DNA of 64,000 nucleotides from Candidatus Falkowbacteria bacterium. GTDB taxonomy: Bacteria > Patescibacteriota > Patescibacteriia > XYB2-FULL-38-15. Below are positions 1 through 64,000 of the stretch, one piece after another. The translations under genes were made by a program, and so were the position numbers. Positions within the stretch are counted from its first letter, which is position 1; each line of letters starts with the position of its first letter. The notes under the pieces are model-generated. The model did no database searches. It saw only the letters and a list, made by a program, of their open reading frames with translations, and was not told the DNA's origin. The stretch is from the NCBI GenBank assembly GCA_016214745.1, contig JACRNW010000016.1, positions 591 through 64,590 on the forward strand, in the 5' to 3' direction.

Positions 1-210
1 CAAGAGAGTTCTCAAAAAATCCAAAGCTCCGGCATGAGTTTGTTAACGGAAAAAATCCTAAAAGAATTTCCCGGCGGGGAGATCAAAAAAGTTAAACCAA
101 AACAAGATGGCAGTTATGATATTGATTTGATGTATAACGGAGTAAGTTATAAAATAAAAACAGATTCTACTGGAAATATCGTAAAGAAGGAAATTAAGAG
201 GGAAGATTAA
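1..210 (+). CDS. 3' end of a PepSY-like domain protein (partial, runs off the window start)
   Basis: Frame-1 ORF with stop at 208-210. C-terminus ...GEIKKVKPKQDGSYDIDLMYNGVSYKIKTDSTGNIVKKEIKRED resembles the PepSY motif (YEVEv..dGkeyevyVDA.TGkIlk). Confidence 0.35.
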   Translation, partial: QESSQKIQSSGMSLLTEKILKEFPGGEIKKVKPKQDGSYDIDLMYNGVSYKIKTDSTGNIVKKEIKRED

Positions 211-229
211 AAATCGGCTCAGCCACAAA

Positions 230-282
230 GCGGGCGGGCAAAAATGAAGGGGGTTGGGGGGAAGGAATTTTTGCCCGCCCGC
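230..282. repeat. Perfect 15-bp inverted repeat (GCGGGCGGGCAAAAA ... TTTTTGCCCGCCCGC) with a 23-nt G-rich loop at the left edge of GC-rich island 1
   Basis: Read directly from the sequence. No T-run follows, so it is not a classical intrinsic terminator. Confidence 0.6.
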
Positions 283-594
283 CGAAGCGAAACCCCGCCG
301 CCCTGCTCGTTTGGAGCAGAACCCAGCAAAAAAGTTTTCTTTTCCTTTTAGAAGAAAAAGTCGGGCGCGCGCAAATCAAAAAATGCGAACAAAACTTTTC
401 TGCGGTGTGGCGAGCGTTAGCGAGCGGCGGCGGGGCGGAGCGTCAGTTTCGCTCAAAAAAGGTTCGCGCAAAGTGTATAATTACAGCATTTGTAAACTAT
501 AAGATTTTAAAAAACAGAAACCTAAAATTTCTGTTTTTTTGTTTGCTTTTTAATCTTATTTATTTTAAGATATGGCCAGAAAGGGAGGATAAAA

Positions 595-822
595 ATGACG
601 GAAACCTACCTGACCTTTGGAAAACTCCGAGGAGGTGATAGGTTCATTGTACTTCCTCACAAGGGCTTCTGCTTCCGCTTGCACGGCGACTACGTGAAGG
701 CGAGCTACCTCTTCATGAAACTTGAAGGGCGGCTCGGGCGACGGCGCGCCAACGCCATCCGCCTCCGCAACGGCAGGACCTGCGTGATCCCGAACTTCGC
801 GCCCGTTATCCGGATCAGATAG
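595..822 (+). CDS. Hypothetical small protein (75 aa) in the GC-rich island
   Basis: ORF preceded by a strong RBS, GAAAGGGAGGATAAAAATG. High GC. No recognisable family. Confidence 0.35.
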   Translation: MTETYLTFGKLRGGDRFIVLPHKGFCFRLHGDYVKASYLFMKLEGRLGRRRANAIRLRNGRTCVIPNFAPVIRIR

Positions 823-853
823 CGGCCAAGGCCGCGAAGAAAGGAAGGAAGAG

Positions 854-1750
854 ATGGGAGAACGGAACTTTCGTGAAATGCTCGAGGCCAAGTGGGCCGA
901 AGGCAAGTTCGTCTGCGTCGGACTCGACACCGAACTCGGGAAGATTCCTGAGTGCGCACGCGTGAGCGGCGGCAGCTGGGAGCAGATCGTCCACTACAAC
1001 ATGGTGATCGTCCACGTGACCCGAGACCTCGTGTGCGCCTACAAGCCCAACTTCGCCTTCTACTTGAGGCACGGCGAAGAGGGGCTGCGCGCGCTCCACC
1101 AGACCATCGGCCAGATCCACAGCGTCGCGCCCGACGTTCCGGTGATTCTGGACGCCAAGGTTGGGGACATCGGCAACACGAACGTCGGATACGTGCAGAT
1201 GGCCTTCGACAGTTTCCGCGGGGAAGCGGACGCCATCACGGTCCATCCGTACCTCGGCGCCGAAGCGCTCGCGCCGTTCCTCGAGCTCGCCAACAAGGGC
1301 GTCGTCGTTCTCTGCCGCACCTCGAATCAGGGTGCGGGCGAATTCCAGGACCTGCCGATTTCGCTGGCCGAGCAACGCCGTGCTCTCGAGAAGCACCTCG
1401 GCCGCGAGATTCCCGAAGGGTCCATCCCACTCTACCAGTACGTGGCCTACCGCGTGGCCGCCCACTGGAACAAGCGCGGCAACTGCGCGGTAGTCGTCGG
1501 CGCGACCTACCCCGAAGAACTCGGGAAGGTCCGAGAGATGGTCCGCGACCTGCCGATCTTGATCCCGGGCATCGGCGCGCAGGGCGGCGACGTCGAGAAG
1601 ACGGTCCGGGCTGGCAAGGACAGCCGCAGCCGGGGAATGATTGTGAATTCCTCGCGCGGCATCATCTTCGCTTCGCCTCTTTCGGACTGGCCGGAAGCGG
1701 CTCGCCGCGAGGCGCAGAAGCTCCACGACGCGATCAACCAGAACCGGTAG
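854..1750 (+). CDS. pyrF: Orotidine-5'-phosphate decarboxylase, type 2 (long form)
   Basis: Motifs VGLD, KPNFAFY, DAKVGDIGNT and 298 aa length match type-2 OMP decarboxylase. RBS GAAAGGAAGGAAGAGATG. ~65% GC. Confidence 0.9.
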   Translation: MGERNFREMLEAKWAEGKFVCVGLDTELGKIPECARVSGGSWEQIVHYNMVIVHVTRDLVCAYKPNFAFYLRHGEEGLRALHQTIGQIHSVAPDVPVILDAKVGDIGNTNVGYVQMAFDSFRGEADAITVHPYLGAEALAPFLELANKGVVVLCRTSNQGAGEFQDLPISLAEQRRALEKHLGREIPEGSIPLYQYVAYRVAAHWNKRGNCAVVVGATYPEELGKVREMVRDLPILIPGIGAQGGDVEKTVRAGKDSRSRGMIVNSSRGIIFASPLSDWPEAARREAQKLHDAINQNR

Positions 1751-1763
1751 AAGGAGGAAAACC

Positions 1764-2387
1764 ATGAACGGACAAGAAGCCCTGGAAATCTTCAAGCGGA
1801 CCGGCGCGCTGCTCGATGGCCATTTCGTCTTGGCCTCTGGCCGACACAGCAGCCAGTACATGAACAAGGACGCCGCCTACTCTTTCCCCGACCAGATCTC
1901 ACTCCTCTGTTGGGGCATTGCTCTGGCTTTCGTCGATCGGCAGATCGACGTGGTCGCCGGACCGGAGAAGGGCGGCATCATCCTCTCGCAGTGGGTCGCT
2001 CACCACCTGATCGAGTCGGCCGGCCAGAAGATGCGGGCGGTCTATGCCGAGAAGGACGGTGATGGTTTCGTCTTCCGGCGCGGCTACGACAAGCTCGTGG
2101 CCGGCAAGCGCGTTCTTCTCGTGGAGGACGTGATCACGACCGGCGGCTCCATCAAGAAGGTCATCCAGGCGGTGCGGACGCTGAACGGCAACCCGATCGG
2201 CCTTGGCGCGCTCTGCAACCGTGGAGGAGTGGATGCCGAAGCACTCGGTATCCATGATTTCCACGCACTGGCCAACCCCACTTTCCTGACTTGGGGTGCC
2301 GACGACTGCCCGCTCTGCAAGCAAGACGTGCCGGTGAACACGGAGGTCGGCAAGGGCCGCGAGTTCCTGGCCCGACAGGGTCGGTAG
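1764..2387 (+). CDS. pyrE: Orotate phosphoribosyltransferase
   Basis: PRTase motif VLLVEDVITTGGS and overall OPRT-like sequence. 14 nt downstream of pyrF. High GC. Confidence 0.9.
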   Translation: MNGQEALEIFKRTGALLDGHFVLASGRHSSQYMNKDAAYSFPDQISLLCWGIALAFVDRQIDVVAGPEKGGIILSQWVAHHLIESAGQKMRAVYAEKDGDGFVFRRGYDKLVAGKRVLLVEDVITTGGSIKKVIQAVRTLNGNPIGLGALCNRGGVDAEALGIHDFHALANPTFLTWGADDCPLCKQDVPVNTEVGKGREFLARQGR

Positions 2388-2422
2388 TCGCAATCGCAGT
2401 CGCTACACATCAAGGAGGGAAC

Positions 2423-2455
2423 GGCGTGGACCACAAAGACCACGCCGCTTTTTTT
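2423..2455 (+). terminator. Rho-independent terminator after pyrE
   Basis: Stem GGCGTGG / CCACGCC (7 bp) followed by a T7 run. Confidence 0.7.
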
Positions 2456-2456
2456 A

Positions 2457-2531
2457 CCCCCACACCAATTAAAGTAGTTAAAAAATAACAAAAAATATTT
2501 ATAAGTACGCTTCGATTAATTGGTGTGGGGG
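2457..2531. repeat. 14-bp perfect inverted repeat (CCCCCACACCAATT ... AATTGGTGTGGGGG) with a 47-nt AT-rich spacer at the right edge of GC island 1
   Basis: Read directly. Together with the 230-282 hairpin it brackets the pyrF-pyrE island. Confidence 0.6.
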
Positions 2532-2588
2532 TGAATTGCCAAAAAAATAAAAATAAGTTAAGATTGGGTAAGAAATAACCTGTCTTTT

Positions 2589-3611
2589 ATGGACGAAGAA
2601 CGACTCATCACACCAAAAGAACAAAATGAGGACCAAGTGTTTGATATGACACTTCGGCCCAAGGTTTTGGCTGAATATATCGGCCAGGAACAGATTAAAA
2701 AAAATCTGGAAATTTTTATTTCCGCGGCAAAGAAAAGAAAAGAACCTATTGAACATGTTTTGCTTTACGGCTGTCCGGGTCTTGGAAAAACTACCCTCGC
2801 TCACGTCATCTCAAATGAAATGGGCGCCCAAATCCGTATCACTTCCGGTCCGGCGATTGAACGCGCCGGCGACCTCGCGGCGATTCTCACAAACCTCGGC
2901 GAAGGTGATATCTTATTTATTGATGAAATCCATCGCTTAAATAAAGTAATTGAAGAAGTTTTATATCCGGCTATGGAAGAGTACGCCCTAGATTTGGTTA
3001 TTGGCAAAGGGCCCGGCGCGAGAACGGTCCGTCTGGACTTGCCGCGTTTCACGATTATCGGCGCCACGACAAAAGTCAGTATGATTTCCTCGCCGCTCCG
3101 CGATCGCTTTGGCGCGACCTATCATTTAAATTTTTATGAAGACGCGGATATCGGAAAAATTATTAACCGCAGCGCCAAAATTTTAAACATTAAAATTGAT
3201 AATGGCGCCGTGGAACTTTTAGCCAGCCGCGCCCGCAAAACTCCTCGCGTCGCAAACCGCATTTTGAAACGCGTCCGCGATTACGCCGAAGTCAAGGCAA
3301 ATGGTATAATAACAATGGAACTGGCCGAAGTTGCGCTCAAAAATTTAGGCGTTGACCAATTCGGCTTGGATCAAATTGATCGCCGGATTCTTGAATCAAT
3401 TATTAAAAAATTTCAGGGCGGTCCGGTCGGTTTGAACACGCTCTCCGCCGCGACCGGCGAAGAACAAGCCACGATTGAAGAAGTCTACGAACCATATCTC
3501 TTACAACTTGGATTTATAAACCGCACGCCGCGCGGCCGGGTCGCCACTGAAACGGCGTATAAACATCTGGGCATTGATATCCCAAAAAATTTACAAGAAA
3601 AACTTGTCTAA
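2589..3611 (+). CDS. ruvB: Holliday junction branch-migration helicase RuvB
   Basis: Walker [18 protein letters not shown], full-length RuvB-like sequence. Confidence 0.95.
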
Positions 3612-3617
3612 ATTTCT

Positions 3618-3848
3618 ATGACTCTTTCCGTTTTTCTCATCGTCTACTACATTTTCCTTGCTCTTTTTATCCTATTTTCTCTTTTCGCAATTTATCATTT
3701 GGTACGCTTTATCCCGCCAAGTTCTGCCGCTTTTTTCACTTTATATATTTTTTTGGCGGGCGCGGCCATAATTATTTTTGCTACCTGGCAGGGAATCCAA
3801 CTTATTGATTGGACCCAGACATTTTTCACTTTGAATTTTTCTTTATGA
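3618..3848 (+). CDS. Small integral membrane protein (2-3 TM)
   Basis: Hydrophobic 76-aa ORF. Its stop overlaps the next start (ATGA), suggesting translational coupling. Confidence 0.45.
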   Translation: MTLSVFLIVYYIFLALFILFSLFAIYHLVRFIPPSSAAFFTLYIFLAGAAIIIFATWQGIQLIDWTQTFFTLNFSL

Positions 3849-4411
3849 GCATTTATCTAAAAAGGTTTATCTCTCAAAAACCTTACGAAAAAATAATTTA
3901 TTTTTTACGGCGAGACACGATTGTTTTTATAAAACAACTGGTTCTTTTTATTTTTCTCCTGGCAATTCCTGTCGGCCTTTATTTCTTTTTTAAAAATACC
4001 TTTCCGTCGCTTTTACAAAGTACAATTTTTTATCCGCTGCTCATGCTTCTCGCGAGCATTTATTATTTAACTGTTTGGCTCGTGGCCTTTACCGCTTTTA
4101 TTGATTACTATTTGGATTTTTGGGTTGTCACAAACGACAGAATAATAAATGTGGAACAGCGCCTCTTCTCCCGAACAATTTCGGAACTTGATTTATTTAA
4201 AATTCAAGATGTTACGGGCCAAAGCAAGGGTTTTTTAGAAACAATGTTTGATTATGGAAATGTTTATGTTCAAACCGCCGGAGCAACTGGACGTTTTAAT
4301 TTTGAAGAAGTGCCAAACCCGCGCGAAGTAGCCAGCAAAATCATCGTCTTGGCGGAAGAAGATCGAAAATATCACTTGAAAGAATCAAACAGTACTGGCG
4401 GAACGGTTTAA
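3845..4411 (+). CDS. Membrane protein with a bacterial PH (YdbT/DUF304-like) domain
   Basis: N-terminal TM helices plus a C-terminal GYLETMFDYGNVYVQTAGATGRFNFEEV segment typical of the bPH_2 domain. Start moved to MSIYLKRF (ATG at 3845). Confidence 0.55.
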   Translation: MSIYLKRFISQKPYEKIIYFLRRDTIVFIKQLVLFIFLLAIPVGLYFFFKNTFPSLLQSTIFYPLLMLLASIYYLTVWLVAFTAFIDYYLDFWVVTNDRIINVEQRLFSRTISELDLFKIQDVTGQSKGFLETMFDYGNVYVQTAGATGRFNFEEVPNPREVASKIIVLAEEDRKYHLKESNSTGGTV

Positions 4412-4425
4412 AAAATAAATTTAAT

Positions 4426-4456
4426 AAAACACTCCGGTTTAATCGGAGTGTTTTTA
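4426..4456. terminator. Bidirectional intrinsic terminator between convergent genes
   Basis: AAAACACTCCG gtttaat CGGAGTGTTTT: 11-bp stem flanked by an A-run and a T-run. Confidence 0.75.
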
Positions 4457-4479
4457 TTTATGTCTTGGTAATTTATAAA

Positions 4480-6306
4480 TTAATAAATTGTCTTCACTTC
4501 CACGCCAGTATAATAATGTTTTAAAATCTGCTCATATGTACTGCCGTTCAAAGCCATGCCGCGCGCCCCGCGAGCCGAGAGTCCGACGCCGTGGCCAAAG
4601 AGACTAAGTCCGGCACAATTCGGATCTGGGCGCGAAACGAGCCACGCTTTCCCCGTTCCCCACCAAACTTCTTCCCAGGCTCTTGTCCGTCCGTCACTTT
4701 GAGAAAAATACGGCGTGACTACCACTTCGCCATTGTAAGTCACCATCAATCCGCGAGTATCTTCCACGGCTTTCACAAAATTTGGCAAACGAATTTCAGA
4801 ATTGTAACCACGATAAACCTGATCATAAGAACTGGCGTTTAAATGAAAATTTCCCGCCGGGTGTTTGCCGCCAACATTTAAATTATATTGAGCATAAGTG
4901 CGGGCGGCGATGGCCAACGCTCGATGATATTCGGCCGGATTATTATTTGATGATTCAGCCAAACCCTTTAAATATGTTTCAAGCGGCAATTCATTAATCA
5001 TATAAAGTTTTGCCCGATCTTCGCTCCAGCGTAATTCCAAATTGCCGCGAAATTTATTGTCATTTAAAGATGTGTTCCAGGCCGGCCGATCTTCAAAACT
5101 TGTAATTTCAAAAATCGTATTTAAATCCGGCGGAATAAATTTAAGGTAAGAAAGATTGTCTCTAATTCCGCCATTCAAAGACGCCGAATAAGTTTTTGCC
5201 GTAAAATTGAAAGCAACGGTTGCCGTTACTCCGCCCGGAACGGAAAAAATTAAATTATTTTCAGCATCACGAACTTCAAAAGCGGTGTTGGCGCGAAGAG
5301 TTTCCGCGGTCGTGGTGTTATAAAGACCAACGCGGATGGTCGGTTCGGGAACTGCGGGTGTTGGCGCAATAATCGGCGTTTCAACCGTCCCGGAAATTTT
5401 TATTGGCAGAGAAACTTCTCCGCCAGTGATTGCCTTGTCATTATTCATCAAAACAAAAGTTGGGCTATAATCGCCGCCTAAATTTCCCGCGAGAGAAAAA
5501 CTAAAATATCCTATCTGGCCGGGCAAAGTCGCGGATGAAACGGCCGCCGGACAATTGATCGCAAGCCAATTCGTGTCGCGGAAAGGTTCGGTCGCGGTTG
5601 TTCCTCCGACGCAAATCTTTACCAAATTGGCGCCACTTATCTCCCAGGCCGTCTGGCCTATATTTTTAAAACCAACAGTAAAATTAGTTTTAGCGCCGCC
5701 CGCTAATGCGACCGCCTGGCTGCTTTGAATTAATTTTGTAGCTCCGAAACTTTCCGCCGCAGCCGTGACGGTGCTCGTTGGGCTGCTCGCGACCGGAGCT
5801 TGCGTGGAAACTGTTCCGTTTGTCACGTTAACCGGCAAATCAATCACACCGCCCGGAATCCAAGTCAAATTTTCCGCCGCCAATTTTAATTTAATTGTAT
5901 AAAATCCCAAAAGTTCCGGCGCCTTGAGCGCAAAACGAAGATGCGCCGTGCCGCCGGGTAAAACTTTCGTTTCCAACATTTTTGCCGGCTGTTCAATCGT
6001 ATACCAGTAAGGATGATATAATTGCCGACCGGCGCTATCCACATAAAGAGAAATATAATTGCTGTCGGAATTATACCAAGTCGCTGTTCCGGTATTTTTA
6101 AAAACCGCTTCAAAAGTTATCGCCTTGCCCGGAGCCAAAGTAAGCGAACCAAAACTCTGAGAAATTTTTTGCGCCGTATATCCCGCTACAGTTGCCTCTG
6201 CTTTTCCGGGGACAAAACCAAAAACAAAAGCCAGGATCGCCACCAACGCAAATCCTGACAAAAATTTTTGGAAAATAAATTTTCTTTTTTTGCTAATTTC
6301 CATCAC
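4480..6306 (-). CDS. SpoIID/LytB domain protein (cell-wall amidase enhancer-like) with N-terminal membrane anchor
   Basis: C-terminal SpoIID/LytB domain (...TPYFSQSDGRTRAWEEVWWG...GHGVGLSARGARGMA). N-terminal TM. Confidence 0.75.
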   Translation of the reverse strand: MMEISKKRKFIFQKFLSGFALVAILAFVFGFVPGKAEATVAGYTAQKISQSFGSLTLAPGKAITFEAVFKNTGTATWYNSDSNYISLYVDSAGRQLYHPYWYTIEQPAKMLETKVLPGGTAHLRFALKAPELLGFYTIKLKLAAENLTWIPGGVIDLPVNVTNGTVSTQAPVASSPTSTVTAAAESFGATKLIQSSQAVALAGGAKTNFTVGFKNIGQTAWEISGANLVKICVGGTTATEPFRDTNWLAINCPAAVSSATLPGQIGYFSFSLAGNLGGDYSPTFVLMNNDKAITGGEVSLPIKISGTVETPIIAPTPAVPEPTIRVGLYNTTTAETLRANTAFEVRDAENNLIFSVPGGVTATVAFNFTAKTYSASLNGGIRDNLSYLKFIPPDLNTIFEITSFEDRPAWNTSLNDNKFRGNLELRWSEDRAKLYMINELPLETYLKGLAESSNNNPAEYHRALAIAARTYAQYNLNVGGKHPAGNFHLNASSYDQVYRGYNSEIRLPNFVKAVEDTRGLMVTYNGEVVVTPYFSQSDGRTRAWEEVWWGTGKAWLVSRPDPNCAGLSLFGHGVGLSARGARGMALNGSTYEQILKHYYTGVEVKTIY

Positions 6307-6477
6307 AATCTTTATAAATATTATATATTTATTATATCAAAAAATTACTAATAGGTCAATTTGCTTCTCCTACTATTATAGACGAACATTACGACGAAAA
6401 ATTACAAGCTATCACGCGAAGTTTTAAAGTGATATAATAAATTAATTTGCAATCTTAAATCTCAAATCTTAAATCCG

Positions 6478-7896
6478 ATGTCCCTTACCCGCCAAGTGGC
6501 GCACAATATGATTTATCAAGTCGGTGGAAAAATTACTTCCACGATTTTTGGCATCCTGGCTTTAGCCATGATGACAAGATATTTGGGCCAAGACGGCTAC
6601 GGCGGCTACACAACCATTATTTCTTTTTTACAATTTTTCGGAATTTTAGTTGACTTCGGCCTGACCTTGACCACGGTGCAAATGATTTCCGAGCCAAACG
6701 CCGACACGGACAAAATCACGAGCAATATTTTCACTCTCAGATTTTTTTCGGCTTTAATTTTTTTGGGCCTCGCGCCGCTCGTCGTTCTCTTTTTCCCCTA
6801 CGGCACAACTCTAAAAATTGGCGTGGCTATTACTACTTTTTCTTTTCTCTTTGTCTCCCTAAATCAAGTTTTAATCGGCCTTTTTCAAAAAAATCTTCGC
6901 ATGGAAAAAGTGGCCATTGCGGAAAATATCGGCCGAATCGTACTCGTCGCCGGAATCGCCGCAGTTATTTTTTTAAAAGCCGGTTTGATCGCCATACTGC
7001 TGGCCGTAATTCTCGGCAGTTTTGCAAATTTTTTGATTAATTTTATTTTTTCTTTAAAATACGTCCGCATCAGATTTGTTTTTGACTGGCCAATCTGGAA
7101 AGAAATTTATCGCCGCTCCTGGCCGATTGGTCTTTCCATCGCCTTTAACCTTATATATCTGAAGGCCGACGTGATTGCCCTGTCGCTTTTTCAAAGCCAA
7201 GCCGCCGTCGGTCTTTACGGCGCTTCTTACAGAGTTTTAGATGTTTTGACAACTCTGCCCATGATGTTCGCCGGACTCATTTTGCCGGTTCTTACCGCGG
7301 CCTGGGCGGAAAAAAATCTGGAGAGATTTGAACGGCTCATCAAAAAATCTTTTGATTTTTTAATGATGGTAATTGTGCCGATAATTTTCGGAACTATGCT
7401 TTTGGGCGAACGGATTATGAGCGCCGTGGCCGGGCGTGATTTCAGTCTTTCCGGAACGATTTTAAAAATTCTAATTTTGGCGGCCGGCGCGATTTTCGTC
7501 GGGACGCTCTTCGGCCATGTTATTGTCGCCGTCAAAAAACAAAAACAGATGATTTGGGGTTACGCCTCGGTCGCTGTTCTGTCTTTGGCCGCCTACGTTA
7601 TTTTTATTCCGCGCTACACTTTTTGGGCCGCGGCCTGGATCACGGTTTTTTCTGAGGGAGCAATCGCCCTTCTGACGTTTTTTGTCGTTTGGAAAAATAC
7701 CCGCCTCATTCCTTCGGGCAAAGTTTTATGGAAATCAATTCTCGCAAGTATTCTGATGTGCGCAGTTATTTATTTTTTGATTGGCATGAATCTTTTATTT
7801 TTAATTTTTTTAGGTGCCGCCGTTTATTTTGCCGCCCTCTACTTACTTCGCGGATTTAATAAAGAAACTGTTATGGAAATTATCAAATTAAAATAA
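6478..7896 (+). CDS. Polysaccharide biosynthesis protein / Wzx-type flippase (MOP superfamily)
   Basis: 472 aa, ~12-14 TM helices, typical polysaccharide-biosynthesis-protein architecture. Confidence 0.7.
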   Translation: MSLTRQVAHNMIYQVGGKITSTIFGILALAMMTRYLGQDGYGGYTTIISFLQFFGILVDFGLTLTTVQMISEPNADTDKITSNIFTLRFFSALIFLGLAPLVVLFFPYGTTLKIGVAITTFSFLFVSLNQVLIGLFQKNLRMEKVAIAENIGRIVLVAGIAAVIFLKAGLIAILLAVILGSFANFLINFIFSLKYVRIRFVFDWPIWKEIYRRSWPIGLSIAFNLIYLKADVIALSLFQSQAAVGLYGASYRVLDVLTTLPMMFAGLILPVLTAAWAEKNLERFERLIKKSFDFLMMVIVPIIFGTMLLGERIMSAVAGRDFSLSGTILKILILAAGAIFVGTLFGHVIVAVKKQKQMIWGYASVAVLSLAAYVIFIPRYTFWAAAWITVFSEGAIALLTFFVVWKNTRLIPSGKVLWKSILASILMCAVIYFLIGMNLLFLIFLGAAVYFAALYLLRGFNKETVMEIIKLK

Positions 7897-7898
7897 TT

Positions 7899-9209
7899 AT
7901 GGTTTGGACGATTTTGTTAATTTTATTTTTTTTCGCTTACGCCTACTTCGCTTGGCGTAATATTTTTTGGGCAACCGCGACGATTTGCGCTCTTCTGCCG
8001 GCGTATCTAATCAGGTTCTCGCTCGGCCCAATGCCCATGACCGCCCTTGAGATGATGATTCTAATTCTTTTTGCGGTTTGGTTTATAAAATTAAAATTCC
8101 GAAAAGAAAAGTTAAACAATCCAATAAAAATTTTAGAAAATAAAAAATGGACTTGGCCAATTCTTGCCTGGCTTTCCTTCGCCATAATTTCAATGCTTAT
8201 TTCGCCGGATTTACGCGCCGCCGCAGGCATCTTCAAAGCTTATTTTTTTGAACCGCTTCTTTTTCTGCTCGTTCTTTTGAGTGTGGTTAAAACAAAAAAG
8301 GATTTGGAAATATTTTTTTATGCTTTGGGTTTTTCCGCGCTCTATATTTCCGCTTTTGCCATTTACCAAAAATTCACCGGTTTCGCCATCCCAAACCCAA
8401 TCTGGCAGGCGGCAGAAACCCGCCGCGTTACGAGTTTTTACGGCTATCCAAACGCGATCGGACTTTATCTCGCGCCGATTGTCATACTTTACGCAGGACT
8501 GTTAATTTCTAATATCCAATATCTAATATCAAAAATCAAAAAAGTAACCGCCAGATATTGGCTATTGGATATTGGCTATTTGCTGTTGGTTATTGCCGCT
8601 TCAACGGCATCCATCATCTTCGCCCGTTCCGAGGGCGCTTATGTCGGAATCTTGGCCGGTTTATTTTTTCTGGGGCTTATGACAAAAAAATTGCGTTGGC
8701 CGACGGTTGCGCTCGCGCTTATTTTTGTCACAGTCATCGCGCTCGTGCCGCAATTTAGACATTACGCCGTGGAACAGATAACTTTTAAAAATGATTCCGG
8801 CAAAGTCCGTCAAATTATGTGGCGCGAAACTTGGCAAATGCTCCGCGACCGGCTTTTTTCCGGAGCGGGATCAGCCGGCTATCAGGAAACTTTTGCACCA
8901 TATCACAAAGCCAAATACATTGAAATTTATCTTTATCCCCATAATTTATTTTTAAATTTTTGGACTGAAATGGGTTTGGGCGGTTTGATTGTTTTTTTAC
9001 TTATTACTATAAAATTTTTCAAAGACACCATAAAAAAATTTCTCGCCACTCGCCAGCCGTTATTTATTACTCTCTCTGCTGTCATGATTACAATTCTTGT
9101 CCATGGTCTGGTAGATGTCCCGTATTTTAAAAATGATTTGGCAATTTTATTTTGGCTTATTATTGGCCTATCTCTTTTTGAATTAAAAAAAATACCAAAA
9201 AATATCTAA
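7899..9209 (+). CDS. O-antigen ligase/polymerase-like (Wzy_C) membrane protein
   Basis: Polytopic membrane protein with YPHNLFLNFWTEMGLGGLIVF (Wzy_C-like motif). 3 nt after the flippase gene. Confidence 0.7.
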   Translation: MVWTILLILFFFAYAYFAWRNIFWATATICALLPAYLIRFSLGPMPMTALEMMILILFAVWFIKLKFRKEKLNNPIKILENKKWTWPILAWLSFAIISMLISPDLRAAAGIFKAYFFEPLLFLLVLLSVVKTKKDLEIFFYALGFSALYISAFAIYQKFTGFAIPNPIWQAAETRRVTSFYGYPNAIGLYLAPIVILYAGLLISNIQYLISKIKKVTARYWLLDIGYLLLVIAASTASIIFARSEGAYVGILAGLFFLGLMTKKLRWPTVALALIFVTVIALVPQFRHYAVEQITFKNDSGKVRQIMWRETWQMLRDRLFSGAGSAGYQETFAPYHKAKYIEIYLYPHNLFLNFWTEMGLGGLIVFLLITIKFFKDTIKKFLATRQPLFITLSAVMITILVHGLVDVPYFKNDLAILFWLIIGLSLFELKKIPKNI

Positions 9210-9225
9210 AAATTACAGACAAGTT

Positions 9226-9249
9226 CGCCTCCCAAAACGGGGGGCTTTT
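9226..9249 (+). terminator. Intrinsic terminator after the O-antigen-ligase-like gene
   Basis: CCTCCC aaaac GGGGGG C TTTTT. Confidence 0.6.
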
Positions 9250-9341
9250 TAAATATGGGGTTGACATTTCTTGAAATTTATGTAAGAATAAAGTGTTTGG
9301 TTCGTTTGCACCCCAAGAGAGGGGTGAAAGGAAGGATATAG

Positions 9342-10091
9342 ATGGAAACCAAACTGGTGGCCTTGACCATCTGTTTCGTGATCGGCGGATGCGGTCTGGA
9401 TACGGGCGGCATGGGCGAGCCGGACGACGGCGCTCTGCCCGACATCGTGGAAGAGGGCGAGCCGGACATCGGCCCGGACGAAGCCGCGACCGACGTTTCC
9501 GAAGCCGACCAAGAAGACGTGGCCGAGGATGCGGGCGAAGACGAAACGGCGGACGAGACCGAGCCCGACGAAGCATCTCCCGACGAGGCAGCCGAGGACG
9601 TCACAGACGTCCCCGACGAGACCGAGCCGGAAGACGCGGACGATGCGGCCGACGAAGCGGGCGATGAAGCAAGCGACGAAGGCGGCGAGACCGAGGACGG
9701 CGAACCCGACCCCTGCGCTCTGCCGGAAATCCCCGCCACGGGAATTTTCGTCTGGTACTGCTTCGACTACGACTTGTCCTCTCCGATGTCTCTCGAGTTC
9801 CAAGCCGAACGGGCCGGAATTCCAGTCGTGAGCTGGCGTGCTGCCCCTGGTTGCTCGACAACTCGCGGGCGGCGGCTTGAATGCACGCTCACGCCGACGG
9901 TGTGGGATGCCACCTACATCTTCAACATTCGGCTCGACCCGGGTGTTGGGATCGGGTGGTCCTGCGGGCCGGAACTTCTGGCCATCTGGGGTACGCCGCA
10001 TGTTTGGCTGGACGGAGTGGAGTTGACCGTCACATCAGTGACGAACGGCGACGGCGGCTGCAACCACAGCTTCCTGACACCCTCGCTGTAG
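9342..10091 (+). CDS. Acidic lipoprotein with a D/E-rich low-complexity region (GC-rich island 2)
   Basis: Signal peptide with lipobox (LTICFVIGGC), a long Asp/Glu-rich spacer, a C-terminal Cys-containing domain. RBS GAAAGGAAGGATATAGATG. ~68% GC. Confidence 0.6.
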   Translation: METKLVALTICFVIGGCGLDTGGMGEPDDGALPDIVEEGEPDIGPDEAATDVSEADQEDVAEDAGEDETADETEPDEASPDEAAEDVTDVPDETEPEDADDAADEAGDEASDEGGETEDGEPDPCALPEIPATGIFVWYCFDYDLSSPMSLEFQAERAGIPVVSWRAAPGCSTTRGRRLECTLTPTVWDATYIFNIRLDPGVGIGWSCGPELLAIWGTPHVWLDGVELTVTSVTNGDGGCNHSFLTPSL

Positions 10092-10118
10092 CCCAAGGAG
10101 GTCCTTCAGCGAACCACC

Positions 10119-10152
10119 GGCGGAAAGCCCCTGCTTTCCGCCGTATTTTTTT
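10119..10152 (+). terminator. Intrinsic terminator after the GC-rich lipoprotein
   Basis: GGCGGAAAGC ccct GCTTTCCGCC followed by T7. Confidence 0.8.
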
Positions 10153-10559
10153 ACTTAAAAACTGGACAAAACCGGCGAAACGTGATATAATATAATAATG
10201 TAAAAGAAAAATCTGGCTTTTTTACTTTTGTTAGCCGAAATTAAAAGGCAAACAAAGTAAAAAGAGGGGGACCTTTTATCAATCGTTCTTTTTAAAAATG
10301 CCTCGTCTTCCAGACGGGGAAAAATTAAAACAAAAACAAAAAATAAGGAGCCGTTGAGCTCTTTATTTTATTATTCCGCCGAAGGCGGAATGATAAAAAG
10401 ATACGTGAGCGAGCGGTAGCGAGCGAACTCCTCTCAAAAGAGGATTCCAAGGAGGTTACTCCTTTGGTCGGAGGACGGAACATATTTATCACCGCCCGAC
10501 GAAACCTCTTTATTTTGTTATGAGAAAATGTTAAGTTAATATCGTAACTTGCTCAGAGC

Positions 10560-10646
10560 GGAGGAGTGGCCGAGCGGTTGAAGGCGCGGGTCTCGAAAAC
10601 CCGTATACTGGAAACAGTATCGTGAGTTCGAATCTCACCTCCTCCG
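10560..10646 (+). tRNA. tRNA-Ser (anticodon CGA), class II with long variable arm; CCA not encoded
   Basis: Hand-folded cloverleaf. Acceptor GGAGGAG/CTCCTCC. Anticodon loop CTCGAAA (CGA). Long variable arm GTATACTGGAAACAGTATC. T-arm GTGAG TTCGAAT CTCAC. Discriminator G. Confidence 0.85.
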
Positions 10647-10689
10647 CTTTGGGCAGATTAAAAACTAATATCCCATCCATTTCGCCAGT

Positions 10690-11805
10690 ATGAAAATCCA
10701 CTCCTGGCATCTCATTATCGGTTCAATAATTTTATTTTTGTTTGATTTTTTAATTTTAGCCAATAAAACAATTTTCCCGAACCAACAGATGAAAGGAATT
10801 TCCACGGTTATCGCCCTTGCCTGCGCTCTGGTTTTTGTGACAGGAATTATGTGGGCTATATTTGAACCGATTGCCAAAAGAATAAAGTCGCGCCCGGCCG
10901 CCTCCGCCGCTCCCCCGATGATGGCGTCGGAGAAAAGCCGGCTTGCTTTGACCACGCTGGAAATTGTGTTTAATCGGCTTTTTGCGGTTTTGTTGGTTCT
11001 ATCCGCTGTCCCGCTTATTTTGAATCCACTGACCATTCCGACAATCATCATCTTTATAATTTTTGCCCTTTTTCTCTGGTTTAGCAAAAAATACCATCTG
11101 TCTGCCAATATTATTTTTTTAATTTTCGCTTTGGGCATTTATTTTATTCAAATTCCACCCATCGCCTGGGGAATTTTCCGCGGTTTAAAAGAGTTCCGGA
11201 TCGGCGGTTTTGACTTTCATCAATTTACCCTGCTCTTTTGCGTCGCACCACTTATTTTTATTTCTTTTTCAGTTAGAAATATTTTGGGCAATATTTTTGC
11301 TTACTTTAAAACCAACGTTTCGCGTAATGCTTTTTATTTGATTTCTCTATTTATTGTTTTTGTAACGCTCCCGGCTTATCCGTTATTGGACAGTATAAGA
11401 CTGCGCGACCGGACGAGGAACGTGAACACCGCAGTTGGCGGAGATTTGTCTCTCGTTTATACGCAGCAGTCACTTACTTTTATAGATCGTTATAATATGG
11501 CGGGAAATTTCACTTCAAATTTTGATTCCTCTACTAAAAAATACATTTACCATTTACAACTGCTTGAACCACTTAAAAAAGACATTCAATTTACGAAAGT
11601 TGAAACTGACGGAGAAAAAATTAATTTTACAACTGACAGCCGGATAGCATGTTCAAATTGTCAAAAGGATATGAGTGATCCGTACGGCCTAATTTTTCCA
11701 GCCGGTAAAGATATTGATTTTACTATTGTGAACGACTGGCTAATTAAGACCATCAATTTCACTGAGCCAGGAGATAAAGTAGACGAATTTATTTTTTGGA
11801 AATAA
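10690..11805 (+). CDS. Hypothetical polytopic membrane protein with a C-terminal soluble domain
   Basis: 371 aa, about 6 N-terminal TM helices. No recognisable family. Confidence 0.5.
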   Translation: MKIHSWHLIIGSIILFLFDFLILANKTIFPNQQMKGISTVIALACALVFVTGIMWAIFEPIAKRIKSRPAASAAPPMMASEKSRLALTTLEIVFNRLFAVLLVLSAVPLILNPLTIPTIIIFIIFALFLWFSKKYHLSANIIFLIFALGIYFIQIPPIAWGIFRGLKEFRIGGFDFHQFTLLFCVAPLIFISFSVRNILGNIFAYFKTNVSRNAFYLISLFIVFVTLPAYPLLDSIRLRDRTRNVNTAVGGDLSLVYTQQSLTFIDRYNMAGNFTSNFDSSTKKYIYHLQLLEPLKKDIQFTKVETDGEKINFTTDSRIACSNCQKDMSDPYGLIFPAGKDIDFTIVNDWLIKTINFTEPGDKVDEFIFWK

Positions 11806-11815
11806 ATTTTCTAAT

Positions 11816-12151
11816 ATGAAATTTCTGTTGTCAATAAATTATATTGTTTGGCTGATAATCTCCGCTCTGTTTTTCGCGGTTGGAGATTTTTTATCAAAAA
11901 AATTTGCCCTGAACCCGAAAATAATCTACGTGGTTTTTGTTCTTCTGGCTTATTCTCTATGTTCTCTTACGTGGCTACCGGCAATCCTGCAAAAAAATCA
12001 GTTATCAATTGTCGGAACTATCTGGTCTGTCATGACTCTTATAGTCACAATCGCCATCGGAGTTATAATTTTTAATGAGGAATTGAGCGCTGTCGGCGTC
12101 ATCGGTATAATTGTGGCTTTTATTTCTATAATTCTATTATCGCTCGCGTAA
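11816..12151 (+). CDS. 4-TM small transporter, SMR/EamA-like (DMT superfamily) fold
   Basis: 111 aa with four hydrophobic helices. Size and topology match SMR/ArnE-like half transporters. Confidence 0.45.
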   Translation: MKFLLSINYIVWLIISALFFAVGDFLSKKFALNPKIIYVVFVLLAYSLCSLTWLPAILQKNQLSIVGTIWSVMTLIVTIAIGVIIFNEELSAVGVIGIIVAFISIILLSLA

Positions 12152-12162
12152 AGACTAAACAG

Positions 12163-12191
12163 TTGACAAAATCATTTTTCTATATTATAAT
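12163..12191 (+). promoter_or_regulatory. Sigma70-type promoter (TTGACA-17-TATAAT) ~185 nt upstream of typA
   Basis: Perfect -35 and -10 hexamers with a 17-nt spacer, read directly. Confidence 0.6.
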
Positions 12192-12377
12192 TCAAGATTG
12201 AAGAAATTAATTTTCTGCTTTCCGGCGGATTTTTTGTTTAAGTACTTTGAGTTACAAAATATCAATTTCCGCGTTCTTCTTCGTTGTCTTCTGCGTACTT
12301 CTGCGGGACGCCCCGCCGAAAGACGCCGGTTGATATCGCCGAAAAACGCTGAATAAAAAATATAAGTCAAGGTAAAT

Positions 12378-14189
12378 ATGAATAACATAAGAAACGTTGC
12401 TATTATTGCGCACGTTGACCACGGAAAAACAACCCTGGTTGACGCGCTGCTCCATCAGTCGTCCACCAATGTCGGTAAAGATAATATCGGCAGGATTTGT
12501 ATTATGGATTCAAACGAATTGGAGCGTGAACGCGGCATCACTATTTTTTCCAAAAACGCGTCGGTGCAATGGAATGATACAAAAATAAATATTATTGATA
12601 CTCCCGGCCACGCTGATTTTGGCGGCGAAGTGGAACGAGTTTTGAATATGGCCGACGGCTGCCTCCTGCTCGTTGACGCTAAAGAAGGGCCGATGCCGCA
12701 AACAAGATTCGTTTTAAAAAAAGCCCTGGAGCTTGGCCACAAAATTATTGTCGTCATTAATAAAATTGACAAACCGCATGCCCGGCCGGATTTTGCTTTG
12801 GACAAAACCTTTGACCTCTTTGTTGAACTCGGCGCCTCGGATGAGGCTTTGGATTTTCCGGTGATTTACGCTTCGGCAAAACTTGGTTTGGCCGACGAAG
12901 AGCCAGATCTTTCCAAAATGAAAGATATTACTCCAATCTTTGAAACAATCTTAAGATATATACCGTCTCCGCAGGGCGATTCAAACGCACCGCTCCAAAT
13001 GCTTGTCGCCAATATTTCTGGTGACACTTTTAAAGGAAGAATCGGCATCGGTCGAGTTTATAACGGCACACTAAAAGTTGGCCAAGAAATCGCACATATC
13101 AATCGCCTGGGGCAGATGGCAAAATATCGGCTGGTTTCACTTATGACTTTTTGCGGATTGGAAAGAGTGGAGGCGAAAGAAGTCGCGGCCGGCGATATCG
13201 CGGCAATTTCGGGCGTGCCGAACCTCACTATCGGCGAAACAATCGCTGACGCAGAAAATCCTAAAGCTTTGCCGGTTTTGAATATTGAAGAGCCGACCGT
13301 TAAAATGACTTTCACTATTAATGATTCTCCTTTTGCCGGGAAAGAAGGACAATTTACCACTTCGCGCCAAATCCAAGAACGTCTGCAAAAAGAACTGGAA
13401 AACGACATGGCCTTGAAAGTTACGGATGCGGAAGGCGGCGGCTGGATTGTTTCCGGACGCGGCGAATTGCATCTATCAATTTTGATTGAAAGAATGCGCC
13501 GCGAAGGTTTTGAGCTTCAAGTTTCCCGGCCGAAAGTTATTGAAAAAGAAATTGACGGAAAAAGAATGACGCCTTACGAACGCGTCTTTGTTGAAGTGCC
13601 TGAAGCGCACTCCGGAATTGTTATCCAAAAACTTGGCAGCCGCAAAGGCGAATTGAAAGACATGAAAACCGTTGACGGAATAACTTACTTGGAATTTTTA
13701 ATTCCGACCCGCGGTCTTTTTGGTTATCGCAGTGAATTTTTAACTGACACGCGCGGACTTGGCATTATAAATACAAATTTTGCCGAATATCTTCCTGATC
13801 CGGGCAATTGGCGCGAACGCGAACAAGGCTCACTTGTGGCACATGAAACAGGAACAACCAATCTTTATGGCATGATAAATGTTCAAGACCGCGGTGTTTT
13901 CTTTATCGGTCCGGCGATAAAAGTTTATGAGGGACAAGTTGTCGGACAAAACGCCCGCAGCGGCGATATCCGCGTGAACGTTTGTAAGGCCAAGGAACTT
14001 TCTAACATGCGCTCCAAGGGCGACGGTTCAGCTGAACACTTTAACGCGCCGAAAACCATGGACCTTGAAGACGCGCTGGAATACATCGGTGATGACGAAC
14101 TGGTTGAAGTCACGCCGGAAAACGTTCGTATCAGAAAAATTTATCTTGACGAAATCACGGCGAAAAGAATGGCCAGGGCAAACCGATAA
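12378..14189 (+). CDS. typA: Translational GTPase TypA/BipA
   Basis: AIIAHVDHGKTTLVD, DTPGHADF, NKIDK and 603 aa length, as in TypA. Confidence 0.95.
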   Translation: MNNIRNVAIIAHVDHGKTTLVDALLHQSSTNVGKDNIGRICIMDSNELERERGITIFSKNASVQWNDTKINIIDTPGHADFGGEVERVLNMADGCLLLVDAKEGPMPQTRFVLKKALELGHKIIVVINKIDKPHARPDFALDKTFDLFVELGASDEALDFPVIYASAKLGLADEEPDLSKMKDITPIFETILRYIPSPQGDSNAPLQMLVANISGDTFKGRIGIGRVYNGTLKVGQEIAHINRLGQMAKYRLVSLMTFCGLERVEAKEVAAGDIAAISGVPNLTIGETIADAENPKALPVLNIEEPTVKMTFTINDSPFAGKEGQFTTSRQIQERLQKELENDMALKVTDAEGGGWIVSGRGELHLSILIERMRREGFELQVSRPKVIEKEIDGKRMTPYERVFVEVPEAHSGIVIQKLGSRKGELKDMKTVDGITYLEFLIPTRGLFGYRSEFLTDTRGLGIINTNFAEYLPDPGNWREREQGSLVAHETGTTNLYGMINVQDRGVFFIGPAIKVYEGQVVGQNARSGDIRVNVCKAKELSNMRSKGDGSAEHFNAPKTMDLEDALEYIGDDELVEVTPENVRIRKIYLDEITAKRMARANR

Positions 14190-14204
14190 TAACTTTCAAA
14201 AACA

Positions 14205-14236
14205 AAACTCCGCGGCAAAAGTCGCGGAGTTTTTTA
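14205..14236. terminator. Bidirectional intrinsic terminator
   Basis: AAAACTCCGCG gcaaaagt CGCGGAGTTTTTT. Confidence 0.8.
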
Positions 14237-14248
14237 ATTTTTTGTTTT

Positions 14249-14611
14249 TTAGAACTTGAACATGTCGGCGAATTTTCCAACCAAAGGAACTGGCTCCTGT
14301 TTGCCGCCCGCGGCGTTCACAATGCCCAAAATCACAAGCACAAAGAGACCGAGCTGCAATAATCTGATAATCCAATAAAAACTAAACCACCAATACCACG
14401 GAATCAGCATACCAATAATCCAAATAATCACGCCAAGGCAAAAAAGTACCAAGCCCTGTTTTACGTGATATTTTACAAACGGATCTTTGTGCGCGCCAGT
14501 TAAAAGCGGGATGAAAAACAAGATGTAGGCGATAATCGCCATGCCCGTGTTTTTTTCTCCGCCCGCCGGGTTTGGTGCTCCAGCCGGTGTCTGCGGTTTT
14601 TGTTCGTCCAT
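14249..14611 (-). CDS. Small membrane protein, DUF4870-like
   Basis: 120 aa with about 3 TM helices. Pattern (AYILFFIPLL...HVKQGLVLF) resembles DUF4870. Confidence 0.45.
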   Translation of the reverse strand: MDEQKPQTPAGAPNPAGGEKNTGMAIIAYILFFIPLLTGAHKDPFVKYHVKQGLVLFCLGVIIWIIGMLIPWYWWFSFYWIIRLLQLGLFVLVILGIVNAAGGKQEPVPLVGKFADMFKF

Positions 14612-14641
14612 AATTTTTAAATTAATTCGAAAAATTTAATT

Positions 14642-15274
14642 CTATTGTACGGCTCCTTCTCCAGTGGCCTCCACGGTAAAAATAACAACCACAATTTCCT
14701 GCCCGCCGGATTCATAGGTCACGGTGTATTGCGAGTTGCCTTTACTTAACATCAAAGATGCCTCGCTCCCGCTGACTCCGCTTGTAATAACAGTAAACCC
14801 GCGAGATGTGAACGCCGAACTTAATTTATTAAGATCGCTGGCCGTAGCGCCTCTCTTAATCGTAAATTGAACCATGCCCGAATCTTCACCCATTCCAAGA
14901 TAATTATTTAAGTAACTTGATAATTTAATGTCTCCAAAAACTTCACTAATAATCGGTCCGATGTCGTTTTTTGCCTTTGTAACAAAAGGGATATCGGCCT
15001 GAAGTTCTTCGGTCGCGTTAAATTTTTCTTCCGGCGTCTGTTCTCTCTCTTCTCCGCCTCCGGTAACTCCCGCTCCCGCGCCACCTAATCCTTGAAGTTG
15101 TTTGGCATAATCCTCTGCCTCTTTACCGGATAATCCTCCGAGCGTAGCCCAACCTCTTAATAATTGTTCGGCTGCCCGCTCCGCTTGCCAGCGTTGCCAC
15201 ATCCAGTATCCGCCGGCCAAAACCGCCACGGCCAAAACGACGATGACTGGGATAAGAGCCTTGTTTTTATTCAT
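14642..15274 (-). CDS. Hypothetical membrane-anchored protein
   Basis: N-terminal TM helix then a soluble domain. No recognisable family. Confidence 0.45.
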   Translation of the reverse strand: MNKNKALIPVIVVLAVAVLAGGYWMWQRWQAERAAEQLLRGWATLGGLSGKEAEDYAKQLQGLGGAGAGVTGGGEEREQTPEEKFNATEELQADIPFVTKAKNDIGPIISEVFGDIKLSSYLNNYLGMGEDSGMVQFTIKRGATASDLNKLSSAFTSRGFTVITSGVSGSEASLMLSKGNSQYTVTYESGGQEIVVVIFTVEATGEGAVQ

Positions 15275-15436
15275 AATTTTTCAATTTTACCTCGAAACAA
15301 AATCCGAGGTGTGTTAATAAGTTTTCTTTGTTTAATTATATCAAAATATAAAAGAAAAAACCATCAACCCGCATTCTCTTGACTACTATTCTGTGCTATA
15401 ATGGATTTAAGTTAATTGTTAACTGTCAACCGTTAA

Positions 15437-16321
15437 TTGTCACAATTTATGACTCAAAAAATTCGCAAAGTTATCATCCCGGTGGCCGGTTACGGCACAA
15501 GATTTCTCCCGGCAACCAAAGCTCAGCCAAAAGAAATGCTGCCGATCGTTGATAAACCGGTCATTCAATATATTGTTGAAGAAGCCGTCGCTTCGGGCAT
15601 TACTGACGTAATCTTGGTAACCGGCGCTTCCAAACGCGCCGTGGAAGATCATTTTGATTACAATTTTGAATTGCAAAATTGGCTTAAAAAACAAGGCAAG
15701 GAAGAAATCCGCCAGGAATTAAAAAATATCGCTGACATGGCGAATTTTATTTATATCAGACAAAAAGGCCCGTACGGCAACGCCACGCCGGTTATGAATT
15801 GTCAGCAAGTCGTCGGCAATGAACCGTTTGCCGTTCTCTCGGGTGATGATTTGATTGTAAATGGAACAAAACCGCGCTTGAAACAATTAATTGAGGCTTA
15901 TGAAAAATATGGTGATCCGGTGATTACGGCCATTAAAGTCACCAAAGAAGAAACTAGAAAATACGGCATGCTTGATGCGCAAAAAATAGAAAAAAATATT
16001 TATCAGGTCAAAAAAATCGTGGAAAAGCCCGGGCCGGAAAAAGCGCCCTCGCTTCTTGCCACGCTTTACGGCTATGTTCTAACACCGGACATTTTTGATG
16101 AACTGGAGAAATTAAAACCCGGCGCCGGCGGAGAATTATGGCTGCCGGAAGCCATCGCCGAACTTCTTAAAAAACGTCCCATTTACGCTTCCGAAGTTGA
16201 CGGCACTTATTATGATGCTGGATCAAAAATCGGTTGGCTCAAGGCCAATGTTGACCTCGCCCTGCAACGACCAGATCTAAAGCCAAGTTTTTCCAAATAT
16301 TTGAAAAAATTAAAAATATAA
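15437..16321 (+). CDS. galU: UTP--glucose-1-phosphate uridylyltransferase
   Basis: [31 protein letters not shown], the canonical GalU N-terminus. Confidence 0.9.
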   Translation: [294 protein letters not shown]

Positions 16322-16323
16322 AT

Positions 16324-16432
16324 CTACAAATTACAAATTTAGTACAAATGTACAAATTTTGATAAATATTTATTAACAGATAAAACCGCTTAGTGATTAT
16401 TTGTATATTTGTAAATGATTTGTAATTCGTAG
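16324..16432. mobile_element. MITE-like element, copy A: ~35-nt terminal inverted repeats (CTACAAATTACAAAT..TACAAAT[A/G]TACAAAT) around a ~40-nt spacer
   Basis: Left arm 16324-16358, right arm 16398-16432 in inverted orientation. Near-identical copy at 51650-51757. Confidence 0.55.
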
Positions 16433-16438
16433 TAATTT

Positions 16439-17833
16439 ATGAACAAAAAAACTTTAGCTGTTTTTCTTCTTCTCGCTTTCATTATTACCGCTGGTCCAAT
16501 CTGTAAAGGCACGCCGGTGGCGGTTCAAGAAGCGATGAAGCCCGTCAGCCTCACTTATTGGCGAGTTTTTGACGATCAAGATGCTTTTGATGAAATCATC
16601 GCTGCCTACAAAGCAATCCACCCGAATGTTTCCGTCACTTATCGCAAACTTCGCATGGAAGAATATGAAGAAACTCTTCTAAACGCTTTGGCTGAAGATC
16701 GCGGACCAGATTTATTTTCCGTTCCCAATACTTGGGTTCGCGAATATCAGACAAAAATTCTGCCAATGCCAAAATCTATCACTCTGCCTTACCAGGTAAC
16801 AACGGGCACAATCAAAAAAGAAACAACAGTTGAACTTCGAACAACCGCGACTCTTTCTCTCCGGGCCCTCCGGACTGATTTTATGGATCAAGTGGCAAAA
16901 GATGTTGTATTAAAATACCAAGCCAATCCGGAACAGCCGGCCGAAGATAGAATTTATGGTTTGCCGCTTTATCTTGATACCTTGGCGCTTTTTTACAATC
17001 GCGATACTTTAAACGCCGCGGGCATTCCCGAACCGCCCCGGAGCTGGACCGAATTTCAAGAAGACGTAAAAAAAATTGCTAAAATTGACAAACAAGGAAA
17101 TATTTTACAATCCGGTGCGGCGATTGGCACGGGCACAAACGTTGAACGAGCCCCGGACATTCTTTCACTTTTAATGATGCAAAACGGCACGGCCATGACC
17201 GATGAGGCCGGCAATGCCACTTTCGCCAACATGCCCCCCGGCTCTACTCTTACAAATCCTCCCGGCGAAGACGCTTTAGGTTTCTACACCGACTTTGCTT
17301 CGCCTTACAAAGAAGTCTACACCTGGAACGGCAACATGCCAGATTCACTTGAAGCTTTTAGCACGGGGCGAGCGGCTTTTTTCTTCGGCTATTCTTACCA
17401 CATTCCTCAAATTAAAAATCTCGCGCCCAAATTAAATTTTGCCATTGCTAAAATTCCGCAAATTGAGGGCAACCAGGAAATAAATTTTACCAATTATTGG
17501 GTGGAAACGGTTTCTGAAAAAACAAAAAATCAAAATGAGGCCTGGGATTTTCTCCAGTTCGCCGCCAAAGCGGAAAACGCTGAAAAATATTTAGCAAAAA
17601 CCAAAAAACCGACCGCTCTTCGTTCGCTTGTGGCAAGCCAAGCGGAAGATCTTGATCTTGCCGTCTTTGCTTCAGAACTTTTAACGGCCAAATCCTGGTA
17701 TCAGGGCATGGACGCGCCGGCCATGGAAAAAATCTTTAACGAGATGATTGAAAATGTGGTAGCCGGCACGCAAACCCTGAAAGAAGCGATTGGTTTAGCC
17801 CAAGGAAGAGTTAACCAGACTATTCGGCAATAA
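16439..17833 (+). CDS. Extracellular solute-binding protein (ABC-type, sugar family 1-like), secreted
   Basis: Signal peptide. 464 aa with SBP_bac_1-like composition and motifs. No adjacent permease or ATPase. Confidence 0.7.
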   Translation: MNKKTLAVFLLLAFIITAGPICKGTPVAVQEAMKPVSLTYWRVFDDQDAFDEIIAAYKAIHPNVSVTYRKLRMEEYEETLLNALAEDRGPDLFSVPNTWVREYQTKILPMPKSITLPYQVTTGTIKKETTVELRTTATLSLRALRTDFMDQVAKDVVLKYQANPEQPAEDRIYGLPLYLDTLALFYNRDTLNAAGIPEPPRSWTEFQEDVKKIAKIDKQGNILQSGAAIGTGTNVERAPDILSLLMMQNGTAMTDEAGNATFANMPPGSTLTNPPGEDALGFYTDFASPYKEVYTWNGNMPDSLEAFSTGRAAFFFGYSYHIPQIKNLAPKLNFAIAKIPQIEGNQEINFTNYWVETVSEKTKNQNEAWDFLQFAAKAENAEKYLAKTKKPTALRSLVASQAEDLDLAVFASELLTAKSWYQGMDAPAMEKIFNEMIENVVAGTQTLKEAIGLAQGRVNQTIRQ

Positions 17834-17875
17834 AGTTATTAGATATTGGAGATTAGATATTAGAAATTATAAAAT

Positions 17876-18328
17876 ATGTTTTTAAAACACAAAAAATTGA
17901 TTTTAATTATCGTCGTGGGTCTTGGGTTAGCCGTTGCTCTGCCGACTCTCGCTTCCTGGCCGGCCACGCCGCTCCTCCCTCCCTGCACTTCAAGCGGCGA
18001 TTGTGGTTTTAATGATTTTATTTTGCTCGGCATCAATTTAACTAAAATGATTTTGGGCCTGGTCGGGTCGCTTACTCTGCTTTTCTTTATTTACGGCGGC
18101 GTAATGTTTTTGCTCGCCGGCGGAAAATCGGAAATGATTGATAAAGGGAAAAAAATTATTACGAACGCCGTGATCGGCGTAGCCATAGTGCTCGGCGCCT
18201 GGATAATCGTGAACTTTGCCATTGCGGCTTTGACCGGCACGCCGGTTAGCAATGTTAAAATTTTTGGTACGGAAGATTGGTGGAAAACTCCCGGAGAGGA
18301 AACAACTAATACCAATAGCGGAACTTAA
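17876..18328 (+). CDS. VirB2/TrbC-like (T4SS-pilin-like) small membrane protein, paralog 1
   Basis: Signal peptide, then two hydrophobic helices separated by a short polar loop (YGGVMFLLAGGKSEMIDKGKKIITNAVIGV...). Shares the core with the eight downstream paralogs. Confidence 0.6.
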   Translation: MFLKHKKLILIIVVGLGLAVALPTLASWPATPLLPPCTSSGDCGFNDFILLGINLTKMILGLVGSLTLLFFIYGGVMFLLAGGKSEMIDKGKKIITNAVIGVAIVLGAWIIVNFAIAALTGTPVSNVKIFGTEDWWKTPGEETTNTNSGT

Positions 18329-18338
18329 AAAAATAAAT

Positions 18339-18965
18339 ATGAAACTCTCTAAATTCTTATTCTTTGTCATAATATTTTTTTCCGCCTTTGCGCTTTTGAC
18401 GCCGAGTGCGCTAGCAGTGCGAACCTGCACTTCTAGCACTGGCTGCGCGCCCGGTGAAAACTGTTCTGAAATTTATGGTGGAGATCAATGCGTTAATACT
18501 TCAACTGAAACAATCTACTATATAACCGGCCGCTGCAGCGGTGGAGTCGGCTCCATCGCTTGCCCTGCTGGTTTCACCTGCCAATCAATTACCCGAGGCA
18601 GATATTGTATTACAAACGAAGCGGGAATGGCCGCAACTTCATGCCCCGAGGGACAAGAACTAGTGAACGGGAGTTGCCAAATCAAAAGTGCTGCTACCAC
18701 CAGTCCGGTTGAATTCACCTCGCCCCTCGGCATGGTTTCACCCACTCAAATTCTTGGTCGGGTTATTAAAGCTGTTCTCGGTATTCTCGGCGCCATTGCC
18801 CTTTTTATGTTTGTTTGGGGCGGCCAAGGATGGATGATGTCGGGTGGCAATCCAGAAAAAATAAAAGCCGCGCGCGCGACTCTTATTTGGGCCGTCATCG
18901 GCATGGTCGTAATATTTTTAAGTTACGCCGCGGTTGATTTTATTCTCTCAGCTTTTGGAGCTTAG
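18339..18965 (+). CDS. VirB2/TrbC-like pilin paralog 2, with an N-terminal Cys-rich extracellular module
   Basis: Start moved to MKLSKFLFF. Signal peptide. Cys-rich region (CTSSTGCAPGENC...CPAGFTCQ...CPEGQELVNGSCQ). C-terminal pilin-like core FVWGGQGWMMSGGNPEKIKAARATLIWAVIGMVVIF. Confidence 0.6.
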   Translation: MKLSKFLFFVIIFFSAFALLTPSALAVRTCTSSTGCAPGENCSEIYGGDQCVNTSTETIYYITGRCSGGVGSIACPAGFTCQSITRGRYCITNEAGMAATSCPEGQELVNGSCQIKSAATTSPVEFTSPLGMVSPTQILGRVIKAVLGILGAIALFMFVWGGQGWMMSGGNPEKIKAARATLIWAVIGMVVIFLSYAAVDFILSAFGA

Positions 18966-18968
18966 AAC

Positions 18969-19541
18969 ATGAAAAAATATTTCAAACTAAAAATACCGTC
19001 TCTTATTCTCAACCCGACGATTTTATTTTTTATTTTTTTATCGGCTGGAATTCTGCTCGGGGCAACGCCCGCCCTGGGAGAATGCAATTGCTCAACCGGC
19101 GCATTTGGTTCATCCTGGACAACCACGGATCCTTGTTTCGCTGACAGCGATTGCTCTCTGCCGTGCGAACGGACTGTTCCGGGAGGCGTAACGCCTACGA
19201 GTCTATCTTATACGTGCGCTACGACAAGCGTCCCGAGCGGCGGGACAACAACTCCTGGCGCGCCGGAAAAAATTAAATTGGAAAATCCCCTTGGCGGCGG
19301 GACTGGCGTAACCTCTGTCCCACTCCTCATCGGCAATATTATCAAAACTATTTTAATGATTGTCGGCGCCCTGGCGCTCGCCATGTTTGTTTACGGCGGC
19401 TTTACTTGGCTCACCTCCGGAGGCAGCGCCGATAAAGTTAAAAAGGGCAAAGATATTTTGATTTGGGCGACTATCGGCCTCATTGTCATTTTTACGAGCT
19501 ATACTTTGGTAGACTTCTTATTAACCGCATTAGGAATTTAA
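18969..19541 (+). CDS. VirB2/TrbC-like pilin paralog 3, with Cys-rich module
   Basis: Signal peptide, CNCSTGAFGSSWTTTDPCFADSDCSLPCE module, Thr/Pro-rich linker, core MFVYGGFTWLTSGGSADKVKKGKDILIWATIGLIVIF. Confidence 0.6.
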   Translation: MKKYFKLKIPSLILNPTILFFIFLSAGILLGATPALGECNCSTGAFGSSWTTTDPCFADSDCSLPCERTVPGGVTPTSLSYTCATTSVPSGGTTTPGAPEKIKLENPLGGGTGVTSVPLLIGNIIKTILMIVGALALAMFVYGGFTWLTSGGSADKVKKGKDILIWATIGLIVIFTSYTLVDFLLTALGI

Positions 19542-19542
19542 A

Positions 19543-20223
19543 ATGTTTATCACGCGACAAAAATTTTTTACTTTAATACCCCTCTTCTCTTTTTTATTTT
19601 TCTTTTTACCTATTTTCCCGGTTGATGCCCAGGAAGAATGCCGCTGCTATGTTTATGGCAGTTTTGACCGCGAAGAAGCAACCTGCAACAGCCGGTGCCC
19701 GAGCATTTGCGGAGCAATAAGCGACCGATCCTTGGAAAATTGGAATATTGATCTTCGTCTTTCTCCCGAATGTCGCGCCGCAGACGGCCAATGGCAATGC
19801 AACTGCTATATTTCCCAAGCTTTGCGCGGCGTTTCCACTGAAGAAGCATGCAGTGATATTTGTTACGCCCTAACCGTGCCTAACGCAGAGCTAACCGGTG
19901 AATTTAGAGATTTTGGTGTGGCGGAAGAAGCAGCCCCGAAAACTGAAGAAGAAGAATTTCCAACCTACAAAATTAAATCTCCGATCGGCGAAGTGACCGG
20001 ACCGGAACTTATTGGCCGAATTATTAAAACAGTCCTTGGCGTTGTTGGCGCCCTGGCTTTGGCCATGTTTGTTTACGGCGGCTTTACTTGGTTGACCTCG
20101 GCCGGCAGTGCTGATAAAATAAAGAAAGGCAAAGATATCTTAATTTGGGCGACTATCGGCCTTATTGTCATTTTTACCAGTTATACTTTAGTGGATTTTG
20201 TTTTACGAGCCTTTGGATTATAA
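19543..20223 (+). CDS. VirB2/TrbC-like pilin paralog 4, with a different Cys-rich module
   Basis: Signal peptide, ECRCYVYG...CNSRCPSICG...CNCY module, acidic linker. The C-terminal core is ~85% identical at DNA level to paralog 3. Confidence 0.6.
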   Translation: MFITRQKFFTLIPLFSFLFFFLPIFPVDAQEECRCYVYGSFDREEATCNSRCPSICGAISDRSLENWNIDLRLSPECRAADGQWQCNCYISQALRGVSTEEACSDICYALTVPNAELTGEFRDFGVAEEAAPKTEEEEFPTYKIKSPIGEVTGPELIGRIIKTVLGVVGALALAMFVYGGFTWLTSAGSADKIKKGKDILIWATIGLIVIFTSYTLVDFVLRAFGL

Positions 20224-20301
20224 ACAGTTACACAAATTATCTAAAAAACTTAAACAAATTAATTGTTAACTGTTAAATGTTAGCAGTTATCCCGAAAGGG
20301 G

Positions 20302-20676
20302 GTGAAGAAAATGAAAAAACTATTTATCTGTTTGACGGTGCTCGCTCTTTTGACTCCAGTTTTGGTCTCCGCGCAAACGAATGACATCTTGGGCCTGAAT
20401 GTCATTAACAATGCCAATATCGGCTTGCAAGCTTCAGATCCGAGAGCTGTTGCCGCGAAAATCATTAACGTGGCGTTGGGCTTCTTGGGCATCATCGCCG
20501 TGGTCATTGTTCTTTACGGAGGCTTTGTGTGGATGACGGCGGCTGGCAACGAGGAAAGAATTTCCAAAGCGAAACAAATCCTTACTGCCGGTATCATCGG
20601 CTTAGTCATTATCGTAATGGCTTGGGCAATCGCCTCTTATGTTGTAAGAACTTTGATGAACGTTACAAACACCTAA
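20302..20676 (+). CDS. VirB2/TrbC-like pilin paralog 5
   Basis: Signal peptide plus core LYGGFVWMTAAGNEERISKAKQILTAGIIGLVII. RBS GAAAGGGGGTGAAGAAAATG. Confidence 0.6.
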   Translation: MKKMKKLFICLTVLALLTPVLVSAQTNDILGLNVINNANIGLQASDPRAVAAKIINVALGFLGIIAVVIVLYGGFVWMTAAGNEERISKAKQILTAGIIGLVIIVMAWAIASYVVRTLMNVTNT

Positions 20677-20682
20677 TTTAAA

Positions 20683-20715
20683 AATGGGGTGGGGGTAAAT
20701 CCCCACCCCATTCTC
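20683..20715. terminator. GC hairpin (GGGGTGGGGG taaat CCCCACCCC), terminator-like
   Basis: Perfect 9-10 bp stem after paralog 5. A-run upstream and T-rich downstream. Confidence 0.5.
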
Positions 20716-20863
20716 GATTGTCTTGTATGTCCCGTTAGAAGTTCTTGACAGAAAAATTTTATCAAAAATTTTTCTTTATAAAACTAACGGCACATAAAAT
20801 TTAAACGACACCACTGTTATAAAGATACAACAATAAATTAAATCGACAAACTTCTAACGGGAT

Positions 20864-21295
20864 ATGTTTTTAAAAATAGAAAAAATAAAAATTTTTAAAT
20901 TTATCTGCGTCGCAGCGACTCTTTTACTTTTATTCGGCGCGAACCTTGCTCTTGCTCAACCCACTGACGGCGAAAAAACTGATAGCGATGCAAGTGGCGT
21001 CCGCTCTGGCCTAGAAAATACGGCTGAAGCCGCCGGAATTCCCAAAACGGGCGGCGAAGAAGCCATCCCAAATCTCATCGGCAGCATTATTATGGGCGCG
21101 CTCGGTTCTGTCGGCATCATTTTTTTAATTTTAATGATCATTGGCGGCGTAATGTGGATGACTGCTTCCGGCAATGAAGAACGAGTCAACAAAGCAAAGG
21201 GTTTGATTACTAACGCGGTGATCGGCATGATTATTGTTTTCTCCGCTTACGCCATTACTTATTTTGTGACTGAAACTTTACTTGGAACCAGATGA
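20864..21295 (+). CDS. VirB2/TrbC-like pilin paralog 6
   Basis: Core IIGGVMWMTASGNEERVNKAKGLITNAVIGMIIVFSAYAITYFV. Confidence 0.6.
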   Translation: MFLKIEKIKIFKFICVAATLLLLFGANLALAQPTDGEKTDSDASGVRSGLENTAEAAGIPKTGGEEAIPNLIGSIIMGALGSVGIIFLILMIIGGVMWMTASGNEERVNKAKGLITNAVIGMIIVFSAYAITYFVTETLLGTR

Positions 21296-21795
21296 AAAAC
21301 TTAAAAAAAATTCTAATCATTTTTTTCCCTTTAGCTGTTTTAGCCGCCGTATTTTTCTTTTTTAAAGACACCGCTTTGGCACAATCAATTTTCGGCGGGC
21401 TTGAAGGCGCGCGAAAAACAGCCGGATTTTCCGAAGATACAAATATTTATTCCAGAATTGGAATGTTAATTTCTGTTTTTCTCGGTTTTGTCGGAGTGAT
21501 TTTTTTGGGCCTTACTCTTTACGGCGGATTTATTTGGATGATTGCTCGCGGCAATGAACAGGAAATTGAAAAAGCAAAAAAATTAATTGAAGCGGCCGTA
21601 ATCGGCCTCGCCATAGTCTTCGCCGCTTATGCCATTACTTATTTTGTGACCTCGCGTTTGCTTTCCACGAGCAGCGGGAGCGGCGCGGCGACCTGCGCTG
21701 AAGGCACAACTCTTTGCACCTGCCCCGGAGCCGGCTCCGCGTGTCTTGACCCCGGCGAATCTTGCGAAGAATTATGCGGGTCGGTTACTCCTTAA
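21292..21795 (+). CDS. VirB2/TrbC-like pilin paralog 7, with a C-terminal Cys-rich tail
   Basis: Core LYGGFIWMIARGNEQEIEKAKKLIEAAVIGLAIVFAAYAITYFV plus tail ATCAEGTTLCTCPGAGSACLDPGESCEELCGSV. Overlaps paralog 6 by 4 nt. Confidence 0.6.
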   Translation: MKNLKKILIIFFPLAVLAAVFFFFKDTALAQSIFGGLEGARKTAGFSEDTNIYSRIGMLISVFLGFVGVIFLGLTLYGGFIWMIARGNEQEIEKAKKLIEAAVIGLAIVFAAYAITYFVTSRLLSTSSGSGAATCAEGTTLCTCPGAGSACLDPGESCEELCGSVTP

Positions 21796-21819
21796 TACTT
21801 TAAATTAATTAAATATTTT

Positions 21820-22245
21820 ATGGCTAAATTTAAAAAAATATTTATTGCTTGTTGCTTTGTCTTGGCACTTTTCACTCTTGCGGTGCCCCTTCTTTCTTCT
21901 GCCGTGGCTGAACCCGGAGACGCTTTAAACAGATTGAAAGAAGTTGGTGGTTCGGCCTATGGCGTCGGCGAGGAAGAACCGAGAGATGTCACGGAAATTG
22001 TCGGCGGAATAATCAAAACCGCTCTCTCGATTATGGGCATAGTTGCTGCAATTTTAATCATTTATGCCGGTTATGTTTGGATGACGGCCCGCGGCAAAGA
22101 AGAACGTGTCACCAAAGCCAAAGAAACTTTGGAGGCGGCAATTATCGGTTTAATTATTATCATGGCGGCCTACGCCTTTACCTACTTTGTAGTGGATCGT
22201 ATAATGCAAGCTTCAAGTACTCCAACTACAACACCAACACCTTAA
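21820..22245 (+). CDS. VirB2/TrbC-like pilin paralog 8
   Basis: Core IYAGYVWMTARGKEERVTKAKETLEAAIIGLIIIMAAYAFTYFV. Thr/Pro tail. Confidence 0.6.
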   Translation: MAKFKKIFIACCFVLALFTLAVPLLSSAVAEPGDALNRLKEVGGSAYGVGEEEPRDVTEIVGGIIKTALSIMGIVAAILIIYAGYVWMTARGKEERVTKAKETLEAAIIGLIIIMAAYAFTYFVVDRIMQASSTPTTTPTP

Positions 22246-22254
22246 ATTAAAAAT

Positions 22255-22638
22255 ATGAAATTTATCTCTAAAAAATTATTTATTTCCTCATTCCTGATTT
22301 TAATCCTCCTCTCCGCCCTGCCGGCCTTTGCTCAGATAGAAGGATTAGAAAACTTCGGCAAAGCAGCCGACTACGTTGCTGATACAAGTGCTACTCCCAA
22401 GGAGCCGGCAGAAATCGTCGGAGGGCTTATCAGTACCGTTCTCAGTGTTTTGGGTGTTATTGCCGTTGTTTTAATTATCTATGCCGGTTTTATTTGGATG
22501 ACTGCGGCGGGCAACACGGAAAAAATTGATAAGGCAAAAAAAATTCTCGGAAATGCCGTGATTGGATTAATTATTATTCTAATGGCATACAGCATCACTT
22601 ATTTTGTCACGAGATCTTTATTGAACGCCACAAGATAA
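22255..22638 (+). CDS. VirB2/TrbC-like pilin paralog 9
   Basis: Core IYAGFIWMTAAGNTEKIDKAKKILGNAVIGLIIILMAYSITYFV. Confidence 0.6.
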   Translation: MKFISKKLFISSFLILILLSALPAFAQIEGLENFGKAADYVADTSATPKEPAEIVGGLISTVLSVLGVIAVVLIIYAGFIWMTAAGNTEKIDKAKKILGNAVIGLIIILMAYSITYFVTRSLLNATR

Positions 22639-22653
22639 ATAAAATTTTAGTTT

Positions 22654-22692
22654 AAAAAAATCGGGCGAGCGCTCTACGCAGAGTGCTCGCCC
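22654..22692 (-). terminator. Intrinsic terminator of the GC-rich lipoprotein operon (minus strand)
   Basis: GGGCGAGCGCTCT acgc AGAGTGCTCGCCC, a 13-bp stem with one G-U pair, followed on the minus strand by T7. Confidence 0.75.
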
Positions 22693-22713
22693 TTGTTGTT
22701 GTGTCCTCCCTCG

Positions 22714-23247
22714 TCACCGGCCAGCCGAGGTCGGCGAAACTGTTCCGCAGTCCAGGTTGCCGATCTCGACGCCGTGATGCCCCCGCCCGGTGGCGTCGAT
22801 CCAGAAACTCCTGACGCAATTCGCCACGTGCTGCAAGGGCGGCGGACCGATGTAGCCCTTGGCCTTGATCTCGTGCTGACCGACCGCGTCCGCGATGACC
22901 CAACAGGTTTCGCCCGGGGGCAAGAACCCACCGGTCTCCGGTAGATCGATGGCCGGTTCATCGATCCAAATCCGAAGAGAAATCTCGGTCTCGTTCGTGA
23001 CCGGCAAGCACCTCGGCCCCTCGCACCAGGGCGGCGGCCGGTGCAAAAAGCACACGTTCGACGGCGGTACCTCGTAGGCCCCGGACAGCGGATCCACCGG
23101 ATACGCCGCGTAAGCGGGGTAAGCAGCCGGCAGGCCACCTACCATGTAGGGTGCCTGAGCCGGGTAGGTCCCGTAACCGTAGCTGCCGCCCCAGAGGCCG
23201 CAACCGAGCGAAGCGACCACGAACATCATCGAGACGAACTTCGTCAT
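22714..23247 (-). CDS. Lipoprotein, hypothetical (GC-rich island 3, gene 2 of operon)
   Basis: Signal peptide with lipobox (VVASLGC). RBS GGAAGGGAGACAGCCATG. ~66% GC. Start overlaps the upstream gene's stop (ATGA). Confidence 0.6.
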   Translation of the reverse strand: MTKFVSMMFVVASLGCGLWGGSYGYGTYPAQAPYMVGGLPAAYPAYAAYPVDPLSGAYEVPPSNVCFLHRPPPWCEGPRCLPVTNETEISLRIWIDEPAIDLPETGGFLPPGETCWVIADAVGQHEIKAKGYIGPPPLQHVANCVRSFWIDATGRGHHGVEIGNLDCGTVSPTSAGR

Positions 23248-23651
23248 GGCTGTCTCCCTTCCAAGGCGTCAAGCCGCCGATCGTAATCGTCGGCGTCTTC
23301 TTCGAGATCCTCCGCCCTCTCTTCGAGTGCTGGATCCCGAGTCTGGCCGTAGCCGTACTGGCCGTAGCCGTAGTAGTTCGACGAACCACCGTAACCGTAC
23401 CCGCCGGAGTAACCTCTGTAGCAGCGTTCCGGATGGCCGCCGCGCCTTTCGCCCTGGCTTCGGAGGCAGCTGCCTTCGTCCCGGATCCGATCGGCCTGGG
23501 CCGACGTCAGGTCGGCCGCCGACATTTCCATGGGACCGGGTCCCATGAACCCGTTGGCCTCGTAGGTCATGCCGCCGCTCCGAAGACTCGTCTGAGCCGT
23601 GAAGCAGCCGGACATCGCAAACATCACGAACAACGCCGCGAAAAGCCTCAT
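23244..23651 (-). CDS. Gly/Tyr-rich lipoprotein, hypothetical (GC-rich island 3, gene 1)
   Basis: Start reassigned to MRLFAALFVMFAMSGCF (ATG at 23651) because it has the RBS AAGGGAGGTGTGGAATG. Lipobox AMSGC. GYSGGYGYGGSSNYYGYGQYGYGQ low-complexity region. Confidence 0.6.
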   Translation of the reverse strand: MRLFAALFVMFAMSGCFTAQTSLRSGGMTYEANGFMGPGPMEMSAADLTSAQADRIRDEGSCLRSQGERRGGHPERCYRGYSGGYGYGGSSNYYGYGQYGYGQTRDPALEERAEDLEEDADDYDRRLDALEGRQP

Positions 23652-23733
23652 TCCACACCTCCCTTGGGGCCCCAAGCCCCATGTTTTAAAAGAAAAGAAC
23701 CATCCGTACCCCCATTAAGGAGCAGGACATTTT

Positions 23734-23762
23734 ACTGTAGCATAAAAACCTATTTTCGTCAA
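23734..23762 (-). promoter_or_regulatory. Candidate sigma70 promoter for the lipoprotein operon (TTGACG-17-TACAGT, minus strand)
   Basis: Hexamers read on the minus strand. A 14-bp perfect palindrome CTTGGGGCCCCAAG (23663-23676) lies between promoter and RBS and may be an operator. Confidence 0.45.
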
Positions 23763-23873
23763 GAGCTTGAAAAACTTTATAATTAGCCAAAATTTTAACT
23801 TCTGCCCGGCCAGATTTTTCCCTTTTCCACAACTTTTTGTGGATAAATTGTTTATAACCGCATAAAATTCACT

Positions 23874-23907
23874 TGACAAGCCTAAAATACCCTGCTAAAT
23901 TAAAGGT
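23874..23907 (+). promoter_or_regulatory. Candidate promoter (TTGACA-17-TAAATT) for rpoB with a ~330-nt structured leader
   Basis: Hexamers read directly. The leader contains a 56-nt imperfect palindrome (23930-23986). Confidence 0.4.
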
Positions 23908-24237
23908 AATAAGGGGCGTTAAGCCCCGTGTTGACTGCGCTCACTCGGAAATGAAAGCGATTTCATTTCTCTCGCTCGCTTGTCAATAATAAAGTCCCCT
24001 ACTTTACTTGTTGTAAAATTACGCAAGGAACACCCAGGCAAATCGTCCTGGAAGTTCAAAAAAAGTGAGGGATAATCCTGCCAAAGTCCCGTAGAACGCG
24101 GGACGCAAATATTAAATGCATACACGGCAGTGGAAAAAACTTGATTTATCCTCTTAAAGCTCACCCAAAAAGAGGAGGGAGCTCTTTTTGTGTTTTTTTG
24201 TCAAATATTAAAAATAATTTAAAATAATTTTATAAAT

Positions 24238-27200
24238 ATGCCCACCGAAGTCGCACCGCGAAAAGTTTTTACAAAAATTTCAGAGGTCATTCCTCTGCCA
24301 GACTTGATTGAACTCCAAAAAAAATCTTACGAATGGTTTTTTAAAAAGGGCCTGTCCGAACTTTTTGAAGAAATTTCTCCCATCAGAGATATTATGGGCC
24401 GAGATCTTGAACTTTATTTTTCGGAATATTATCTTGATGAGCCGAAATTTGATGAAATCACGAGCAAGGCAAAAAATGTTAATTTTGAAGCACCGCTTCG
24501 CGTCAAAGCACGGCTGACCAACAAAAAAACCGGCGAACTTAAAGAGCAAGAAATTTATCTCGGCGACATGCCTTTAATGACTGATCGGGGAACTTTTATT
24601 ATCAATGGCATTGAACGCGCGGTTGTTTCGCAACTTGTCCGCTCGGCCGGTGTATTTTTTACTTCAGAAACTCATCATGGCCGAAGATCATATGGCGCGA
24701 AAATTATTCCGAACCGCGGCGCCTGGCTTGAAATTGAAACCGATCAATCTGGCGTGATCTGGGTAAAAATTGATCGCAAAAGAAAAGTCGCCGTTACCTC
24801 GCTTCTCCGCGCTTTTGGTTATGGAATTGACGACGAAATAATTTCTCTTTTTAAAGACGTTGATACCGACCAGGAGACAAGCTACATAAAAAATACTCTG
24901 GAAAAAGATATTGCTCATTCGGAAGACGAAGGCTTAAAAGAAGTTTACAAAAGAATCCGTCCCGGAGATCTCGCCACGGTAGACAACGCCCGCTCGCTGA
25001 TTTATGCCATGTTTTTTCGTTTTGACCGTTATGATTTCAGCATGGTTGGCCGTTACAAGTTCAATCAACGTTTCGGCATTGGCGGCGAAGTGGAAGATAC
25101 AAAAGAAAACAGAATTTTCCGCCGGGAAGATTTGGTAACTATCATCAAAGAAATTATCCGATTAAATATTACCCAGGAACCGGCTGACGATATTGATCAC
25201 TTGGGCAATCGCCGTATCAGAGCGGTCGGAGAATTGGTACAAAATCGTTTCCGCATCGGATTGGCCAGAATGGAACGCATCGTGAAAGACCGGATGAGTA
25301 CGATTGACATTCTCGCGCTTACTCCGAATAAATTGATTAACGCAAAACCGGTCATCGGCGCGGTCAAAGAATTTTTCATGTCTTCTCAGTTATCGCAATT
25401 TATGGACCAAACAAATCCTTTGGCCGAACTGGAACATAAACGCCGACTTTCCTCCATGGGTCCGGGCGGTCTCTCCCGCGAACGAGCCGGCTTTGAAGTC
25501 CGCGACGTGCATCCGACTCACTACAGCCGCATCTGCCCGATCGCGACTCCTGAAGGCCCGAATATCGGTTTGGTCGGCCATCTTTCTTCTTACGCCCGCG
25601 TCAACGAGTACGGTTTTATTGAAGCGCCTTACCGAAAAGTAATTCGTGAATTGCCAAACGACGGCAAATCGGCAATCGGGGAAATTTTGCGGGAAGAAGT
25701 CGCGGGAGAAAAAGCTGAAACAAAAATTACCAAAGAAATCGCCTCAAATTTAGCCAAAGAAAAAACTTTAAAAACTATCCAAGTTAAACCTCATGTCACG
25801 GATGAAGTGGTTTATTTAAATGCTTTCACTGAAGAAAAAGCCGTCACCACGCCGGCCACCACGCCGATTGATGAAAACGGTTATTTTTTGGCGGAAAAAA
25901 CCGGCGTCCGAAAATACGGCAAGCCAAGCATTGAATATGTTTGGAATGTTGATTACATGGATGTTTCGCCAAAACAAATCGTAAGCGTCGGCACTGCCTT
26001 GATTCCATTTTTAGAACATGATGATGCTATCCGCGCGCTTATGGGAACAAACATGCAACGTCAGGCCGTACCGGTCATCCGGCCGGAAGCGCCGATTGTC
26101 GGCACGGGTATAGAAGATCGCGCCGCGAGAGATTCTGGCCACGTAAAAATTGCCGAAGAAGACGGCCGGGTCGTGGAAGTTGAGGGCGACAAAGTTCATG
26201 TTGTGGAAAAAAATGATAAATTCAAAATTTATCGGCTGAATAAATTCGCCCGCTCCAACGCTTCAACCTGTATCAACCAGCGGCCAATCGTAAATAAAGA
26301 TCAAAAAATTAAAAAGGGCGACGCTCTGGCCGACGGTCCGGCCACGGAGGGCGGCGAATTGGCGCTCGGCCAAAATATGCTGGTGGCTTTCATGGCCTGG
26401 GAAGGATATAACTATGAAGACGCGGTTATTATTTCTGAAAAAGTTGTCCGCGATGATCGCTTTACTTCAATCCATATTGAAAATTATCAAATTGACGTCC
26501 GCGACACCAAACTCGGTCCGGAAATCGTGACCAACGACATTCCAAACGTCAGTGAAGAAAAATTAAAAAATCTTGATGAGAACGGCATTGTAAGAATCGG
26601 CGCCAAAGTTTCTTCCGGCGATATTTTGGTTGGAAAAATTACGCCAAAAGGCGAAACTGAACTTTCCGCGGAAGAAAAATTGCTCCGCGCCATCTTCGGC
26701 GAAAAAGCCCGCGATGTCCGCGACACCTCACTTTACTTGGAGCACGGCGAACATGGCAAAGTGGTTGATATTAAAATTTTCTCCCAAGAAACCGGCGATA
26801 AATTACCGCCTGGTGTTATTAAATCCATCCAAGTCGCGGTGGCTGACATGAGAAAACTTCAAGTCGGCGACAAATTGGCCGGCCGCCACGGCAACAAAGG
26901 CGTTGTTTCTAAAATTGTTCCGATTGAAGATATGCCCTTCCTCCCGACCGGCGTACCGATTGATATTATTCTCTCCCCGCTCGGCGTTGTCTCTCGTATG
27001 AACATCGGCCAAATTTTGGAAACTCATCTTGGAATCGCCGCGAAAACTTTGGGATACAAAACTATTACCCCGATCTTGGATGGTATTCCCGAAGAAACTA
27101 TCCGGCAAGAACTGATAAAGGCTGGTTTTCCCGGAGACGGAAAAATTACTCTTTATAACGGCAAGACCGGCGAATCTTTTGATAAAAAAACCACCGTCGG

Positions 27201-27594
27201 CCAGATTTATATGTTGAAACTGAACCATATGGTGGAAGATAAAATCCATCAACGCTCCATCGGTCCGTACTCGCTTATAACCCAGCAGCCGCTCGGCGGT
27301 AAAGCGCAGTTCGGCGGCCAACGGTTTGGTGAAATGGAAGTTTGGGCGCTCGAAGGTTATGGCGCGGCTCACACGTTGCAAGAAATTCTGACCATCAAAT
27401 CCGACGACGTACCTGGCCGTTCCAAAGCGTACGAATCAATTGTTAAGGGCGAAGCGATCAAGAACTTGAACATTCCTGAATCGTTCAATGTTTTGGTCCG
27501 CGAATTAAAAGGTCTTTGCCTTGACGTTGAACTTTTAAAGAAAAAAGATGGCGGCGAAGACATGGCTCCAGCCGTTCTGGAAGAAAAGAAATAA
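24238..27594 (+). CDS. rpoB: DNA-directed RNA polymerase subunit beta
   Basis: 1118 aa with canonical RpoB motifs (e.g. [20 protein letters not shown]). Confidence 0.97.
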
Positions 27595-27632
27595 CTTTAT
27601 CAAATAATATTATATAAATATTCATCTTTTAT

Positions 27633-30600
27633 ATGTACACCCCTCAAAAACCAATTGAATTTGATGCGGTAAAACTGAAACTGGCTTCTCCGGAAGAAAT
27701 TCGTTCCTGGTCACATGGCGAAGTCACAAAGCCGGAGACCATCAATTACCGCACGCAAAAACCGGAAAAAGACGGTTTGTTTTCAGAAAAAATCTTTGGC
27801 CCGACGCGGGACTGGGAATGCTATTGCGATAAATATAAAAAAATCCGCTACAAAGGAATTGTCTGCGACAAATGCGGCGTTGAAGTCACGCACTCGCTTG
27901 TTCGCCGGGAAAGAATGGGCCACATTGAACTTGCGGTTCCGATTTCCCATATTTGGTTTTTGCGCGGCGTGCCTTCCAAAATCGGTTTGATTTTGGATTT
28001 GTCCGTTCAAAATTTGGAAAAGGTTATTTATTTCGCGAACTTTATTGTTACCTCCGTCCGGGAAGATTTGATGGAACAGACTATTTTGAATTTGAAACAA
28101 GAATTCAAAAACAAAAAAAAGATGATCATGAATGACACGGAACGTCAGATTGCCCAGCTTAGAAACCAAAAATCAGAAAAGGATAATGCCGATAAATTGG
28201 AAACGCGGATTGTCCAATTAACTTTGGACCGCGATGAAAAAATTGAAGCTCTTGAAGAAGAATTCAGCGGCGCGGAAAAAGAATTAAAAGAATTAAAGCC
28301 GCTAAAAATAATTTCTGAAATGACTTATCACGATCTCTCGCTAAAATACGGCCATCTCTTTGAGGCCGGCATCGGCGCCGAAGCCGTTCGCCAATTGCTT
28401 GAAAAAGTTGATTTAGGAGCGAGCATTAAACCGCTTGAAGAAGAATTAAAAACCGCCATCGGCATAAAAAAAGATAAACTTATCCGCCGAGTAAAACTTT
28501 TCAAAAGTTTAAAAATCAATAAAATCAAACCGGACTGGATGATCTTAAAATCTGTTCCGGTCATTCCGCCCGATCTCCGGCCAATGGTACCGCTGGATGG
28601 CGGCCGTTTTGCCACGAGCGATTTAAACGATCTTTATCGCCGCGTCATTAATCGAAATAATCGCTTGAAGAGATTGGTGGAATTGAATGCTCCGGAAGTC
28701 ATCTGCCGCAACGAAAAAAGAATGTTACAAGAAGCTGTTGACGCGCTGATTGATAATTCCGCCCGCCACAGCAAAACCGTCGTCGCTTCAACCGGACAAA
28801 AAAGAATGTTGAAATCCATTGCCGATGTTCTAAAGGGCAAACAGGGCCGCTTCAGACAAAACCTTTTGGGCAAAAGAATTGATTACTCCGGCCGTTCGGT
28901 CATTGTCGTTGGTCCGAGTTTAAAATTAAATCAATGCGGTCTGCCGAAAAGAATGGCTTTGGAACTTTTTAAACCATTTGTTATCCACCACTTAATCGCG
29001 CGAGAACTGGTCCATAACGTCCGCTCGGCTTCCCGTTTTATTGAATCCGGCCGGCCGGAAGTTTGGGATATTTTGGAAAACGTCGTAAAAGACGCCTTTG
29101 TTCTTTTAAACCGCGCTCCGACCTTGCATCGTTTGGGTATTCAGGCCTTTCAGCCGATTTTAATTGAAGGCAAAGCCATCCAAGTTCATCCGCTCGTCTG
29201 CACGGCTTTCAACGCCGACTTTGATGGAGACCAAATGGCTGTCCACGTTCCTTTGACTGAAGGAGCTAAAGAAGAAGCAAAAAATTTAATGCTTTCAACT
29301 CATAACCTTTTAAAGCCGGCCACTGGTAATCCGATTGCCACGCCAAACAAAGATATTGCTTGGGGCTGTTATTATATGACTGACACTGGAGAGCCGACCG
29401 AAAAAGTAAAACTCTTTTCGGGAACCAAGGATGCAATGCTCGCCTACAATTTCGGCTCAATCACGTTACAGCAAAAAATTAAAGTCAAATGCAATAAAGA
29501 ACTTCTTGCCAAAACCAAAAAAGAAAAAATTGAAAATGGATTTTTGGAGACAACCCTTGGCCGATTAATTTTAAATCAACATTTGCCGCCGTTAATCCCC
29601 TACATCAACGAGGTGACTAATGTAAAAAAATTGAGCGAAGCCATTAAGCTTTGTCTTGAATTTTATGGCGAAGAAAAAACCGCTGAAGTTTTGGATGTGC
29701 TTAAGGAAACTGGTTTTAAATATTTAACTCTTTCCGGTTACTCCTGGGGTATGAACGATCTTCCCGTCATGGCCGACCGAGAAAAACTTATCGCCCGCGG
29801 CGATGAAGAAGTTGATACTATCCAAAAACAATTTGAAGCCGGCCTTCTGACTCAAAATGAATATCATAATAAAATTATCAGCGTTTGGACTACGGTCAAA
29901 GACGACATTATCAAATTAACCAAAGAAAGTTTGGATAAACGCGGTCCGGTTTTCTCCATGATTGATTCCGGCGCCCGCGGCTCTTGGGGTCAGGTTACTC
30001 AGATGATGGGTATGAAAGGTTTAGTGTCCAATCCGGCTGGTGAAATTATTGAATTGCCGGTTAAGGGAAATTTTAAAGCTGGCTTTGATGTTTTGGAATA
30101 TTTTATTTCCACCCACGGCACGAGAAAAGGTTTGTCCGATACTGCGCTCCGTACCGCCAACGCCGGTTATTTAACGCGACGTTTGGTTGATGTCGCCCAG
30201 GATGTAATCGTCACGGAAGAAGATTGCAAAGATACCGAAGGCGTCTTAATGACAAAAAAAGAAAGTGAAGAAATGGGCGAAACACTGATCGCGAGAATCC
30301 TGGGACGTTTTGCGGCGGAAGAAGTTTTAAAGGGAAAAAAAATAATTGTTAAAAAGAATGAACTTATCACCGAAGAAATTGCGAGAGATCTGGAAAAACT
30401 TGATCTGGAGCAAATCCGGGTGCGTTCAATTTTATCTTGCCGGATGAAAAAAGGCGTTTGCCAAAAATGCTACGGCTATGATTTGGGTTACAACAAACTT
30501 GCCAAACTCGGTTCCCCCGTCGGCATTGTCGCGGCCCAGTCCATCGGCGAACCTGGCACTCAGCTTACCATGAGAACTTTCCACACTGGCGGTGTGGCCG

Positions 30601-31535
30601 GTCTTGATATCACCCAAGGTTTGCCGCGCGTTGAAGAACTTTTTGAAGCCCGTTCTCCAAAACGCAAAGCTTTCATTTCCGGCGTTTCGGGCACGGCTCA
30701 GGTGGAAGAAGATGCGAAAACAATTATTGGCCCGACCGGCGAAATCATTACTAAGGGTATTCCGGGACAAAGAAATATTAAAATTAAATATCTTGAAAAA
30801 GAAGAAACCAAATATTCGGTCAGCAAAAATAAAAAAACCACTTTCAAAAAAGGCGACAAGGTCGTAAAAGACGAACTTCTTGGTTTGGATAAAAATGGCA
30901 AAGAAATTAACGCCGCGCATGATGGTATAATTGTTTCAGCCGATGAAAATCACGTGGTAGTGGAAGCTGAAGCCGAAAAAGTTAAAGAATATATCATCCC
31001 GCCGGGCTATACTCTTTGGATAAAAGATGGCGACTTTGTAAATCGCGGCGACCAGCTGACTGAAGGCGATCTGGATTTGCATCAACTCCACAGTTTAAAG
31101 AGCAAAGAGGCGGTGCAAAAATATCTGACCAAAGAAATTCAGCACATTTATACTTCTCAGGGTCAGAAATTAAATGACAAACACATTGAAGTTATTGTCC
31201 GACAGATGTTCTCCCGTGTTTACATCAAAGAATCCGGAGACACGGAACTCTTGCCTGGTGAAATCGTGGAAAAATCACAACTTGAAGAAGCGAACAAACT
31301 CGCTAAAGAAAATAAACTTGAACCAGCCGAGGGCGAAGAACTACTCTTGGGCATCAGTAAAGTTTCTCTTTCCACAGAAAGCTTCTTGTCCGCTGCTTCT
31401 TTCCAGGAAACTGCCCGCGTCTTGATTAACGCGGCCATTACCGGCAAAGTTGACCGTCTGGAAGGCCTAAAAGAAAATGTTATCATCGGCCGCCTGATTC
31501 CGGCGGGCACGGGATTTAAAAAGAATAGAATCTAG
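27633..31535 (+). CDS. rpoC: DNA-directed RNA polymerase subunit beta'
   Basis: 1300 aa, zinc-binding CxxC..Cxx[15 protein letters not shown] active site. Confidence 0.97.
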
Positions 31536-31607
31536 AATTTAGAAAATAGAAAGTAGAATTTTGTAATCCAATTATTCTAGCTTCTAGATTCTACTTTCTA
31601 AATTCTA
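31536..31607. repeat. Long imperfect inverted repeat / hairpin between rpoC and yebC
   Basis: TAGAATTTAGAAAATAGAAAGTAGAAT ... ATTCTACTTTCTAAATTCTA. Probable rpoBC terminator. Confidence 0.5.
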
Positions 31608-31610
31608 ATT

Positions 31611-32342
31611 ATGTCCAGACATTCAAAGTGGTCAAAAATAAAACATCAAAAGGGCGCCGCAGACGTAAAAAGGAGCGCCCTTTTTACGCGCCTTTCCAAA
31701 AACATTACGCTAGCCGTACGCGAAGGCGGAAGTGGCGATCCAAAAATGAATTTCAAATTGCGGCTTGCTATTGATCAGGCGAAAGCAGTTAATCTTCCAA
31801 AAGACACTGTTGACCGGGCGATTCAAAAGGGAATTGGCGCCGGGGAAGAAGGGCAAATTGAACGCGTCCAATACGAAGGATTTTTGCCGGGCGGCGCGGC
31901 GATTATCATTGAATCATTAACCGACAACCGAAACCGGACAAGCGGCGTCGTGAAAAATCTCCTCGGTAAACACGGCGGCAATATGGGTTTACCAAACTCC
32001 GTGGCCTGGATGTTTTTGCGAAAAGGGGTGGTCCGGATTTCCAATTACAAAAACTCTGTCAAAAATTTTGACGAATTCCAGTTGAAGATGATTGACTTTG
32101 GCGCCGACGACATCCAACCCGAAGAAGAAGATTTGGTGATTTATACTGCGCCGGAAAATCTGGAAAAATTGCGCGAAGGATTGGAAAAAGAACAAATCAC
32201 TCCCGAAGAAATAGAGATTGAATTTGTGGCAAAAGAAAAAATTAGCGTCACGGATCTGGCGCAAAAAGAAAAAATTGAAAATCTGCTGAACGAACTGGAT
32301 GAAAATGAAGACGTTGATAATTACTATACAAATCTTGAATAA
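31611..32342 (+). CDS. yebC: YebC/PmpR family DNA-binding transcriptional regulator
   Basis: MSRHSKWSKIKHQKGAADVKRSALFTRLSKNITLA matches the YebC N-terminus. Confidence 0.9.
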   Translation: MSRHSKWSKIKHQKGAADVKRSALFTRLSKNITLAVREGGSGDPKMNFKLRLAIDQAKAVNLPKDTVDRAIQKGIGAGEEGQIERVQYEGFLPGGAAIIIESLTDNRNRTSGVVKNLLGKHGGNMGLPNSVAWMFLRKGVVRISNYKNSVKNFDEFQLKMIDFGADDIQPEEEDLVIYTAPENLEKLREGLEKEQITPEEIEIEFVAKEKISVTDLAQKEKIENLLNELDENEDVDNYYTNLE

Positions 32343-32360
32343 AATTAAATTCGAAAAAAT

Positions 32361-32392
32361 AAAAATTCCACCGCGTTAGGTGGAATTTTTTG
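32361..32392. terminator. Bidirectional intrinsic terminator (AAATTCCACC gcgtta GGTGGAATTTTTT)
   Basis: 10-bp stem flanked by A-run and T-run. Confidence 0.8.
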
Positions 32393-32394
32393 TA

Positions 32395-32637
32395 TTGCCT
32401 TTTTTATTTAAAAGAAATGAGTGCAGAATCCATTTGAAACTGTAGCCTATGGCGATGTGAACCGCCGGTCGGCAGGCAGTGTTTCGACTTTGATGGGTGG
32501 TATTTCAAGGATGACTCCATCGTGCCCAGGAGCACGACTTCATGGTCTACCACCTATCCTGCGCATCAAAGTCTATCTCAGGACCAGCGCCGGGACTTTA
32601 ACCCGGAGCACCTTTACGGTGCGCTGTTTCTGCACTC
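32395..32637 (-). ncRNA. Candidate structured ncRNA of unknown class (~240 nt). The 5' end at 32637 pairs with 32419-32428 through a perfect 10-bp terminal helix
   Basis: GC-rich (~55%) non-coding block between two convergent genes. Minus-strand TTGACA-17-TTAACT promoter ends 6 nt before GAGUGCAGAA. Perfect long-range helix GAGTGCAGAA/TTCTGCACTC. Several internal hairpins. Terminated by the 32361-32392 hairpin. The class could not be assigned by eye. Confidence 0.4.
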
Positions 32638-32689
32638 GTGGCAAGTTAACCAATCTTATCTGTTTATGTCAAGTCTACAAAATAATAAA

Positions 32690-32722
32690 AAGACAGGCCT
32701 TTGTGAAGGGCTGCCTTTTTGT
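32690..32722. terminator. GC hairpin with GUGA tetraloop flanked by A/T runs (terminator for the 64-aa gene)
   Basis: CAGGCCTTT gtga AAGGGCTGCC TTTTT. Confidence 0.5.
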
Positions 32723-32735
32723 ATCGTGGCAATTT

Positions 32736-32930
32736 CTATCCCAAAATTTCCTGCACCCGACCGACTTGTCCGTCTTCTAATCGAACTTTTATTCCGCGCG
32801 GATGAATTGAGGAACTCGTCAAAATATCTTTAACGATTCCTTCGGTCAATTCGCCCGTTGGTTGATCTTTTTTTAAAACAACTTTTACTCGCAGGCCTGG
32901 CTTAATGTCGTCTCGATTGGTCGGGTCCAT
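32736..32930 (-). CDS. YwbE/DUF2196 family small protein
   Basis: 64 aa. KPGLRVKVVLKKDQPTGELTEGIVKDILT...GIKVRLEDGQVGRVQEI matches the YwbE family. Confidence 0.65.
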   Translation of the reverse strand: MDPTNRDDIKPGLRVKVVLKKDQPTGELTEGIVKDILTSSSIHPRGIKVRLEDGQVGRVQEILG

Positions 32931-32934
32931 ATTA

Positions 32935-33438
32935 TCAATTATTAATTTTTGGCAAGTGAGACATTATCGCTCTTTGAGTTTCTTCTAAACTTTTATTAGC
33001 ATCGATAATTATCCCAAAGTTATGACAAGAAACGAGAGTGTAAACGGCCCTAGCAGCGTCTTCACCCAGTGTCTTCGGACGCAGTTTGTCTCTGTCTATA
33101 CAAACATTGATTGGCGCTTTTAATGTGAATACGTAATGAGGAAAATTAAGGTTTTTTATGAGGTAATCAAGAACTTCGTAGTGATAAAAGCAACCATCAA
33201 AAATAACAATTTTCCCCTTTTGCAAAAAATCTCTCGCCTTTGGTATTACTATCTCCAAACCTTTAATAAAATTAGCCGCGGGAATACAAGCTGAATTTGG
33301 CTCAAGTTTATCTAAATTATTTTCACTCAAAACCTCGTCTAAAGCGAACCGTTTAGCGTTTAAAATCCGAGCTAGTTTCTCGGCGTTAGTTGATTTCCCG
33401 GATCCCAACGGTCCGTGTAAGACGACAAAGTAGCTCAT
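32935..33438 (-). CDS. P-loop NTPase / AAA-domain kinase-like protein
   Basis: Walker A HGPLGSGKST at the N-terminus. 167 aa. Confidence 0.6.
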   Translation of the reverse strand: MSYFVVLHGPLGSGKSTNAEKLARILNAKRFALDEVLSENNLDKLEPNSACIPAANFIKGLEIVIPKARDFLQKGKIVIFDGCFYHYEVLDYLIKNLNFPHYVFTLKAPINVCIDRDKLRPKTLGEDAARAVYTLVSCHNFGIIIDANKSLEETQRAIMSHLPKINN

Positions 33439-33592
33439 ATCATGAAAACGACAATTAAATTAACGTATGTTGACTAACGAGTTTTATATAAACCAATCTA
33501 CTTTTTTGCTTATTTAAATTATCCGATTATTATGTTATGATTTATGTAGAAAATAGCGGTTTCTAAATACATCTTAACACAAAAAACCAAAA

Positions 33593-34069
33593 ATGATAGT
33601 CTTAGGAATTGACCCAGGATTTGCAAGAACCGGCTACGGAGTGGTGGAAGAAAAAAATAAAAATCTCCGCATGTTGGACTACGGGTGCATTTCAACTCCC
33701 GCGGGCGTTGTTTTTGAAAAAAGATTGGAAAAAATCCGCGAAGAATTAACCCGTCTCATCAAAAAATACAAACCAGGCGTCTGCGCCGTGGAAAAAATAT
33801 TTTTTTGTAAAAATACCAAAACCGCGATTGATGTCGGCCAGGCGAGAGGGGTCGTAATTTTGACTGCCGCGGAAAAAAACTTAAAAATTCTTGAGTTCAC
33901 GCCGCTCCAAGTTAAGCAGTCTATCACGGGCTACGGCAAAGCGGAAAAACAGCAGATGCAAAAAATGGTAAAAATTCTTCTCGGCTTGAAAGATATTCCC
34001 CGGCCGGACGACGCGGCCGATGCCTTGGCGCTCGCGATTGCCGGTTCAAATAATTTTCTCACTAAATAA
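33593..34069 (+). CDS. ruvC: Crossover junction endodeoxyribonuclease RuvC
   Basis: LGIDPGFARTGYGVV...DAADALALAI, the RuvC catalytic motifs. Confidence 0.9.
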   Translation: MIVLGIDPGFARTGYGVVEEKNKNLRMLDYGCISTPAGVVFEKRLEKIREELTRLIKKYKPGVCAVEKIFFCKNTKTAIDVGQARGVVILTAAEKNLKILEFTPLQVKQSITGYGKAEKQQMQKMVKILLGLKDIPRPDDAADALALAIAGSNNFLTK

Positions 34070-34072
34070 TTT

Positions 34073-35167
34073 ATGGCTACTAAAATTTCCGAAAAACAAA
34101 TCCAAAAATTAATTGAAACTTCGCGGGGAATCATCCGCGACTCGGCTCTGGAAAACGGCGCGATCGTGGCGACCAATACCGACCAAACTTATTACCCGCG
34201 CGAGGCGGCCAACTACCGCTGGGTCTGGCCGCGCGACGCGAGCTATATCTGCGTGGCGGCGGAAATTTTGAAACTTCCCATCCAAGAACCGTTTTTTGAC
34301 TGGATTTACCAAAGGCCGAAAGATTTTAAAAAAGATAAGTTGCTTTACGCCAACTATTCTACGAACGGCCAATTCGGCAGCATGGGTCACATTCTCCAAA
34401 TTGACCAAGCCGGATCGTTGCTTTGGGCCATTCATGAACATTTTAAAAATGATTTAAAGGGAGCTAAAAAATATCATGCTCTTATTGAACGTTTGGCCGA
34501 CGGCTTAACCGCCAACTGGAACAAAAATTATTTCCGGCCGCACACGGTTGATCTTTGGGAAGAACCTCATCGCCAAACTTCCACCACCGTGGAAAATAAT
34601 TTTACCTATTCTTTGGCAGCCTCGGCTCGCGGCCTTCTTTTGGCTTGCGAAATAATTCCCAACTGTCTTTGGAAAGAAGAAGCCCTACAGATGATTGAAA
34701 AAATTAATGACGCCTACAGCGAAACTGACAAATATTTTTATCGCAACAAAGGAAAAATTTCCGACAAGAATGTTGACGCTTCGCTTTTGGGTCTTGTCTG
34801 GCCGTTTGAAATTTTTGAAGCAACTGATGAAAGAGTGGCAAACACTGTCGCAAAAATTGAAGAAAAAATTGTCATGGACGGCGGCGTTCATCGTTATGAG
34901 CAAGATTATTTTGACGGTGAAGGTTCAGCTCAAGAAGGCGGCGGTGCCTGGCCACTTTTAAATTTTTGGATGGCAATTTATTGGGCGAAAAAGGGCGATA
35001 AAGAAAAAGCTCTTTCATATTATAACTGGGTTTTAGAACGAATTGATAAATTCAATGGCTATATTCCGGAACAAATCTTTGATGATTTCCGGGTCGGCGT
35101 TTACCCGCTTGTCTGGGCGCACGCCATGTTTATCATCGCCTCGCGCGAGCTGGGTTTTTTGAAATAA
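34073..35167 (+). CDS. Glycoside hydrolase family 15 (glucoamylase/glucodextranase-like)
   Basis: Motifs WPRDASY, DLWEE and (alpha/alpha)6-type sequence as in GH15. Confidence 0.7.
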   Translation: MATKISEKQIQKLIETSRGIIRDSALENGAIVATNTDQTYYPREAANYRWVWPRDASYICVAAEILKLPIQEPFFDWIYQRPKDFKKDKLLYANYSTNGQFGSMGHILQIDQAGSLLWAIHEHFKNDLKGAKKYHALIERLADGLTANWNKNYFRPHTVDLWEEPHRQTSTTVENNFTYSLAASARGLLLACEIIPNCLWKEEALQMIEKINDAYSETDKYFYRNKGKISDKNVDASLLGLVWPFEIFEATDERVANTVAKIEEKIVMDGGVHRYEQDYFDGEGSAQEGGGAWPLLNFWMAIYWAKKGDKEKALSYYNWVLERIDKFNGYIPEQIFDDFRVGVYPLVWAHAMFIIASRELGFLK

Positions 35168-35212
35168 AAATCATTAAACCTTTAATTTCTTCTCTCGTTT
35201 GATAATAAAATT

Positions 35213-36709
35213 ATGAAGAAAAATTTAAAAATCGCCGTGGTGGCCGCGGAAGTCGCTCCTTTTTCAAAAACCGGCGGCTTGGCCGATGTTACGGGATCCC
35301 TACCAAAAATTTTTCACGAAATGAAAAATGAGGTGGTGGTTATTACCCCCTTTTACGGAAAAATAATTGACCCAAAAAAATATTCTCTAACCCTTGTAGA
35401 GAAAAATTTTCCCATTCCTCTTCGGGGGAAAAAGACGATAAAAATTTCTCTCTGGCAAGGAGAAATAGAAAAAAATTTGCCGGTTTATTTTATAGAATAC
35501 AAAAAATATTTTTCTAAAAAACAAAATCTCTACGGTTCAACCCACGAAAATTCTCGTTTCGCTTTTTTTAATTACGCTGTTTTGGAAATTTTGAAAAAAG
35601 TAAATTTCCAGCCAAATATTATTCATTGCCACGACTGGCACGCCGGCCTCATTCCATATTTGCTGAAAAACGATCCTGTTTTCGCCCACGACCAATTTTT
35701 CGCCAATACGACGACGGTTTTCACCATTCATAATTTAGCTTTTCAAATGGGCGGCAACTGGTGGGACGCGCCGCCGGAAAAACGCGATCCGGGCACGGGC
35801 GACCTGCCGAAAATTCACTCCAAGGCAATGGAAAAAATAAATTTCGCCAAACGGGCAATTATTTTCTCCGACGCGATAAATACCGTCTCTGAAAAATACG
35901 CCGAAGAACTTTTGACACCGGAATTTGGCCAGGGATTGGAGAAATTTTTGGGACGCCGGGAAAAAGATTTTTTCGGCATCACGAACGGCATTGATTATGA
36001 AGTTTTCAATCCGGCCATTGATAAAAATATTTATACAAATTACGATTGGGATTCTCTGTGGCGAAAAAGAAAAAATAAACTTGCTTTGCAAAAAGAACTG
36101 GGGCTTGAAGAAGCGGCCGACGTGCCGCTCGTCAGTTTAGCCAGCCGTCTGGCCGAACAAAAGGGTTATGATCTCGTCATTGAAAGTCTTGATACTCTTC
36201 TGAAACTTTCTCTCCAAATTGTTATTATCGCGAGCGGCGGCAAGGACGGCAAAGAATACGCCGACGTTTTCAAAAAAATCGCCAAAAAACATCCGAAAAA
36301 ATTCTCTTTCATCACTCCTTACACCGAAGAGCAGGCCTCAAAAGTTTACGCCGGATCGGATATGCTTCTTATGCCTTCGCGTTTTGAACCTTGCGGCCTT
36401 TCACCTTTAATTTCCTTGCGTTACGGAACGATTCCGATTGTCCATGAAACCGGAGGCTTGGCCGAAACCATCACAAACTTTAATCCGAAAGCCGGCAAGG
36501 GCAACGGCTTTGTTTTTAAAAATTATACCCGGGAAGAATTTCTGGTCGCTCTGATCAGGGCTCTTGAAAATTTTAAATACGAAAAAGTTTGGGAACATTT
36601 GGTGTGGCAATCAATGAAACAATCTTTTTCTTGGGAAATCCCGGCGCAAAAATATCTCGCGTTGTTCAAAAAAGCAGCGAAAAACAGAACTCAAAAAAAG
36701 CGATCTTAA
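35213..36709 (+). CDS. glgA: Glycogen (starch) synthase, GT5
   Basis: KIAVVAAEVAPFSKTGGLADV N-terminal motif. 498 aa. Confidence 0.9.
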   Translation: MKKNLKIAVVAAEVAPFSKTGGLADVTGSLPKIFHEMKNEVVVITPFYGKIIDPKKYSLTLVEKNFPIPLRGKKTIKISLWQGEIEKNLPVYFIEYKKYFSKKQNLYGSTHENSRFAFFNYAVLEILKKVNFQPNIIHCHDWHAGLIPYLLKNDPVFAHDQFFANTTTVFTIHNLAFQMGGNWWDAPPEKRDPGTGDLPKIHSKAMEKINFAKRAIIFSDAINTVSEKYAEELLTPEFGQGLEKFLGRREKDFFGITNGIDYEVFNPAIDKNIYTNYDWDSLWRKRKNKLALQKELGLEEAADVPLVSLASRLAEQKGYDLVIESLDTLLKLSLQIVIIASGGKDGKEYADVFKKIAKKHPKKFSFITPYTEEQASKVYAGSDMLLMPSRFEPCGLSPLISLRYGTIPIVHETGGLAETITNFNPKAGKGNGFVFKNYTREEFLVALIRALENFKYEKVWEHLVWQSMKQSFSWEIPAQKYLALFKKAAKNRTQKKRS

Positions 36710-36724
36710 AAAATATTTTAACTT

Positions 36725-37951
36725 ATGATTTATTGGGCCAACCTTCTCCACATTTACCAGCCGCCGGGCCAACAAAAAGAAATTACCCAAAAAGTTGCCG
36801 CCGAAAGTTACTGGCGGATTATTGATGTCCTAAAACGTCACCCAAAAGTAAAAATAAATCTGAATATTAACGCTTCGCTCACGGAACAACTTCCCAGCGC
36901 CGGCTTATCAAAACTGACTGCGGCCATTTCCGCTCTCGCTCGGCGCGGCCAAATAGAATTTACCGGCAGCGCCAAATACCACGTCATTCTGGCGCTCCTC
37001 CCCGAAACGGAAATTATCCGGCAAATTGAACTGAATAACCAAACCAATAAAAAATTCTTTGGAAAACTCTGGCAACCGACCGGTTTTTTTATTCCCGAAC
37101 TCTGTTACAGCAAAAAAGTCGCGCGCGTGGTGAAAAAAATGGGCTTCAAGTGGATTGTTCTGGATGAAATCGCCTACAACGGAAAATTTAATAAAGTAAA
37201 ATTTGATAAAAAATATTTAATCAAAGACGTCGGCCTTCCGGTTTTTTTCCGGAACACGCGCGTTTCCAATCTTTTCTTTACGGCCGAAGCGAAGACCGCG
37301 GCTGATTTTTTTAAAATTTTAAAAAAGGACGGCCGTTCCGGAAAATTTCTTCCGACGGCGCTTGACGGAGAAAATCTCGGCCACCACCAAAAAGAAATGG
37401 ATAAACTTTACGCCGATCTTTTGGATAGCGGAAAATTTAATTGTATAACCTTTTCCGATCTTCTAAATCTTTATCTGGATGAAAAAGAGGCGGAACCCAT
37501 TCCTTCAAGCTGGTCGTCCCGGGAGGAAGATCTGAAAAGCAAAGTCGCCTATCCTCTTTGGAAAAATCCAAAAAATGAAATCCACCGCCTGGAATGGCAA
37601 CTGACCGCGCTCGCCATTTCGGAGGTAAACAAAAATCGTAACGACAAAAACTACAACTTGGCGCGTAAAAAACTTGACCAGGCGTTGCACTCTGACCAGT
37701 ATTGGTGGGCCTCCGCCAATCCTTGGTGGTCGGTTAAAATAATTTTAAACGGAGCGAGGATGCTCGCCGATTCTCTAAAACTTCTAAAAAGTATTTCCCC
37801 GAATAAAAAGGAAAAGGCCGAAAATCTTTACCAAAAAATTTCAGATACCGCAAAAAAGTGGCAAGAGAGCGGTCGGGCGGAAAAAATAAAACAAGCGTAC
37901 CTTGCCGGCGAACCCTACGAACGTTATTTCGCCGGAAATGTTATGAAATAA
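36725..37951 (+). CDS. Glycoside hydrolase family 57 protein (alpha-glucan branching/amylase-like), paralog 1
   Basis: N-terminal WANLLHIYQPP (GH57 HxHQP region). 408 aa. Confidence 0.65.
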   Translation: MIYWANLLHIYQPPGQQKEITQKVAAESYWRIIDVLKRHPKVKINLNINASLTEQLPSAGLSKLTAAISALARRGQIEFTGSAKYHVILALLPETEIIRQIELNNQTNKKFFGKLWQPTGFFIPELCYSKKVARVVKKMGFKWIVLDEIAYNGKFNKVKFDKKYLIKDVGLPVFFRNTRVSNLFFTAEAKTAADFFKILKKDGRSGKFLPTALDGENLGHHQKEMDKLYADLLDSGKFNCITFSDLLNLYLDEKEAEPIPSSWSSREEDLKSKVAYPLWKNPKNEIHRLEWQLTALAISEVNKNRNDKNYNLARKKLDQALHSDQYWWASANPWWSVKIILNGARMLADSLKLLKSISPNKKEKAENLYQKISDTAKKWQESGRAEKIKQAYLAGEPYERYFAGNVMK

Positions 37952-39442
37952 TTGATAATTAAAATTATGTATTGGGCCAATTTTTTACACATTTACCAGC
38001 CGCCGAACCAAATGCCGGATATTTTGGAAAGAATTGTAAATGAAAGTTATCGAAAACTTATTGCCGGTCTTTTGGCTAATCCCGGCGCCAAAATTACTTT
38101 AAACATCAACGCGGGCCTGACCGAACAGTTGGATGAGCACGGCTACACGGACGTTATCACCAACTTAAAAAAACTCGCCGAGCGCGGCCAAATTGAATTT
38201 ACTGAGAGCGCCAAATATCATCCCTTTATGCCGCTTACGCCCTGGGAAGAAGATGGGAGACAAATAAAGTTAAACCGGGAAACTAATCAATTTTATTTCG
38301 GCAAAAGCTACAAACCCAAAGGATTTTTTCCGCCGGAGATGGCCTACAGCCGAAAAGTTGCGGACCTCGTCGCCTCGCAAGGTTATAAATGGCTCGTGGT
38401 TGACGAAATTGCTTATAACGGCAAAGCGGAAACCGTTGATTATGGAAAAGTGTATACCGTGAAAGGTCTTGCCGACTTCAAGGTTTTCTTTCGCGACCGG
38501 CGGATAAGTAATTTGATTATGGGCGCCGTGGTTCGTTCTGGAAAAACTCTTCTTGAAGCGGTCGGCGAAGAAAAAGAAAAAAATCGCTACTTGCTCACCG
38601 CCATGGATGGAGAAACCTTCGGCCATCATCGCCCCGGGCTTGATAAATTATTCTTTGAAATTTTGTCATCGCCCAAATTTAAAAAAATTACCGTCTCGGA
38701 AATTGCCGAAAAATTTTCCGACGAAGAAATAGTTGATCCGGTTGACTCAACCTGGGCCTCTTCGGAAGAAGATATCCGTCGGGGCGCGCAATTTCTTTCC
38801 TGGAACGATCCGGAAAATGCAATCCATGGCTGGCAATGGGAATTTACAAGTCTTGTTTTAAAAATCGTGGAAAAACTTGATCCTAAAAAACCATATTACA
38901 AAACCGTTCGGGATAAAATGGACCGCGCCCTCCACTCCTGCCAATATTGGTGGGCGAGCGCCAAACCTTGGTGGTCGCTTGAAATGATTGAAGGCGGCGC
39001 CTGGAGATTGATTGATGTTTTGCGTTCTATCCCGGACCTAAACGAGGAAGATCTAAAAAAGGGAGACGACCTTTACCAACGCATAGTTTTGAAAGCTTTT
39101 GAGTGGCAGAGAACCGGCTACATCAGAAAATTAGCCGAATCACAAAGACAATGGATTAAAATTCCTTTTAAGGAACGCGCCAAACCCGGCGAACTTCCCG
39201 CGTTTCTTCGAGCCATGAAACAAGAAATGGAAAAGGCGGCGAAAAATAAAGAGTTTGAAAAATCTATTCTTTGGCGCGACGCGATTAATAAAATTAACGA
39301 AGGAACGGATATTTACGACGCGGTTCATGTGGTGGATCAGTTGCGAGCCGCCGTTTCGCATCAAGAACTTGAAAGATTAGTTAAAAAATATAAACAAAGT
39401 TATAAAAAAATGCGCGGCGGACAACCGGAACAGCGAGGTTAG
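37952..39442 (+). CDS. Glycoside hydrolase family 57 protein, paralog 2 (tandem duplicate with C-terminal extension)
   Basis: YWANFLHIYQPP and colinear similarity to the upstream gene. 496 aa. Confidence 0.65.
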   Translation: MIIKIMYWANFLHIYQPPNQMPDILERIVNESYRKLIAGLLANPGAKITLNINAGLTEQLDEHGYTDVITNLKKLAERGQIEFTESAKYHPFMPLTPWEEDGRQIKLNRETNQFYFGKSYKPKGFFPPEMAYSRKVADLVASQGYKWLVVDEIAYNGKAETVDYGKVYTVKGLADFKVFFRDRRISNLIMGAVVRSGKTLLEAVGEEKEKNRYLLTAMDGETFGHHRPGLDKLFFEILSSPKFKKITVSEIAEKFSDEEIVDPVDSTWASSEEDIRRGAQFLSWNDPENAIHGWQWEFTSLVLKIVEKLDPKKPYYKTVRDKMDRALHSCQYWWASAKPWWSLEMIEGGAWRLIDVLRSIPDLNEEDLKKGDDLYQRIVLKAFEWQRTGYIRKLAESQRQWIKIPFKERAKPGELPAFLRAMKQEMEKAAKNKEFEKSILWRDAINKINEGTDIYDAVHVVDQLRAAVSHQELERLVKKYKQSYKKMRGGQPEQRG

Positions 39443-39456
39443 CCCCGGCAAAATTT

Positions 39457-40533
39457 ATGCCCCATCAAAAAAATAAAATATTATTAAACCAAAAATGGGC
39501 GGCTGAATTTATTGCCTCCCGTTTTAAAAAATACTGGCCCGAGGCTGAAAAAGTTTTAGCCGTTAAGATAGATATCCTAAAAAATTTCTTGGGTTATCTG
39601 CGTTTTACTCTGCGCTACAGAATTTTTATCAAAAATAACCGCGGAAAAATTGAAGAAAAGAATGTTATTATTAAAACCGAACAGCCAAAGCGCTTTGCCT
39701 GGCCGCCGCGAATCGGCACGGTGGAAAAAGATTTTTTGGCGACCCAGTTTCTCGTAAAAAACGGCTTGGGCGACCTCCTGCCTCACCCGCTGGAATTTTA
39801 TGCTCCGCTTTGGGCTTATCTCTACGAAGAAGTGCGCGGCACAACATTGAAAAATTTCGTGCAAACGGAAACTTGGCGAAGCGACCGCTTTTTTAAAAAT
39901 ATTCCTGCGATAATTCGTACCCTGAAAAAAATCCACGCCATAAAGAAAAAACCGCGCTTTGCAAACGGCAATCATAAAAAAACTATTAAAAACGTATTTG
40001 TTGAGTGGCTTGGCCTTATCAAAAAATATTATCCCGCCGGGCTTTCCCGCGCCGAAAAAATCGTCGGATCGCTACAAAAACTTGAAAAAAAATACCAGAA
40101 CATTCTTTTTAATCCAAAAACTTATCGCGTCACCCATGGAGATTTCCAAAGTGACAACGTTATCGAGGGCGAAGACGGAAAAATTATTTTTATTGATTTC
40201 GCCGATTGCAAATTTTTTAACCCCCTGGACGATCTGGCTTCTTTTCTTGTCCAGGCGGAAATGCATTTTAAATACGTTCGGCCCAAAAACTCCAGGGCGC
40301 TGACACAGAAACTCAAAAAATTAACTTACGCCGCGTATTTTGGAAAAAAAATGAAACCGCGCGACGCCCTGCAGATAGATTTTTTCGCGGCGAAAGACAC
40401 TTTGCGCATTATTACTTTCATTTCCTTCACGCTCCGCGCCTGGCAGACAATTCACGACCACAATAAAATGACCGATTCACTTCTGACTTTTGCCGAGGAA
40501 AAAATCAAAACTCTTGAGAAAAAATATTTATGA
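39457..40533 (+). CDS. Phosphotransferase (APH/choline-kinase fold); possibly a sugar/maltose kinase given the context
   Basis: HGDFQSDNVI...IDFADCKF catalytic-loop/DFG-like motifs of the APH family. The sugar/maltose assignment is context inference only. Confidence 0.5.
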   Translation: MPHQKNKILLNQKWAAEFIASRFKKYWPEAEKVLAVKIDILKNFLGYLRFTLRYRIFIKNNRGKIEEKNVIIKTEQPKRFAWPPRIGTVEKDFLATQFLVKNGLGDLLPHPLEFYAPLWAYLYEEVRGTTLKNFVQTETWRSDRFFKNIPAIIRTLKKIHAIKKKPRFANGNHKKTIKNVFVEWLGLIKKYYPAGLSRAEKIVGSLQKLEKKYQNILFNPKTYRVTHGDFQSDNVIEGEDGKIIFIDFADCKFFNPLDDLASFLVQAEMHFKYVRPKNSRALTQKLKKLTYAAYFGKKMKPRDALQIDFFAAKDTLRIITFISFTLRAWQTIHDHNKMTDSLLTFAEEKIKTLEKKYL

Positions 40534-41420
40534 AATACATTGACCTCCAAATTCACTCAGTCTATTCCGAGGGCGACCTTTTGCCGCGGCAAATTATTGA
40601 GCGGGCTCTAAAGGAAAACCTCGCCGTAATTTCCCTGACCGACCATAACGTCATAGAGGGAGCGGAAGAAATTATAAAACTCGGAGAAAAAGAAAAAATT
40701 ACGGTTCTTCCGGGAGTGGAAATTTATACCGAATTTTCCGGCAAGCGCTTACATCTTTTGGGCTATAATTTCAATTTGGAAGATAAGGCGTTAAACGATC
40801 TGCTCTGGCAATCGCAAGTTCATCATTTGGAATGGGCGAAAAGATCTTTAAAAAAAATGGCTGACCTTGGTTTTAAAATTGATTTTCTTGATTTAGATAA
40901 ATTAAAATCAAAATATTGCGGTTTTCGCCACCTGAAAACCATTGTGGAAAAATATGATGACAATGTGCGAAAAATGATTGCGGAAATCAAGCCGCAATTC
41001 GGCGAGCCGACTTTGTTTGAATTTATAAATTTTTATTTTGCTGAAGGAAAACCGGCTTATGTTCCGGAAATAAATATGCCGATTGACACGGCCGAGACGA
41101 TAAAAACCATCACCGCCGCCGGCGGCCTTCCGGTCTTAGCCCATCCCGGCCAACAACTTTCCTGGCAAGACGATCATCTTGTAGCCGAATTAAAAAATGC
41201 TGGACTGCGAGGTCTTGAAGTTTTCTCGCCGTATCATAATTGGCACCAGATGGAACATTATCAAAAATTAGCCAATGATTTAGATTTAGTTCCGACCGGC
41301 GGCACTGATTTTCACGGCGATCTTCGCGACCCAACCTTAAAACATCAATTTGTCCACAGCGCCTGGGATTATTTCAAAATTCCTTACGCCGTTTATGAAA
41401 ATCTGAAAAAACATTTATAA
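40530..41420 (+). CDS. PHP-domain phosphoesterase
   Basis: IDLQIHSVYSEGD...TDHN (PHP His motifs). Confidence 0.7.
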   Translation: MKYIDLQIHSVYSEGDLLPRQIIERALKENLAVISLTDHNVIEGAEEIIKLGEKEKITVLPGVEIYTEFSGKRLHLLGYNFNLEDKALNDLLWQSQVHHLEWAKRSLKKMADLGFKIDFLDLDKLKSKYCGFRHLKTIVEKYDDNVRKMIAEIKPQFGEPTLFEFINFYFAEGKPAYVPEINMPIDTAETIKTITAAGGLPVLAHPGQQLSWQDDHLVAELKNAGLRGLEVFSPYHNWHQMEHYQKLANDLDLVPTGGTDFHGDLRDPTLKHQFVHSAWDYFKIPYAVYENLKKHL

Positions 41421-41484
41421 AAAATAAATCTGCGGATCGGTCTTTGCCAAAAGGCCGATTTTTTGTTAGAATTAAGTAAAATTT

Positions 41485-42387
41485 ATGAACAAATACATTA
41501 TCGGCCTGGACCTCGGCGGGACGAAAATCGCCGCCGGCGCGGTGGACACTCGCGGCAAAGTTATCAAAAAAATAACTCTTCCGACCGAAGCCCGCCGCGG
41601 CAAAAAAATAATCCTAAAAAACATTCTCGCGGCCGCGAGTAAAGTTTGGCTGCCGGGAGTAAAAGCTGTCGGCGTCGCCATGGCTGGCCAGTGCGATTTT
41701 AAAAACGGCGTTTTTGTTTCCGGGCCGAATTTTCCAAAAAATTTTAAAAATATTAAAATCGGAAAATTTTTGAAAGAAAACTTCCGCGTGCCCGTTTACC
41801 TGGATAACGACGCCCGCACCTTTACTTTGGCTGAGGCGATTTTTGGCGCTGGCCGAGGTTTTAAAAATATTATTGGCATCACTCTTGGTACGGGAATTGG
41901 CGGTGGGATTGTGATAAACGGCCAACTGATTCGCGGAAAAAATAATACGGCCGGCGAACTCGGCCATATGACGCTTGACATCTCCTCGCCATACCGCTGC
42001 AGTTGCGGTCGATTTGGCCACTTTGAAGCCCTCGCCTCAGGCACGGCGTTGGAAAATTTCTACAAAAAGTTATCCGGAAAATTTTTACCGGGCCCGGAAA
42101 TCGCCAAAAATATTTTGGCCAAAGATAAAAATGCCAAGCAGGCCGTTGCCCAACTCGGAAAATTTTTAGGCCTTGGTTTGGCCAACCTCGCCCAGCTTTT
42201 AGATCCGGATTTAATCGTAATTGGCGGCGGATTAAGCAATACTCCGGCCCTCTGGCCTGCCGCTTTACAGGAATTCAAAAAGGGAGTAATATATAAGTCG
42301 CTTAAAAACACAAAAATAGTTAGAGCCAAACTCAAAGATGACGCAGGAATTATCGGCGCGGCGTTACTGCCCGATATTAGATATTAG
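41485..42387 (+). CDS. ROK family sugar kinase (glucokinase-like)
   Basis: IIGLDLGGTKIAAG, CSCGRFGHFEA zinc motif. Confidence 0.85.
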   Translation: MNKYIIGLDLGGTKIAAGAVDTRGKVIKKITLPTEARRGKKIILKNILAAASKVWLPGVKAVGVAMAGQCDFKNGVFVSGPNFPKNFKNIKIGKFLKENFRVPVYLDNDARTFTLAEAIFGAGRGFKNIIGITLGTGIGGGIVINGQLIRGKNNTAGELGHMTLDISSPYRCSCGRFGHFEALASGTALENFYKKLSGKFLPGPEIAKNILAKDKNAKQAVAQLGKFLGLGLANLAQLLDPDLIVIGGGLSNTPALWPAALQEFKKGVIYKSLKNTKIVRAKLKDDAGIIGAALLPDIRY

Positions 42388-42444
42388 ATATTTGCTATTC
42401 GTTTTCAGCCTAATATCCAATATCTAATAGCGAATATCCTTTAT

Positions 42445-45400
42445 ATGTCTCTTGCCCACAAAACTCAATCGCCAAAAAATTGGAGAGAAAGACCTTCTCG
42501 CCGGATTTTTGATAAATTAAAACTTGGAAAAGTAAAAGAATTTTTCGCGAATCTTTTAAATTCCATAAAAAGCAAATGGCCGAAAAATTTAGCAGAGACC
42601 GCGCCGCGGCCGAACGACGCTCCTCTCGCCCCCCTTGCCCCGCCCACTCCGTCTTCCGCCAACACAAGCAACTTTTTTTCTAAAATATTTCAAAAAATCA
42701 TTTTTATGGCAAAAAATCTTCGCTACCGAGTGAGAAGCCGCCGCCGCAAACTTGGATGGAACAAAATAGTTGGTTACGGCATCGCCGGCATTTTATTTTT
42801 AGTTTTAATTTTCGGTATTATGGGTGTCGCCTCGCTGGCCTGGTTTTCCCGCGACCTGCCTGATCCGGATAAATTGCTTGACCGCCAGGTGGCGCAAAGC
42901 ACGAAAATTTACGACCGCACCGGCGAGCACGTGCTTTATGAAATTTACAGCGACCAAAAACGCACCATGATTGAATTGACCGACATTCCGGAATACGTAA
43001 AACAAGCGACCATTGTCGCCGAAGACCGCGGCTTCTATACCCATCACGGTTTTGATTGGAAGGGCATTCTTCGTTCGGTTTGGGTAGACATTTTCAAGGG
43101 CCAAAAAGTCGGCGGCTCCACTATTACCCAGCAACTCGTGAAAAACGCCATTCTCTCTCCGGAAAAAACTTTTACCAGAAAATTCAAAGAACTGGCGCTT
43201 TCCATTCAGATTGAAAGAAAATTTACCAAAGACCAGATTTTAAAAATGTATTTTAATGAAATTCCTTACGGCTCAACCGCTTACGGCATCCAATCCGCGG
43301 CCCAAACTTATTTTGGGAAAAACGCCAAAGACCTGGATTTGGCCGAAGCGGCGCTCTTGGCCGCCGTGCCGAAAGCCCCAACCTATTACTCTCCCCGCGG
43401 CAGCCACACCGACGATCTGCTCTCCCGGCAAAAATATATTTTAGACGGCATGGTTGAAGAAGGTTATGTGAATAAAGATGAGGCCGAAGCGGCAAAAAAT
43501 GTTGATATTCTCGCCAGGGTTATTGATAAAAAAGAATCAATCACCGCGCCGCATTTCGTAATGTACGTCAAAGAATTACTGACGGAAAAATACGGAGAAA
43601 AAGTCGTGGAACAAGGCGGCCTCAAAGTTTACACCACGCTTGATTTTGATAAACAAAAATTCGCCGAAGAAGCCGTCACAGAAAATACTGAAAAAAATTC
43701 CACGAAGTACAACGCCTGGAACGCCGCGCTTGTGGCCATTGATCCGAAGACCGGACAAATTTTGGCTATGGTCGGCTCAAAAGATTATTTTGGCGAACCG
43801 GAACCAGAAGGCTGCGATCCGGGTTTGAACTGCAAATTTGAACCGAACGTGAATGTCTCGCTTCGGCTCCGCCAGCCCGGCTCTTCTTTCAAACCGATTG
43901 TTTACGCCACGGCATATCAGAAAGGTTTTACTCCGGAAACCATGCTTTTTGATTTAGTCACGACTTTTAAAACTGATACTAAAGATTACATCCCGCATAA
44001 TTATGATGACAAAGAACACGGCCCGGTTTCCATGCGGTCCGCGATGGCTGGTTCACTGAATATTCCGGCCGTGAAAACTTTGTACCTTGCCGGAATTGAT
44101 AATGTTTTAAATTTGGCGCAAGCCATGGGTTACACAACACTTAATGATCGCTCGCGCTTTGGCCTGTCGCTCGTTTTGGGCGGCGGCGAAGTGCGGCTTT
44201 TGGAACACACTGCGGCTTTCGGCGTTTTCGCGGCTGACGGAAAATTGCACGAAACCACACCGATTTTAAAAATTGAAGATGCAAAAGGACAAGTCCTTGA
44301 AGAATGGAAAGAAGATGCCGGCAAAGAAGTAATGTCAGTGCAAACCGCGCGGCAGATTCAGAGCATAATGTCTGACGATGCGGCCCGCGCCTATATTTTC
44401 GGCGCGCGAGGCCCGCTTACTCTTCCCGACCGGCCGGTCGGAGCTAAAACCGGTACGACAAACGACTGGCGCGACGGCTGGACCATGGGTTATACTCCGT
44501 CACTCGTCGCCGGCGTTTGGGCGGGCAATAACGACAACAAAGAAATGAAACGCGGCGCTGACGGCGTCTTTGTCGCCGCTCCGATCTGGAATGCGTTTAT
44601 GAAAAAGGCGCTCAAGGATACGCCGGTTGAGTATTTTACTCAGCCTAAACCGACTGAAACTAACAAACCAATTCTAAAAGGAGAAATCGGACCGGAGACC
44701 ATCGTAAGAATTGATAAACTCTCGGGAAAACTCGCCACGGAATTTACTCCGCCGACTTATATCGTAGAAAAAAAATTCCGCGAAGTTCATACCATTTTAT
44801 TTTATGTGAATAAAGATAATCCAAACGGCCCGCCGCCGGAAAATCCCGCGGCTGATCCGCAGTTCGCGAGTTGGGACGCGCCGATTCAAAAATGGGCTGA
44901 AGAACAAGGATATACAATTGATACCCAGCAAATTCCGTCTGGCTACGATGATGTTCATTTGCCGCAAAACAAACCAACCGTCTCTATCCTTTCCCCCAAC
45001 GCGAACGCCACGATAAATTCGCGCGAAACCACGGCTTCGGTTTCAGTTTCCGCCCCGCGCGGCATAATTTCTCGCGTAGAATATTTTGTTGACGGACAAA
45101 AAGTTGGAATGTCCAATACCGCGCCGTACACCGCGACGCTCTTGATTCCAAATTCTATTGGCAACGGCTTTCATACTTTGCGCGCCACGGCTTACGACGA
45201 TATTGATGATTTCAATTCCGCGGAAGTTAATTTTAATCTTCTGGCGGAAAAATTGCCGCCGCAAATTAATTTCACGGCACCGCGAAACAATTCGTCTTTT
45301 TACGCTTCAATGTTTCCGCTCACGATTACTGCTTCAACATCTGACTTATCTTCCATCGCTGAAATTTCTTTCTTCGCGAAAGGTCCCGGCGGGCCGGAAC

Positions 45401-45552
45401 TCTTAAAAACTTATTCCGCGCCGTCTGAAGACACTTTCACTTTCCGCTGGACTTCGGCGCCTCACACCGGCGACTTCCAACTCTACGCGGAGGTTACGGA
45501 CAAAGACGGCACCACAACCCGCAGCCGTCCAATCTCCGTGACGGTGTTGTAA
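42445..45552 (+). CDS. Penicillin-binding protein 1A (bifunctional glycosyltransferase/transpeptidase) with C-terminal Ig-like repeats
   Basis: GT51 motifs (EDRGFYTHHG, GGSTITQQL), TPase SxxK (GSSFKP), KTGT. The alternative start at MAKNLRYR (~42706) would remove the cytoplasmic tail. Confidence 0.85.
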   Translation: MSLAHKTQSPKNWRERPSRRIFDKLKLGKVKEFFANLLNSIKSKWPKNLAETAPRPNDAPLAPLAPPTPSSANTSNFFSKIFQKIIFMAKNLRYRVRSRRRKLGWNKIVGYGIAGILFLVLIFGIMGVASLAWFSRDLPDPDKLLDRQVAQSTKIYDRTGEHVLYEIYSDQKRTMIELTDIPEYVKQATIVAEDRGFYTHHGFDWKGILRSVWVDIFKGQKVGGSTITQQLVKNAILSPEKTFTRKFKELALSIQIERKFTKDQILKMYFNEIPYGSTAYGIQSAAQTYFGKNAKDLDLAEAALLAAVPKAPTYYSPRGSHTDDLLSRQKYILDGMVEEGYVNKDEAEAAKNVDILARVIDKKESITAPHFVMYVKELLTEKYGEKVVEQGGLKVYTTLDFDKQKFAEEAVTENTEKNSTKYNAWNAALVAIDPKTGQILAMVGSKDYFGEPEPEGCDPGLNCKFEPNVNVSLRLRQPGSSFKPIVYATAYQKGFTPETMLFDLVTTFKTDTKDYIPHNYDDKEHGPVSMRSAMAGSLNIPAVKTLYLAGIDNVLNLAQAMGYTTLNDRSRFGLSLVLGGGEVRLLEHTAAFGVFAADGKLHETTPILKIEDAKGQVLEEWKEDAGKEVMSVQTARQIQSIMSDDAARAYIFGARGPLTLPDRPVGAKTGTTNDWRDGWTMGYTPSLVAGVWAGNNDNKEMKRGADGVFVAAPIWNAFMKKALKDTPVEYFTQPKPTETNKPILKGEIGPETIVRIDKLSGKLATEFTPPTYIVEKKFREVHTILFYVNKDNPNGPPPENPAADPQFASWDAPIQKWAEEQGYTIDTQQIPSGYDDVHLPQNKPTVSILSPNANATINSRETTASVSVSAPRGIISRVEYFVDGQKVGMSNTAPYTATLLIPNSIGNGFHTLRATAYDDIDDFNSAEVNFNLLAEKLPPQINFTAPRNNSSFYASMFPLTITASTSDLSSIAEISFFAKGPGGPELLKTYSAPSEDTFTFRWTSAPHTGDFQLYAEVTDKDGTTTRSRPISVTVL

Positions 45553-45554
45553 AA

Positions 45555-46071
45555 ATATGACAAACTCCAATTTCCCTCTACCCTTCGGGGGGACAGAAAA
45601 AATAAAAAACACAGCGCCTAGTTCCCTCTACCCTTTGGGGAGAGGGTTAGGGTGAGGGGGCAAGAGGAGGGACAATGAAAAGAAACAATATCCCAAAATG
45701 CCGAACGCTACGGAGAAATCAAACCGACGCCGAGCGAAAATTATGGTCAGCAATCCGCGATCGCCAACTTGGTGGAATAAAATTTAGAAGACAATTTCCC
45801 GTTGATAAATACATTCTAGATTTTTACGCGCCGGAATATCACCTCGGCGTTGAGGCCGACGGCGGGCAGCATTTTGAAAACCCGAGCCAGAAATACGATG
45901 AAACAAGAACAACGGAATTAGCCAAACACGGAGTACGGATATTAAGATTTACCAATTTAGAAATATTAAAAAACCTGCGAGGAGTTTGTGAAAAGATTCT
46001 GGAAGTTACAAAAGAGCAAACCCCCTCACCTCAATCCTCTCCCCGGCGGGGAGAGGAGGAATAATCGCCGC
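45555..46071 (+). mobile_element. ~516-bp insertion carrying a DUF559 endonuclease-like gene, flanked by a 25-bp direct repeat duplicating the 3' end of the PBP1A gene
   Basis: Direct repeats CCAAT(C)TCCGTGACGGTGTTGTAAAA at 45529-45554 and 46072-46096 (24/25 identical; the first ends the PBP1A ORF). Internal GGGAGAGGG-type palindromes at both ends. Confidence 0.6.
45675..46064 (+). CDS. DUF559 (Vsr/restriction-endonuclease-like fold) domain protein
   Basis: YILDFY...LGVEADGGQH...HGVRILRF, the DUF559 signature. The C-terminal tail is encoded by the palindromic repeat. Confidence 0.7.
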   Translation: MKRNNIPKCRTLRRNQTDAERKLWSAIRDRQLGGIKFRRQFPVDKYILDFYAPEYHLGVEADGGQHFENPSQKYDETRTTELAKHGVRILRFTNLEILKNLRGVCEKILEVTKEQTPSPQSSPRRGEEE

Positions 46072-46132
46072 CCAATTCCGTGACGGTGTTGTAAAAGACA
46101 GAAAATTTTAATTAATAATTAACCATAAAACT

Positions 46133-46339
46133 ATGAGTACATTTGAATCAATAATACTCATCGTCGCACTCTTCTTTGGTATTTTGGCATATCTAAATTG
46201 CAGAAGACTTAAAAAAAGATTTGATATCGTAGAAAGAATGCTCGAATGGAAAAATATTTTAAATTTGGAGGAAAAAAGATGGGATAATTTACCAGACGAA
46301 GTTAAAAGAGACATCAAAGAGCGAAATAAGGGGCTTTAA
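46133..46339 (+). CDS. Small membrane-anchored hypothetical protein
   Basis: One N-terminal TM helix. Very AT-rich local block (~30% GC). Confidence 0.35.
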   Translation: MSTFESIILIVALFFGILAYLNCRRLKKRFDIVERMLEWKNILNLEEKRWDNLPDEVKRDIKERNKGL

Positions 46340-46344
46340 TTAAT

Positions 46345-46956
46345 ATGAAAGACGAGATTTACGTGAAATGCAAAAATGATAAGGCTTACTCACCAATAGG
46401 AGTGAGAAATCTCATCGCACAAGCCGAAAAAGAAAATGACGGCGATCTTCAAGCCGTTCTAGACAACAAACACAAATATAAAAATTTATGGGAGATGTGG
46501 CATGGACATTTTTTTGCTCTCGCTCTTTATAAACAGTTTGGTGAGGATTATAAATTCAATCTTTGTATACCCGAAAATGATCCTCCCGATTTATATTTTT
46601 TACAAGCCAATGGAGATGGCGCTTTCCCGGTCGAAATAATGGAATTATACAAGCCCGACGAAAATTTTAAAAACTACACTGACTTAGCAAAACATGTTTG
46701 GAATACAAATGGTCTAATGAATTATGAAACGTGTTATTTATTATTAGCTTCAAGATTAAACACAGACAAATTTAATGTTACAAAATTTATATCTGAAATG
46801 AAAAATTTTGACTGGAAATTTCAGCGAATTTATATATCTTTTTATACAGAGAAAATTTCGCAGTGGACATTCTTTGAGATTTTCCCACCAACCCCGCATA
46901 ACGACAAAAACTTCATGTCTTACAATCTTAACGATGATAAAAAATATTATTATTAA
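46345..46956 (+). CDS. Hypothetical protein (very low GC cassette)
   Basis: 203-aa ORF, no recognisable family. ~30% GC. Confidence 0.4.
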   Translation: MKDEIYVKCKNDKAYSPIGVRNLIAQAEKENDGDLQAVLDNKHKYKNLWEMWHGHFFALALYKQFGEDYKFNLCIPENDPPDLYFLQANGDGAFPVEIMELYKPDENFKNYTDLAKHVWNTNGLMNYETCYLLLASRLNTDKFNVTKFISEMKNFDWKFQRIYISFYTEKISQWTFFEIFPPTPHNDKNFMSYNLNDDKKYYY

Positions 46957-47779
46957 AAGCTCTGAAAATCTAGAAAAAATAAAATCAGCCATGGCGAAAG
47001 ACGGGCCGGAGAAGTTGCACGTGCTTTCTGATTTTGACCGAACTTTGCTCCGCGCATTTGTGGACGGACAAAAATCTCCGTCGGTAATTGCCCAAATCCG
47101 AAACGGAAAATATTTGACGCCCGACTACGCTCCGCGAGCGCACGCCCTTTTTGATAAATACCGCCCGATTGAACTTGATCCAAACTTAAGCCGCGCGGAA
47201 AAGTCAAAAGCCATGCACGAATGGTGGAGCGAACATTTTAAACTTTTAGCCGAGTCTGGTCTCACAAAACAGGTAATGCAGAAAATCGTGGCCACAAAGA
47301 CTTTGAAGTTCCGTGACGGAGCACTGGAGTTTCTTGATTTTCTGCACGAGCGAAATATTCCGCTTGTCATAATGAGCGGCGCGCCGGGCGATATGATTGC
47401 GATGTACTTGGCGCAAGAGGGCCGGCTTTATGATAATGTCTATATCATCGCCCCATTTTTAGAATTTGATGCCAGCGGAAAAATGATCGGCGTCAAAGAA
47501 CCGATTGTCCACGCCCTAAACAAATACGAAATTATTTTAAAAGACTTCCCTGTTTTTGAAAAAATAAAGAATCGGCAAAATGTTTTACTTTTGGGCGATA
47601 GTCTGGACGATGTTGGAATGGTGGAGGGATTTGATTACAAAAATATGTTGAAGATTGGATTTTTAAATGAAAAAGTTGAAGAAAATTTGGAAAAATTTAA
47701 AGAAACTTTTGACGTCGTCCTTCTCGGCGATCCGGGAATGGAATATATAAATAATTTACTGCGTGAAATGTTTGCCTAA
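46934..47779 (+). CDS. HAD-superfamily hydrolase, pyrimidine 5'-nucleotidase (UMPH-1)-like
   Basis: Motif I LHVLSDFDRTLL. Start set to MIKNIIIK (ATG 46934), overlapping the previous ORF by 23 nt. Confidence 0.6.
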   Translation: MIKNIIIKSSENLEKIKSAMAKDGPEKLHVLSDFDRTLLRAFVDGQKSPSVIAQIRNGKYLTPDYAPRAHALFDKYRPIELDPNLSRAEKSKAMHEWWSEHFKLLAESGLTKQVMQKIVATKTLKFRDGALEFLDFLHERNIPLVIMSGAPGDMIAMYLAQEGRLYDNVYIIAPFLEFDASGKMIGVKEPIVHALNKYEIILKDFPVFEKIKNRQNVLLLGDSLDDVGMVEGFDYKNMLKIGFLNEKVEENLEKFKETFDVVLLGDPGMEYINNLLREMFA

Positions 47780-47871
47780 AAAATATTATCAAAAACATCC
47801 GCCAGATCGACGGATGTTTTTTGTTTTATTATTTTTCCGGATCCCCGCCTTCGCGGGGATGACCCGTGGGG

Positions 47872-49020
47872 TCACTTTTTAATCGGCATTACGATGTAGA
47901 GATAATCGCTGCCCTCAACTTTTGGCCTCAAGAGTGACGGGCTGTCGGCTGAAGTTAATTCCAGCGCCACTTCTTCTGATTCCATGGCTCCGAGCCCGTC
48001 CAAGAGATATCTATAATTTAAAGTAATTTCATTTTCTTTACCCTCAACTTCCGCTTCAAGTTTTACGGTGTTCTCACCAAATTGAGAATTGGCCGAAGAC
48101 AAAACCAATTCGCCAACTTTTTCTTTTCCCGGTTTAAAACCGAAGGTGACATCAAAAATTCCGGGCTTGGCGAAAAGACTCGCGGTTTTTACGACTTTAA
48201 TAAGTTCGTTTCGGTTAAAATTGGCGCGCGTCTCATAACTCGCCGGAATAATTTGTTTGTAATCGGGATATTGGCCGTCAATCACCCGCGAAACAAGATC
48301 CACACCGTTTAGGGAAAACATTATTTGATTTTCCGCGAGATATATTTTTACCAAATTCGGCGCTTCGGGATCTTCACTGTCGCGGAAAACGGAGAGAATT
48401 CTTAAAACTTCCTGCATGGTCCTGGCTGGCACAATCACGTCACGGGAATTGGCATTTTCTCCGGCGGAAAGTTCCAGGGTTTTTTCCGCCAAACGATAAC
48501 TGTCGGTCGCGGCCACCACTACTTTTTTCTTTTGGCCGTCAAAATGCATTAAAAGACCGCTGATTTCCGGCCTGATTTCGTTTGTGGAAGTCGCAAAAAC
48601 CACTTGATTCACGGCTTCGCGAAATTTTCCAATGTCTAAACTATAAGCCGCTTCCTTGGCCACTTCCGGAATCAAAGGAAACTCGCTTGTTGCGGCGCCC
48701 CGAATCCGCGTTTCATAATTTTTACACCTAATTTCCAGTGTTTGGTCCTGCAAACTTAAATCAATCTTGTCGTTCGGCAAGGAACTGACGTAGTCGGCAA
48801 AAAGTTTCGCCGGCAGCGTTATGGCGCCGTCCTCTTCTATTTTTCCCCTCACCTCGCACTTAATGCCAATTTCAAGATTTGTCGCGAGAAGCGTAATAAT
48901 CCCCCCATCAGCTTTAAACAAAACGTTGTTTAAAATGGGGAGATTAATGTTTTTACTCGCGATGTGGCTTGAAATTAAGAGACCGCGATTTAAGTTTTCC
49001 TGTGTACAGGATAGTTTCAT
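47872..49020 (-). CDS. dnaN: DNA polymerase III beta sliding clamp
   Basis: 382 aa. MKLSCTQENLNRGL... matches the DnaN N-terminus and three-domain length. Confidence 0.9.
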   Translation of the reverse strand: MKLSCTQENLNRGLLISSHIASKNINLPILNNVLFKADGGIITLLATNLEIGIKCEVRGKIEEDGAITLPAKLFADYVSSLPNDKIDLSLQDQTLEIRCKNYETRIRGAATSEFPLIPEVAKEAAYSLDIGKFREAVNQVVFATSTNEIRPEISGLLMHFDGQKKKVVVAATDSYRLAEKTLELSAGENANSRDVIVPARTMQEVLRILSVFRDSEDPEAPNLVKIYLAENQIMFSLNGVDLVSRVIDGQYPDYKQIIPASYETRANFNRNELIKVVKTASLFAKPGIFDVTFGFKPGKEKVGELVLSSANSQFGENTVKLEAEVEGKENEITLNYRYLLDGLGAMESEEVALELTSADSPSLLRPKVEGSDYLYIVMPIKK

Positions 49021-49268
49021 ATCAATACAATATTTTATTTTATATTTTTATATTTAATAGTAATAAGCGTTTTGATTTCTGTGGATTATTTTTCTAAAAC
49101 TTTTTTGTTTAAAGGAAATTTTGATGTTTTGGTCTGTGGAAAGTTTTTTTGATTTTGTGGACGAGTGGTGGGGAAAATTTTTCGGAAGAGTTTTTTTGAT
49201 TTTTTATTCCCACCTCGCCAAATTTTAGACACAGCTTTTTCCACAGGAGTTCGGGATAACTTTTGGTT
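49021..49268. promoter_or_regulatory. Candidate oriC: AT-rich DNA-unwinding element plus at least 4 DnaA-box-like 9-mers between dnaA and dnaN
   Basis: TGTGGATTA (49080-88), TGTGGAAAG (49134-42), TGTGGACGA (49156-64), TTTTCCACA (49237-45), each with <=2 mismatches to TTATCCACA. AT-rich tract 49021-49070. Confidence 0.5.
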
Positions 49269-50633
49269 TTAATTGTTGTATAGTCTTTGTTTTATTTGTT
49301 CTATTTCTTGTTTTAGCCGATCGCTTGTTTCAACTTCATGAGTAATTTTAAGAAAAGCGTGCATTGCCGTTGTATGATCGCGGCCGCCGAGCTCGTGACC
49401 AATGGCCGGGTAAGAACTTTCTAATTCTTTGCGCATCAAATACATTACGATCTGTCGGGGAAAAGCCAAACGCTTCTCGCGGCTTTGTCCCAAAAGTTCA
49501 TCAAGTTTCAAGTCGTAAAATGCCGCTACAGTATTGATTAATTGTTTTGGCGTGGCCGATTTTCTTCCGGAGGTAACGTGGCTTTCCAAAATTCTTTTTA
49601 CCAGCTCCAGAGAAATTGGAGTATGCTGAAACTGTTCGTAAGCAATAATTTTGTTTAAGGCGCCCTCAAGCTCGCGGATATTATTTTGAATGATAACGGC
49701 GATATGATTTACGATTTCTTGATCCAGTTCCAGCCCCTTTTCGGCGCATTTTGCTTTTAAAATAGCAATACGCGTTTCATAATCTGGTTGGGAAATATCG
49801 GCGATCATGCCCCATTCAAAGCGGGAAATCAATCGTTGTTCCAGCGCCGGAATCGCTTTTGGCGGCCGGTCTGAAGTCATGACGATTTGTTTGTCTGCCT
49901 GATGAAGATCATTAAAAGTATGAAAAAATTCTTGCTGCGTTCCGTCTTTCGCGGCCATAAATTGCACATCATCAATTAAGAGCAAGTCGGGCGAGCGGTA
50001 AGTTTGTTTAAATCTTTCAGTGGTTCTGGATCTGATGGCTTGGATATAATCATTGGTAAATTTTTCGCTTGTGGTGTAAAGAACTTTTTTATTTGGGTCA
50101 GCTTCCAAAATCGCGTGGCCTATCCCCTGCAGGAGATGGGTTTTGCCAAGTCCAACGCCGCCGTAAATAAAAAGCGGGTTGTAAGTGCTCTTGCCCGGAT
50201 TTTTCGCCACGGCTTGCGCGGCAGCATGAGCCAGTTCATTATTTTTCCCCACCACGAAACTTGGGAAAGTATATTTAGGATTAAGTCCAAATCTATTGGC
50301 GGGCGCTTCGGAGGCAACGGAAGGCGCTGCGGCACGAACCGCGGTCGCGGCAGCCGGCACATCGGTTTTGCCGATTTGCGGTTTAACCAGTTCTACTTTG
50401 TAAACAACTTCTTTAATGTGGCCGCCGATGATTTTTTGTAAAGTTTTTAAAATTGATTGGTGATATTTGTTTTCCAACCACGCTTTGGTAAAAGTATTGG
50501 GTACGCCCACAATCACTTTTTCTCCATCAACAAAAGAGACGGCCGTGTTTTTGAACCAAGTGGTGAAGTTCGCTTTGGTGAGGTTCAGTTCCAGTTCACC
50601 AAGAACTGCTTGCCAAAGTTGTTGGTTAGTCAT
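49269..50633 (-). CDS. dnaA: Chromosomal replication initiator DnaA
   Basis: AAA+ Walker A GGVGLGKTHL and the C-terminal DnaA box-binding domain. Confidence 0.95.
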   Translation of the reverse strand: MTNQQLWQAVLGELELNLTKANFTTWFKNTAVSFVDGEKVIVGVPNTFTKAWLENKYHQSILKTLQKIIGGHIKEVVYKVELVKPQIGKTDVPAAATAVRAAAPSVASEAPANRFGLNPKYTFPSFVVGKNNELAHAAAQAVAKNPGKSTYNPLFIYGGVGLGKTHLLQGIGHAILEADPNKKVLYTTSEKFTNDYIQAIRSRTTERFKQTYRSPDLLLIDDVQFMAAKDGTQQEFFHTFNDLHQADKQIVMTSDRPPKAIPALEQRLISRFEWGMIADISQPDYETRIAILKAKCAEKGLELDQEIVNHIAVIIQNNIRELEGALNKIIAYEQFQHTPISLELVKRILESHVTSGRKSATPKQLINTVAAFYDLKLDELLGQSREKRLAFPRQIVMYLMRKELESSYPAIGHELGGRDHTTAMHAFLKITHEVETSDRLKQEIEQIKQRLYNN

Positions 50634-50869
50634 AAGGAGAAGATTTATTGCCGAGGATAGCGAGCGGAAAAGCGTTTACGCTTTTTCCGAGCGACACAGG
50701 CAACACGGGGGTGAAGGCCCCGTATGATCGGAAGGCGTCTCTTCTAATAATATATCACAGAAAAAGAAGTGCTAAAATAGGTGTAAAGAGGTCAAAAGTG
50801 AATAAGGTGTTGATGAATTGGGGAAAACTATTTTAAAAATTATTACGCAAAAATTAAATTATAAATTTT

Positions 50870-51124
50870 TTACTTTAAAGGGTCAAAACCTCCTTTAGAA
50901 AACGGGTTACATCGCAAAACTCGCCAAATAGCTTTCGCTCCCCCGCGGAAAACCCCATATTTTTCTATGGCCGCGTATCCATAATCAGAGCAAGTCGGAT
51001 GAAAGCGGCAAAAACCATCCGGAAAGAGGAAAGAAAAAAATCCGTGGTCAAAAGAAAGGGTTTTTTGGTAAATTTTAATGACCTTCAAAACAGTTTTTCT
51101 GGCCGCGAAGGTGAGTGTAGTCAT
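50870..51124 (-). CDS. yidD: Membrane protein insertion efficiency factor YidD
   Basis: [40 protein letters not shown], the YidD signature. Confidence 0.85.
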
Positions 51125-51474
51125 TTTTTTGTCGGGTTAATCAGACCAAAGTGTTTCAGGCCAGAAATGACGTCATTTTTCAGTTCCTCGTACTTTTTTC
51201 CCGAGGCAAAAGGCAAAGCTGAGATTACAAGGTCGTATCCTGGAGCAATTTGGATGATTTTTTCCTGGATTACTTCCCGGATTTGTCTTTTTATCCGGTT
51301 TCGTACCGTGGCAAGCTTTGAAACTTTAGTCCCGACCACAATGCCAAAGCGGGAAACAGCCCGGCTGTTTTCTAAAATCTTAAAACCGAGAATTTTTGTA
51401 TAGAAAGACCGTCCCCTTTTCCAGATTTTTTGAAAATCTTTGTCAGATAGCAGGCGATGGGGTTTGGATAACAT
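51121..51474 (-). CDS. rnpA: RNase P protein component
   Basis: RnpA motifs ([21 protein letters not shown]). Upstream of yidD as in the conserved rpmH-rnpA-yidD operon. Confidence 0.85.
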
Positions 51475-51487
51475 GTTTTTGGTCTTT

Positions 51488-51628
51488 TTAGACGGTTAAT
51501 CTTTTTCTTCCCTTAGCCATTCTTCTTTTCAGGGTGTTGCGGCCGCCGGGAGTGGACATCCGGCGCAAAAAACCGTGCACTTTTTTGCGGCGAAGTTTTT
51601 TGGGCTGATAAGTTCTTTTTGTTGCCAT
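51488..51628 (-). CDS. rpmH: 50S ribosomal protein L34
   Basis: Hand-translated minus strand: [46 protein letters not shown] (46 aa, below the ORF-track cutoff). Confidence 0.85.
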
Positions 51629-51649
51629 AAAATTTTTACAAATTATTAA

Positions 51650-51757
51650 CTACAAATTACAAATCATTTACAAATATACAAATAACGGGGAAAGAGTTTC
51701 GCTAGATTAACGTGTTGGCAAGGATTTGTATATTTGTACCGAATTTGTAATTTGTAG
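51650..51757. mobile_element. MITE-like element, copy B (same TACAAAT inverted-repeat family as 16324-16432)
   Basis: Left arm CTACAAATTACAAATCATTTACAAATATACAAATA (51650-51684) is 34/35 identical to the reverse complement of the copy-A right arm. Its own inverted partner lies at 51724-51757. Confidence 0.55.
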
Positions 51758-51768
51758 TATTGTAATAA

Positions 51769-52269
51769 TTAAATTCTTTCTAAAATTTTTAATTCCAATT
51801 TGTCGGTTTCGGTGTCGTAGACCGCAAAAGTCGCTTTATAAAACATTCCCGCTAAAGTTCCCGGATTTACAAGCCGCGTCTGGCCAATTTTTTCTTCCCA
51901 GGGTTTGTGCGTATGGCCGTAAAAGACTAAATCAAACGTGCCTTTTTTGGCTAATTCTTGCGCTTTTTCCGGAAAATGAGTAAAAGCGATTTTCTTTCCG
52001 TCCACTTCAATTTTTCCTATCTCGCCGTGGATTTTAACATTCGGAAAATTTTTCGCGACTTTCTCTAAAAGTTCTGGATCGCCGACATTTCCATGGACAA
52101 AATGGAACTCACCGGAAAATTTCGGCATTATGACCTGGGACAAAACAGACGGAGCCGCCAGATCGCCGCAATGAATGATAAATTTAATGTTTTCCCGGCT
52201 AATCCAGTCCAGCGCTTTTTCTATGTTGGGCAGATTGTCGTGGCTGTCGGATAAAATTGCGATGCGCAT
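51769..52269 (-). CDS. Metallophosphoesterase (YfcE/MJ0936 family)
   Basis: MRIAILSDSHDN...GDL..HGNVGD...GHTH metal-binding motifs. Confidence 0.8.
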   Translation of the reverse strand: MRIAILSDSHDNLPNIEKALDWISRENIKFIIHCGDLAAPSVLSQVIMPKFSGEFHFVHGNVGDPELLEKVAKNFPNVKIHGEIGKIEVDGKKIAFTHFPEKAQELAKKGTFDLVFYGHTHKPWEEKIGQTRLVNPGTLAGMFYKATFAVYDTETDKLELKILERI

Positions 52270-53549
52270 TACTTTATCGCCAAATTTTTAAGAAGTTGAA
52301 CTGCTTTTCGATTTTTGATGATGTTTGATAAGTATTGTTTTGACTCTTCGGAGCGGACGCGTTCTAAAAGATCAGGCTCGTTTTTGTAGGCCTCGGTGAG
52401 TTTCATCACTTCTTCTTCAATTTCCGCCGCCGTGGCTTCAATTTTTTCCGCCGACGCGATTTCTTTTATGGCTAACGCGGTTTTTATCCGCTCCACGGCC
52501 CGCGGCGCGAGATCTAACATTAACTGGGCTTCCGTTTTTTTGATATTTTTCAAATAATCTTCAAAATTTACGCCGCGTTCAGCCAAAGATTCCTCAAGTT
52601 CGTGGACCATTTTATGGGCTTCGGAGTTTACGAGCGAGTCAGGAATATCTTCAATCCGAGAATCGGCCACAACCTGCTTTAAAGTTTCTTCTTCCAGGCG
52701 CGCTTCTTCCTGATTTTCCATTTCAGCGAGCAAATTGCGCCGGATCAAAATTTTAAGAGCATCAAGCGTCTCTTGGCCCAAGGTTTTCGCAAAATTATCG
52801 TCTAAAGCCGGGGGTTGGAGCTCAAAAACTGAAGTAACTTTTACTTTGAAATCAACGGTTTTTCCGGCGATATTTTTTTGATAATGTTCTTTTGGGAAAG
52901 GCAGGGAAAATTCCTTGTGTTCGCCAGCCGAAAGACCGAGAAGTTGGTCGGTTAAGCCGGGAACGTAGTAGGCTTCGCTCATAAAAACCGCGTGATTTTT
53001 GGCTTGACCGCCCTCAAGCGGTACTTTATCCAAAAACATATCCATATCAATTACCATTTTATCGGTTTTTCCCGCCGGACGGTTGGCTAAAATCTCTTTG
53101 GTTTGCATTTTTTGGATTTCGCGCAGGGCCGCGTCAACTTTTTCTTCAGCAACCTCGTTTTTTTTGCGAGAAATCTTGATTTTGTGATAATCGCCCAATT
53201 TTATTTTGGGGACAAGCGCAACTTTTGCCTTATAAATCAAAGGATTTCCCGGAGCCAGTTTTACGATGGAGATTTCTGGCGAGCCGAGAGTTTCCAAATG
53301 TTCATCTTTTATGACTTTTGGATAAGTTTTTTCCACAGCGAGCTCAGCGGCTTTTTCATAAATTGTCATTTCGCCGACATGTTTTGCCAAAACATCAAAA
53401 GGAACTTTTTCCGGACGGAAACCGTCAATTTTTGTTTCAAGAGCAAGCATGGCTGCCGCTTTGTCTAAAAAATTTTTTAATTCTTCGGCCGGAATTTCAA
53501 TTTCCAATTCCAGCGTATTCTTTTGCGCGGTTTTAGAATTTATTTGCAT
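52269..53549 (-). CDS. tig: Trigger factor
   Basis: 426 aa. GFRPEKVP ribosome-binding motif region and PPIase/C-terminal domains. Confidence 0.85.
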   Translation of the reverse strand: MQINSKTAQKNTLELEIEIPAEELKNFLDKAAAMLALETKIDGFRPEKVPFDVLAKHVGEMTIYEKAAELAVEKTYPKVIKDEHLETLGSPEISIVKLAPGNPLIYKAKVALVPKIKLGDYHKIKISRKKNEVAEEKVDAALREIQKMQTKEILANRPAGKTDKMVIDMDMFLDKVPLEGGQAKNHAVFMSEAYYVPGLTDQLLGLSAGEHKEFSLPFPKEHYQKNIAGKTVDFKVKVTSVFELQPPALDDNFAKTLGQETLDALKILIRRNLLAEMENQEEARLEEETLKQVVADSRIEDIPDSLVNSEAHKMVHELEESLAERGVNFEDYLKNIKKTEAQLMLDLAPRAVERIKTALAIKEIASAEKIEATAAEIEEEVMKLTEAYKNEPDLLERVRSEESKQYLSNIIKNRKAVQLLKNLAIK

Positions 53550-53949
53550 TGTTGTTTTAGAAAATTAGATTAGGTTTTCTTTGGTAAGTTTAAAGAAAAT
53601 TCATTTTTTTGTCAACGGCAAAAGAGGAAATCCACAAAATATCCACAGGGGGGCTAATCCTCGAATAAACCCCAGCACCAAAGCCCGGAGATGGGCGGAT
53701 ATTAATCAATATATAAATCACGGAAACGCCTGCGGCTTTCTTTTACTAAAATTGTTTGTTTGGAGAAAGGCTTGGTGCGGGGTTACCGCGCCCGACTTCG
53801 CCTTGACACGTAATTTGTGAGTAATTATGGATAGTTCTTTAAAGAAACTAATAAACAATTTTATTGGAAAAATGGCGAAGTCAAGGCGGGCGGGTTAACT
53901 GCCAAAAAATTTTCCGTGGCAAGGCCTTGAAAATTTTTGGCCAGTTAAT

Positions 53950-53980
53950 AAAAAAAGCCTCACGATGTGTAGTCGTGGGG
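53950..53980 (-). terminator. Intrinsic terminator of GC-rich island 4 (minus strand)
   Basis: CCTCACGA tgtgtag TCGTGGGG stem, followed on the minus strand by T6. Confidence 0.6.
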
Positions 53981-53986
53981 CGTGGT

Positions 53987-54247
53987 TTAGAAGGAGAGCG
54001 GCTTGCCGCACAGCAGACATTGGCCGGGGTCTGTTCCTCCCGTCGGGTTTCCGAAGCCGCAGTGGGGGCACCTCACGCGGTTCGGCATCTCGGGAGCGTC
54101 TGAGGCGAACAGAAAGTCCACTTCCAGAGATTCTCCCTCAACTTCTCCTTCCGACGGCAGAGAAGTGTCGGGATTGCCGTGGAGAAGCCATGCGCTGATC
54201 GTGGCTTCGTCGGCCGGACAGGGTCTTCTGATTTCCCTTGTGCTCAT
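53987..54247 (-). CDS. Small zinc-ribbon protein (86 aa), GC-rich island 4 gene 2
   Basis: C-terminal CPHCGFGNPTGGTDPGQCLLCGKP zinc ribbon. RBS GTGAGGAGACCATG overlaps the upstream stop. Replaces the 151-aa ORF-track call, whose N-terminus is out of frame with the RBS. Confidence 0.5.
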   Translation of the reverse strand: MSTREIRRPCPADEATISAWLLHGNPDTSLPSEGEVEGESLEVDFLFASDAPEMPNRVRCPHCGFGNPTGGTDPGQCLLCGKPLSF

Positions 54248-54254
54248 GGTCTCC

Positions 54255-54491
54255 TCACTTCCCGACCCGTTCGCGAAACCACAGGCAGAGGGCGTAGAAG
54301 CTCTGCTCGGCTTCGTCGCCCAAAATGGCCCCGAGCGGCAAAGGCCGCCGGCCGCGTTCCGCGACGACGGTTTGGCCAAACGCTCCGCAGCGTTCACGGA
54401 ATTCAATATCCAGTTCCGTTGCCCCGATAAAAAAGTTGGCACGGCGTTGCATTTCGCCGATTTGGCCGATTGCTTCTTCTAGTTCCACCAT
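54255..54491 (-). CDS. Small hypothetical protein (78 aa), GC-rich island 4 gene 1
   Basis: Strong RBS AAAAAGGAGGGAGGAGATG. ~62% GC. Confidence 0.5.
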   Translation of the reverse strand: MVELEEAIGQIGEMQRRANFFIGATELDIEFRERCGAFGQTVVAERGRRPLPLGAILGDEAEQSFYALCLWFRERVGK

Positions 54492-54557
54492 CTCTCCTCC
54501 CTCCTTTTTCCGTTTTTGGTACGGCGATTTCCCTTCGTTGGTTTTTATTTATAATGT

Positions 54558-54586
54558 AGAATACATGTTTTTAAATTTTTTGTCAA
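54558..54586 (-). promoter_or_regulatory. Candidate promoter (TTGACA-17-TATTCT, minus strand) for island 4
   Basis: Hexamers read on the minus strand, immediately downstream of the 54594-54622 terminator. Confidence 0.4.
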
Positions 54587-54593
54587 GATTGAA

Positions 54594-54622
54594 ATAAAAA
54601 AAGGCCGTTTTGGCCGTTTTTG
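54594..54622. terminator. Bidirectional terminator-like hairpin (AAAAAAAGGCCGTTTTGGCCGTTTTTG)
   Basis: Short GGCC/GGCC stem flanked by A and T runs. Confidence 0.45.
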
Positions 54623-54648
54623 AAATATAAATTTTTGAAGCAAGGGTT

Positions 54649-54963
54649 TTAGTGGGTATCTTCTTTTGATCTTTCCAAAATTAGTTTGGCTTCTTCTTTA
54701 GCGCAAGCTTCCTCTTCTTTTGAGATTTTTTTCATTTCTTCCTCTGTCAAAATTTTAGAACCCTCAACAATTTCTGTTAAGAAGTCCGTGTAAGCCGACC
54801 ACGAATCAAACAATTCCTCTTCATGACCAGGTTTTCTTTGGCCAAGGGATAAAAGAGCTTGTTTCAAATGATAATCTCTTGCCAAATTTCTAAGAGTTCT
54901 TTCAGCTTTTTGTTTTTCTGCTTCCAACTCAGATTCGCGGCGCGCGGATGTTTCTCTCGCCAT
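54649..54963 (-). CDS. Hypothetical charged/coiled-coil protein
   Basis: 104-aa ORF rich in E/K. No family recognised. Confidence 0.4.
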   Translation of the reverse strand: MARETSARRESELEAEKQKAERTLRNLARDYHLKQALLSLGQRKPGHEEELFDSWSAYTDFLTEIVEGSKILTEEEMKKISKEEEACAKEEAKLILERSKEDTH

Positions 54964-54974
54964 AAATTTTAAGA

Positions 54975-55583
54975 CTATTTTTTTATAATTTTATCAACAA
55001 TTCCATACTTCAACGCCTCATCCGCGGTCATAAAGTAGTCGCGGTCCGTGTCTTTTTCAATTTTTTCTCGTGCCTGGCCGGTGTGTTTAGATAAAATTTC
55101 ATTCAGGCGATCTCTAATTCGCAAAATTCTTTCCGCTCGAATTTTAATATCAATCGCTTGGCCTTCGGCGCCGCCCATAACTTGATGAATCAAAATTTCC
55201 GAATTTGGCAGGGCAAATCTTTTACCCTTTGCTCCCGCGGCGAGTAAGGTGGCCGACATACTCGCGGCCAAACCGACGCAAATTGTGGAAACATCGGGCT
55301 TGATGTATTGAATTGTATCGTAAATCGCGAGTCCAGCCGTGACTGATCCGCCGGGGCTATTGATGTACAACTTAATATCTTTTTCTTTGTCTTGGCTTTC
55401 CAAAAATAAAAGCTGGGCGATGATTGTGTTTGCCACGCCGTCGTCCACCGTGTCGCCCAAAAAGACGATCCGGTCTTTCAAAAGTCTTGAATAAATATCA
55501 TAAGCCCGTTCGCCGTAAGTTGATTTTTCAATTACGGTCGGGATAAGATGCTGGTAATTTATTTCGTTATTTTTTGTCGTCAT
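54975..55583 (-). CDS. clpP: ATP-dependent Clp protease proteolytic subunit
   Basis: [11 protein letters not shown] (Ser active-site region) and the His/Asp catalytic motifs. Confidence 0.95.
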
Positions 55584-55611
55584 ATTTTATTATTTTAATT
55601 TTTAATTTTAT

Positions 55612-55998
55612 TTAGGCCGCTTCTTTCTGCTCTCTTGGTTTGGCCGGTTTTAATCCCTTGCGGTGACCGCGTTGCCAGCCGCGCGCAGCTCGTCTGCTCT
55701 TCTTGCCGCTTGGTCGATTTGTTTCAGCCATAACTACATCTTCCCGCGCAGTTTTTTTATCCAGAGTTTCAGTAATTTGTTCGGTCGTCCAGTCTTCTGG
55801 CGGCGGAACGCCGAGCGCCCCTTCATATTTAGCCGCCGACTCTTTGTGCAGCCGCTCCAAATCTTCCCGCTCTTGCTTTTCTTCTTCCCACCAGTCAGAT
55901 GTTTTTAATTTAGCTTCTTTCTTGCGTTTTTTATCAATTTGTTCTATCGTTCTGCTCTCTTCTCTAAAGATTCCCGGGCCAAAAATTTCTCGCGCCAT
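55612..55998 (-). CDS. Hypothetical highly charged protein
   Basis: 128-aa ORF. No family recognised. Confidence 0.4.
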   Translation of the reverse strand: MAREIFGPGIFREESRTIEQIDKKRKKEAKLKTSDWWEEEKQEREDLERLHKESAAKYEGALGVPPPEDWTTEQITETLDKKTAREDVVMAETNRPSGKKSRRAARGWQRGHRKGLKPAKPREQKEAA

Positions 55999-56072
55999 AT
56001 ATTTGGTAGTTAATGGTTAATAGTTCACAGTTCACAGAAGTTTTTGTCCATGAACTCTGAACTATGAACTAT

Positions 56073-57038
56073 TTACTCTATTCTCCATCCGCCATCTATT
56101 TTAACTAATTTTCCCGGAATGGTAAACCCGGCCGCTTTGGCGTGCCCACCACCACCGAAAGTTTTGGCGAGACGGGAAACATCAATCCCCTCAGTTGTGG
56201 TTCGGAAACTTCCTTTTATTTTTCCGTCTTCCAGGGCCTTTAGAACCAAAACCATTTTTGCCCCTTTCAGATTATTCAAAAAATTCGTCACGCCATCAAG
56301 CGCTTCTTCATCCAAGTTGGCTAATTCCAAATCTTCTTTCGTAATTATGGTCGTGACAACGCCCAATTCTTTATTCTCGGTCAGCCGCGACAAAATTGTT
56401 CCCCAAAATTTTAAAACATCCAGAGATTTGTTTTTTAAAACGTTAGTTGAGATCTCATTTAATTTTGCGCCGCGCGAAAGAAGTTTTCCGGCGGCTTCAA
56501 GCGAAGCAAAAGTTGTCGCGGGATTGCTGAAATTCGCCGTGTCGGTAATTAAGCCGGTAAGAAGTAAGGTGGCGGCGTTTTTACTCACCGGAAAATTAAG
56601 TTCTTCAAAAAGAGTAAAAACAATTTCCGCGGTGGAAGATGATTCCGGATTAACAATATTTATCGCGCCAAAGTTTTCGTTAGTTTGATGATGGTCAATG
56701 TTTAAAATTGAGGTGCTAGGCGGGAGAGCGCGAAGTTCCGCTTCAATCCCCGTCTGTTTCAGGTCACCGCAATCCAAGATGGCGATTAAATCAAAGTCAG
56801 CAAGATTAATTTCTCCAAAATTACTTTTAACTTTAGTTCTTCCGGGCAAAAAATCAGCGGTGGAAGAAATCGGGCCAAGGGCAAAAAAAGTATTGGCCTT
56901 GCCGAGCGTGTCCAGGAATTCCGAAAAAGCCAAGCCGGAACCAAGCGCGTCGCCGTCGGGTTTTTGGTGGGTTAAAACCAGAATTTTTTTTGCAGCTAAA
57001 ATTAGCTGTTCTAATTTGTTAATTAATATTTGATTCAT
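56073..57038 (-). CDS. nrnA: DHH/DHHA1 phosphoesterase, NrnA-like (oligoribonuclease / pAp phosphatase)
   Basis: LVLTHQKPDGDALGS, DHHQ motifs and DHHA1 C-terminal GGGH. Confidence 0.8.
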   Translation of the reverse strand: MNQILINKLEQLILAAKKILVLTHQKPDGDALGSGLAFSEFLDTLGKANTFFALGPISSTADFLPGRTKVKSNFGEINLADFDLIAILDCGDLKQTGIEAELRALPPSTSILNIDHHQTNENFGAINIVNPESSSTAEIVFTLFEELNFPVSKNAATLLLTGLITDTANFSNPATTFASLEAAGKLLSRGAKLNEISTNVLKNKSLDVLKFWGTILSRLTENKELGVVTTIITKEDLELANLDEEALDGVTNFLNNLKGAKMVLVLKALEDGKIKGSFRTTTEGIDVSRLAKTFGGGGHAKAAGFTIPGKLVKIDGGWRIE

Positions 57039-57372
57039 CTTCTTTGACTTGGTTAATCAAATTTTCCACCACTTCGGCCTTTTTCTCCGTGATGTCTATT
57101 TTAAAGGTAATTTTTGGGACAAACTTTGTCGCCATCTTTCTGAATAGGTTTTTTTGAAATTCGCGGACGGCGCGGCCGGCGATTGTAAGGCATGTTCCTG
57201 TAAATTTTTCCGGCAAAACCGAAAGCCAGACCGTGGCGTATTTCAGGTCGTCCGAGACTTTGGCCCGGGTGATGGTGACAAGGCATCCGAGAGGAAACTC
57301 CACTTCCCGGCTGAAAAACACGCCCAGTTCCCGGATAATCAGTTCTTCAAATTGTTCGGTGCGTAAAGACAT
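57019..57372 (-). CDS. rbfA: Ribosome-binding factor A
   Basis: 117 aa with an RbfA-like KH fold sequence. Confidence 0.8.
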   Translation of the reverse strand: MSLRTEQFEELIIRELGVFFSREVEFPLGCLVTITRAKVSDDLKYATVWLSVLPEKFTGTCLTIAGRAVREFQKNLFRKMATKFVPKITFKIDITEKKAEVVENLINQVKEDESNIN

Positions 57373-57454
57373 ATAAGATAATTTATGAATAACCTATCTT
57401 AATACTATCACGAAATCTTGTCAAAGATATACTTAAATTGTAGAATATATCAAT

Positions 57455-59689
57455 ATGTACTTACAGAAATTGGAAATTCAAGGATTTAAGTCTTTCGCCA
57501 ATAAGACCGTTTTGGAATTTACTGCCAAGGGCAGAAATCAAAAAAGTGTAACTGCGATAGTTGGTCCAAATGGCAGTGGCAAATCCAATATTGCCGATGC
57601 TGTCCGCTGGGTTTTGGGCGAGCAGAGTTTAAAATTGCTCCGCGGCAAAAAGTCGGAAGACGTGATTTTTTCCGGATCGCCGAAAAAACCGCGTATGGGT
57701 TTTGCCGAGGTTTCGTTATATTTGAATAATGAAGACGGTTCCGCGCCGATTGATTTTCGCGAAGTGGTTTTGACTCGCCGAGTTTATCGAAGTGGCGAGA
57801 GCGAATATTTGATTAATAAAAGTAAGGTTCGCCTTTCGGACGTTTTATTGCTTTTGGCCCAATCAAATTTTGGCCAAAAAACCTACTCCATCATCGGCCA
57901 GGGCATGGTGGATGCGATGTTACTTGCCACGCCGCTTGAACGTAAAGAATTTTTTGATGAAGCGACTGGAGTTGAACAATACCAAATGAAGCGCGATCAG
58001 GCTTTGAATAAATTAAAAGCCGGCGAAGAAAATTTACGCCAAGCCGAAACGCTTTTTGCCGAAATTGAACCGCGGGTAAAATCTTTGACGCGCCAAATGA
58101 AGCGTTTGGCCGAACGGAGTCAGGTTGAAGCTGAACTGAAAAGTTTGCAGAAAAAATATTACAGCCATCTTTGGAAAGAGCTGACCGGCAAGATGAAAAA
58201 TGAGGAAACGCGCGTCGCGCCGCTCGCGGCAAAAAAGAAAAAACTGGAAGAAGAAATTTCCGAAGCCGAAGGAAAACTGAAGGTGATGGAAAAAGAACAG
58301 CCGACGTCGGATGTTTTCAGAAAACTTCAAACTGAATACGAAAAATTATTTGAAGAAAAGAATCGTCTGCGCGAACGGGACATGACCGTCAAAAACAAGA
58401 TTGCTCTCTTTGAACATGTTGGGCTTAGCCGGCCAATGGCCATGCCGGCCAGTGAAGTTGAAATGGCGATTGAAGATTTATTTCAAAGATATGAAAGTTT
58501 CGTCCAAAAATTAGTAAAAGCGAAAGAAGTCGGCGATTTGGCGAATTTAAAAAAAGAAGCGGAAGGCCTGCGGCGGGAATTCGCGGATTTTTTCGCTAAA
58601 TTAAAACGCGAGCCGGCGAAGCATGAAGCCGCGAAAATTGATCCGTCTTTGCCGAAAGAATTGGAAAAAATTGCCGGTGAAATTGAAAAGATAAATCGCG
58701 ACCTGACTGAAGTTCAAGTAAAAATTGAAAATTTTAATCGCGAACAAGAGATTGAACGGAGAAGTTTTTTTGAGTTGCAAAGAATTCTCCAGTTAAAACA
58801 GCACGAACTTTATCTTTTGACTTCAGAAATCAATTCCATTCAGGTGGAAAATGCTGGAGCCGTTGCGCGGCGTGAAGATTTGGAAAGAGAAATTAAACAG
58901 GAGTTGGGCGATTTGGGAAATCTCGGCGAGTCGGCCGGTTTTGAGTCGGATTGGCGCGATAAAATTTTTAAATTGAAACATCAGCTGGAATTGATCGGCG
59001 GCATTGATCCGGAAACGGAAAAGGAATATAAGGAATCGAGCGAGCGCTACGAATTTTTAAAAAGCCAGATTACCGATTTGCGCGGAGCGATAGATTCTTT
59101 AATGAAAGTGATCGGCGAATTGGACGGAATTATTAAAAAACAATTTGATACGGCTTTTGGAAAAATCAACGACGAGTTTGGAAAATATTTTAAAATTTTG
59201 TTTGGCGGCGGCAAAGCCCAGTTGACACTGAAAAAAGAAATTAAGGTAGAAGAAGAGGAAGCGGCCGAGGGAGAAGTGGCGGAAGTTGCGCCGGCAGAAG
59301 AGAAAAAAAAGAAAGGCGAGGAATTTGTCGCCGGAATTGAAGTGGAAGCTACTCCGCCGGGTAAGCGTTTAAAAAATATTGGCATGCTTAGCGGCGGCGA
59401 GCGGGCCCTCACATCCATCGCGCTTCTTTCGGCGATCATTGCCAATAATCCCGCGCCGTTTGTTGTTTTGGACGAAGTGGACGCCGCGCTTGATGAATCA
59501 AACTCCGTGCGCTTTGCCAATGTTTTTGATGAGTTGACCGGGAAGACTCAATTTATTTTAATTACCCACAATCGTGCGACTATGCAAAAGGCCAGTATTC
59601 TATACGGCGTGACTATGGAATCGGATGGCGTCTCGAGGCTCTTGAGCTTGAATCTTGAGCAGGCGGAAAAAGCGGTCAACCCCGCTTGA
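57455..59689 (+). CDS. smc: SMC-family chromosome segregation ATPase (shortened, 744 aa)
   Basis: N-terminal Walker A GPNGSGKSN, C-terminal signature LSGGERALTSIALL and Walker B VVLDEVDAALD. The coiled coil is much shorter than in canonical SMC. Confidence 0.8.
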   Translation: MYLQKLEIQGFKSFANKTVLEFTAKGRNQKSVTAIVGPNGSGKSNIADAVRWVLGEQSLKLLRGKKSEDVIFSGSPKKPRMGFAEVSLYLNNEDGSAPIDFREVVLTRRVYRSGESEYLINKSKVRLSDVLLLLAQSNFGQKTYSIIGQGMVDAMLLATPLERKEFFDEATGVEQYQMKRDQALNKLKAGEENLRQAETLFAEIEPRVKSLTRQMKRLAERSQVEAELKSLQKKYYSHLWKELTGKMKNEETRVAPLAAKKKKLEEEISEAEGKLKVMEKEQPTSDVFRKLQTEYEKLFEEKNRLRERDMTVKNKIALFEHVGLSRPMAMPASEVEMAIEDLFQRYESFVQKLVKAKEVGDLANLKKEAEGLRREFADFFAKLKREPAKHEAAKIDPSLPKELEKIAGEIEKINRDLTEVQVKIENFNREQEIERRSFFELQRILQLKQHELYLLTSEINSIQVENAGAVARREDLEREIKQELGDLGNLGESAGFESDWRDKIFKLKHQLELIGGIDPETEKEYKESSERYEFLKSQITDLRGAIDSLMKVIGELDGIIKKQFDTAFGKINDEFGKYFKILFGGGKAQLTLKKEIKVEEEEAAEGEVAEVAPAEEKKKKGEEFVAGIEVEATPPGKRLKNIGMLSGGERALTSIALLSAIIANNPAPFVVLDEVDAALDESNSVRFANVFDELTGKTQFILITHNRATMQKASILYGVTMESDGVSRLLSLNLEQAEKAVNPA

Positions 59690-59854
59690 CAAACAGACAG
59701 CACTGTAGCAAAATAGCAATACGGTCAGAAGTTAGACATTTATGATCCTTGGGATTTTTAAGATTCTTAGGATCGTTAGGTAAAGTGAAGTTTAAAATTT
59801 AAAAAATCTTAATAATCTTAAAAATCGTCAGAATCTTAATAATCTTAACAACAT

Positions 59855-60226
59855 ATGTTAGTAATTCGTCTATCTCGCACGGGTAAAAGCGCGCAGCCAA
59901 GCTACCGCTTGATTGTTTCAGAAAAAAGTAAAGATCCTTGGGGAAAATATTTAGAAATCCTCGGACATTATTATCCAAAAAAAGAAGCCAAGCTGGTGGA
60001 CTTGAATGAAGAAAGATTAAAATACTGGTTGGGGAAAGGCGCAAAACTTTCCGAAACCGTAAATAATATTTTGGTTAATCAGGGAGTGGTAAATACGCCA
60101 AAAGTAAGAATGGTTAAGATTAGTAAGCGACGGGCGGCCAAAGCGGCTGAATCCAAAAAAGGAGCCGAGGCAGCTGCCAAAGCAGCAGCGCCAAAGGCCG
60201 AAACGCCGGTTGAGACAAAGGCTTAA
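59855..60226 (+). CDS. rpsP: 30S ribosomal protein S16 with Ala/Lys-rich C-terminal extension
   Basis: MLVIRLSRTGKSAQPSYRLIV matches the S16 N-terminus. Confidence 0.9.
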   Translation: MLVIRLSRTGKSAQPSYRLIVSEKSKDPWGKYLEILGHYYPKKEAKLVDLNEERLKYWLGKGAKLSETVNNILVNQGVVNTPKVRMVKISKRRAAKAAESKKGAEAAAKAAAPKAETPVETKA

Positions 60227-60337
60227 GGGTTGACAAATTCTTTAAAAAATGTTATTGTATTAATATAAATAGCTCTTCTGTGCATGGTCGAACAGCAAAG
60301 CAGCTATTTTCTGAACATTTAACAAGAAAAGAAACGT

Positions 60338-60658
60338 ATGGCAGAACGAGATCAAGAGTTCGTTGAATACATCGTGAAGCAGATCGTCAATCATCCGGAA
60401 GACGTCAAGACCGAAAGAACGGTCGACGAAATGGGAGTTTTAATCACTCTCAAAATCCATCCGGAAGACATGGGTTATGTGATTGGCAAGCAGGGTCAAA
60501 CCGCTCGCTCGATCAGAACTCTGTTGAAGATTGTCGGTGCGAAGGAAAAAGCCAGAGTCAATTTGAAAATCTACGAACCGGAAGGTTCAAGGATGAATCG
60601 AAGAGGCCCGGCTCCTTCTTCCGATGTTGACGCGGATGTTGAAGACTTGAAAATCTAA
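60338..60658 (+). CDS. KH-domain RNA-binding protein (YlqC/UPF0109 family)
   Basis: GYVIGKQGQTARSIRTLL KH motif. Between rpsP and trmD as in the conserved cluster. Confidence 0.8.
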   Translation: MAERDQEFVEYIVKQIVNHPEDVKTERTVDEMGVLITLKIHPEDMGYVIGKQGQTARSIRTLLKIVGAKEKARVNLKIYEPEGSRMNRRGPAPSSDVDADVEDLKI

Positions 60659-60671
60659 AACATCAATATAT

Positions 60672-60708
60672 AAAAATAACACACCACAAAATGGTGTGTT
60701 ATTTTATT
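60672..60708 (+). terminator. Intrinsic terminator (AATAACACACC acaaaa TGGTGTGTTATTTTATT)
   Basis: 11-bp stem plus a T-rich tail. Confidence 0.75.
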
Positions 60709-60750
60709 CTTAAACTCGACAGTCGAGCCGAGAGAGAATACAATTTGAAT

Positions 60751-61422
60751 ATGCTTCAATTTGACATCATCACAATCTTCCCCAAAAGTTTTGACTCTTA
60801 TTTTTCCGAGAGCATTATTTCGCGTGGGCAAAAAAAGAAATTGATAAAAATAGATGTTCACGATTTGCGGAAGTGGACCGAAGATAAACGAAAGACGGTT
60901 GATGACAAACCGTATGGCGGCGGGCCGGGCATGGTTTTAAAAGTTGAGCCGCTCGCAAAAGCCCTGCGGACTTTAAAGTTAAAAGTGAAAAGTGTAAAGT
61001 GTAAAGTAATTTTGTTTTCCGCCGGCGGGAAACAGTTTGATAATGCAGTGGCGGCAGAGCTGGCAGAAAAATATAATCGCTTAATTTTAATTTGCGGACA
61101 TTACGAAGGAGTGGACGAACGCGTCAAAAAAATAATTAAAGATTTAGGTTTTGAATTTTTTGAAATTTCAATCGGCCCGTATGTTTTGACCGGTGGCGAA
61201 CTGCCAGCCATGGTTTTAGCCGACGCGGTAGCCCGGCAAATTCCCGGCGTGCTCGGTAAAATCGAGTCGCTCGAAGAAAAGCGTTTAGGTGTTGGCGTGC
61301 CGGCTTACACCCGCCCGGAAATTTTTACTTTTAAAAATAAAAAATATCAAGTGCCGAAGGTTTTATTATCCGGTGATAATAAAAAAATTGAAGAGTGGAG
61401 ACTGAAACGAATAAAAAAATAA
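60751..61422 (+). CDS. trmD: tRNA (guanine37-N1)-methyltransferase
   Basis: MLQFDIITIFP... and GHYEGVDERV motifs. Start set to ATG at 60751. Confidence 0.9.
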   Translation: MLQFDIITIFPKSFDSYFSESIISRGQKKKLIKIDVHDLRKWTEDKRKTVDDKPYGGGPGMVLKVEPLAKALRTLKLKVKSVKCKVILFSAGGKQFDNAVAAELAEKYNRLILICGHYEGVDERVKKIIKDLGFEFFEISIGPYVLTGGELPAMVLADAVARQIPGVLGKIESLEEKRLGVGVPAYTRPEIFTFKNKKYQVPKVLLSGDNKKIEEWRLKRIKK

Positions 61423-61438
61423 ATCTCCCAACTAATTT

Positions 61439-61639
61439 CCCCTCCCTTGATGGGAGGGGTAAGGGGAGGGTGAAAAAAATCCCTCGGCGTTTCCGCGCCA
61501 CTCCCTTTTAAAAAGGGAGATAAATTTCACCCCTCACCCCCGCCCGCCACGCAAGCCAGCTTGCTGGCGTTGCGGGCAGGCCAACCCTCTCCCTCAAGGG
61601 GAGAGGGATTTTAATATTTTCTCCCTTTCGAAAAGGGAG
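61439..61639. repeat. Cluster of five GC-rich palindromic hairpins (GGGAGAGGG / CCCTCTCCC family) between trmD and the DGR target
   Basis: CCCCTCCCttgatGGGAGGGG, CTCCCTTttaaaAAGGGAG, CCCGCC..GCCAGCttGCTGGC..GCGGG, CCCTCTCCCtcaagGGGAGAGGG, CTCCCTTtcgaaAAGGGAG. Related copies at 45572-45660 and 46037-46057. Confidence 0.6.
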
Positions 61640-61659
61640 AGTTAGAGAGGGATTTATCC

Positions 61660-61688
61660 TTGACTTTTTATCTAAATCATGTTAATAT
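61660..61688 (+). promoter_or_regulatory. Candidate promoter (TTGACT-17-TAATAT) for the DGR target gene
   Basis: Hexamers read directly, ~90 nt upstream of the ATG. Confidence 0.45.
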
Positions 61689-61776
61689 AAAGCGTTGTCC
61701 TCATGTTGAGGAAACCCTGGGCCACGGGCAGTGGCAAAATGCTTTTCGGGCTTTCAGCCTGGAAGGAGATTCGGTC

Positions 61777-62655
61777 ATGGCAAAGTATCCGAACTGGACC
61801 GGAAGGATCGAGGCGCTTCTGAACGTGCTCGGCGGCGAGGAGGTCGTCGACGCGCTCATCGCCGGCACCAAGGTCGCGGAGATCAAGGATGCCGTGCGGA
61901 TGCTTTTCGACCGCCACGGTCGGTGCATCCCGCCGCAGGGCATGAAGGCCGAGGTGGTGGACGCCAATCGCGACTTCCACCTCACCCAGCCGGAAGTGAA
62001 CTTCGCCGAACGCTTGGCGCGCCTGACGCGCTTCCTCACGAACGGCGAGACGCCGATCTCGGCCGAGGAGTTCGAGCGGCGCACGGCGGAAATCGTGCGG
62101 CGGGTCAAGGGCGACAAGCTCTTGGTCAACCTCTTCTGCGGCGTGTTTCTGCCGATCGTTCTGCCGCAGATCGCGATCGGCGACTACGGCAAGACGCTCG
62201 ACCTGACGCTCCTCCCGGCCGTGGGCCGCGCCTACGAGGCCGAGTTCGCGGGCCGGAAGTTCTACAACCACCGGCAGGGAACGCTCGCGGGCGAGGTCAC
62301 GGTGGTGAAGGGCAGCCGGCACGAGGCGCTCGTCGCGGCAATCGCGGCGGGTCCGGTCGTGGCGCTGTATTTCCCGACCGCCCTGCAGGGGTTCTCCATC
62401 CCGGCGGACCTCGAGCAGATGGCGATGCTTCCCGACTTCGTTCTGCCCACCGGCGCTCTGGAACCGGCCGCGGCCATGGTCATGTACCCGGATGTGCTGG
62501 CTCGCGATGGCCAGACGCCCGGGCTGGACTGCGCGGCGCTGTCCTGGCGGGGCGGTTCGCTCTACTTCAAGGCCGACGGCGACAACCTCCTCTTCAACGG
62601 CGGGGGTCTGAGCGCCCGCGGCAACTACTCCGGCGGGCTCGTCGTCCTCGGGTAG
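61777..62655 (+). CDS. DGR target (variable) protein. GC-rich; the C-terminal ~36 codons form the variable repeat
   Basis: Start at MAKYPNW with RBS GGAAGGAGATTCGGTCATG. The 3' 108 nt (62545-62652) match the template repeat at 63048-63155 except at 16 adenine positions. C-terminus ...SWRGGSLYFKADGDNLLFNGGGLSARGNYSGGLVVLG. No signal peptide seen. Confidence 0.8.
   Translation: MAKYPNWTGRIEALLNVLGGEEVVDALIAGTKVAEIKDAVRMLFDRHGRCIPPQGMKAEVVDANRDFHLTQPEVNFAERLARLTRFLTNGETPISAEEFERRTAEIVRRVKGDKLLVNLFCGVFLPIVLPQIAIGDYGKTLDLTLLPAVGRAYEAEFAGRKFYNHRQGTLAGEVTVVKGSRHEALVAAIAAGPVVALYFPTALQGFSIPADLEQMAMLPDFVLPTGALEPAAAMVMYPDVLARDGQTPGLDCAALSWRGGSLYFKADGDNLLFNGGGLSARGNYSGGLVVLG
62545..62652 (+). repeat. 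DGR variable repeat (VR)
   Basis: 92/108 identical to the TR. All 16 mismatches are A in the TR versus G/C/T here (mostly G). Confidence 0.85.
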
Positions 62656-62734
62656 TGTCTGCCACTCGGATTTCGGTTCCTTGTTCCTTGGATCAAGTCC
62701 CTTGAGGATTTGGTTCTCGGACGCTTGACTTCGA

Positions 62735-62772
62735 CGGGGAACACGACTAAACATCGTGCGCCCCGTTTTTTT
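62735..62772 (+). terminator. Intrinsic terminator after the DGR target gene
   Basis: CGGGGaaCACGActaaacaTCGTGcgCCCCG followed by T7. Confidence 0.75.
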
Positions 62773-63047
62773 ATTTTCAAAAACGTGATAAAGTATAAAT
62801 TGAAAATAGGCTAATGCACTGCAGTTCATGGATTGCAGTCGCCGAAATCCTGCGTTTTTCACAATGTATCAGAGTCCGGCAGTTTACGGATTGTCGGAGC
62901 GCATACAGAAGACGCGGTAAACGATGTAGACACTGCTTACTTTTCCCTGGTGTCCAAATTGGGACCAAATAAAATTCAGGAGACGTAAATCTCGAAAAAT
63001 ATCGGGACTATTTCTCCGGTGCATCCAGATGGGGGAAAATAAATAAA

Positions 63048-63155
63048 TGGCAGGGCAATTCGCTCTACTTCAAGGCCAACGACGACAACCTCAACTTCAA
63101 CAACAGGAATCTGAACGCCAACGACAACTACTCCGGCGGGCTCGTCGTCCTCGGG
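63048..63155 (+). repeat. DGR template repeat (TR), non-coding and AAC-codon rich
   Basis: Homologous to the VR. In the VR frame it reads W Q G N S L Y F K A N D D N L N F N N R N L N A N D N Y S G G L V V L G, AAC/AAT codons at the variable sites. No start codon, and a stop lies in-frame upstream (62970-62972). Confidence 0.85.
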
Positions 63156-63165
63156 AGTGTCTTCT

Positions 63166-63203
63166 CCAAAAAAATAAGAGAGTTCCCTTGGGGGAACTCT
63201 CTT
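63166..63203 (-). terminator. Intrinsic terminator of avd (minus strand); 12-bp perfect hairpin immediately 3' of the TR
   Basis: AAGAGAGTTCCC ttgg GGGAACTCTCTT, followed on the minus strand by T7. May also serve as the structured element flanking the TR. Confidence 0.7.
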
Positions 63204-63209
63204 GCAATA

Positions 63210-63551
63210 TTAGAGCGTCTTAATCCAACCGCCGAACATCCGGCCAATTTCTTGGATAGTGGTCTGGAGCGTAAGATATTTTTTCTGATCAAGAATTTTT
63301 AATTCTCGCAGGACGCGGATAAAAATTTTTAGCGTTTCAAATTTGTTATTGGCTGCCAAAAGTATCGGCCGTTTCGCTTCTTTCGGAAGATAACTTGTTT
63401 CAAGAAGCAATTCCAGCACGGCAATTATATATTCTTCGCATTTCGCGCCCAAAGCGTATTTATCTTTTTTGGGAAATAATTCAAGAAAATTATAGTATGT
63501 TTTATAAAGTTCAATCGTTTTTTTCAAAATCGGCACCTCTGCCCGTTCCAA
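63210..63551 (-). CDS. avd: DGR accessory variability determinant (Avd, four-helix-bundle protein)
   Basis: FPKKDKYALGAKCEEYIIAVLELLLETSYL ... LQTTIQEIGRMFGGWIKTL closely parallels Bordetella bAvd (...QVLIAEVGRILGSWIA). Apparent TTG start. Divergent from the RT gene. Confidence 0.75.
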   Translation of the reverse strand: MERAEVPILKKTIELYKTYYNFLELFPKKDKYALGAKCEEYIIAVLELLLETSYLPKEAKRPILLAANNKFETLKIFIRVLRELKILDQKKYLTLQTTIQEIGRMFGGWIKTL

Positions 63552-63563
63552 ACGTGAGGCGCT

Positions 63564-63573
63564 GGGGGGGGGG
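63564..63573. repeat. G10 homopolymer tract in the 44-nt avd/RT divergent intergenic region
   Basis: Read directly (GCTGGGGGGGGGGTATTG). Confidence 0.7.
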
Positions 63574-63595
63574 TATTGAAGGAATTATTTTGCAT

Positions 63596-64000
63596 ATGTT
63601 TGTAATATTAGAAAATTTATTTTTTGCTTGGGACGAATTTAAGAAAGAAAAACAGAAGAAAGTAGACGTGATGGAATTTGAACGGCATCTTGAGGACAAT
63701 CTTTTCCGGCTGTACGAAGATCTTAACAGAAAGATTTATTTTCATCAACCTTACGAAACATTTTATATTTATGATCCAAAGTTTCGAGTGATTAACAAGG
63801 CGGCGGTGCGCGATCGTGTTGTACATCATTTTGTTTTTAAATATCTTGAGAAAATTTATCAGCCGCTTTTTATTCATCAGTCTTATGCATGTCAAAAGGG
63901 TAAGGGCACGCATCTTGCCGTCCGAGATTTAAGTCGGGCGTTGAGAGCGGTTACGGGAAATTATACAAAGCCGGTTTGGGCGCTCAAAATGGATATTAAA
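63596..64000 (+). CDS. DGR reverse transcriptase (N-terminal 135 aa; continues beyond the window)
   Basis: Hand translation: MFVILENLFFAWDEFKKEKQKKVDVMEFERHLEDNLFRLYEDLNRKIYFHQPYETFYIYDPKFRVINKAAVRDRVVHHFVFKYLEKIYQPLFIHQSYACQKGKGTHLAVRDLSRALRAVT...ALKMDIK. RT domains 1-2 (DPKxRxI..AxxRDRVVHH; SYACxKGKGTHxA; xDIxK) are characteristic of DGR RTs. Confidence 0.85.
   Translation, partial: MFVILENLFFAWDEFKKEKQKKVDVMEFERHLEDNLFRLYEDLNRKIYFHQPYETFYIYDPKFRVINKAAVRDRVVHHFVFKYLEKIYQPLFIHQSYACQKGKGTHLAVRDLSRALRAVTGNYTKPVWALKMDIK

Follow-up and report, generated by a model that had tools for sequence, protein, structure and literature searches.

A predicted small RNA gene with a complete L1 stalk of 23S rRNA as its central arm in a Candidatus Falkowbacteria contig, and stand-alone L1-stalk modules in viral contigs

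In the ribosome, the mobile L1 stalk of 23S rRNA ejects the tRNA from the E site, and helix 78 together with the helix 77/78 junction forms the binding site of protein uL1. This site is also imitated by RNAs outside the ribosome. In effect, the autoregulatory sites of uL1, which are found in the leader of the bacterial L11 operon and in the archaeal L1-operon mRNA, are extra-ribosomal RNAs that mimic the rRNA site of the protein. To our knowledge, RNA mimicry of rRNA is limited to such short protein-binding sites in mRNA leaders. Other small RNAs, such as 6S RNA and the CsrB-type RNAs, act by titrating their partners. With regard to tRNA, residues 2112 and 2169 of the stalk form a platform that stacks on the tRNA elbow, and the T-loop motifs have been defined in the same work (Lehmann et al. 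2013, PMC3664808). A double T-loop module also docks tRNA elbows in Stem I of the T-box, which has no equivalent of helix 78 (PMC3664808). In some CPR lineages the stalk itself is reportedly incomplete: Tsurumaki et al. 2022 (PMC9297842) describe the loss of helix 78 of the 23S rRNA ('23Gap3') from Falkowbacteria, Magasanikbacteria, Uhrbacteria, Microgenomates and others, and that of uL1 from a different subgroup of the Parcubacteria.

The DNA considered here, called the window, is a stretch of 64,000 nt from a Candidatus Falkowbacteria contig (JACRNW010000016.1). Two convergent genes identified with Pfam, yebC (31611-32342, plus strand) and a gene of the DUF2196/YwbE family (32930..32736, minus strand), flank a block at 32395..32672 that a preliminary description, made from the letters alone, had called GC-enriched and non-coding. 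Both properties hold. The RNA core discussed below has a GC content of 53.9%, compared with 44.4% in the window as a whole, and the plus-strand ORF at 32421-32780, already judged implausible in that description, shows no Pfam match in this or any of the six frames. Likewise, a six-frame pseudo-protein search of 5.8 billion proteins at E<=10, the purpose of which was to catch spurious ORFs annotated over homologous RNAs, returned no homolog of the frames of the RNA locus. A protein-coding gene was rejected on these grounds. The neighbours of the RNA locus are rpoC, yebC, the DUF2196 gene, an AAA kinase and ruvC, the last of which encodes an ordinary 158-aa resolvase; no Ro/Rsr (TROVE) gene is annotated among them. 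Ribosomal protein genes are absent from the annotated ORFs of the window, and within 22 kb of the RNA the window has no tRNA gene (Rfam, ARAGORN), its sole tRNA being at 10560-10646 (Rfam). Elsewhere in the window, nine or more small genes, all of them encoding a T4SS_pilin domain (PF18895), follow one another in tandem upstream of rpoB (17876-22638, plus strand), and a gene of the bAvd-like/23S-rRNA-IVS-protein family is found at 63210-63551 (minus strand; PF22296, 1e-17). The latter is adjoined by a block with 60.7% GC (61600-63000) in which long ORFs of the two strands overlap and which gives no Pfam or Rfam matches. A diversity-generating retroelement, or an element of another kind, is a possible identity of this block; host rRNA was ruled out as its identity, as there is no rRNA there.

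The RNA core comprises 219 nt of the minus strand (32637..32419), and the whole gene, with its terminator, about 280 nt (about 220 nt for the core). Folding of 231 nt of core sequence gives a minimum free energy (MFE) of -89 kcal/mol (z = -4.5), and core and terminator folded together give z = -7.05. The predicted fold is a four-way junction in which a helix, P1, closes three arms, P2, P3 and P4. P1 is a perfect 10-bp inverted repeat, present in the MFE and centroid folds, between GAGUGCAGAA at 32628..32637 and UUCUGCACUC at 32419..32428 (both minus strand). That is, GAGTGCAGAA pairs with TTCTGCACTC (32428..32419) over all 10 bp, as had been read by eye, the partner strand being 199 nt away. 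A linker predicted to be single-stranded, AAAUGGA (32435..32429, minus strand), precedes the 3′ strand of P1. The 5′ arm, P2 (32585..32626, minus strand), is predicted to be Y-shaped (-20.4 kcal/mol, z = -3.05, 85% of the ensemble). Its CAGCG/CGCUG stem encloses two hairpins, CACCguaaaGGUG (32621..32609) and CCGGG-UUAAAGU-CCCGG, the second of which is T-arm-like. When the 5′ and 3′ arms were compared with Rfam on their own, only weak matches at the level of chance were obtained; for P2 these are to mascRNA (16.7 bits, E=0.18) and to the Deinococcus Y RNA (10.9 bits, E=9.7), so the apparent resemblance of this arm to tRNA-like RNAs is a lead, not a finding. P4, a hairpin arm on the 3′ side (32436..32485, minus strand; -15.7 kcal/mol and z = -2.09 for the single sequence), showed no similarity to anything in Rfam, in local alignment with 23S rRNA or in blastn searches of phages and plasmids. 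The internal hairpins noted earlier, CACCguaaaGGUG, GUGCuccuggGCAC (inside 32538..32519) and GGUGGUA/UACCACC, are all present on the minus strand. GGUGGUA..UACCACC and GUGC..GCAC had been taken as separate hairpins; both belong to one L1 stalk.

This stalk is the central arm, P3 (32486..32573, minus strand). In a sensitive scan of 32300-32800, the segment 32573..32486 of the minus strand matches positions 2127-2214 of the Rfam model LSU_rRNA_bacteria with 60.3 bits (E=1.9e-17). Judged from sequence and predicted structure, the identity of the arm as a complete canonical L1 stalk, with helices 76, 77 and 78, located outside the ribosome, is secure. In an alignment of the window module with eight stand-alone modules from viral contigs (see below) and eight real 23S stalks, 28 columns are invariant. 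They include AGGAUAGGUGG, UGA-AUACCAC and, at the helix 77/78 junction, a GA; in the window this junction is intact, as are both T-loops. In the L1-stalk module, 88.6% of the cells are paired and 19 of 26 pairs covary. T-loop 1, AGGAUA (23S 2114-2119), lies at 32555..32560, and the equivalent of the platform residue G2112, at 32562, is two bases upstream of it. T-loop 2, UGAAA (23S 2167-2171), with an apical A (32505) equivalent to A2169, is at 32503..32507. Both loops are on the minus strand and follow the published motif (PMC3664808), and the invariant columns take in the loops as well as the two platform residues. According to the Rfam structure line, helix 78 is the hairpin GUCGUGCU-CCUG-GGCACGAU (32519..32538, minus strand), and helix 76 is a perfect 10-bp stem, at the base of which the edges of the module exactly fall. 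The sole departure from the Rfam consensus is GGUAG instead of GGGAG. This variant occurs naturally in Rhizobiales: when genome contigs were scanned for the L1 core with GGUAG, the matches listed were Rhizobiales 23S rRNAs only, which served as real-23S controls, with no CPR 23S and no homolog of the RNA among them.

The likeness to rRNA ends at the edges of this arm. When the RNA is aligned locally with 112 real 23S sequences, each extended by ±150 nt, the alignment goes no further than the stalk, which rules out a larger fragment of a 23S gene or pseudogene, and neither this alignment nor blastn found any similarity of the flanks to 23S helices 75 or 79 or to other rRNA regions. Similarly, in blastn against cultured phages and plasmids nothing but rRNA genes or contaminants matched, and the stalk alone was covered, the matches being annotated 23S rRNA with 74-79% identity and restricted to query positions 112-194 (83 nt). 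The preliminary description had recognised no class-defining motif, which was an error, and had counted the lack of an Rfam match among the grounds for dismissing the candidate. At gathering thresholds, Rfam on the whole window is in fact silent at this locus and reports only a tRNA elsewhere; it is the sensitive local scan that gives the LSU match. Thus, a test relying on gathering thresholds would have wrongly discarded the finding.

None of the RNA classes proposed earlier, namely a 6S-like RNA, a reduced RNase P RNA or an element-associated guide RNA, was supported by an Rfam match at E<=10 or by an element gene. For 6S RNA there was no match at E<=10 with lax filters, and the predicted fold is a four-way junction, not a rod with a central bubble. 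For RNase P RNA, families of all types were searched in the same manner without a match; the RNA does contain AAAGUCC, but within a local hairpin and not in the long-range P4 of RNase P. Guide RNAs (omega RNA, bridge RNA) and retron ncRNAs were set aside since no transposase, TnpB/IscB, IS110 recombinase or reverse transcriptase is encoded within about 3 kb on either side of the RNA. Two further candidates were rejected. There is no T-box match at E<=10 and no downstream gene that a T-box riboswitch could precede; ARAGORN finds 0 tRNA genes in 32200-32900, and the Rfam tRNA model does not match either. The location also differs from that of an autoregulatory mRNA leader of uL1, which lies in the 5′ UTR of an rplK/rplA (or archaeal L1) operon: downstream, the minus strand has only the terminator and the convergent yebC. 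What stands of the initial interpretation is a non-coding, structured unit of the minus strand with a promoter and a terminator, and not the classes to which it had been assigned.

The putative promoter consists of a -35 hexamer, TTGACA (32672..32667), and an extended -10 element, TGgTTAACT (32644..32652; hexamer TTAACT at 32649..32644), on the minus strand. The spacer of 17 nt ends in TGg, the full form being TTGACA-N14-TGn-TTAACT, and 6 nt separate the promoter from GAGTGCAGAA at 32637..32628, exactly as first described. Transcription is predicted to start near 32637-32639. The -10 hexamer is weak: TTAACT has no A at position 2, for which reason the site was not listed by a generic promoter scan. 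Nevertheless, the motif TTGACA-N14-TGnTnnnnT is found in three copies in the 64-kb window, where 0.06 are expected, and the other two (23873-23901 and 60230-60258, both on the plus strand) are intergenic, the first in front of rpoB and the second in front of a KH-domain gene. This suggests that the genome uses extended -10 promoters with a perfect -35, and the enrichment is the best available sign that the promoter is genuine. At the other end, the strong bidirectional terminator of the preliminary description was recovered by a terminator scan as an intrinsic terminator with a 12-bp stem and a U-run (32390..32361, minus strand; z = -5.5). It is common to the RNA and the convergent yebC, and is kept in relatives without the RNA. 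With a promoter of an enriched type upstream and a strong terminator downstream, the RNA is likely to be expressed. A further hairpin with a U-run (32692..32715, minus strand) lies upstream of the RNA promoter; its stem has one C-C mismatch, and its plus-strand equivalent is listed by the terminator scan. From its sequence, this hairpin would terminate the transcript of the DUF2196 gene.

The distribution of the RNA among relatives indicates that it is a recent arrival. Nine loci were fetched through YebC homologs (83-96% identical), and in all nine the RNA is absent from the spot between yebC and DUF2196, so that related loci, which had been proposed as a source of covariation, provide no set for such an analysis. 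In four relatives the gap between the two genes is only 60-100 bp. The closest ones (YebC 94-96%) hold a different cassette, a GC-rich ORF of 115 aa on the plus strand that matches phrog_5370 (function unknown) and has its own promoter-like and terminator-like signals (L001:3843-4190, L009:3129-3476 and L010:879-1226), and another relative (L011) has a FAD_binding_4 gene at the spot. Only the bidirectional terminator is common to the window and the relatives here. The yebC/DUF2196 spot is a hot spot for small cassettes, and the absence of the RNA from relatives that carry other cassettes or nothing makes it an orphan, recently acquired one. Alignment with the relatives and gene maps delimit the lineage-specific cassette to 340 nt (32395..32735, minus strand), which contain the DUF2196 terminator, the promoter and the RNA. 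Direct repeats of 9 bp, TGCCTTTTT, at 32396-32404 and 32712-32720 bracket 307 nt of the cassette. They could be a target-site duplication or chance: repeats of 9 bp in AT-rich DNA can be fortuitous, and there are no terminal inverted repeats. In addition, 12 nt are directly repeated, apart from a single mismatch, at 32636-32647 and 32724-32735 (TCGTGGCAAGTT / TCGTGGCAATTT, as read on the plus strand), with one copy just past the stop codon of DUF2196 and the other between the -10 element and the first helix of the RNA.

The metagenome, viral, six-frame protein and phage/plasmid searches brought up no homolog of the RNA as a whole. The combination of T-arm loop and L1 core (GGTTAAAGTCC-N15-45-GGATAGGTGG) gave two matches in the metagenome scan, both by chance in coding sequence, and neither this pattern nor the exact 23-mer of the 5′ arm matched in viral contigs. 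For this reason, P1 and the arms unrelated to rRNA are without covariation support, and the structure of P1, P2 and P4 is a thermodynamic prediction from one sequence.

The L1-stalk module, by itself, is found again in viruses. A scan of IMG/VR for the bare core GGATAGGTRG-N30-60-TGRRATACYAC returned 22 loci, including three to five ordinary 23S rRNAs and a few chance matches. The module occurs without 23S flanks in 16 viral contigs, representing at least eight sequence types, and these contigs carry phage-type genes. Examples are located at L017:2343-2434, L018:4713-4804 and L027:8915-9006 on the minus strand, and at L020:2480-2570, L029:5770-5861, L030:1225-1316 and L015:12237-12329 on the plus strand of the respective contigs. 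In L017, L018 and L020 the Rfam match is limited to LSU positions about 2129-2212 (55-63 bits), and the stand-alone viral modules score 63-88 bits with a dedicated model of the L1 module. Three of the approximately eight types lie within or beside tRNA arrays, on the same strand; for instance, one module is found about 40 nt upstream of a tRNA-Arg in two diverged contigs. Others are placed between a stop codon and the ribosome-binding site of the next gene, and are followed by a U-tract. In the L018 tRNA array, a sub-threshold match to YrlA, a Y RNA-like family, was observed at 7838-7956 (minus strand; 39.8 bits, E=3e-5), and a match resembling the twister-P1 ribozyme lies at L027:9734-9788 (minus strand; 44.3 bits). 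The hosts of the viral modules are probably not CPR bacteria.

When the nine stand-alone modules, that of the window included, are compared, 19 of 26 pairs have changes on both sides, and in helix 78 double changes are seen in seven of the eight pairs. The share of paired cells is 85% in these modules, whereas shuffles reach 65% and slid controls 37-52%. It follows that the isolated L1 stalk recurs and is under structural selection. No description of stand-alone L1-stalk modules was found in the literature searched, and a large survey of viral structured RNAs dropped anything overlapping Rfam models (PMC10690425).

The explanation that we prefer, although tentatively, is that the self-contained ncRNA cassette encodes a trans-acting mimic of the L1 stalk that binds uL1, tRNA elbows or both. 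A self-contained RNA gene would have arrived at the hypervariable yebC/DUF2196 spot, with the stalk grafted as the central arm into a scaffold otherwise unrelated to rRNA. The free RNA would then display the L1-stalk surface in trans, and uL1 could bind at its helix 77/78 junction. The elbows of tRNAs could dock as well, on the uL1-RNA particle so formed or on the double T-loop platform in its bare state. In this manner, the RNA might serve as a decoy or sponge for the ligands of the stalk, as 6S RNA or CsrB-type RNAs do for theirs. Helix 78 and the helix 77/78 junction are kept and covarying in all stand-alone modules. Since helix 78 is absent from T-box Stem I, its retention and covariation indicate that the uL1 site, beyond tRNA docking, seems to be selected, and we favour uL1 as the primary ligand. 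A uL1-bound RNA would resemble the complete stalk and could hold tRNA elbows, which makes the two ideas compatible. As the 23S rRNA of Falkowbacteria reportedly has no helix 78, uL1 of the host may not recognise the canonical site. Moreover, if this genome follows its lineage in that loss, the stalk was presumably not copied from the 23S rRNA of the host and would be foreign, which fits its cassette status.

An orphan insert at a hypervariable spot may also be neutral. The locus would in that case be a relic, that is, leftover foreign and probably phage-derived DNA holding an L1-stalk module, maybe transcribed and with no function in the cell. The absence of the RNA from all relatives examined, even at 96% identity of YebC, is what would be expected of such a relic, as are the other cassettes at the same spot, one of them with the phrog_5370 ORF, the flanks for which no homolog was found and the possible 9-bp flanking repeats. 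We consider it somewhat unlikely, however, given that decay should have produced mismatches, whereas every helix is intact and the 10-bp stems of P1 and of helix 76 pair perfectly; in addition, all invariant residues of the L1 stalk have been retained and a promoter of the enriched type lies at exactly the right distance. The intact T-loops, with the equivalents of G2112 and A2169, could alternatively belong to an RNA that binds tRNA in the way of T-box Stem I or the specificity domain of RNase P, and that sequesters, senses or presents it. The double T-loop would dock the elbow and there might be a second contact, for example between the AAAUGGA beside P1 and a 3′ UCCA end. The T-arm-like hairpin of the 5′ arm and the three of about eight phage module types in or beside same-strand tRNA arrays are also in line with this proposal. 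Yet helix 78 is unnecessary for docking an elbow and is nevertheless retained and covarying, no T-box or RNase P model matches, UGGA is only 4 nt long and could easily be due to chance, and no tRNA gene is found within 22 kb in the window, so that we regard a tRNA-binding RNA of this kind as rather improbable.

Two other accounts of the locus have very little in their favour. Because the 23S rRNA of Falkowbacteria reportedly is without helix 78 (PMC9297842), the RNA might be a separately encoded part of the ribosome that supplies the missing stalk, as in fragmented organellar rRNAs. An essential part should be conserved, but close relatives have no such RNA at the locus and the metagenome scan gave no homolog; furthermore, the reported loss is limited to helix 78, and the flanks show neither complementarity nor similarity to helices 75 or 79 of 23S rRNA. 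This makes a ribosomal part very improbable. The same can be said of an assembly chimera or mis-join that inserted a fragment of an rRNA read, even though the contig comes from a metagenome-assembled genome and exact-protein look-ups gave no independent assembly of the exact locus on record. The rRNA-like part amounts to no more than 88 nt, and the real 23S nearest to it among the matches listed agrees at 69 of 88 positions. Besides, the stalk is surrounded by 130 nt of unique sequence that pairs perfectly and has a promoter, and analogous stand-alone modules exist in independent viral contigs from different samples.

A wider proposal can be put forward, which is possible but doubtful at present: free-standing L1 stalks would constitute an unrecognised class of RNA, encoded by phages, often with tRNA arrays, of which one was captured by this CPR bacterium, and they would reprogram translation by hijacking or buffering the ligands of the stalk (uL1, deacylated tRNA and possibly E-site factors). 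In any case, a whole functional domain of rRNA appears to be encoded here as a free small RNA gene with its own predicted promoter, and the isolated domain recurs in phages near tRNA genes. Provided that uL1 or tRNA is their ligand, such RNAs would offer mobile elements and bacteria with reduced genomes a new route to tune or hijack translation. The locus also bears on the L1-stalk erosion reported for CPR ribosomes (PMC9297842): if the proposal is true and the 23S rRNA of the lineage has no helix 78, the small RNA would be the only canonical platform for uL1 and tRNA elbows in the cell. Finally, pipelines that discard overlaps with rRNA models (e.g., PMC10690425) or that use gathering thresholds miss such RNAs systematically.

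In comparison with known systems, the window RNA is closest to the L1 stalk of 23S rRNA itself (about 2093-2196 in E. coli), with which it shares an identical secondary structure and the invariant residues, although it stands outside any 23S gene, has unrelated flanks and carries its own promoter and terminator signals. The viral modules are similarly isolated helix 76-78 modules without 23S flanks. Their scaffolds, however, consist of a 5′ hairpin, the module and a U-tract (L017, L020, L030) or are defined by a position in a tRNA array (L018/L031, L029), and none has the P1, P2 or P4 arms of the window RNA. Bacterial Y RNA and YrlA are also small RNAs with a helix closing the 5′ and 3′ ends and a tRNA-like (T-arm) element. 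Here the likeness is weak: the only match, of 10.9 bits, is partial and covers the T-arm part of the Deinococcus Y RNA, the Rfam Y RNA scores of the window RNA are far below threshold, no match to a Ro-binding helix is found in it, and YrlA has no rRNA module. The modules of T-box Stem I and RNase P share the platform motif on which the tRNA elbow docks (PMC3664808); in contrast to the window RNA, they are without helix 78 and form part of a cis-acting riboswitch or of a ribozyme. As for the mRNA leaders bound by uL1, they are likewise extra-ribosomal mimics of the rRNA site of this protein, but minimal ones that reproduce the helix 77/78 junction in the 5′ UTR of regulated ribosomal protein genes, whereas the window RNA copies all of the stalk, with helix 76 and the two T-loops, and has no downstream gene. 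On the basis of these comparisons, we rate the finding as belonging with RNA mimicry of rRNA and with the family of double T-loop modules.

Follow-up and report, generated by a model that had tools for sequence, protein, structure and literature searches.

A DUF559 nuclease gene within inverted BoxC/PIT/TM repeats at the 3' end of PBP1A in Falkowbacteria: a possible homing-like cassette

The 64-kb window (the whole stretch of DNA that we analysed) contains on its forward strand the gene for a class A penicillin-binding protein, PBP1A, at 42445..45552 as the longest open reading frame (the true start may be further downstream), with the Pfam domains Transgly (1.8e-63), Transpeptidase (1.2e-25) and Big_7 (1.2e-21) and the stop codon TAA at 45550-45552. 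The original prediction held that the last codons and stop of this gene are repeated 517 bp downstream, and this was borne out. An exact 20-nt direct repeat, TCCGTGACGGTGTTGTAAAA, is found at 45535-45554 and 46077-46096, and a gapped alignment of 45524-45554 with 46067-46096 matches at 29/31 positions with one 1-nt indel. Copy 1 (45524..45554, + strand) consists of the last nine PBP1A codons (SRPISVTVL), the stop and two more nucleotides and is the functional copy of the gene end. Copy 2 (46067..46096, + strand), separated from it by 517 nt, is a non-coding relic of the PBP1A 3' end, in which a 1-nt deletion breaks the upstream frame. The idea that nothing was inserted, with copy 2 resembling the gene end by chance or belonging to some conserved feature downstream, can practically be discarded: no evidence supporting it was found, TCCGTGACGGTGTTGTAAAA has just these two matches in 64 kb with up to 3 mismatches permitted while 0/100 shuffles gave any, the two copies align locally with a score of 25.5 where the null reached at most 10.5, the repeat recurs in seven lineages and unoccupied alleles exist. 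Copy 2 also does not belong to a conserved downstream gene, which would have refuted the prediction, as it is intergenic and the genes following it differ in almost every relative.

The two copies enclose an intact gene for a 129-aa DUF559/YcjD-type PD-(D/E)XK nuclease (45675..46064, + strand; supported by Pfam, PRK09767, AF2 and Foldseek). It is free-standing, starting 122 nt past the PBP1A stop, and is preceded by a spacer (45661..45674, + strand) in which GGAGGG, 4 nt ahead of the ATG, is likely to be the ribosome-binding site. The + strand from PBP1A to the nuclease gene showed no sigma-70-like promoter, and co-transcription with PBP1A is therefore inferred; the sites returned by the scan were on the minus strand only, and for the + strand neither the promoter nor the terminator predictions were informative. 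Rfam revealed no family and no intron in 45300-46400. The segment just after the PBP1A stop (45553..45565, + strand; AAATATGACAAAC) is a remnant of the pre-insertion sequence: it matches the junction between PBP1A and the next ORF in L181, a relative with an unoccupied site, which places the left boundary of the insertion here.

The presence of a DUF559 gene with a Vsr-like fold had also been predicted correctly. The protein matches Pfam DUF559 (PF04480) with 118 bits (gathering cut-off 20.6; E=2.3e-34) and the NCBIfam YcjD model PRK09767 over its full length (82.9 bits, E=1.7e-23), under the equivalog cut-off of 218; Pfam assigned to it only DUF559 and MTES_1575, and no transposase domain. 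The AF2 model (pLDDT 82) was matched by Foldseek to the uncharacterised structure 3hrl (1e-8, TM 0.90) and, as the best PDB fold match after that, to the homing endonuclease I-Bth0305I (3r3p; 1e-4, TM 0.70), so that, as far as a predicted model can tell, the nuclease meets the criterion for a PD-(D/E)XK / Vsr-like fold. At the sequence level it is related to 3hrl (E=3.7e-19, 40% identity), and a profile search of PDB sequences reached 3hrl only, neither Vsr nor I-Bth0305I. E60, D62, H66 and D75 are invariant across 24 homologues (they were not mapped to catalytic positions by superposition). Identity as Vsr proper was rejected: the Vsr family PF03852 gave no match at E<=0.01, the Vsr structure 1cw0 was matched neither by sequence nor by profile, and the neighbours are PBP1A and small ORFs without a family match, with no cytosine-5 methyltransferase partner. 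Exact-protein look-ups of the window DUF559 and PBP1A found nothing on record. Among 2.9 million viral contigs scanned there was only one distant relative of the nuclease family, which makes phage carriage unlikely. We know of no cleavage activity or target for any YcjD-type DUF559; both are inferred here.

The gene is bounded by a 36-nt inverted repeat (I1; 45625-45660 and 46021-46056, 81% complementary), each arm of which contains a hairpin (DNA fold -8.7 and -10.9 kcal/mol). The left arm is part of a module at 45620..45660 (+ strand), made of the hairpin CCCTCTACCC-TTT-GGGGAGAGGG, TTA and the G-tail GGGTGAGGGGG. The right module (46021..46058, - strand, antisense; CCCCCTCACC-TCAAT-CCTCTCCCC-GGC-GGGGAGAGG) overlaps the end of the gene and encodes about the last 14 codons of the nuclease (PSPQSSPRRGEEE); this stretch is nearly invariant in four aligned relatives, where the loop base alone varies. 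These modules correspond to the BoxC / PIT / TM_ECO intrastrand-triplex repeat (Bachellier; Hoyne and Maher, 2000; Holder et al., 2015, PMC4666352). They have its C-rich arm, 3-5-nt loop, G-rich arm, short spacer and second G-rich arm, and the consensus CCCTCnCCCC..GGGGAGAGGGTTAGGGTGAGGGG is met by 45625-45660 and, in reverse complement, by 46021-46056. The former, CCTCTACCCTTTGGGGAGAGGGTTAGGGTGAGGGGG, differs by eye from E. coli TM type A, CCCTCGCCCCTTTGGGGAGAGGGTTAGGGTGAGGGG (Table 1 of PMC4666352), at only 2/36 positions. The GGGAGAGGG palindromes that had been noticed at the 5' flank and in the 3' coding tail are thus real, but they are a known repeat and not private to the element. An additional, degenerate module copy (45567..45597, + strand; CCCTCTACCCTTCGGGGGGA, direct-repeat families D1 and D2) folds no better than shuffled sequence (fold z-score +0.5), and relatives carry from 1 to 4 or more such upstream copies. 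One other module cluster is present in the 64-kb window, at 61436-61654 and without a nuclease gene (the whole genome was not covered), and the window includes a gene-less sense-plus-antisense module doublet. Within these 64 kb, what can be said about the cassette in this genome rests on a single example. A foreign-GC island adjoins a module cluster in the window.

The cassette is found at the same PBP1A site in 8 Falkowbacteria lineages, and copy 2 is kept in seven of them: L005, L006, L001, L169, L170 and L172 have copies comparable to that of the window (28/28 identical in L172), while L173 has the cassette without copy 2. The L001 arrangement occurs on 6 contigs, and the four listed come from four different samples. 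In L005 there is an N-gap.

Relatives lacking the insertion show the empty, one-copy sites expected under the prediction. Two such alleles, from the nested relatives L181 (reached through one of the two proteins given by a strict search with the PBP1A C-terminus) and L091 (within the cassette-bearing clade), have a single copy of the PBP1A end, no cassette and no modules. The PBP1A 3' end of L181 is 87% identical to the window at the nucleotide level and the flanks are conserved on both sides: in blastn the homology extends to 45565 and resumes at 46335, and a 151-aa ORF is found in L181 where the window has the cassette and a 68-aa ORF. The latter (46133..46339, + strand, in a low-GC block) is within the window segment 45566-46334, which L181 lacks; the ORF stands behind the cassette in L005 and L006 as well as in the window, has no Pfam or PADLOC match, and its membership in the unit is uncertain. 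In L092, which is likewise unoccupied, PBP1A is followed by what looks by eye like a terminator (GC hairpin and T-run) and then by dnaN. None of the unoccupied alleles that we found has both flanks perfectly contiguous.

Downstream of PBP1A the DNA differs in nearly every lineage, beginning right after copy 2, and among the genes of this variable zone are Fic, a methyltransferase, HAD and VIT1. An att core typically takes the form of a direct repeat, 20-45 nt long, that covers a gene's 3' end, and a hypervariable cargo zone next to such repeats could suggest site-specific integration by a recombinase acting in trans, with the two copies as attL/attR cores at a gene 3' end, as in genomic islands. 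We regard this as very improbable, as there is no integrase (tyrosine or serine recombinase) among the called genes at the 8 occupied loci, and the repeats enclose only the 0.5-kb cassette and not the variable cargo.

Does the cassette share the history of its host gene? Third-codon identity between the window and L001 is 50.6% for PBP1A (766 codons) and 73.0% for DUF559 (115 codons), while against L005 it is 75.6% for PBP1A and 69.6% for DUF559, and along the alignment with L001 identity rises from ~60% to ~85% at the left module. Judged by these comparisons, the cassette phylogeny conflicts with the PBP1A phylogeny, with the caveat that the discordance rests on a 115-codon gene. Moreover, copy 2 of L169 encodes SISVTVM*, an L001-type end, while L169's own PBP1A ends in PISVTVL*. 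The second copy therefore travels with the cassette and is not always made from the local target, and since some lineages carry another lineage's PBP1A end as copy 2, the "25-bp target-site duplication" of the original prediction stands as a repeat, but a target-site duplication in the transposon sense has not been shown. Concerted evolution of the copies, considered on account of a T in L005 and ATG in L001, fails with all 8 lineages, as the L169 and L006 copies differ. EDxHD homing endonucleases, too, occur sporadically at one site and have a history unlike that of the host gene. Together, the discordant history and the foreign-type copy 2 in L169 point to a laterally exchanged, site-specific selfish cassette, which is probably homing-like.

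The association of nuclease and modules extends far beyond this clade. Inverted modules bracket DUF559 genes in many phyla (34/73 loci, and 14/14 for close homologues), with a median distance of 8 nt from the end of the left module to the start codon, and the right module within the coding tail; modules without a nuclease gene were also found, 18 of them in 451 kb of other loci. When modules were masked (unmasked matches being mostly module copies), host-sequence direct repeats proved rare at 69 loci of the wider family, with about 2-4 candidates: alphaproteobacterial L059, where a 45-48-nt duplication of the carA 3' end and stop flanks a cassette, L032, and the weaker L064 and L047. The L059 case is an independent parallel to the PBP1A locus and supports the cassette reading. 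Only L059 and L032 looked like host duplications, and long duplication as a regular insertion signature was dropped. In E. coli, strains with and without the hrpB-mrcB BoxC doublet show no clear duplication; this, with the rarity of host repeats at the 69 loci, means that duplication is not a regular by-product of insertion. E. coli ycjD itself, absent from ~2000 of 5426 genomes, ends in a module that is canonical in PapM-32-1 and degenerate in K-12, where a ~95-nt tandem duplication is found at the 3' end of the gene next to the module. We considered this as a third target duplication around a hairpin, but comparison with PapM-32-1 shows a tandem duplication of the gene end, and the case is not counted as a target duplication.

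A classical cut-or-copy transposon, with the modules as terminal inverted repeats, DUF559 as transposase and the 25-45-nt repeat as a target-site duplication from widely staggered cuts, would account for the inverted pair bounding the gene, for the host-sequence repeats flanking the unit here and in L059, and for the gene-less doublets in E. coli and the window, which resemble miniature derivatives. It remains improbable in our opinion: members of this fold family are not known to act as transposases or integrases, and the protein has only 129 aa; the repeat is not of fixed length (24 to 48 nt), most loci lack host repeats and the E. coli doublet shows no clear duplication; all 8 lineages share one site instead of scattered ones; and copy 2 can be foreign-type. 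The criteria for a terminal-inverted-repeat transposon or insertion sequence, a transposase domain and a fixed-length target duplication, are thus not met.

We take more seriously, while still considering it unlikely, a REP/RAYT-like housekeeping arrangement in which a domesticated, essentially vertical nuclease maintains or spreads the modules, and the PBP1A end was duplicated by replication stalling or slippage at them. The inverted repeat that flanks the gene occurs also without it (in the window cluster, in the 451 kb and in E. coli K-12), module number varies among relatives, the K-12 ycjD tandem duplication sits beside a module, and Holder et al. tie the motif to local rearrangement (PMC4666352). 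Against it speak host and cassette phylogenies that are discordant in both directions, the foreign-type copy 2 in L169 and patchy presence among close relatives, and slippage leaves the constant site at the PBP1A end unexplained.

On balance we consider it somewhat probable that the insert is a ~0.5-kb selfish cassette placed directly after the PBP1A stop, site-specific, exchanged among lineages and homing-like. In this model the cassette would comprise a YcjD/DUF559 nuclease gene within a pair of inverted BoxC/PIT/TM modules, whose insertion would have left about the last 9 PBP1A codons and the stop on both sides, and with the PBP1A end present on both sides the essential gene stays intact. 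Within the Falkowbacteria clade, where the cassette was found at the PBP1A end only, it would have been exchanged since the lineages diverged. The nuclease may break DNA at or near an unoccupied PBP1A end, or at its own modules, and the cassette would then be copied into the broken allele as this is repaired with an occupied one as template. What is the role of copy 2 then? It could serve as a portable right-hand homology arm, so that the second DNA end would be captured despite differing downstream DNA. This role and the repair route are inferred. A point against homing is that the presumed target is still present twice in an occupied allele, which ought to be open to cleavage unless the recognised site extends across the junction. 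The prediction of a small selfish or homing cassette that preserved the host C-terminus by duplicating it is thus supported by the empty alleles, the constant site, the discordant phylogeny and the I-Bth0305I-like fold, but homing is inferred, and the mechanism of duplication remains unresolved.

To our knowledge no role has been established for DUF559/YcjD, although the family is very large; for one of its DUF559 members, Caulobacter VsrA, an action in very-short-patch repair was proposed. BoxC/PIT/TM, for its part, occurs in hundreds of bacterial genomes, and over some 30 years of cataloguing it has been tied to instability, with no enzyme or mobility function attached, and Holder et al. state that "we never found ... 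transposases or integrases" near the repeat (PMC4666352). In the literature that we found on DUF559, ycjD, Vsr-like proteins with REP and the repeat motif, no paper links the nuclease to the repeat; the repeat itself is known, while its cross-phylum link with a nuclease inside inverted modules seems not to have been reported, and the relatives suggest that the repeat family has its own nuclease. A fixed link in many phyla suggests for each partner a function that can be tested: recognition, nicking or mobilisation of the modules by the nuclease would be expected, and E. coli, with ycjD and 23 BoxC/TM copies in K-12 (PMC4666352), is an immediate experimental system. Tentatively, and without regarding it as established or even probable, we suggest that BoxC/PIT/TM modules may be the cis-acting ends of phylum-spanning autonomous YcjD/DUF559 cassettes, that gene-less doublets would be their non-autonomous derivatives, and that the Falkowbacteria cassette could be an active one, homing to the PBP1A 3' end with a built-in homology arm. 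The duplicated gene end suggests a route for a tiny selfish element into genomes that share one flank only. Metagenome assemblies also seem to break or go astray at the modules (the N-gap in L005 and the foreign-GC island in the window), which matters for MAG quality.

Among known systems, the closest in the repeats is BoxC/PIT/TM itself: the cassette modules share its three-segment design, almost its sequence, its sense-plus-antisense doublets and its link to variable loci, but the literature describes an orphan repeat without an enzyme, whereas here a nuclease gene sits inside the inverted pair. E. coli YcjD and Neisseria NGO0050 (PDB 3hrl) are uncharacterised DUF559 proteins of the same family as the window nuclease; ycjD likewise ends in a module, but no module is found on its left side, and its neighbours are fabI and sapF rather than a PBP gene. 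In REP/RAYT (REPIN) systems, too, one nuclease-type gene is flanked by inverted hairpin repeats, which in those systems are also dispersed through the genome, often as doublets; for the cassette modules, the 64 kb covered shows one other cluster. RAYT is a Y1 HUH transposase (IS200/IS605-like) and RAYTs are described as vertically inherited, while the cassette protein is PD-(D/E)XK and the cassette shows lateral exchange. The free-standing homing endonucleases of T-even phages (Seg/Mob), which are GIY-YIG or HNH enzymes, perform "intronless homing". As with them, an intergenic nuclease gene lies beside a conserved gene and spreads with flanking DNA to unoccupied genomes, but the nuclease families differ and Seg/Mob have no flanking repeat modules or duplicated gene end. 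I-Bth0305I (EDxHD), which Steczkiewicz (2012) places together with DUF559, resides within a group I intron and its relatives in inteins, while the DUF559 gene is free-standing after a stop codon, has no sequence-level match to it, and comes with structured flanking repeats and a duplicated host-gene end. The two nevertheless share the Vsr-like PD-(D/E)XK core, predicted in our case, and presence or absence by lineage at one site in a conserved gene.

The PBP1A gene (42445-45552, + strand; transglycosylase, transpeptidase and Big_7 domains) is followed, as the next ORF on the same strand, by a 129-aa ORF at 45675-46064 that matches Pfam DUF559 with E=2.3e-34, and the 3' end of PBP1A is found on both sides of it. 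Copy 1 of this direct repeat (45524-45554) comprises the last nine PBP1A codons and the stop, copy 2 (46067-46096) is intergenic, and with one 1-nt indel they match at 29 of 31 positions; the 64 kb contain just two exact occurrences of TCCGTGACGGTGTTGTAAAA (45535-45554 and 46077-46096), with no match in shuffles. The gene is bracketed by a 36-nt inverted repeat, 81% complementary (45625-45660 and 46021-46056), with a hairpin in each arm, the right arm being coding sequence for the protein tail. The repeated PBP1A end, the DUF559 gene between its copies and the palindromic flanks described in the original prediction are thus all real. No + strand promoter is predicted between PBP1A and the DUF559 gene and GGAGGG lies ahead of its ATG, from which we infer co-transcription with PBP1A. 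The protein matches PRK09767, the E. coli YcjD model, with E=1.7e-23 (under the equivalog cut-off), and a protein of identical sequence is recorded for Candidatus Falkowbacteria (CPR). AF2 predicts its core with confidence (pLDDT 82). In structure it comes closest to 3hrl, which is uncharacterised, followed by the homing endonuclease I-Bth0305I (catalytic domain; E=1e-4, TM 0.70), and E60, D62, H66 and D75 are invariant across 24 homologues. Vsr proper was rejected, with no Vsr model or structure match and no methyltransferase neighbour; PADLOC gave only weak nuclease-domain matches.

Single-copy, unoccupied alleles do exist in two Falkowbacteria relatives nested in the clade, L091 and L181. 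At the PBP1A 3' end, L091 matches the window at 78-81% nt, a level similar to that of the occupied L006, L169, L172 and L173; it has a single copy, CCCATTTCCGTGACGGTGTTGTAA, followed by unrelated DNA. In L181, the closest unoccupied relative (87% nt), the PBP1A stop is TGA and a 151-aa ORF begins 6 nt on; homology to the window extends to 45565 and picks up again at 46335, so that 13 nt of the old junction, AAATATGACAAAC, survive left of the cassette and place the left insertion boundary at ~45566. In the more distant L092, PBP1A is followed by a GC hairpin with a T-run, which by eye looks like a terminator, and a convergent dnaN.

The DUF559 gene directly follows PBP1A in seven further lineages (L005, L006, L001, L169, L170, L172 and L173; 73-88% aa identity; L001 and L094 are identical in sequence), and copy 2 is kept just past the cassette in the window and six of these seven. 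It is identical to copy 1 in L172 (28/28), alignable across 38-41 nt in L006, matches at 21/24 in L001, where none of the three differences would change an amino acid if read in the PBP1A frame, is decayed in L170, where an extra module separates it from the gene, and is absent from L173. In L169 the DUF559 ORF (4001-4420, protein P0009) lacks its own stop and reads through copy 2, so its C-terminus, ...RSISVTVM, terminates at the duplicated PBP1A stop codon. Downstream genes vary in almost every occupied lineage (UMPH-1, Fic, methyltransferase, Asp-protease-like, HAD, VIT1), and the whole PBP1A-dnaN interval (window 45552-47870; L001, L005, L006, L091, L169, L170, L172, L173, L181) is a hypervariable cargo zone holding such genes by lineage, empty in L092. 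In the window it includes a low-GC block (27-36%, 46100-46950) with a 68-aa and a 203-aa ORF, neither of them matched by Pfam or PADLOC; the 68-aa ORF also comes after the cassette in L005 and L006 but has a different location in L091 and L169. Assemblies seem to break at module arrays: L005 has a run of N (4879-4967) within its upstream array of module copies, and L089 and L090 stop within PBP1A.

The cassette and its host gene have different histories. Between the window and L001, third-codon identity is 50.6% in PBP1A (766 codons) but 73.0% in DUF559 (115 codons), whereas against L005 the values are 75.6% and 69.6%; in DUF559 identity, the window, L005, L006 and L001 all stand at ~84% to one another regardless of host distance. 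That L001 is a distant lineage is supported by dnaN and ROK, which agree with PBP1A (~75% identity, vs 87-89% for L005), and in the window/L001 alignment identity climbs from ~60% to ~85% at the left module. A chimeric L001 assembly is unlikely, since the arrangement is found on six contigs, the four listed coming from four different samples. Between L169 and L006 the PBP1A ends are near-identical (91% nt) but the cassettes only 81% identical, and copy 2 of L169 encodes SISVTVM*, the L001-type C-terminus, while its own PBP1A ends in PISVTVL*. The discordant identities and this foreign copy 2 indicate that the cassette, sometimes with copy 2, has been exchanged between lineages, each time landing at the PBP1A 3' end. 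A rival reading, a REP/RAYT-like resident system with duplications made by slippage, has to be weighed against this movement.

What is then the origin of copy 2? The original prediction of a 25-bp target-site duplication holds in that the PBP1A end is present on both sides, but the evidence speaks against a regular duplication: host repeats are rare at 69 other loci, repeat length is variable and L173 has no copy 2. One polymorphic E. coli module doublet also shows no clear flanking duplication. The rare host repeats, the variable length and the doublet also count against a second rival, a TIR transposon with the inverted modules as its terminal repeats. The remaining rival is integration by an integrase acting in trans. 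The best-supported explanation is a site-specific selfish cassette spreading by a homing-like route, with nuclease activity, target and repair route all inferred. After a break in an unoccupied PBP1A allele, an occupied allele would serve as the repair template, and copy 2, by our inference, would provide the sole homology available on the right to capture the second DNA end, since DNA past PBP1A differs in nearly every genome. Such a role would explain why copy 2 is retained over ~25-35% host divergence and still resembles the PBP1A end, why variability begins right past it, and why it can be of foreign type. An independent parallel is the alphaproteobacterial L059, where the 3' end of carA with its stop (45-48 nt) is present on both sides of a cassette; carA is a further conserved essential gene serving as landing site. 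The cassette sits at the carA 3' end in three alphaproteobacterial loci (L029, L043, L059), in L029 between carA and carB.

Each module reads CCCTCTCCCC, loop, GGGGAGAGGG, TTA, GGGTGAGGGG, and is the BoxC/PIT/TM_ECO 'intrastrand triplex motif', the left one being two positions off E. coli type A (PMC4666352). This motif occurs in >260 genomes and is tied to local genome variability; a transposase or integrase was never found nearby, and an endonuclease was not mentioned (Holder et al., 2015; PMC4666352). Of 80 DUF559 loci drawn from GTDB species across many phyla, 73 had flanks long enough to score: a sense module lies ≤150 nt upstream in 40 (median 8 nt from module end to start codon), an antisense module within the 3' coding tail in 43, and both in 34, against a background of 18 modules per 451 kb in the same loci. 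Both are present at all 14 loci whose protein is ≥55% identical to that of the window. All 34 homologous proteins inspected terminate in the tail that the module encodes, PSPQSSPRRGEE or PHLNPLPxGER, and the architecture is kept where hairpin sequences differ (L069, L079, L082). The 3' end of E. coli ycjD is itself a module, with the canonical sequence in strain PapM-32-1 and a degenerate one in K-12, and ycjD is missing from ~2000 of the 5426 complete genomes of this species. What has long been known as an orphan repeat family appears to possess a cognate nuclease gene; our literature search found no paper linking DUF559/YcjD to BoxC/PIT/TM.

At the E. coli ycjD loci L175 (K-12, NC_000913.3 1350300-1352300) and L179, the degenerate K-12 module is followed ~170 nt further on by a full TM, and the K-12 ycjD 3' end carries a ~95-nt tandem duplication relative to PapM-32-1. 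Gene-less sense-plus-antisense doublets occur both in E. coli and in the window. Between hrpB and mrcB (PBP1B; L176-L178) a BoxC doublet, its sense and antisense modules 16 nt apart, sits 13 nt past the hrpB stop and ahead of mrcB; strain AR0349 lacks it and in strain 07_3636 it has collapsed to a single hairpin. The window cluster, directly after trmD (61436-61654), resembles the cassette minus its nuclease gene. Two sense modules, at 61436-61476 and 61618-61654, lie on either side of a composite antisense module at 61524-61612 that contains an additional inner hairpin (DNA fold -26.4 kcal/mol, z -4.8). The cluster adjoins ~1 kb of 66-70% GC (~61700-62750; contig 44%) encoding a 292-331-aa ORF (61660 or 61777 to 62655) without Pfam hit. 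This GC-rich stretch may be inserted foreign DNA, or else a metagenome assembly may have been mis-joined at a repeat that different phyla share.

The suggestion of a selfish, homing-type cassette was essentially right, as it occupies the same site in several lineages with a history of its own, its activity being only inferred. The DUF559 cassette at the PBP1A end is kin to two known kinds of system, homing cassettes and REP/RAYT-like pairs.

Follow-up and report, generated by a model that had tools for sequence, protein, structure and literature searches.

The last part of the 64-kb stretch of Candidatus Falkowbacteria DNA analysed here (the window) carries, just 3' of trmD, what is almost certainly a chromosomal diversity-generating retroelement (DGR) of the CPR lineage, with the B3 architecture target-TR-(avd)-RT. 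Its features are given below by window coordinates.

61660-61688, + strand: target promoter of sigma-70-like type from a promoter scan, TTGACT and TAATAT lying 17 nt apart and the -10 box being preceded by TG
61693-61776, + strand: structured leader at the 5' end of the target mRNA (covariance model R1), made up of P1 (61698-61712), P2 (61721-61735, GCCAC-GGGCA-GUGGC), P3 (61746-61762) and the Shine-Dalgarno sequence AAGGAG (61763-61768)
61777-62655, + strand: target (variable protein) gene, 292 aa, 68% GC, GC3 0.91
62545-62652, + strand: VR, the last 36 target codons, with 16 A-to-N differences from the TR
62629-62662, + strand: VR 3' end resembling an IMH, 24 GC-rich nt without A and then TAGTGTCTGC
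62734-62773, + strand: intrinsic terminator of the target gene, a stem-loop then T7 (fold z = -3.7), conserved in the relative L003
62774-63047, + strand: non-coding spacer 5' of the TR, 46% GC, the presumed site of the promoter and 5' part of the TR-containing RNA
63048-63155, + strand: TR, with 29 adenines, mostly in AAC or GAC codons
63132-63164, + strand: TR 3' end resembling an IMH*, the GC-rich 24 nt of the VR again and then AGTGTCTTC
63176-63203, both strands: 12-bp hairpin with a UUGG/CCAA tetraloop (fold z = -6.4), followed by T7 on the - strand
63210-63536, - strand: avd (accessory variability determinant), 108 aa from GTG, with an alternative TTG start at 63551
63564-63573: slip-prone G10 tract separating avd from the RT homology, 5 nt 5' of AAGGA and 16 nt 5' of TTG 63590
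63590-64000, + strand: N-terminal part of the DGR RT, about 135 codons from TTG 63590 or ATG 63596, the ORF being cut by the window end

The first-pass annotation had read this region as a DGR and had assigned the VR, TR, Avd-like gene and RT as above, and these assignments all held up. Avd was recognized both by Pfam bAvd (E = 1e-17) and by NCBIfam NF033474 DivGenRetAVD (86.6 bits against a cut-off of 80), and its GTG start is the one conserved in the syntenic relative L003. The window RT fragment has 8ub7_A as its best PDB match (E = 9e-13, compared with 6.5e-3 for the group II protein LtrA) and is 90% identical to the full-length RT of L003, which itself matches 8ub7_A at 8e-36 and its best group II intron RT at 4e-19. 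We take 8ub7 to be the Bordetella bRT, and its nine PDB entries match the nine complexes of the preprint on that system. The motifs IGNLTSQ and YADD are present in the L003 RT; the window RT is cut by the end of the stretch before this region, so the 'complete' element of the first-pass annotation goes beyond what the window itself shows. The same annotation had thought the divergent avd unusual; this did not stand, as the B3 order with avd on the reverse strand, TR-(avd)-RT, makes up 90% of CPR DGRs (PMC5758913). Since this order is the norm for CPR DGRs, the element is an ordinary addition to the hundreds already known. The same cassette order was found at 14 of the 41 loci with target homologs.

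The VR and TR, compared without gaps, differ at 16 of 108 positions, and at all 16 the TR has A where the VR has G, C or T; the probability that every mismatch would land by chance on one of the 29 TR adenines is 1.3e-11. All of these adenines are at codon positions 1 or 2. Homology between the repeats extends 9 nt beyond the stop codon if one 1-nt indel is allowed (VR GGGTAGTGTCT, TR GGG-AGTGTCT), so that an identical GC-rich stretch is followed, after GGG, by the indel and then by mismatches, as for an IMH and its IMH* counterpart. A GTGTCT-like motif was found 3' of the TR in most related cassettes, and no second VR for this TR was present within the 64-kb window. There was no significant GC-rich inverted repeat or hairpin 3' of the VR in the window (fold z = -1.1) or in L003 (0.0), and such a repeat follows the IMH in only 34% of DGRs (PMC5758913). 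The view that the repeat is a chance similarity or a duplication remnant of the gene 3' end, with no template role, accounts for the existence of a direct repeat and nothing more, and is effectively refuted by the adenine-only mismatches, by the adjoining Avd and DGR-type RT and by the recurrence of the arrangement at dozens of loci.

Comparison with L003 adds a history to this pattern. The TRs of the two genomes differ at 2 of 108 nt, neither of them an A. Between the VRs there are 24 differences, and TR adenine sites account for 22 of them (22 of the 29 adenines; Fisher P = 7.5e-15). At the remaining two, non-A, positions the VR of each genome copies its own TR. As these differences track the TR of each genome, the sequences indicate that mutagenic homing has occurred since the window and L003 genomes diverged and that the element was recently active; this post-divergence homing, with the repeat pair, the Avd model match and the DGR-type RT fragment, is what upholds the DGR reading. 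The VR shows dN of 0.34 and dS of 0.075 against L003. Purifying selection acts on avd (dN/dS about 0.05 in the same comparison) and on the N-terminus of the RT (RT dN/dS about 0.13), as it does on the TR and the hairpin.

It could still be argued that this is a decayed DGR, in which the repeats and avd persist, homing no longer takes place and the VR-TR differences are old. The window RT is readable only to codon 135, the RT is frameshifted in one relative (L042) and interrupted by a stop codon in another (L010), and Wu et al. (2018) set aside more than half of their candidate DGRs as defective (PMC5758913). Against this, the VRs of both the window and L003 were recopied after their TRs diverged, avd and the RT are constrained as described above, and all 29 TR adenines are kept in AAC-type codons. 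We therefore regard decay as very unlikely.

The hairpin just 3' of the TR is the terminator of avd on the - strand, a double role that the first-pass annotation had recognized and that its fold score and the T7 bear out. On the + strand it is probably the Avd-binding stem-loop of the DGR RNA. This predicted role comes from its position, which matches that of Avd-binding stem-loops present in 207 of 278 Avd-containing DGRs (10.1101/2023.10.23.563531); at the same place 3' of the TR, 11 of 13 related cassettes have a hairpin of different sequence. By homology with the Bordetella phage element, from which we infer the RNA boundaries, priming, Avd binding and homing steps, we propose that a + strand RNA with the TR and the following stem-loop would be bound by Avd and the RT and copied into cDNA, with errors introduced opposite the 29 adenines of the template. 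The cDNA would then replace the last 36 codons of the target, guided by the common GC-rich 3' segment (IMH / IMH*), and in this small, family-less protein up to 17 codons for the ligand-binding face of a domain with C-type-lectin fold may be rewritten.

The target has no Pfam or NCBIfam family. Its C-terminal half has a C-type-lectin-like fold, and the VR maps onto the CLec or FGE-like fold; a Foldseek search against viral structures gave no match for the target, and a PDB profile search with the target family gave none either. There is no evident signal peptide, and the N-terminal region of about 120 aa is without a structural match. Targets lacking a signal peptide or known domain are typical of the CPR DGR clade (PMC8144416).

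The promoter of the target gene is conserved in L003 and L042, and the leader that follows it belongs to a family of its own. Model R1 found 37 copies at E < 1e-3 in 699 kb, every one of them immediately 5' of a target-family gene. Pairing is maintained in 95% of cases for P2 and 90% for P3, with compensatory changes, and the covariation score was matched by none of 500 shuffles. An Rfam scan by E-value of 58000-64000 left the leader and the TR flanks unmatched, its two chance-level matches both lying elsewhere. A covarying leader of this kind offers a handle on the control of variable-protein expression in unculturable organisms. Upstream of the promoter, the palindrome cluster pointed out in the first-pass annotation (61423-61660) is real (z = -8.25) and had no match among phage genomes.

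The same annotation had singled out the high GC content of the target as a peculiarity. The excess is real, 68% against 44% for the window, but it is not peculiar to this locus. Among targets of 12 unrelated protein clusters, target GC is on average 12 points above that of the flanks, with the RT below the flanks; the excess is more than 5 points in 36 of 46 target-family members and in 23 of 27 targets from the 12 clusters. Target GC rises and falls with that of the host, at an offset, and avd and the RT remain AT-rich. The excess ends at the ORF borders, the spacer that moves with the module being host-like (0.45-0.46). This spacer is conserved with L003 except for two insertions, and in L042 it has been exchanged along with the target and TR.

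Three candidate causes of the excess were rejected. Adenine-specific depletion through off-target retro-conversion fails as the sole cause, as A3 is at 0.61 of background and T3 is also down, at 0.75 (the window target has 2.7% A3 and 6.2% T3). The 396-aa - strand ORF that might have been an overlapping antisense gene is a shadow of high GC3 and is lost in lower-GC homologs. A tie to an adjacent DGR was discarded because homologs that have neither an RT nor avd within 10 kb are equally GC-rich. Toward the VR there is only a weak gradient of GC3, each fifth of the gene having an excess of 0.15-0.24.

Another possibility is that the target is a recent import from a high-GC donor, its composition being unrelated to the DGR. 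Four other GC-rich ORF islands lie in the window (854-2387, 9342-10091, 22714-23675 and 53987-54482), target and TR modules are exchanged between close relatives (L042 compared with the window), homologs occur in high-GC Betaproteobacteria and the dS of the target against L003 is only 0.19, when that of its neighbours ranges from 0.4 to above 1. Yet the excess is systematic across the family and the 12 clusters, scales with the host and stops where the ORF stops, the closest target homologs are all CPR proteins, and the gene occupies the same locus in the window and L003, two genomes with a trmD dS above 1, and has kept a GC3 of 0.90-0.91 in both. We consider recent import unlikely. For a systematic excess, the candidates are codon or mRNA selection, biased gene conversion tied to homing or to module exchange, and a common pool of mobile genes; whatever its origin, target GC excess could be a cheap marker for locating targets.

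The G10 tract was likewise noted at first as an oddity of this locus, and here too the feature proved real and the singularity did not, as slip-prone repeats recur in RT genes throughout the lineage. No other run of seven or more G or C occurs in the 64 kb, where 0.014 such runs would be expected. With identical flanks, the tract at the same site is G7 in L003, G9 in L043 and G10 in L042 and the window. The span from avd to the RT carries a slip-prone repeat in 13 of the 14 cassettes, at a density of 0.75 per kb compared with 0.017 per kb outside it (about 43-fold, P = 1e-18), and the avd and target genes of the cassette set have none. In a replication on metagenome loci ascertained by RT similarity, RT-gene repeats were seen in 32 of 77. 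At codons 2-5 they are runs of G7-G12, those in a loop in mid-ORF are (AG)n, (CT)n, Gn or Cn, and the 5' UTR form is (GT)n. No locus has repeats at both the 5'-end and mid-ORF positions. The use of differing units (G, C, AG, CT, GT) at the same two or three positions suggests that what is selected is the repeat as DNA.

Across most of the clade the corresponding tract falls within the RT ORF, at its 5' end. Among 17 loci in which the tract comes before any in-frame start codon, eight are in frame as assembled and nine are out, and eight of these nine are one G change away from a restored frame with an upstream start. Two loci (L014, G10; L077, G9) differ in tract length over 1649 nt that are otherwise identical, which may be an assembly error. 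Hypermutable repeats in an ORF or 5' UTR and a frame-changing length difference between near-identical genomes are thus both found, as at contingency loci. With about half of the assemblies out of frame, the sequences suggest that RT expression is phase-variable in this lineage. In the window itself the RT frame is also open 5' through the G tract to GTG 63554; the subgroup to which it belongs has conserved TTG and ATG starts 3' of the tract and no conserved upstream start, and the conserved downstream start codons make the effect of G10 at this locus uncertain. G10 is the local copy of a lineage-wide RT-gene repeat that, we propose, probably switches RT production, and hence hypermutation, on and off stochastically.

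The repeats may instead be neutral or artefactual, low-complexity Gly or Arg-Glu linkers or short-read homopolymer errors with no regulatory role. They fall in an N-terminal extension and a loop missing from the solved DGR RT, and so the protein would accommodate them; tracts of G9-G12 are not reliably assembled, so that length differences could be sequencing or assembly error; and the window subgroup can start 3' of its tract. What speaks against neutrality is that the same positions hold units coding for different peptides or lying in the 5' UTR, that their density so far exceeds background when avd and the target have no repeats at all, that one locus never has them at both positions and that eight of the nine out-of-frame alleles are a single slip from an upstream start codon. 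On balance we find this alternative unlikely, if still one to be taken seriously. The possibility that we put forward, while giving it somewhat less than an even chance, is that in CPR-lineage DGRs, that of the window among them, the RT-only repeats would act as a stochastic hypermutator switch and, with the GC-rich targets and the leader RNA, would form a regulatory layer; each population would then be a mixture of mutating and non-mutating cells. Should RT expression prove phase-variable, targeted hypermutation would become subject to bet-hedging, and many frameshifted CPR DGRs discarded as "broken" may be switched-off alleles.

We find no architectural difference between the window element and CPR-lineage DGRs (Wu et al. 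2018, PMC5758913; reportedly also Paul et al. 2017), including those of 'clade 2' (Roux et al. 2021, PMC8144416). Like them, it has a Patescibacteria host, lies in the chromosome among housekeeping genes, keeps the same gene order with avd oppositely oriented, and has one target, placed upstream, whose VR is C-terminal and which lacks transmembrane or known domains. In the literature searched, which did not take in Paul et al. 2017, three features are not described for these elements: a conserved structured leader of the target, slip-prone repeats found in the RT gene alone, and a target whose GC content is much higher than that of avd, the RT or the flanks.

With the DGR of Bordetella phage BPP-1 (mtd-avd-TR-brt), the element shares adenine-specific transfer from TR to VR, Avd, an RT of the IGxxxSQ type (read here in L003) and a GC-rich IMH, and also a tetraloop-capped stem-loop just 3' of the TR and a variable protein of C-type-lectin fold (10.1101/2023.10.23.563531). 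The BPP-1 element is phage-borne and that of the window cellular; the former has YMDD where YADD is read in L003, and its target is a tail fibre, whereas the window target is apparently soluble. Unlike BPP-1, the window element has no cruciform 3' of the VR. The target has no detectable sequence similarity to Treponema denticola TvpA and the FGE-type C-type-lectin variable proteins (PDB 2y3c), and differs from these proteins in having no lipoprotein signal and in its structurally unmatched N-terminal region.

Contingency loci are exemplified by the poly-G tracts of Campylobacter and the repeats in phase-variable genes of Neisseria and Haemophilus. The RT genes considered here have in common with them G7-G12 or dinucleotide repeats just after the start codon, in mid-ORF or in the 5' UTR, length variation among genomes that are otherwise nearly the same, and numerous out-of-frame alleles that a single slip would restore. 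The difference is that those loci switch surface structures or restriction systems, whereas the candidate switched gene here would be the mutator RT itself.

On sequence evidence, the end of the window is a diversity-generating retroelement (DGR), and comparison with related loci points to recent homing. In an ungapped comparison, the end of the target ORF (61777-62655), taken as the variable repeat (VR, 62545-62652), matched the template repeat (TR, 63048-63155) over 108 nt with 16 mismatches, and at all 16 the downstream copy carries A (P = 1.3e-11 by chance, with 29 A in the TR). All 29 TR adenines fall at codon positions 1 or 2, chiefly in AAC and GAC codons. Homology extends a further 9 nt if one 1-nt indel is allowed at the stop codon, the VR reading GGGTAGTGTCT and the TR GGG-AGTGTCT; a GTGTCT-like motif is retained at the same site in related cassettes. 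No further match to the TR at non-A positions was present elsewhere in the 64-kb window. The features accompanying the repeats are as follows.

61423-61660: palindrome cluster of 238 nt between trmD and the target promoter, six hairpins of CTCCC...GGGAG type
61660-61688: target promoter
61693-61776: leader of 84 nt between promoter and start codon, three hairpins
62734-62773: the target's own terminator
63176-63203: hairpin of 12 bp after the TR, with T7 thereafter on the minus strand
63210-63536, minus strand: avd, the accessory variability determinant
ORF running off the window end, plus strand: reverse transcriptase (RT)

The first-pass annotation had proposed a DGR with an A-only repeat pair, a minus-strand Avd-like gene and a plus-strand RT, and each of these held. 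Avd matched Pfam bAvd (1e-17) and NCBIfam NF033474, 'diversity-generating retroelement protein Avd', at 86.6 bits against a curated cut-off of 80 bits. The RT fragment gave only a weak RVT_1 match because the ORF is truncated, and its best solved relative was 8ub7_A (E = 9e-13; the group II intron protein LtrA reached 6.5e-3). We take this structure, a 328-aa reverse transcriptase, for the DGR enzyme of Bordetella phage, as its nine PDB entries agree with the nine complexes described in 10.1101/2023.10.23.563531.

The target is 100% identical to a hypothetical protein from a Candidatus Falkowbacteria MAG. A genome scan for target homologs gave 39 loci, and all 72 database homologs of the target with a source name were from Patescibacteria (CPR). 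One relative, L003, is syntenic with the window (S16-KH-trmD-target-TR-avd-RT) and has a full-length RT, with 90% identity to the window fragment and motifs IGNLTSQ and YADD, which matched 8ub7_A at 8e-36 and the best group II intron RT at 4e-19. Of the 108 positions, two (neither of them an A) distinguish the TRs and 24 the VRs. Among these 24, 22 coincide with one of the 29 TR-A sites (Fisher P = 7.5e-15); the remaining two are the two TR differences, each VR matching its own TR. Each VR has therefore been rewritten from its own TR after the two lineages split. Between these loci the VR has a dN of 0.34 and a dS of 0.075, and avd and RT are under purifying selection. Along the syntenic block (59855-63600) dS is saturated for S16, 1.18 for trmD, 0.49 for KH, 0.19 for the target, 0.50 for avd and 0.42 for RT, an unevenness that points to recombination or else to strong constraint on codon use within the cassette.

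The order target(+)-TR(+)-avd(-)-RT(+) was found in 14 of the 41 loci holding a target homolog. As this architecture, B3, accounts for 90% of CPR DGRs (Wu et al., PMC5758913) and most CPR-clade targets have neither transmembrane nor other recognisable domains (Roux et al., PMC8144416), the divergent avd and 'cytoplasmic-looking' target, both originally regarded as unusual, are the rule in this lineage, and the element, one more case of a known type, is typical of CPR B3 DGRs. Second, paralogous target copies lie beside the first in L005 (6934-7842), L010 (7435-8313), L016 (8068-9012) and L041 (8742-9620), and in some of these copies the 3' end is VR-like and matches the same TR, making these multi-target cassettes. 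Distant homologs (31-39% identity) also occur outside the CPR, at L036, L038, L039, L040 and L028, the hosts of this set being Chromobacterium piscinae DSM 23278, Dechloromonas, Rhodocyclales, Bacteriovoracia and a Pirellulales MAG. None of the five has an adjacent avd or RT, and neither leader nor GC excess was seen at the first four; at L028 the leader is present and the homolog lies about 12 GC points over its flanks.

On the minus strand, T7 comes directly after the TR-flanking hairpin (z = -6.4), which is therefore the avd terminator, as initially proposed. In 11 of 13 related cassettes a hairpin is present at this site too, with a different sequence, and the location is that of the tetraloop-capped Avd-binding stem-loops described for 207 of 278 Avd-containing DGRs, including those of CPR (10.1101/2023.10.23.563531). 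The hairpin probably serves both strands. No significant hairpin was detected 3' of the VR in the fold test. The palindrome cluster noted earlier behind trmD is also real (RNA fold -119.7 kcal/mol, z = -8.25); L003 lacks it and L042 has unlike sequence in its place. The cluster gave no match to phage genomes, and its one Rfam hit, to the Moco riboswitch, was at chance level.

L042, a third syntenic relative, shares the promoter, first leader hairpin, avd, G10 tract and RT with the window, at approximately 88% identity over avd and the RT start and locally higher. Between these shared parts it has an unrelated 266-aa target (67.5% GC), another spacer, another hairpin and its own TR (17 mismatches, A-only). 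The regions compared are as follows.

L042 4125-5600 versus window 61690-63210: same trmD-adjacent locus

The target and TR therefore move as a unit relative to avd and RT, and this module has been swapped.

Three features proved to be lineage-wide, namely GC-rich targets, a target leader RNA and slip-prone repeats in the RT gene, and no description of them was found in the literature searched. The GC richness flagged in the target is real (68% GC and GC3 0.91; the window as a whole has 44% GC, and avd and RT have GC3 of 0.36-0.39) but not a local peculiarity. The excess is bounded by the ORF borders, the target-TR spacer being 46% GC. In the target family (46 members at 40 loci, drawn from L001-L041), 36 exceed their flanks by >5 GC points, with a median excess of 11 GC points and +18 points in GC3, independently of a nearby RT. 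A second sample, ascertained independently by RT similarity, comprised 27 clean VR/TR pairs from metagenome loci (among L044-L122) with targets in 12 unrelated clusters; here targets averaged +12 GC points over flanks (23 of 27 >5 points) and the RT lay about 6 GC points below them.

One explanation is plain import of the target from a high-GC donor, and both the target-TR exchange between relatives and four other GC-rich ORF islands in the window support this. Import nevertheless fits poorly with an excess limited to the ORF beside a spacer of host-like GC, with a target GC offset that follows host GC and with a GC3 that stays at 0.90-0.91 in a pair of genomes with trmD dS >1. The low target dS (0.19) could come from recent exchange or from codons being strongly constrained. 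Three other causes were tested and set aside: adenine-specific loss, since T3 is also depleted; an antisense gene overlapping the target, since this shadow ORF is unconserved; and VR proximity, since the gradient is weak. The islands, of 60-65% GC with AT-rich flanks, are:

854-2387
9342-10091
22714-23675
53987-54482

They are ORF-limited, three of the four lie behind sigma-70-like promoters, and their products are an OMP-decarboxylase-like and phosphoribosyltransferase-like pair, three family-less lipoprotein-like proteins and a zinc-ribbon-like ORF.

R1, a covariance model built from 16 copies of the target leader, found 37 copies at E <1e-3 in 699 kb, all directly 5' of target-family genes whether or not a DGR was nearby; 36 besides the window's lie in L001-L041 (e.g. 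L003 1968-2054, L010 4221-4306). Hairpin P2 (GCCNC-GGGCA-GNGGC) shows 95% pairing and has compensatory changes at 5/5 pairs, and P3, which adjoins the Shine-Dalgarno sequence, is 90% paired, also with compensatory changes. Covariation was 0.40, compared with 0.07-0.16 in slid controls and with none of 500 shuffles as high, in an alignment that is model-fitted and so favours covariation. The leader had no match in Rfam. The obvious guess is a translational control element. A weak R1 match at 23649-23748 (minus strand; 17.6 bits, E = 0.0045), overlapping the start of a GC-rich lipoprotein-like gene (23244-23675), may be due to chance.

The G10 tract between avd and RT, noted originally as slip-prone, is the sole G/C run >=7 in 64 kb (expected 0.014), but it is no local oddity. 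At the same site, with identical flanks, L003 has G7, L043 G9 and L042 G10. Of the 14 cassettes identified by their target gene, all but one have a single slip-prone repeat within the span of avd and RT, either 29-97 nt before RT homology or 519-532 nt into the ORF, just 5' of PIGNLTSQ and in a loop missing from the solved RT; none of the 14 has both positions occupied. Repeat density is 0.75 per kb in this span and 0.017 per kb elsewhere (P = 1e-18). The mid-ORF repeats, of the kinds (AG)5-11, (CT)16, C12 then (TC)14, G10 and G12, are located at:

L008 12165, L010 6624, L015 11881, L021 10404, L024 12406-12445: just before PIGNLTSQ
L025 2597, L026 12434, L031 4019, L041 12289: same loop position
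L045, L046, L055, L066, L106: metagenome loci

The RT halves are in different frames in five of the nine target-found cassettes with a mid-ORF repeat, and frame state varies even between relatives (L025 and L031, L024 and L026). L042 has an RT frameshift in an A5GT6 run, AAAAA(G)TTTTTT. The L010 RT has an in-frame TGA at about 6575, 5' of its G10 tract, so that either the gene is disrupted or the sequence is in error. The pattern recurred in 77 distinct metagenome loci, 69 with upstream DNA: G7-G12 or (GT/TG)5-13 lies upstream in 27 of the 69, (AG)n lies mid-ORF in five, and none has both positions occupied; the background is 0.03 per kb.

The RT frame is open 3' of the G tracts, encoding a conserved peptide (GGG-I-x-K-R-K-I-C-H-N-x-F-E-E-I-I-S-L-E-N). 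As 17 loci have no canonical start codon between tract and peptide, the RT ORF of these loci includes the tract in its 5' end; eight of the 17 tracts are in frame with an upstream start and eight of the other nine would be restored by a one-G change. Two independent assemblies, L014 (G10 at 11634-11643) and L077 (G9), are identical at all 1649 other aligned positions; a TTG start is in frame with G9, as in L077, but not with G10, as in L014. In both, the tract belongs to the 5' end of the RT ORF, and in L077 it precedes position 3501 by about 34 nt. Transcriptional slippage in place of DNA phase switching is one alternative; another is that the repeat-length differences are homopolymer assembly errors. 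In the window subgroup, TTG 63590, which is 6 nt past AAGGA and aligned with the L024 ATG start, and ATG 63596 are conserved 3' of the tract and no conserved start lies upstream of it; the window tract may therefore be 5' UTR, its effect uncertain.

More than half of candidate DGRs were discarded for premature stops or truncations in one survey (Wu et al., PMC5758913), and in the literature searched on DGRs and phase variation or homopolymers we found no description of slip-prone repeats in the RT gene. Features of the window first thought odd lead to lineage-wide traits, beyond this locus. The RT-gene repeats share the anatomy of simple-sequence contingency loci, here on the mutator gene itself.
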